Positions 1 through 7,523 of a stretch of 7,523 nt of DNA are shown piece by piece (position 1 is the first letter of the stretch; each line of letters opens with the position of its first letter). The notes under the pieces were generated by a model. The model had not been told where the DNA came from, did not search any database, and saw nothing but the letters and a program-made list of their open reading frames with translations. Origin of the DNA: an uncultured Gammaproteobacteria bacterium (GTDB lineage: Bacteria > Patescibacteriota > Microgenomatia > Daviesbacterales > UBA10151); contig CAZFVS010000053.1 of assembly GCA_964522265.1 (NCBI GenBank), forward strand, positions 1-7,523. The letters run 5' to 3'. The position numbers were made by a program, and so were the translations under genes.

Positions 1-58
1 ATTAATTAAGTGTGCCTAATCCTAGAAGGTTTTGTCAAATCCTGAACAATTACCCCTT

Positions 59-87
59 TTGCTTAAAGATGATGAAATTGATAAAAT
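59..87 (+). promoter_or_regulatory. sigma70-like promoter for tRNA-Arg (TTGCTT, 17-nt spacer, TAAAAT)
   Basis: TTGCTT at 59-64, exactly 17 nt of spacer (65-81), TAAAAT at 82-87. The mature tRNA 5' end follows 15 nt later at 103. Confidence 0.45.
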
Positions 88-102
88 ATATCAGTCCGCT
101 TT

Positions 103-175
103 GCCCCCATAGCTCAGTGGATAGAGCAAGACGGTTCTAACGTCGAGGTCGGGGGTTCGAATCCCTCTGGGGGTG
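103..175 (+). tRNA. tRNA-Arg, anticodon TCT
   Basis: 73-nt cloverleaf read by hand. Acceptor GCCCCCA/TGGGGGT (G1-U72 wobble); U8; D arm GCTC-AGTGGATA-GAGC with A20. Anticodon arm AGACG-GTTCTAA-CGTCG (27-43 A/G mismatch), with U33, anticodon TCT at 136-138 and A37. Variable loop AGGTC; T arm GGGGG-TTCGAAT-CCCTC; discriminator G175. CCA is not encoded (next bases are CTA). Confidence 0.85.
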
Positions 176-190
176 CTAGCACTATACTTT

Positions 191-242
191 GGGGGTTCGC
201 TCGAGCCTAAAGGGCGAGGGCATATTATCCCTCCTGGGCCGC
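191..242 (+). repeat. T-arm-like module 1: tRNA-Arg T-stem/acceptor 3' strand copy split by a 27-nt hairpin insert
   Basis: GGGGGTTCG (191-199, 9/9 identical to tRNA 151-159), then a 27-nt insert (200-226, imperfect hairpin, ends GGGCATATT), then ATCCCTCCTGGGCCGC (227-242, 12/16 ungapped vs tRNA 161-176). Confidence 0.6.
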
Positions 243-254
243 TGCTTCTCGAGA

Positions 255-305
255 GGGGTTCGTTCACCATCGAAGATGGTGGGTATACTATCCCTCTGGG
301 GGTGC
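255..305 (+). repeat. T-arm-like module 2: tRNA-Arg T-stem/acceptor 3' strand copy split by a 27-nt hairpin insert
   Basis: GGGGTTCG (255-262, 8/8 vs tRNA 152-159), then a 27-nt insert (263-289, perfect 7-bp hairpin CACCATC-gaa-GATGGTG, ends GGGTATACT), then ATCCCTCTGGGGGTGC (290-305, 16/16 vs tRNA 161-176). Confidence 0.6.
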
Positions 306-317
306 CAAACTATGGGG

Positions 318-1640
318 TTATATTTTAAACCTTCTGTCAGTTAAAAACGGATTTGGTTTTCTGAAGACATCCGGGGATGAGATCAGTGCTGCACGCTTGA
401 GGGTAAACTCACCAAATCTATCATTTATCCTGTCCAGAGCCTTGGTGATCTTTTCATTTTTATAACTTTCCATAAACAGGCTCAAATTGATCGGGTTTTC
501 CGGTTTTAAATTTGAAACTGACACTCCAATCATCCTGATTTTTTCACCATTCCATATTTTGAGAAAAGTCTGCCAGGATACTTGAAAAATCTCCAGCCCG
601 TTATTGGTATACGGAACCGTTGTCTGCATACCACCGCCTAAAAATTCACCCCGGGGGTGAAATGCGGACTGAAATGCCAAACGGTACCATAAACTGATTG
701 TTTTCCCCACCAGCTTTTTTGCCCGCAGCCTTCTTGCAATAAGCTCCGTCAACTTCAAAAGCACCTGTTTGATTTTGACAGAATCGGAGGTGTCAAGATC
801 CAGAGTATGTCTGTGCCCAATAGACTTGACCTCTCCTTTTTCATAAAAAGGTACAACAGGAGTGTTGTCAATTCCCCGGGCCATGTTGAAAAGAGTTTGT
901 CCATAACTTTTAAAAGAGGCAAGTAAATTTTCTAAAGGTATTCTTCTTAGCGTCTGAAAATTAAAAACTCCCATGTTTCCCAGCCTTTTTTTGATCCTTG
1001 AGCCGATTCCGCAAATTTCATCAAGCTCAACCGCATCTAAAACAATCTGTGCTGCCGCCTCATCAGCTATCACCACCAGTCCGTCGGGTTTGTACAAAGA
1101 TCCTGCCAGTTTTGCCATTAGCTTGTTATAAGAGATGCCGATAGAAACTGTAATCCACTCCCCGATCTCGGTTTTTATGCGAGATTTGATATTTTGGGCA
1201 GTTCGAATCAGCTCAGGTAATTCGGAACAACTCAAAATATCAGAGTTTCTGATAATCTGACTTTCTGGTATACAGAGTCTTTTTGGGTTACTCTGAGCTA
1301 TTTCCAAAAACACCTCATCTATAGAGAAAGCTTCAAGCTTGGGGGAATAATCCTTTAAAATATTTAAAAACCTTTTTGTGCACTCCAAATATTTATCGCT
1401 GTCACCTTTCACTAAAATTAAATCAGGGCATATTCTTAAAGCTTCAGGAATACTCATTCCTGTTTTTACACCCAACCTTTTTGCCTCAACAGAAGCTGCC
1501 CCCAAAACAGTTCTGTCCATTCTGTCCCCGCCTGTGACACCGATGGGCTTTTCCCGCAGCCTGGGGTTTGCCTGCTGTTCAACAGTGGCAAAGTAAGAGT
1601 TAAAATCAATGTGCAAAATGGTTCTCATATGCTCCGTCAT
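318..1640 (-). CDS. dinB: Y-family DNA polymerase IV (DinB-like translesion polymerase)
   Basis: 440-aa ORF. N-terminal ILHIDFNSYFATVEQ is the Y-family palm motif in its D-x-N form, as recalled for UmuC-type enzymes. FSIDEVFLE carries the catalytic Asp-Glu, and SIGISYNKLMAKLAGSLYKPDG is the conserved NK-LAK-AS-KP-G motif. Start is ambiguous: the ATG at 1640 lies inside the GIY-YIG repeat arm, while the ATG at 1628 (MRTILHID) is preceded by GGAG. Confidence 0.85.
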   Translation of the reverse strand: MTEHMRTILHIDFNSYFATVEQQANPRLREKPIGVTGGDRMDRTVLGAASVEAKRLGVKTGMSIPEALRICPDLILVKGDSDKYLECTKRFLNILKDYSPKLEAFSIDEVFLEIAQSNPKRLCIPESQIIRNSDILSCSELPELIRTAQNIKSRIKTEIGEWITVSIGISYNKLMAKLAGSLYKPDGLVVIADEAAAQIVLDAVELDEICGIGSRIKKRLGNMGVFNFQTLRRIPLENLLASFKSYGQTLFNMARGIDNTPVVPFYEKGEVKSIGHRHTLDLDTSDSVKIKQVLLKLTELIARRLRAKKLVGKTISLWYRLAFQSAFHPRGEFLGGGMQTTVPYTNNGLEIFQVSWQTFLKIWNGEKIRMIGVSVSNLKPENPINLSLFMESYKNEKITKALDRINDRFGEFTLKRAALISSPDVFRKPNPFLTDRRFKI

Positions 1641-1677
1641 TGCGAGATCCGATGTCCATCGGACCGAAGCAATCTCT
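1636..1677. repeat. Left inverted-repeat arm of the GIY-YIG module
   Basis: GTCATTGCGAG-ATCCGATGTCCATCGGAC-CGAAGCAATCTCT. Inner stem TCCGATG (1648-1654) pairs with CATCGGA (1657-1663), and outer ATTGC pairs with GCAAT. The arm overlaps the dinB ATG (1638-1640) and the GIY-YIG stop codon (1676-1678). Confidence 0.7.
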
Positions 1678-1966
1678 AAAAAATAATTTCTTCGTATAAA
1701 TCTTTGAATAGAGGGTTTTTATCCTTGATTAATTCAATTTTTTGGGCACGTGATCCACCCTTAAGCTGTTTTTCTCTTTTTATCGCTTCATTGATGTCCT
1801 CAAAAGCTTCATAGTAAACTAGCTTGTTGACTTTATATCTGGTTGTAAATGAGGAACCAATTCCTTCTTTGTGTTCGTAAACTCTTTTTACCAAATCGGC
1901 GGTTACTCCTGTATATAAAGTACTGCTATTGTTATTAGCCATGATGTAAATATAGGAATGTTGCAT
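1676..1966 (-). CDS. Small stand-alone GIY-YIG (URI-domain) nuclease family protein
   Basis: 96 aa. Motifs: YIYIM (GIY), LYTGVT (YIG), KRVYEHK (conserved Arg), YYEAFEDINEAIKREKQLKG (conserved Glu and REKQ-K), and the tail NPLFKDL. This pattern is typical of the short COG2827-like GIY-YIG proteins. Confidence 0.85.
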   Translation of the reverse strand: MQHSYIYIMANNNSSTLYTGVTADLVKRVYEHKEGIGSSFTTRYKVNKLVYYEAFEDINEAIKREKQLKGGSRAQKIELIKDKNPLFKDLYEEIIF

Positions 1967-1975
1967 AATATTGTT

Positions 1976-2010
1976 AGAGATTGCTTCGTCACTTCGTTCC
2001 TCGCAATGAC
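1976..2010. repeat. Right inverted-repeat arm of the GIY-YIG module
   Basis: AGAGATTGCTTCG-TCACTTCGTTC-CTCGCAATGAC. Both termini are reverse complements of the left-arm termini, and the central part differs. Confidence 0.7.
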
Positions 2011-2025
2011 GTTGACTTTATTCTT

Positions 2026-2064
2026 TGTCCCGTCAAAATTGAAATTTAGGCGGGTAAGCGATCT
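2026..2064 (+). repeat. 39-nt structured repeat, copy A (stem CCCGTC/GGCGGG with a 14-nt A/T loop)
   Basis: TGTCCCGTCAAAATTGAAATTTAGGCGGGTAAGCGATCT, 36/39 identical to 7414-7452 in the same orientation. Lies 7 nt beyond the stop of the 81-aa ORF. Confidence 0.75.
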
Positions 2065-2071
2065 TTTTCGC

Positions 2072-2317
2072 TCAATCTGATTCTTCCACCGCTTCCAGAA
2101 ACCACTTCAGATTTTTAAGATTAAACATCAGCCGGTAAAAATTGCCTCCGCCTGAAACCGAGAAGTGGTAAATAGTCGATGAACCATCACCAGAGGTATG
2201 AACCAGATTAATTTTGTCCACTTTAATCCCGCGTTGTTTCCAGAAAAATAGGTATGGTTGTATCACAGCTCCTTTAAAGAAAACCCAGACATTGATAGGT
2301 TCAAGAAGTTCAAACAC
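2072..2317 (-). CDS. Hypothetical small protein (81 aa), probably beta-rich, co-oriented with the upstream peptidase-like genes
   Basis: Open frame with a GTG start at 2315-2317 and no in-frame ATG before the upstream stop at 2339-2341. GAAGAGG abuts the GTG. It begins 31 nt after the stop of ORF 2349..3134. Alternating hydrophobic runs (VWVFF, YLFFW, KINLVH, IYHFSVS, FYRLMF) suggest beta strands. I recognise no family, so coding status is not certain. Confidence 0.5.
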   Translation of the reverse strand: MFELLEPINVWVFFKGAVIQPYLFFWKQRGIKVDKINLVHTSGDGSSTIYHFSVSGGGNFYRLMFNLKNLKWFLEAVEESD

Positions 2318-2348
2318 CTCTTCATTATTATCCGAATATTACCCGAAG

Positions 2349-3134
2349 TCAAGAAACAATATTTTGATTGTTTAATTTGGATATTTTGTAAGTACGTTCT
2401 GGCAGAACTGTTTTGGATAGATGCTCAAGCGACATCCAAACAATACCGCAGTTTGAATCTATCGCCTGAACATTAAAATAACCTTCTTCAGTTATATAAT
2501 ATCCGCTGATACAAATTGCATGGGTTTCAGATTTAGTGGAGTCTGGGATTGAATAAAAAAGTTCAGCCTTTACATTAAGTATTAAAGGGTGTATTTGATC
2601 TATCAGGCTTTTTATCAACCGTGCATTCATTTTTAACAATACCCTATTTATTAATTCATACGCTGGGTCATATAAACACTGTATTGTCGCTGAGGGTGGT
2701 AAATTTTTCATATTTACCCCGGTTATTTTTGTGGTATCAGCTAAAATACTTAGCTTGAGTCCATTTTTATAAGCTAAGTTGAGTATCATTGCCACATAGC
2801 CTGGATCAAGTTCAATATCTGCTACGCTGCATGCATTAACCAGGGACCACGGAGCACAGGTAACTTCATTTCCTTGTCCATACCATCTGCCTGTATACAC
2901 CCTATCTGAAAGAGTCATCTCCACAACCGTTCTTTCATCTGACATTAAAGTCCCGCCAAAAAATTTTCTTGCATCTGACACCACAGAACCTGAGCAATGA
3001 GTTAAAACAGGATTAGCTAACAAACTTGCTGTTCTTTCCGGCCAATATGGTCCCTCTGGAAGTATTGGTACAAAAAGCGGAGTTATATTAAATTTGTCTT
3101 TGTTAAGATTGTTAGTTATTTCTAGCATAGCCAT
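2349..3134 (-). CDS. Papain-fold (clan CA-like) Cys-His-Asp/Asn enzyme, paralogue 1, cytoplasmic
   Basis: WYGQGNEVTCAPWSL has the Gln-x5-Cys spacing of papain (Gln19/Cys25). Later motifs are THAICISGY (His) and AIDSNCG (Asp/Asn). No signal peptide. The likely true start is the second ATG at 3128 (MLEITNN), because the promoter/start alignment with the paralogue stays in register at that codon. Confidence 0.7.
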   Translation of the reverse strand: MAMLEITNNLNKDKFNITPLFVPILPEGPYWPERTASLLANPVLTHCSGSVVSDARKFFGGTLMSDERTVVEMTLSDRVYTGRWYGQGNEVTCAPWSLVNACSVADIELDPGYVAMILNLAYKNGLKLSILADTTKITGVNMKNLPPSATIQCLYDPAYELINRVLLKMNARLIKSLIDQIHPLILNVKAELFYSIPDSTKSETHAICISGYYITEEGYFNVQAIDSNCGIVWMSLEHLSKTVLPERTYKISKLNNQNIVS

Positions 3135-3136
3135 TA

Positions 3137-3165
3137 ATTCTACTATAGGTTTAGAAAAAATGCAA
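3137..3165 (-). promoter_or_regulatory. Promoter of paralogue 1 (minus strand: TTGCAT, 17-nt spacer, TAGAAT)
   Basis: On the minus strand, TTGCAT (3160-3165), a 17-nt spacer and TAGAAT (3137-3142). The ATG at 3128 is 8 nt downstream of the -10, which implies a leaderless or near-leaderless mRNA. The ATG at 3134 is only 2 nt from the -10. Confidence 0.5.
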
Positions 3166-3185
3166 CAATCGTGTTAAAAGGCTCA

Positions 3186-3896
3186 TTAGATACAGCGTTT
3201 ATACAACACGAAGGTATTGTTGAATCGACGGGTTTTCAACAAATGTTCAAGGGATAACCAATAAATCCCGAAATTTGAATCTATCGCTTGGATATTAAAA
3301 AATCCCTCCTGAGTTATCTGATAACCGCTCAGACAAAGTGCATGATTTTTGTCCTTATAGTTATTAGGTTTAGGGTAATATTCACAAACTTGAACAGAGG
3401 TAATGAGAGGTAGACCCAAATCAAGGAAAAACCTGGCGAATAAACCAAAAGCTAGGTTTTGTTTGAAAATCCTGTTTAAACCTTTGGGCCGGTCTAAATA
3501 TACTTTTTGTGACATTATCTCAGAACCATTGACAGAATCCTGCAAACTGCTCAAATGAAATCCTATTTCTGAAGGATTTATAAACCCAGCAGCGCGGTTT
3601 ATTAAATTTGCGATGTAGACCGGGTCAGGTTCTACTTCCAAAACTGTGCAGGCATTTACCAGAGACCATGGTGCACAGGTAGGTTCCCCTTTTTGTCCAT
3701 ACCACCTACCTACATATTCTCTTCTACTAGGCTTCAGATTACATACCATCCTGTTTTCTGCGAGGGTTGTCTCTGTTAGGAAGCTTACCTCACAAGGTGT
3801 ATAATTTAAAACATCATTTGTCAGTTCCGGGTGAGCCAGTAACAGGGCAACAGTATTCGGGGTATAACCTAGGTCAATGATGTGATTTTCAACCAT
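3186..3896 (-). CDS. Papain-fold (clan CA-like) Cys-His-Asp/Asn enzyme, paralogue 2, cytoplasmic
   Basis: WYGQKGEPTCAPWSL, NHALCLSGY and AIDSNFG match paralogue 1. Identity is 26/40 in the Cys block and 28/38 in the His/Asp block, and much lower elsewhere. No signal peptide. Confidence 0.7.
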   Translation of the reverse strand: MVENHIIDLGYTPNTVALLLAHPELTNDVLNYTPCEVSFLTETTLAENRMVCNLKPSRREYVGRWYGQKGEPTCAPWSLVNACTVLEVEPDPVYIANLINRAAGFINPSEIGFHLSSLQDSVNGSEIMSQKVYLDRPKGLNRIFKQNLAFGLFARFFLDLGLPLITSVQVCEYYPKPNNYKDKNHALCLSGYQITQEGFFNIQAIDSNFGIYWLSLEHLLKTRRFNNTFVLYKRCI

Positions 3897-3904
3897 ACCC
3901 GTTA

Positions 3905-3933
3905 ATTCTACTATAGGTTTAGAAAAAATTCAA
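3905..3933 (-). promoter_or_regulatory. Promoter of paralogue 2 (minus strand: TTGAAT, 17-nt spacer, TAGAAT)
   Basis: On the minus strand, TTGAAT (3928-3933), a 17-nt spacer and TAGAAT (3905-3910), then 8 nt to the ATG at 3896. The block 3903-3950 is 44/48 identical to 3135-3182. Confidence 0.5.
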
Positions 3934-3942
3934 CAATCATGT

Positions 3943-3948
3943 TAGAAT
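3943..3948 (+). promoter_or_regulatory. Candidate -10 element (TAGAAT) for the divergent glycoside hydrolase gene
   Basis: TAGAAT lies 6 nt upstream of the ATG at 3955. No convincing -35 and no Shine-Dalgarno sequence. Confidence 0.3.
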
Positions 3949-3954
3949 GCAAAA

Positions 3955-5697
3955 ATGGGGTTCGGTATAAAGATATTGGGCTTTTTGGCTCTTCTGATCA
4001 TTTATCATTTATCATTTATCACAGTTTATGCTGTTTACGATCCAGTGTCCGTCCCCAATAATAAATTCGGCATCCATATCATTTCTGCAACTGATCATGA
4101 AGCCTCTCCTGCAGCTGCACTGGTCAATTCCTCCGGCGGGGATTGGGGTTATATTACAGTGCTGGCGGAAAGCAAAGACAGGGATGTTAATAAATGGCAG
4201 GCTTTTTTTAACGATTTACGCAGAAGGCACTTAATTCCAATTATTAGGCTTGCTACTCAACCTGAAAAAAGTTTCTGGAAAAGGCCTTATGAGGGAGAAG
4301 AAGAAGCCTGGGCCTCATTTTTGGACAATTTAACATGGCCCGTTAAAAACCGCTACGTTATAATCTACAACGAGCCAAACCAGGCCAAGGAATGGGGTAA
4401 CCAGGTGGATCCGGAAGGATATGCCAAAGTTTTAGATAAAACAATCACCGCTTTAAAGTCAAAAAGCAATGATTTTTTTGTCCTTAATGCCGGTTTTGAT
4501 GCCTCAGCCCCCTATAAACCTCCTGATTTTTTTGATGAAAGCCAGTTTTTGCAAAAAATGGAGGAAGCTGTACCTGGTATTTTTGAAAGACTGGATGGTT
4601 GGTCATCGCACTCTTACCCCAATCCGGGTTTTACAGGCTCACCAAACGGTTTCGGAAAGGGCTCGGTGAGAACATGGCAGTGGGAGCTTCAAAAACTTGC
4701 TGAACTGGGGGTAAAAAAGAAGCTGCCGGTTTTTATAACTGAAACGGGCTGGCAGCATGCAGAAGGACTGGTTTATGACAAGTCCCTTCCTTCTGCGGAA
4801 AATGTTGCCAATTTTTATAAGCAGGCCATGGGTAATGCCTGGAATAATAATACAGTTGTTGCAGTAACACCATTTTTATTAAACTACCAGGAAATCCCAT
4901 TCGACCACTTTTCTTTTAAGAAAATTACCGGTGAAAGACAATCCAAAAAGATTCTTGGAGTTGAATTTCCCGATTACTATCCTCAGTATACGAGAATTAA
5001 AGATTTGCCAAAAACTCAAGGTCTGCCGGTTCAGGAAAATAAGGCTGAGCTGGTAAAAGGTGAGATATATTCGTCCATAGTTTCCGACCAGTGGTATGAG
5101 ATTCCTTTAACTTTTAAAAACAGCGGCCAGTCAATTTGGAATGAATATGATCAGGTTAAACTTGTACCTGACGAAGAAGGTCTGAAGCTGGGGATACGGG
5201 AAGTTTTGCTGCCCGAAGATCAAAAAATTGAACCCGGGCAGGATTATTCATTTAAAGTCAATTTGAAAGCTCCACAATACGGATTTTTTAAGGTGAAGCT
5301 TATTCTTTACCGGAATGATATACCGTTTGATTCCAAACCTCTTGAGTTTACAACAGAGGTAAAACAGCCGGTTATCCTAAAAATACACTCCACCCTTGAC
5401 TGGAAAAAAAATTTTGAGGGGAGTTATATTTTAAAAACAGTCGGGGCATTAGGAAAAACGTTTAAAAATATTATTCTCTCTAAAGATGGCTTATCACCCG
5501 AAATGGAAGCAGCCTTCCTGATACCGGACTACACTTTTGATTTTACTTTGGAAAAGCCTTTCTATAAACCAAAAACAATCCGCCGGAAAGTTTTTTCCGG
5601 GGTCAATACATTGGATTTCGGTTCGCTTCAACCCGATATCCCCTCCGCCATCCTGCATCCTAAGCAACTTTGGAAACTGCTGCCATTTTCAAATTAG
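3955..5697 (+). CDS. Secreted or membrane-anchored clan GH-A-like (GH5/GH39-like) glycoside hydrolase with a C-terminal beta-rich extension
   Basis: 580 aa. The N-terminal hydrophobic segment ILGFLALLIIYHLSFITVYA is a signal peptide or signal anchor. IIYNEPN supplies the putative acid/base Glu140 and VFITETGW the putative nucleophile Glu263. That Asn-Glu-Pro ... Thr-Glu pattern on a (beta/alpha)8 fold is typical of clan GH-A. Residues from about 340 to 580 carry no catalytic motifs. Substrate unknown. Confidence 0.6.
   Translation: MGFGIKILGFLALLIIYHLSFITVYAVYDPVSVPNNKFGIHIISATDHEASPAAALVNSSGGDWGYITVLAESKDRDVNKWQAFFNDLRRRHLIPIIRLATQPEKSFWKRPYEGEEEAWASFLDNLTWPVKNRYVIIYNEPNQAKEWGNQVDPEGYAKVLDKTITALKSKSNDFFVLNAGFDASAPYKPPDFFDESQFLQKMEEAVPGIFERLDGWSSHSYPNPGFTGSPNGFGKGSVRTWQWELQKLAELGVKKKLPVFITETGWQHAEGLVYDKSLPSAENVANFYKQAMGNAWNNNTVVAVTPFLLNYQEIPFDHFSFKKITGERQSKKILGVEFPDYYPQYTRIKDLPKTQGLPVQENKAELVKGEIYSSIVSDQWYEIPLTFKNSGQSIWNEYDQVKLVPDEEGLKLGIREVLLPEDQKIEPGQDYSFKVNLKAPQYGFFKVKLILYRNDIPFDSKPLEFTTEVKQPVILKIHSTLDWKKNFEGSYILKTVGALGKTFKNIILSKDGLSPEMEAAFLIPDYTFDFTLEKPFYKPKTIRRKVFSGVNTLDFGSLQPDIPSAILHPKQLWKLLPFSN
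3997..4021 (+). repeat. Heptanucleotide tandem repeat (ATCATTT x3 plus ATCA) inside the signal-peptide coding region
   Basis: ATCATTT at 3997-4003, 4004-4010 and 4011-4017, then ATCA at 4018-4021. The segment encodes LIIYHLSFI. Confidence 0.8.
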
Positions 5698-5725
5698 CCA
5701 CTTTGAGAGTAAAATAATAGTGCTT

Positions 5726-6364
5726 ATGGCATTTTTAACAAAAGAGGAGATTATCAGGTCTCTGCCTCTTTTCAGAAACCTGCCCCAAAATGCAGTTAAA
5801 ATTATTGCAGAGACTGTTCAGGAAATGAAGCTATCCGAAAAAAGGGTTTTTATAGAACAGGGTAATAACAGCGATGAGATATTTTTTATTACAAAAGGCA
5901 GTGTCAGGGTTTACAGGTTAACTGAGGAGGGTGAGGAAGTTACTTTGGCAATCTGCGGACCTGGAGAAATTTTGGGTGAGATGGCATTTTTGGATGAACA
6001 ACCACGCTCTGCAAGTGTAGAAACTATGCAACCTACCGATGCGTTTGTTTTAAACAGGATAAGTTTCAAACAGATTCTACTCAACCATCCTGATATTGCC
6101 CTATCCCTTCTTAAGGTTTTATCCGCAAGGCTTCGCAAAACAGGAGAACAGATGGAGGATTTATTTTCAAAAAACCTTGAGGAAAGAACTTGGAAAGCCT
6201 TAAAAACCCTGTCAGGTTATTTTCCTGAAAATGAAATTACTCTCTCCCACGAGGAGCTGGCGGAGATTATCGGTGCAACCAGGGCCAGGGTTACGGAAGT
6301 ACTGGATCAGTTGTCATCATCAGGTAAGATCAGCCTCTCCCATCGCAAAATCCACATCAATTAA
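5726..6364 (+). CDS. Crp/Fnr-family transcription regulator (cNMP-binding domain plus C-terminal HTH)
   Basis: 212 aa from the ATG at 5726 (MAFLTKEEI). The longer ORF from 5537 overlaps the preceding gene and is discounted. LPLFRNLP, GEMAFLDEQPRSASV (the Gly-Glu ... Arg-Ser phosphate-binding cassette) and the HTH SHEELAEIIGATRARVTEVLDQL are present. Confidence 0.85.
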   Translation: MAFLTKEEIIRSLPLFRNLPQNAVKIIAETVQEMKLSEKRVFIEQGNNSDEIFFITKGSVRVYRLTEEGEEVTLAICGPGEILGEMAFLDEQPRSASVETMQPTDAFVLNRISFKQILLNHPDIALSLLKVLSARLRKTGEQMEDLFSKNLEERTWKALKTLSGYFPENEITLSHEELAEIIGATRARVTEVLDQLSSSGKISLSHRKIHIN

Positions 6365-6396
6365 TTGCTGCAGCAGCGGATTAGTTGAGTCGAACT

Positions 6397-6412
6397 TGTT
6401 CCCCAAAGAACA
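6397..6412. promoter_or_regulatory. Candidate Crp/Fnr-type operator TGTTC-N6-GAACA
   Basis: Perfect 5-bp inverted repeat with a 6-bp spacer: TGTTC 6397-6401, CCCAAA, GAACA 6408-6412. The geometry and the outer TGT...ACA match the CRP consensus TGTGA-N6-TCACA. The centre lies 41.5 bp upstream of 6446. Confidence 0.4.
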
Positions 6413-6433
6413 GAATTCAACTTACATTTATCC

Positions 6434-6439
6434 TACTAT
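6434..6439 (+). promoter_or_regulatory. Candidate -10 element (TACTAT) for the HD-domain gene
   Basis: TACTAT lies 6 nt upstream of the ATG at 6446. There is no good -35 hexamer (the Crp-type site sits there instead) and no Shine-Dalgarno sequence. Confidence 0.35.
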
Positions 6440-6445
6440 CAATTC

Positions 6446-7369
6446 ATGGATAGAGAAAAAATTCTTGAAATTAACCACTATGAGGATATTTATGGAGAGG
6501 ATTATGAAATCGTAGCCTCCCACCTGAAAGGTGTACTCCTAAAACTCTGCGGATTAATTGAAAACCCGCAAATTCCTAAAACCGAACTTGTTGCAACCAT
6601 CCTTCAGTATTTTGATTTTGCAACAGCCCTGTTTTCTAAAGAGGCAATAAGCAGGATTTTGGGGGGAAGATATGCCAATTTGTATTACCACAACAAACAC
6701 CATGCAGTTTACCAGGCAGGATTTGACGGGGTACAGGTTGCAAGAGGGATTATGACGAGAAATGATTTCTTGTCAAAAAATTTAACCTTAGAAGGGGTAC
6801 TTGCGATAGTTTTAGGTGCAATTTACCATGACACAGGTTATGTAACAGCCCAGGACCATCCTAAAAATTATGCTGCATTAACTCCGGTGCATGTTGAAGC
6901 AAGTAAGAAGACTTTCCAAAAAGCTGTTGAATTTTTAGGATTGCCTGAGGGAATTGATAAGGGAAAGGTCATAAGGCTGGGGACAGTAGGGATCCATAAT
7001 ACTTATTTTCCTTTTACTGAAGAAAGAAAAATGGAAAGGCAAAAGCTTCTGGAAAATTTTAAAACGCCTGAGGAAAAAAAGGAGGCAATGATTGTAGCTT
7101 TATCAGTTCAACTGGCTGATTTAGGGGGTCAGGTTGCCAGGGTAGACTACTTCCCTGCCCTGCTAAAAAATTTAAGGGAGGAGATGGAGGCGGCAAACCC
7201 CGGTTCAGGGATGCAGATTATCGGGCAGGATTATGAACTGGCAAAAAAATGCCGGGGCTTTTTGGATTTTGTAGTAAGACCTACTGTTGGTAAAACTGCC
7301 AATGCCTTTTTGGGCAAGAACAATACTTTTACACAAGCTTTTGAAAGAAATTCCTCTTTTGGCATTTAA
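6446..7369 (+). CDS. HD-superfamily metal-dependent phosphohydrolase (phosphodiesterase-like motif pattern)
   Basis: 307 aa. YYHNKHHA (His-x3-His), AIYHDTGY (His-Asp, 42 residues later) and QLADLGG (Asp, 96 residues after the HD). This H...HD...D layout defines the HD superfamily. YHN-x-x-HA and ADL(S/G) also resemble class I cyclic-nucleotide PDE motifs, but the HD-x-x-H second His is absent. Confidence 0.65.
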   Translation: MDREKILEINHYEDIYGEDYEIVASHLKGVLLKLCGLIENPQIPKTELVATILQYFDFATALFSKEAISRILGGRYANLYYHNKHHAVYQAGFDGVQVARGIMTRNDFLSKNLTLEGVLAIVLGAIYHDTGYVTAQDHPKNYAALTPVHVEASKKTFQKAVEFLGLPEGIDKGKVIRLGTVGIHNTYFPFTEERKMERQKLLENFKTPEEKKEAMIVALSVQLADLGGQVARVDYFPALLKNLREEMEAANPGSGMQIIGQDYELAKKCRGFLDFVVRPTVGKTANAFLGKNNTFTQAFERNSSFGI

Positions 7370-7413
7370 ATTCCAAAGCTGGTAAAATTAGTTGGGTACC
7401 AATTGTTTACCCC

Positions 7414-7452
7414 TGTCCCGCCAAAATTGAAATTTAGGCGGGCAGGCGATCT
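7414..7452 (+). repeat. 39-nt structured repeat, copy B (stem CCCGCC/GGCGGG with a 14-nt A/T loop)
   Basis: TGTCCCGCCAAAATTGAAATTTAGGCGGGCAGGCGATCT, 36/39 identical to 2026-2064 in the same orientation. Lies 45 nt after the stop of the HD gene. Confidence 0.75.
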
Positions 7453-7453
7453 C

Positions 7454-7497
7454 GGAAACTTTTATGACGCTTCGCGTCTTAATCAGTTGAAGTTTCC
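7454..7497 (+). other. Nested stem-loop (8-bp outer stem enclosing a 5-bp hairpin)
   Basis: GGAAACTT (7454-7461) is the exact reverse complement of AAGTTTCC (7490-7497). Inside it, GACGC (7466-7470) ttc GCGTC (7474-7478). No U-tract follows. Confidence 0.4.
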
Positions 7498-7504
7498 TCC
7501 GATT

Positions 7505-7523
7505 GGTGGCTGTAGTTCAAAAG
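7505..7523 (+). tRNA. Probable 5' end of a tRNA gene (tRNA-His-like, truncated by the window edge)
   Basis: G-GTGGCTG-TA-GTTC-AAAAG fits an acceptor 5' strand, U8-A9, D-stem and A14. The string GGTGGCTGTAG closely resembles my recollection of the bacterial tRNA-His 5' end (GGUGGCUAUAGCUCAG) with a genome-encoded G-1. The anticodon is outside the window, so the isotype is unproven. Confidence 0.4.

Follow-up and report, generated by a model that had tools for sequence, protein, structure and literature searches.

Integrative elements have a known signature, namely 3' ends of tRNA genes that are left over behind intact ones. Elements that target tRNA genes, such as those with P4-type integrases and the mycobacteriophage Ms6, which uses the T loop of a tRNA-Ala, carry a replacement 3' end, and the displaced end stays behind as attR. 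The T loop as a sublocation of such integration is said to go back to Williams in 2002, and tRNA-Arg(UCU) is a common integration target. Integrons also grow by serial proximal insertion; their attC junctions are hybrids of a cassette and its neighbour, and the structured sites have conserved ends around a variable, hairpin-like middle. The 3' trailers of tRNAs can themselves be functional, as in the E. coli 3'ETS-leuZ sRNA sponge, and T-loop motifs tolerate insertions after G57 (between positions 57 and 58).

In our comparison, the closest published case appears to be that of the islands at ssrA, the tmRNA gene, in Dehalococcoides. There, tandem 20-bp repeats of the 3' end of the gene start midway through the T loop, and each is preceded by a conserved 15-bp motif that derives from the element and does not align with the gene (PMC3146451). 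The junctions are made by the serine recombinase DsiB, whose gene overlaps attL, and the number of repeats varies between strains, with tandem accretion of 10-30-kb islands that contain an integration module (PMC3146451).

We analysed a stretch of 7,523 nucleotides, hereafter the window, from a member of Candidatus Daviesbacteria (Microgenomates, CPR), in which a tRNA-Arg(TCT) gene is followed by two short modules. Like the Dehalococcoides ssrA locus, it has repeated tRNA-like-gene 3' ends downstream of the live gene, each after a motif that is probably element-derived. Unlike at ssrA, the "islands" are only 12-14 nt long (1.76 kb in another Daviesbacteria locus, L019) and no recombinase is linked to them, the arm repeats the T-stem 5' strand and TTCG at a distance of exactly 27 nt from the junction, and the remnants come from different alleles of the tRNA. 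The locus shares a T-loop crossover and a displaced 3' end in direct repeat with classical tRNA-targeting elements, but no integrase, cargo or attP was found for it, its nearest remnant does not match the live acceptor 5' strand, and its units are cyclically permuted between genomes. It also resembles integron cassette arrays, as these are generally known, in its apparent serial proximal insertion, its hybrid junctions, and sites that keep their ends around a variable, hairpin-like middle. However, on inspection it has no IntI, no R/L box consensus (GTTRRRY) and no cassette ORFs, and its target is the T loop of a tRNA. Finally, the modules lie directly 3' of the tRNA, as a tRNA trailer does, presumably on one transcript, and are split after G57, where T-loop motifs tolerate insertions, but their pairing is not conserved and the L019 copy lies outside the trailer.

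What is unusual here is that the units have shrunk to 63-66 nt with no cargo genes (in the window and in the relative L001), that a foreign arm of constant length mimics the 5' half of the T arm, and that other alleles of this tRNA survive in the remnants. We suggest, with a probability of about 0.5, that the modules are stacked attR-like junctions left by serial insertion or replacement at T-loop position 58/59, rather than RNA genes.

The tRNA-Arg locus and its modules

The live gene of the window, a type 1 allele, matched RF00005 in Rfam at 59.9 bits (103-175). Its acceptor is GCCCCCA/TGGGGGT (G1.U72) and its T arm GGGGG-TTCGAAT-CCCTC, and the triplet after the gene is CTA in place of CCA. 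The block upstream of it, with TTGCTT (59-64) and TAAAAT (82-87) around a 17-nt spacer, is probably its promoter, judging from sequence. A simple promoter scan left this block unflagged because the first hexamer matches at just 3/6 positions. On the distal side, the array is bounded by a convergent dinB ORF of 440 aa, which lies outside the element and whose closest homologs are named Candidatus Daviesbacteria DNA polymerase IV. The features of the locus are listed in Table 1.

Table 1. Features of the window around the tRNA-Arg(TCT) gene
Feature	Position	Strand	Details
Promoter-like block 5' of tRNA	57..90	+	columns invariant in the window, L017 and L001
Live tRNA-Arg(TCT), type 1 allele	103..176	+	ARAGORN
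Unit U_A, 66 nt	161..226	+	161-176, tRNA 3' end from T-loop position 59; 177-190, spacer; 191-199, GGGGGTTCG; 200-226, insert A; same unit in L001 with 2 mismatches
Module A, candidate attR-like junction	191..242	+	191-199, T-stem 5' strand plus TTCG, GGGGGTTCG; 200-226, insert A, 27 nt, CTCGAGCCTAAAGGGCGAGGGCATATT; 227-242, 3' block, ATCCCTCCTGGGCCGC
Unit U_B, 63 nt	227..289	+	227-242, type 2 3' end; 243-254, spacer; 255-262, GGGGTTCG; 263-289, insert B; same unit follows the live tRNA of L001, 5 mismatches
Module B, candidate attR-like junction	254..307	+	254-262, (A)GGGGTTCG; 263-289, insert B, 27 nt, TTCACCATCGAAGATGGTGGGTATACT; 290-307, 3' block
Candidate beginning of a third unit, degenerate, AACTAT GGGGTTA	308..320	+	weak resemblance, by eye, no statistic
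dinB (DNA polymerase IV), convergent	318..1640	-	Pfam IMS, IMS_C, IMS_HHH_1

Between the two genes, the 16-nt block ATCCCTCTGGGGGTGC that ends the tRNA (161-176) recurs at 290-305, where 16/16 positions are identical as a first-pass annotation of this DNA had stated, and at 227-242, where 12/16 are. Each recurrence is the right half of a T-arm-like module split by 27 nt, and the two stand in tandem as that annotation described. The pattern GGGGTTCG-N27-ATCCCTC matched twice (192-233 and 255-296), against no match in 200 dinucleotide-preserving shuffles. The 3' block of module B runs on as CA, giving G-CCA at 304-307. It is thus a complete tRNA 3' end, that of type 1 (ATCCCTC TGGGGGT G CCA), while the block of module A is a type 2 end (ATCCCTC CTGGGCC G C).

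Cut at T-loop position 59, the region is an alternating array of 66- and 63-nt units, of which the first completes the live tRNA. Unit U_A has the consensus ATCCCTC-TGGGGGT-G-CCA/CTA, spacer 1, GGGGGTTCG, insert A, and unit U_B the consensus ATCCCTC-CTGGGCC-G-C, spacer 2, GGGGTTCG, insert B; the spacers are 12-14 nt long. The possible start of a third unit weakly resembles the spacer plus GGGGGTTC that is found after every other type 1 3' end (window 177-198, L001 and L017), and it is cut by the dinB stop codon (318-320).

The modules are not tRNA genes, in agreement with the initial description. They begin at the T-stem 5' strand, and ARAGORN and cmscan found no cloverleaf in the window other than the tRNA at 103-176. 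As also noted at first, no acceptor 5' strand accompanies them: GCCCCCA occurs in the window only at 103, in the tRNA, and at 1498, inside dinB, and GGCCCAG is absent from the plus strand. No Rfam family matched 177-317 at E <= 10. A role in termination had been one of three original suggestions, and it finds no support, as neither strand of 177-317 has a terminator-like site (hairpin plus U tract). Inspected as possible archaeal bulge-helix-bulge introns, the 27-nt inserts have borders that are not joined by a 4-bp helix, and the tRNA 5' half is absent. Hairpin elements of the REP/RAYT or IS200/IS605 type would be expected in many dispersed copies along with a Y1 transposase. We found no further copies of the hairpins or inserts, allowing up to 7 mismatches, in the window or any fetched locus; a Y1_Tnp gene adjoins the tRNA-Arg of L009, where there are no modules.

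Four reading frames are open across the modules, and the lengths of the units (66 and 63) and of the insert (27) are all multiples of 3. We treated this as coincidence, since synonymous-type variation is zero in the inserts and the tRNA is overlapped by the ORFs. A protein-database search with the four module ORFs concatenated gave no matches.

Alleles and order of units in Daviesbacteria

The nearest relative with dinB is the groundwater MAG GCA_016186955.1 (L001 and L005). A Logan contig (L002) differs from L001 by one SNP in 2413 nt. Between the window and L001, DinB is 78% identical in amino acids over aligned codons and dinB 75% in nucleotides. At third codon positions the identity is 58%, and neutral DNA is therefore expected to be near saturation. 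The tRNA-Arg(TCT) of L001 stands behind a homologous promoter block and is a type 2 allele, with the acceptor GGCCCAG/CTGGGCC and a different anticodon stem as well. Behind it stands module B and, further downstream, module A, so that the order of the window is reversed. Inserts A and B are each 27/27 identical between the two genomes (54/54).

The 3' blocks of the modules also match across genomes. The block of module A in the window is no decayed copy of the window's own tRNA; it agrees at 16/16 positions with the 3' end that the live tRNA-Arg has in L001. The block of module B, in the window and in L001, is the 3' end of the window's live type 1 tRNA with CCA, and insert and block of this module are identical in L001 and L002. 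The last block of L001, GTCCCTC CGAAGCC GC, is of a third type. The window therefore reads tRNA1|U_A|U_B followed by a type 1 end, and L001 reads tRNA2|U_B|U_A followed by the third-type end. A type 1 end always leads into spacer 1, GGGGGTTCG and insert A, and a type 2 end into spacer 2, GGGGTTCG and insert B. In a MAFFT alignment, L001 corresponded to the window layout plus one 63-nt unit inserted in the T loop.

Homologous units of the window and L001 differ at seven positions, six in spacers and one in the CTA/CCA triplet: U_A in this triplet and its spacer, and U_B in the spacer only. None of the seven lies in an insert, in the GGGGGTTCG motif or in a 16-nt tRNA block. That arms and remnants are identical despite saturated silent sites, while the spacers differ, suggests constraint or recent transfer rather than dead scars. 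Upstream, neither L001 nor L005 yielded a 5' fragment of a tRNA.

Via homologs of dinB and of a 196-aa gene beside the L001 tRNA, we traced eight more tRNA-Arg(TCT) loci in Daviesbacteria. The 196-aa neighbours of the tRNAs in L001 and L003 are unrelated to each other. A comparison of empty and occupied sites, as originally proposed, showed that six of the loci have no modules (L009, L012/13, L014/15, L016 and L018). In L017, the tRNA (74/74) and a 24-nt leader are identical to those of the window and GGGGGGTTCA lies 11 nt after the tRNA, followed by a different hairpin, promoter and next gene, with no tRNA remnant. L018 combines the tRNA body of L001 with another acceptor, and such mosaics of tRNA body and acceptor stem are seen among the lineages. 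We rejected the mosaic T arm as proof of 3'-end replacement, since TGGGGGT (G1.U72) is also found in L016 and T stems vary across all lineages.

A search of relatives with a covariance model built from modules A and B, another proposal of the first-pass annotation, revealed a third module (26.3 bits, E 2.5e-4). It is located in L019, 1.76 kb downstream of the tRNA-Arg and behind two orphan ORFs, and consists of GGGGATTCG, GCGTCCGACGCTGGAAGAGGGTATATT (exactly 27 nt) and ATCCCTC TGGAGGT G. Its insert ends in GGGTATATT. Searches of Pfam, PHROGs, NCBIfam and PDB sequences matched neither of the two orphan ORFs, and PADLOC gave just a weak match (E 0.028).

Exact-pattern scans of 596 Gb species-representative genomes and of JGI metagenomes returned the L001 genome only, plus chance matches. 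Three of the latter were coding sequence (L004, L007 and L008), and one, L006, was an ordinary tRNA terminator, GGGAGGG-CATATTAT-CCCTCCC-T6. The scan patterns required GGTTCG or GGGGTTCG and would miss the L019 variant GGGGATTCG, so the family is likely wider than these scans suggest. Exact-pattern scans of IMG/VR for a free attP gave none, bar one chance match inside an ORF, and BLASTN against phages and plasmids gave no relevant match; these collections contain few CPR elements, and the negative result therefore carries little weight.

A proposed insertion or replacement at the T loop

The remnants at 227-242 and 290-307 start at T-loop position 59, run through the discriminator and are identical to live tRNA-Arg alleles. 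These 3' blocks from two alleles, together with the permuted order of the units, the mostly empty sites in relatives and the orphan genes in L019, favour stacked remnants of integrative elements. Such remnants, with an attP that carried the hairpin, had been the second option of the first-pass annotation. Its interpretation is therefore partly supported, in this option and not in the argument for selection on a fold that accompanied it.

If the modules are attR-like junctions, the left half of each, 36 bases in length (GGGGGTTCG plus a 27-nt arm ending in GGGYATAYT), would be the conserved end of the incoming DNA. The right half would be the tRNA 3' end cut at position 58/59, through the acceptor strand and discriminator and, in type 1, CCA. 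Along with a trailer of 12-14 nt, each incoming segment would have supplied either a tRNA 3' end of its own or an entire tRNA. The gene would stay intact while the old end was pushed downstream, and the newest unit would be closest to the tRNA. The window would then record at least two events, or one composite event, in which a type 1 end came with unit A and a type 2 end with unit B. We infer that the joints were made by a site-specific recombinase, of the serine or tyrosine type, acting in trans, for which the 27-nt arm would be the attP-side half-site. If such recombination took place, the array documents, in compact fossil form, how genes have flowed at an essential tRNA of a lineage of CPR bacteria, whose mobile elements are poorly known, and GGGGRTTCG-N27-RTCCCTC is a precise handle for finding the recombinase and its elements.

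Several findings count against attR junctions. A linked integrase, which had been suggested as a check, did not turn up: there is no integrase or recombinase near the array in the 7.5-kb window, in L001/L005 (about 9 kb) or in L019. Two orphan ORFs lie between tRNA and repeat in L019, but in the window and L001 there are 12-14 nt where cargo is expected. The viral, phage and plasmid collections yielded neither a free attP nor a mobile copy, and G.U pairs are biased to the sense strand, as they would be in an RNA. In the window, L001 and L019, moreover, the live acceptor 5' strand cannot pair with the closest remnant, and the textbook model, in which the element supplies just a matching 3' end, therefore fails as stated. 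Three scenarios would account for this: replacement of whole alleles, joint movement of composite units, or loss of intermediates.

The first of these possibilities leads to an explanation that needs no dedicated recombinase. DNA from related lineages could have entered by natural transformation and replaced whole alleles, through homologous recombination upstream and an illegitimate right-hand join at the shared ATCCCTC. The native 3' flank of the incoming gene (spacer, GGGGGTTCG and 27 nt) would thereby be fused to the resident 3' end, and the only survivors would be out-of-register joins that keep a complete incoming tRNA. This would account for a nearest remnant that never fits the live acceptor 5' strand and for the missing integrase. 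It also agrees with the homology of the upstream promoter block in the window, L017 and L001, with the mosaic tRNA bodies and acceptors, and with L017, where GGGGGGTTCA stands behind tRNA1 as a flank and no remnant follows. However, at least three joints (A|type 2, A|type 3 and B|type 1) and the L019 joint fall at exactly the same nucleotide, and joins at the longer shared GGGGGTTCG, which would also be expected, were not seen. Such replacement does not explain where the first combination of GGGGGTTCG, 27 nt and ATCCCTC came from, nor why three diverged variants keep a constant 27 nt and GGGYATAYT. We consider this explanation plausible but rather unlikely.

Structure of the inserts and further alternatives

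In their MFE folds, inserts A and B share one register, with pairs from 1-21 to 9-13 and a tandem G.A/A.G in A. Insert A folds at -7.6 kcal/mol (z -1.5) and insert B, whose hairpin is CACCATC-GAA-GATGGTG, at -9.9 kcal/mol (z -3.05). Of the hairpins initially reported in both inserts, the common register thus stands for A and B, and only that of B is clearly better than shuffles. The identity between the inserts is 13/27 rather than the 14/27 given at first, and the three pairs that differ on both sides between A and B are as reported. From T-stem 5' to 3' strand, each module folds as a stem that encloses the hairpin (z about -2), while folds that include the acceptor-like 3' tails are no better than shuffles (z +0.28 and -0.47). 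Owing to their G.U pairs, the hairpins fold better as the tRNA-sense strand.

The third insert, that of L019, bears on whether the fold is selected. All three insert types are 27 nt long, are 12-14/27 identical in pairwise comparisons and share the junction-proximal end (G/A)(A/T)GGG-Y-ATA-Y-T, so that the ending GGGYATAYT first noted in A and B is kept in L019 as well. Only 4/9 pairs of the A/B register are possible in the L019 insert, which is about chance, and it has a small hairpin of its own 5 nt further 5'. All three inserts could also form a helix G(A/U)GGG/CCCUC around an 8-nt loop, but it is invariant and hence uninformative. The earlier inference from equal length and covariation to selection on a fold is therefore weakened. 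On this comparison, what is conserved appears to be the junction-proximal sequence and the spacing, not the fold, which is the pattern expected of a DNA half-site recognised by a protein rather than of an RNA helix.

A functional structured RNA is nevertheless an alternative that must be weighed. The modules could form a tRNA 3' trailer that serves as a processing signal, protein decoy or stable small RNA, with acceptor-like tails that are functional or incidental; they would then represent a new class of tRNA-trailer element. The shared register, the stem around the hairpin, the three pairs changed on both sides and the sense-strand preference of the G.U pairs are all consistent with such an RNA, as are the exact length of 27 nt in three variants and inserts that stay identical at 54/54 positions where silent sites are nearly saturated and spacers differ. 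On the other hand, the covariation comes from two independent sequences only, the third variant folds differently, and the folds gain nothing over shuffles once the 3' tails are included. The sole SNP between L001 and L002 in 2.4 kb affects insert A, and there a base that is paired in the A/B register. The modules are missing from six other Daviesbacteria tRNA-Arg loci, have a narrow clade distribution and are absent from the exact-pattern scans, whose patterns are blind to the L019 variant; in L019, two ORFs and 1.76 kb lie between the tRNA and the module. Their order is permuted, their tails match foreign alleles, and Rfam has no match to them. A functional RNA thus seems unlikely.

The permuted order could also reflect a mobile unit of its own. 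Units A and B together might be a cargo-less, 129-nt mini-element with two att sites, or a mobile "tRNA 3'-end cassette". A27|type 2 end and B27|type 1 end would be the pair of attP-like sites of such an element. A circle opened at one site would give the order A, B in type 1 hosts, and one opened at the other would give B, A in type 2 hosts. The cyclic permutation, in which each array starts with the end that matches its host, is what a circular two-unit element with two att sites would produce. If real, it would be a recombinase-dependent equivalent of a MITE that swaps the acceptor ends of an essential tRNA between lineages, and it might explain the mosaic tRNA-Arg(UCU) acceptor stems in Daviesbacteria. 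We regard it as a speculative idea with little chance of being right.

A purely local origin, in which the segment from T arm to 3' end was duplicated in tandem or by unequal crossing-over and then shaped by divergence and gene conversion, is very improbable. The array is periodic (66 + 63 nt), and its short direct repeats (GGGGGTTCG and ATCCCTC) could mediate slippage. However, unequal exchange would yield A-A arrays and not the strict alternation of A and B, the 27-nt inserts have no source in the tRNA, another genome has, as its live gene, a different allele to which one of the window's remnants is identical, and the L019 unit contains foreign ORFs. Although all the sequences are metagenome assemblies, an assembly artefact or chance resemblance is barely conceivable, given that the architecture is found in three or four independent assemblies (the window, GCA_016186955.1, the Logan contig and L019 from another run), that the repeats they share, of 9 and 16 nt, lack the length to create assembly-graph loops and that shuffles gave no match.

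Two other tRNA loci of Daviesbacteria, where such elements do occur, count in favour of attR-like junctions. In L014, a 551-aa Resolvase/Recombinase protein (a large serine recombinase), accompanied by HTH and Phage_rep_O genes, abuts the tRNA-His, and the 3' end of its gene overlaps the 3' end of that tRNA; no tRNA-His 3'-end repeat bounding this element was found within the fetched 5 kb. The tRNA-Pro of L014/L015 has a copy of its own 3' end 115 nt downstream, which starts in the T loop and is preceded by GTTCA and a short hairpin with a GAA loop.

Module-like remnant and recombinase at other tRNA genes

On its sequence, tRNA-Pro(TGG) is a second tRNA of the phylum with a module-like remnant. 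In L014 and L015, two Daviesbacteria loci whose tRNA-Arg(TCT) lacks modules, a copy of the tRNA-Pro 3' end lies 115 nt past the gene and consists of ATTCCCTCGTCCCCGAC followed by (T/A)AATTCA. The first base of this copy is T-loop position 58, and ahead of it stand GTTCA and 22 nt that include a CTGC-GAA-GCAG hairpin.

L014 also encodes a large serine recombinase of 551 aa next to tRNA-His. The 3' end of the recombinase gene overlaps the 3' end of tRNA-His on the opposite strand, the same arrangement as that of dsiB and attL in the Dehalococcoides ssrA islands (PMC3146451). A repeat of tRNA-His was sought, and none was present inside the 5 kb examined.

Features of the window and of related loci
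Feature	Location	Strand	Details
GIY-YIG ORF, free-standing	window 1676-1966	minus	96 aa
Inner inverted repeat around GIY-YIG ORF	window 1665-1682 / 1971-1988		18 nt, 94% complementary
Outer inverted repeat around GIY-YIG ORF	window 1635-1655 / 1991-2011		21 nt, 81% complementary
Direct repeat, TGTCCCGYCAAAATTGAAATTTAGGCGGG...	window 2026-2064 and 7414-7452		39 nt, 92% identical
Tandem paralogous ORFs, function unknown	window 2349-3134 and 3186-3896	minus	261 and 236 aa
tRNA-Arg compared	L018 2251-2324; L001 6299-6374
tRNA-Pro(TGG) and downstream copy of its own 3' end	L014 14975-15180	minus
Same	L015 7925-8125
HTH, Phage_rep_O and large serine recombinase, adjoining tRNA-His	L014 1573-5148

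Variation around tRNA-Arg and its modules

L001, the nearest relative of the window, and the almost identical contig L002 differ at one site in 2413 nt. This site (L002 2259) is position 6 of the insert of module A, where CTCGAG is changed to CTCGAA. The location of the difference could be due to chance (54/2413), or the XhoI-type palindrome could be a hotspot related to methylation. In L019, where a third module lies behind two orphan ORFs, TAAAAAT is found both directly past tRNA-Arg (TAATTAAAAATAAC) and directly ahead of the GGGGATTCG of the module (GCTAAAAATC), at 3290-3300 and 1541-1550. A deletion between the two copies would leave a 12-nt spacer resembling those of the cargo-less units in the window.

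The tRNA-Arg genes of L001 and L018, a Daviesbacteria locus without modules, share a common body with a one-base difference over the D, anticodon and T arms, whereas their acceptor stems are unlike (GCGCCCA/TGGGCGC in L018, GGCCCAG/CTGGGCC in L001). The L018 gene is in reversed orientation relative to L001, between a Zn-ribbon gene and a 189/196-aa gene. Judged from these sequences, tRNA-Arg acceptor stems look mosaic across Daviesbacteria.

One candidate, L006 41-100 from a Eubacteriales MAG, was rejected as a chance pattern match to an ordinary tRNA terminator (GGGAGGG-CATATTAT-CCCTCCC, then T6). In the window, the same loop and stem core are found in the T-stem strand taken together with the 3' part of insert A.

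Reading frames and repeats in the window

Four of the six reading frames, on both strands, are open over the entire array (window 91-344), and the unit lengths (66 and 63) and insert length (27) are all multiples of three. Translations of the open frames had no match in a database of 5.8 billion protein sequences.

The tandem paralogs are 39% identical and share a GRWYGQ...TCAPWSLVNAC motif, and neither matched Pfam or PADLOC. Their upstream regions are also duplicated (3119-3182 and 3887-3950; 64 nt, 88% identical). L001 carries one homolog, which is 56% identical.

The GIY-YIG ORF is flanked by two inverted repeats, one nested in the other, and the whole has the look of a small cassette, either mobile or invertible. 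This putative cassette adjoins one copy of the 39-nt direct repeat, which contains a CCCGYC/GGCGGG hairpin and recurs 5.4 kb away.

Follow-up and report, generated by a model that had tools for sequence, protein, structure and literature searches.

Tandem genes for putative papain-fold cysteine hydrolases in Candidatus Daviesbacteria, and the polymerase-linked small gene beside them

Introduction

When two related genes for papain-like enzymes lie in tandem on a bacterial chromosome, and a small gene follows on the same strand, do the three belong together? The question is raised by a contig of Candidatus Daviesbacteria, of which the whole stretch that was analysed, 7,523 nt in length, is referred to here as the window. 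A preliminary description, made from the letters alone, placed three ORFs on the minus strand, and all three are present: pepA (3186..3896, 236 aa), pepB (2349..3134, 261 aa), and a gene of 81 aa with a GTG start (2072..2317), which begins 31 nt after the stop codon of pepB. The order resembles the staphopain/staphostatin (C47) and SpeB/Spi (C10) systems, in which the gene for a papain-fold peptidase is likewise followed by a small gene on the same strand, and the preliminary description suggested that the 81-aa protein might be the cognate inhibitor, or else the substrate, of the two enzymes. Further along the same strand come a GIY-YIG nuclease gene (1676..1966, minus strand; Pfam GIY-YIG, E 4.6e-18) and a gene for a Y-family DNA polymerase of the DinB type (318..1640, minus strand; Pfam IMS, IMS_C and IMS_HHH_1, with the catalytic SIDE motif).

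Our answer, to which we attach a probability of about 80%, is that pepA and pepB are long-diverged tandem paralogues, members of a rare, unnamed family of stand-alone clan-CA hydrolases, each with its own promoter-like element, and that the 81-aa gene is unrelated to them. An attractive operon model is thereby removed, and the 81-aa gene is reassigned to the Y-family polymerase, instead.

Two old paralogues

The proteins encoded by pepA and pepB are 39% identical over 233 residues (E 4e-49), and so are paralogues, as had been proposed; the identities counted earlier within the two catalytic blocks, 26/40 and 28/38, are exact. The motifs, too, are as first quoted. Gln precedes Cys by six residues in both proteins, and an Asn and an Asp come after the His, at +16 and +21, respectively. 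In pepA, Gln-x5-Cys lies within WYGQKGEPTCAPWSL, the His within HALCLSGY, and the Asp within IDSNFG; in pepB the four residues are Gln87, Cys93, His205 and Asp226. PepA matches the family profile described below with an E-value of 7.6e-63, and both copies keep every catalytic residue, just as the preliminary description maintained, and indeed all of the residues that are invariant in the family.

PepA is about equally distant (38–42% identity) from pepB and from two other members, P0002 and P0003, and thus represents an old lineage rather than a recent copy. P0002, the product of a single-copy gene in another Daviesbacteria genome (GCA_016186955), is the orthologue of pepB: the two are 56% identical, and P0002 occupies the same genomic position in its locus, L001, as pepB does in the window. 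Between these orthologues omega is about 0.35 and dN is 0.355, whereas dN for five flanking genes is 0.05–0.18. The same calculation for pepA versus pepB is uninformative because dS is saturated. That one copy might be a decaying duplicate was considered and ruled out: both ORFs are intact, all invariant residues are kept, and the pepA lineage is older than the split from L001.

Neither protein has an N-terminal hydrophobic segment in a hydropathy scan, in keeping with the earlier remark that signal peptides are lacking; the maximum Kyte-Doolittle score over 15 residues, a crude test, is 1.15–1.23 within the first 60. A cytoplasmic location would fit these values, as would non-classical export.

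Separate promoters, probably

The preliminary description regarded the two genes as separately promoted, and this is plausible. A block of 64 nt, which in each gene covers the start codon and some 50 nt 5' of it, occurs twice in the window (3887-3950 versus 3119-3182) as a direct repeat, designated D2, of 88% identity. Upstream of pepA the block contains a promoter-like element (3897..3950, minus strand), TTGAAT-17-TAGAAT (3933 to 3905), that scores 9/12 in a promoter scan and overlaps the start of a divergent gene of 580 aa. Upstream of pepB lies its second copy (3135..3182, minus strand), TTGCAT-17-TAGAAT; it agrees with the pepA copy at 48 of the 53 positions of the core, but the -35 hexamer is weaker, and the consensus scan did not list it. 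The element is also kept 5' of the orthologue in L001. Alignment of the upstream regions sets the register of the pepB start codon: it is probably the second ATG, at 3128, that is homologous to the starts of the other copies, which would make the protein 259 aa long.

In each copy only 8 nt separate the end of the -10 hexamer from the ATG, and pepA and pepB are thus probably each transcribed as a leaderless mRNA. No terminator-like site was found between the two genes, and so transcription from the pepA promoter may also continue into pepB. A further element, TTGACT-17-AATAAT (2324..2352, minus strand; 10/12 in the scan), precedes the 81-aa gene. It overlaps the stop codon of pepB, and a direct repeat, TTCGG(G/A)T(A/T)AT, occurs twice between its hexamers. 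All of these assignments derive from the sigma-70-type consensus and from conservation, that is, from sequence only.

A clan-CA fold

With an alignment of 96 sequences, AlphaFold2 models pepB confidently (pLDDT 88.8, pTM 0.86); with an alignment of four sequences the pLDDT was 39. In the model, Cys93 opens a helix (93-104), His205 opens a strand (204-214), and Asp226 closes another (219-226); juxtaposition of the triad would follow from these secondary-structure positions. Foldseek searches with the model returned exclusively enzymes of the clan-CA cysteine peptidase fold, all of them distant (TM about 0.38–0.45). The top matches include Lpg2622, PeiR, procathepsin K, staphopain, CtaG, cathepsins, and the C39 domain of PCAT1, and in a viral library an AvrRpt2-like protein, the mycobacteriophage Lysin A, and endolysins. 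The papain-like layout that had been read from the motifs is therefore borne out by the fold, the structural search and the conserved tetrad alike. PepB has the features of the clan: a Cys at the start of a helix, a His at the start of a strand, an Asp on the adjacent strand, a Gln for the oxyanion hole, and overall structural likeness. Because the matches are distant, substrate specificity cannot be transferred from them.

From sequence and model together we infer that both enzymes are catalytically competent and that their chemistry is hydrolytic. Cys93, at the N-terminus of its helix, would be the nucleophile, and His205, at the start of its strand, the general base; Asp226, which closes the neighboring antiparallel strand, would orient His205, and Gln87, six residues ahead of the Cys, would help to form the oxyanion hole. 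The predicted reaction is hydrolysis of a peptide, isopeptide, or amide bond by way of a thioester intermediate.

A small family without a name

An exhaustive HMMER profile search of 1.84 billion cluster representatives (50% identity) yielded 137 family members; a word-index search, which is insensitive, had given three matches for pepB and, for pepA, only itself. Members are single-domain proteins of about 240–300 aa, found mainly in bacteria of the candidate phyla radiation (CPR, Patescibacteria). Conservation of the tetrad in homologues, proposed as a check at the outset, is close to complete: of 96 aligned members, 94 have the Gln, 95 the Cys, 94 the His, and 95 the Asp. In nearly all 137 the hydropathy scan detected neither a signal peptide nor a transmembrane segment, and the longer matches carry no informative fused domain.

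The preliminary description recognized no named family for any of the three proteins, and profile searches agree. No Pfam family exceeds its cut-off for pepA or pepB, and NCBIfam, PADLOC and PHROGs give nothing above threshold for these or for the 81-aa protein. Peptidase_C1 (PF00112) matches neither paralogue nor any of the 96 members. Dionain-1 gave a local match at the papain-family His motif (E 0.04), and a C39-like domain in the PDB gave a remote one (E 0.32). The literature search found nothing on papain-like proteases in Patescibacteria.

The sole Pfam family that is matched by sequence, at a sub-threshold level, is Peptidase_C39_2 (PF13529). Residues 85-216 of pepB, from the Gln/Cys region to the His, align with positions 6-134 of this 143-position model (E 0.0084; 17.1 bits against a gathering cut-off of 24), and 19 of the 96 members match at E < 0.01, the best at 7.6e-6 but all under 24 bits; pepA has no match at E ≤ 1. 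The order Gln-x5-Cys…His…Asp is common to both families. Ours differs in having a conserved extension of about 80 residues ahead of the Gln and a helical insert, some 70 residues long, that separates the Cys helix from the His strand, and in lacking a signal peptide and any fused wall-binding or transporter domain. The bacteriocin-processing C39 peptidase domains of PCAT and AMS transporters (6mpz, 8vp5, 7n87) share with pepB the papain-like core, the oxyanion Gln, and the Cys/His/Asp triad (Foldseek probability 0.99–1.0; query-normalized TM 0.34–0.39). They form part of ABC transporters, whereas pepA and pepB stand alone, and neither an ABC transporter gene nor one for a double-glycine precursor was found in the window, in L001, or in related loci.

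Further loci were sought with a hand-made degenerate DNA pattern, which picked out 18 stretches, eight of them confirmed by the HMM; viral contigs contained no match to it. The gene contexts of members vary, and no neighboring gene was found to be conserved across them: the family is patchy in distribution, and its insertion sites differ. On our reading, the Daviesbacteria pair was inserted between a conserved gene for an exported GH5-like protein and a pre-existing unit consisting of the 81-aa gene and the DinB-type polymerase gene.

What is defined here, then, is a small, previously unnamed family of signal-less, predicted papain-fold enzymes. It occurs largely in CPR bacteria, in whose proteomes unknowns abound. 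It does not alter what is understood of cysteine peptidases, but the confident model and the clear set of four catalytic residues make it an easy target for biochemistry.

What might the enzymes do?

As the substrate we would guess first, though tentatively, at a short peptide or amide, from the cell wall or otherwise. The enzymes might act in the cytoplasm on peptidoglycan precursors or recycled muropeptides, for which YkfC of Bacillus subtilis, a cytoplasmic NlpC/P60 enzyme, offers a functional parallel, or they might be autolysins that are released without a signal peptide, as endolysins are. This we consider possible, though with the odds against it. Peptidase_C39_2, the nearest family by sequence, is a catalytic domain in phage endolysins according to published papers, and the structural neighbors of pepB include the pseudomurein endoisopeptidase PeiR, the mycobacteriophage Lysin A, and a Gordonia phage endolysin; the structural likeness, however, covers the whole clan and not lysins in particular. 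By raw count, the immediate neighbors are envelope or division genes in about six of 14 independent contexts: in L012 FemAB and GT4 genes, in L109 a PMT_2/GT2 cluster, in L110 a gene for a Mur ligase, in L021 ftsA on one side and ftsZ on the other, and, in two arrangements, the gene for the exported GH5-like protein. But genes of these kinds are plentiful in the small genomes of CPR bacteria anyway, the other eight contexts are unrelated, and no cell-wall-binding domain, holin, or phage context was found.

Alternatively, these might be rapidly evolving effectors or toxins that an episymbiotic CPR bacterium deploys, by non-classical export, against its host or its competitors. The family is patchy, inserted at various loci, and duplicated; its N-termini are variable and disordered; toxin-antitoxin or transposase genes occur in some contexts; and the best structural match in the viral library is the AvrRpt2-like protein, an effector-type protease. 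The amino acid sequence of pepB has also diverged from its orthologue faster than those of the flanking genes, but an omega of about 0.35 does not point to positive selection. These genes adjoin neither a secretion-system gene nor an immunity gene, there is no conserved partner, and PADLOC reports no match, and we consider effectors of this kind unlikely.

We are similarly doubtful that the proteins are papain-fold transferases or ligases of the CtaG, BtrH or NAT kind, which would form amide bonds rather than break them. A cytoplasmic location would suit biosynthetic chemistry, and CtaG, a papain-like enzyme that makes such bonds, appears at ranks 9-10 of the Foldseek matches. Its TM of 0.37–0.38 is no better than that of ordinary peptidases, however, and none of the contexts examined contains a biosynthetic gene cluster or a gene for a carrier protein.

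The 81-aa gene and its polymerase

What, then, of the small gene? It is common in Daviesbacteria—more than 239 homologues of 58–85% identity were found—and its conserved partner is the Y-family polymerase gene downstream, not the peptidase genes. Among 63 informative metagenome loci, the polymerase gene lies on the same strand and within 600 nt 3' of the small gene in 59, and within 1.7 kb in 61. The peptidase family, in contrast, is near the small gene in 0/59 informative metagenome loci, and the small gene occurs without a peptidase in four of four other Daviesbacteria genomes. Its promoter-like element, TTGACTTCGGGTAATATTCGGGTTATAAT, is kept in six of six loci, four of which have no peptidase gene at all. 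The best plasmid matches of the window polymerase are annotated dinB.

The product is probably a stand-alone accessory protein of the ImuB-C type, similar to DUF6504. Stand-alone proteins of this kind are encoded in imuB-C-polY/dinB operons (Aravind et al. 2013, PMC3765255; Timinskas and Venclovas 2019, PMC6511836), and the 81-aa protein resembles them in being encoded immediately 5' of a Y-family polymerase of the active type, and in having an invariant C-terminal Trp (W72, in KWFLEAV) and conserved basic residues (R29 and K32). By eye, P-x-x-F-x-W-K/R-x-R, Y-F/H-F-x-V…G and W-F-L occur in the same order in this family and in ImuB C-termini. In profile comparisons the similarity stays short of statistical significance: DUF6504 matches 16 of 44 members of the small-protein family (E 0.004–0.2; the best at 17.3 bits against a cut-off of 24.2), though not the window protein itself, and a bona fide ImuB C-terminus reaches 24.1 bits on this model. 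Alignment of the family with ImuB C-termini by hhalign was likewise not significant, with E-values of 0.022 and, for seven C-termini, 0.41. The ImuB genes for these comparisons were found through dnaE2. The 81-aa protein is shorter than the 103-position DUF6504 model, neither lexA nor dnaE2 was found near its gene, and a tblastn search of plasmids with DinB revealed no ImuB; the literature search found nothing on DUF6504 (PF20114). If the assignment is right, a 'small beta-rich accessory protein plus DinB' theme extends to Daviesbacteria.

Peptidase genes beside operons of stand-alone ImuB-C and DinB are a described theme (PMC3765255), and pepA and pepB could, in principle, have been recruited to the unit as a proteolytic switch of the damage response. 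By analogy, SRAP thiol peptidases or DUF955 metallopeptidases accompany ImuB-C and DinB elsewhere. Both in the window and in L001 the unit follows the peptidase genes on the same strand after 31–46 nt, with no terminator between, and in another locus, L108, a third and very divergent member lies within 4 kb. But the family is missing from all 59 of the other loci with the small gene and dinB, about 11 other members are nowhere near a polymerase, and the small gene keeps a promoter of its own, and so recruitment of this sort seems very unlikely to us. We give as little credence to a broader version, according to which the family would be a CPR-specific conflict or stress module and not housekeeping, the Daviesbacteria pair beside the ImuB-C-like/DinB unit would be a fourth class of damage-response peptidase, and the homogenized promoters would co-regulate the genes. 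The classes counted before this proposed fourth are LexA/UmuD, SRAP and DUF955.

Least probable of all is the trio that prompted our opening question, in which the 81-aa protein inhibits, or is cleaved by, the two enzymes: the small gene does follow pepB closely, on the same strand, with no terminator-like site between, the order recurs in L001, and staphopain is among the Foldseek matches of pepB (ranks 8 and 17), but synteny with the peptidase genes, on which the proposal was to stand or fall, is not seen in relatives, and this refutes it on its own terms. Staphopain and SpeB, moreover, are secreted zymogens whose genes co-occur with those of their inhibitors, whereas pepA and pepB lack signal peptides and the small gene co-occurs with that of a DNA polymerase, instead, keeping its promoter-like element whatever lies upstream. 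Its homologues far outnumber the handful of close peptidase relatives, and its product is more conserved between the window and L001 genomes than is the peptidase, 85% identity compared with 56%. The L108 family member is on the other strand from the small gene and 3.7 kb away, and other members have no such small gene nearby.

Two minor observations complete the picture of the locus. The sole Rfam match is a tRNA. And the GIY-YIG gene separates the small gene from the polymerase gene in the window genome only; it is absent from that position in three other loci (L001, L005 and L008).

A new family of predicted clan-CA cysteine peptidases

The two neighboring minus-strand genes, pepA (3186–3896; a 236-aa ORF) and pepB (2349–3134; 261 aa as called), encode proteins 39% identical across 233 residues (E 4e-49), and are best described as a new family within a well-known kind, the clan-CA cysteine peptidases. 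The preliminary description gave them a papain fold, and this is borne out by an AlphaFold model, by Foldseek matches to clan-CA enzymes, and by family-wide conservation of the Gln, Cys, His and Asp. The catalytic motifs it quoted are present in both proteins, with Gln six residues N-terminal of Cys, Asn at +16 and Asp at +21 from the His, and identities within the two catalytic blocks of exactly 26/40 and 28/38.

In direct database scans, the sole match was that of pepB to Pfam Peptidase_C39_2 (E 0.0084; 17.1 bits, under the cut-off of 24); pepA matched nothing in Pfam, and scans of NCBIfam, PADLOC, PHROGs and PDB sequences with the proteins returned nothing. A word-index homologue search found two relatives only; when 1.84 billion cluster representatives were searched exhaustively with an HMMER profile, 137 relatives emerged, 108 of them with E < 1e-10. 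Among the 96 members aligned, Gln87 (pepB numbering) is conserved in 94, Cys93 in 95, His205 in 94 and Asp226 in 95, and there is almost no variation at Gly211, Tyr212 and Gly230; position +16 (Asn221) does vary (Asp in 53, Asn in 26). Peptidase_C39_2 is matched by 19 of the 96 (best E 7.6e-6), and other peptidase families by none. When PDB sequences were searched with a profile, the HAICISGY block aligned with the catalytic-His block of dionain-1, of the papain family (E 0.04), and also with a C39-like domain (E 0.32).

A shallow, four-sequence alignment gave an AlphaFold pLDDT of 39, and the deep alignment was used instead (pLDDT 88.8, pTM 0.86). In the resulting model Cys93 opens a helix (93–104), His205 opens a strand (204–214), and Asp226 closes the neighboring strand (219–226). 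As modeled, the arrangement is papain topology with a longer hairpin, and because of this Asp226, rather than Asn221, would be the counterpart of papain Asn175, an equivalence we infer from the DSSP string plus conservation. Residues 1–22 are disordered and variable, whereas residues 31–80 form a conserved, confidently modeled extension specific to the family. Foldseek matches in the PDB were to clan-CA enzymes only (Lpg2622, PeiR, procathepsin K, staphopains, CtaG, cathepsins, ZUFSP and the C39 domains of PCAT1), with probabilities near 1 yet TM scores of 0.3–0.4, and included no close relative among solved structures. A viral structure library added an AvrRpt2-like protein, mycobacteriophage Lysin A and endolysins. 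The clan-CA fold assignment is secure.

At the level of fold, then, pepA and pepB belong with the clan-CA cysteine peptidases and are predicted to work alike, but both fall below the membership threshold of Peptidase_C39_2, and neither matches Peptidase_C1. True C39 enzymes have a transporter context, which pepA and pepB lack; staphopain and SpeB systems have a secretion signal and a co-inherited inhibitor gene, and here both are missing. By hydropathy scan, pepA, pepB and nearly all of the 137 relatives lack segments resembling a signal peptide or a transmembrane span; the only clear exceptions are two giant surface proteins, themselves weak family matches. The longer family members contain no recognizable extra domains.

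The small gene belongs to the polymerase

Downstream of pepB, after a gap of 31 nt, lies an 81-aa ORF (2072–2317, minus strand, GTG start), followed on the same strand by genes for a 96-aa GIY-YIG nuclease (1676–1966) and a DinB-type Y-family DNA polymerase (318–1640). The ORF is a real, strongly conserved gene: its product is 85% identical to the copy in L001, a Candidatus Daviesbacteria locus (MAG GCA_016186955; CPR, Microgenomates), and has more than 239 homologues of 58–85% identity, essentially all in Daviesbacteria-type sequences. It had been proposed to encode an inhibitor or substrate of the peptidases, and this proved wrong. In four other genomes the small gene lies directly upstream of the polymerase and divergent from a GH5-like gene, with the peptidase absent. 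Among 80 metagenome loci, 63 had enough downstream sequence and 59 enough upstream sequence for a synteny census: the polymerase follows on the same strand within 600 nt in 59/63 and within 1.7 kb in 61/63, and a peptidase gene precedes in 0/59. The small ORF is thus not syntenic with the peptidases in relatives, an outcome that the preliminary description had itself named as refuting its proposal. Its promoter-like element (2324–2352, minus strand; TTGACTTCGGGTAATATTCGGGTTATAAT) is kept in all six aligned loci, four of them without a peptidase gene. From this synteny and this peptidase-independent promoter-like element it follows that the small gene belongs to the polymerase, that the two already formed a unit when the peptidase genes were inserted upstream, and that the inhibitor/substrate hypothesis is refuted.

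The two-gene unit, a gene for an 80–81-aa protein directly upstream of a DinB-type polymerase predicted to be active, is conserved in Daviesbacteria (318–2352 here; L001, L005–L008 and L028–L107). Between the −35 and −10 hexamers of the small gene's element is a direct repeat, TTCGG(G/A)T(A/T)AT, present twice, that could be an operator. The intervening GIY-YIG gene is found at this position in the window's genome only, and looks like a mobile insertion; L001, L005 and L008 lack it here but have GIY-YIG genes elsewhere in the locus.

What might the small protein be? Stand-alone ImuB-C domain proteins are rich in beta structure, conserve a C-terminal Trp and basic residues, and occur most commonly in an operon with DinB (PMC3765255; PMC6511836). 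In the 81-aa family Trp72 (in KWFLEAV) and Arg29 are invariant, and Lys32 is present in at least 90% of members. Pfam DUF6504 gives sub-threshold matches to 16 of 44 family members, and the same model aligns with the 73 C-terminal residues of a genuine ImuB from an imuA-imuB-dnaE2 cassette (24.1 bits). Compared profile to profile with the C-termini of seven ImuB proteins, the family showed no significant similarity (E 0.41). Because of the shared residues and operon context, together with DUF6504 matches below threshold and that non-significant comparison, we lean somewhat toward the protein being an ImuB-C domain.

History and promoters of the pair

The window's flanking proteins are 74–91% identical to those of L001, and gene order is equal; the window therefore derives from a Daviesbacteria genome related to that one. 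The single peptidase gene there, P0002, is the orthologue of pepB, sharing 56% identity and occupying the same position. pepA lies at much the same distance (38–42%) from pepB, P0002 and another relative, P0003, and so the pepA/pepB split is older than the divergence of the two genomes. Both copies are intact and keep every invariant residue, which, with the age of the split, favors the view that both genes are maintained. Compared with its neighbors the peptidase is fast-evolving: dN between pepB and P0002 is 0.355, against 0.05–0.18 for five flanking genes (omega ~0.35, with dS near saturation).

Ahead of each gene stands one copy of a promoter-like element, at 3897–3950 for pepA (minus strand; TTGAAT-17-TAGAAT) and 3135–3182 for pepB (minus strand), the 64-nt repeat being 88% identical and its 53-nt core 48/53. 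The same element precedes P0002 (41–43/53). That the two copies are maintained and separately promoted is plausible. In all three copies the −10 hexamer lies 8 nt before an ATG, which suggests leaderless mRNAs for pepA and pepB and indicates ATG 3128 as the true pepB start. The pepA and pepB elements are closer to each other than to the orthologous P0002 copy, whereas the coding regions show the reverse; gene conversion could account for this, as could a shared regulator. In the pepA and pepB elements the −10 hexamer overlaps with an inverted repeat, TTCTA-N9-TAGAA. Ahead of pepA, pepB and the small gene alike (3897–3950, 3135–3182 and 2324–2352), a −10-like hexamer ends 6–9 nt from the start codon, with no Shine-Dalgarno sequence, suggesting that this organism makes frequent use of leaderless mRNAs.

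Distribution and neighborhoods

When 185,579 species genomes were scanned with a degenerate DNA pattern and the hits confirmed by HMM, the family was found in Daviesbacteria, Gottesmanbacteria, Woesebacteria, Roizmanbacteria, Saccharibacteria, an unclassified bacterium, and two MAGs labeled Gammaproteobacteria; viral contigs scanned for the pattern contained none. No neighbor gene is common to the ~14 independent contexts. Envelope or division genes adjoin the family gene in six: FemAB and glycosyltransferases (L012), a PMT_2/GT2 cluster (L109), a Mur ligase (L110), ftsA and ftsZ on either side of the 288-aa member P0141 (L021, 5560–7981), and, in two different layouts, an exported GH5-like gene. 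With the endolysin-type structural neighbors, these contexts offer a weak lead toward cell-wall peptides as possible substrates. The site between ftsA and ftsZ, in a MAG labeled Gammaproteobacteria, is an unusual place for an insertion. The Roizmanbacteria copy (L013, 77–660) is split into two ORFs, of 87 and 105 aa, and is probably a pseudogene, which would fit an accessory gene that cells can do without.

Divergent from pepA is the gene for a 580-aa protein (3955–5697, plus strand) with an N-terminal hydrophobic segment and weak similarity to GH5 (Cellulase, E 5e-4) and DUF4832-type proteins. In 33/59 loci this GH5-like gene is conserved as the divergent neighbor of the small-gene/DinB unit, and the peptidase family adjoins it in three genomes, in two arrangements (the window and L001 versus L108). 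Genes for a Crp-family cNMP-binding regulator and then a 307-aa protein with weak PDEase_I/HD similarity (E 0.0024) occupy 5537–7369 (plus strand); the pair, which could act in cyclic-nucleotide signaling, is kept in L001 (2551–4179; 84–91% identity). Between the window and L001, dS is 0.31–0.43 for the Crp and HD-like genes, versus 1.3 to saturated for the DinB, GH5-like and small genes, and such unequal values in adjacent genes suggest a recombination mosaic across the region. A tRNA-Arg(TCT) gene (103–176, plus strand) lies just past the polymerase gene, and in L006 (124–2771) the GH5-like gene directly adjoins genes for a serine recombinase and a Phage_rep_O protein; this neighborhood may be an integration hot spot.
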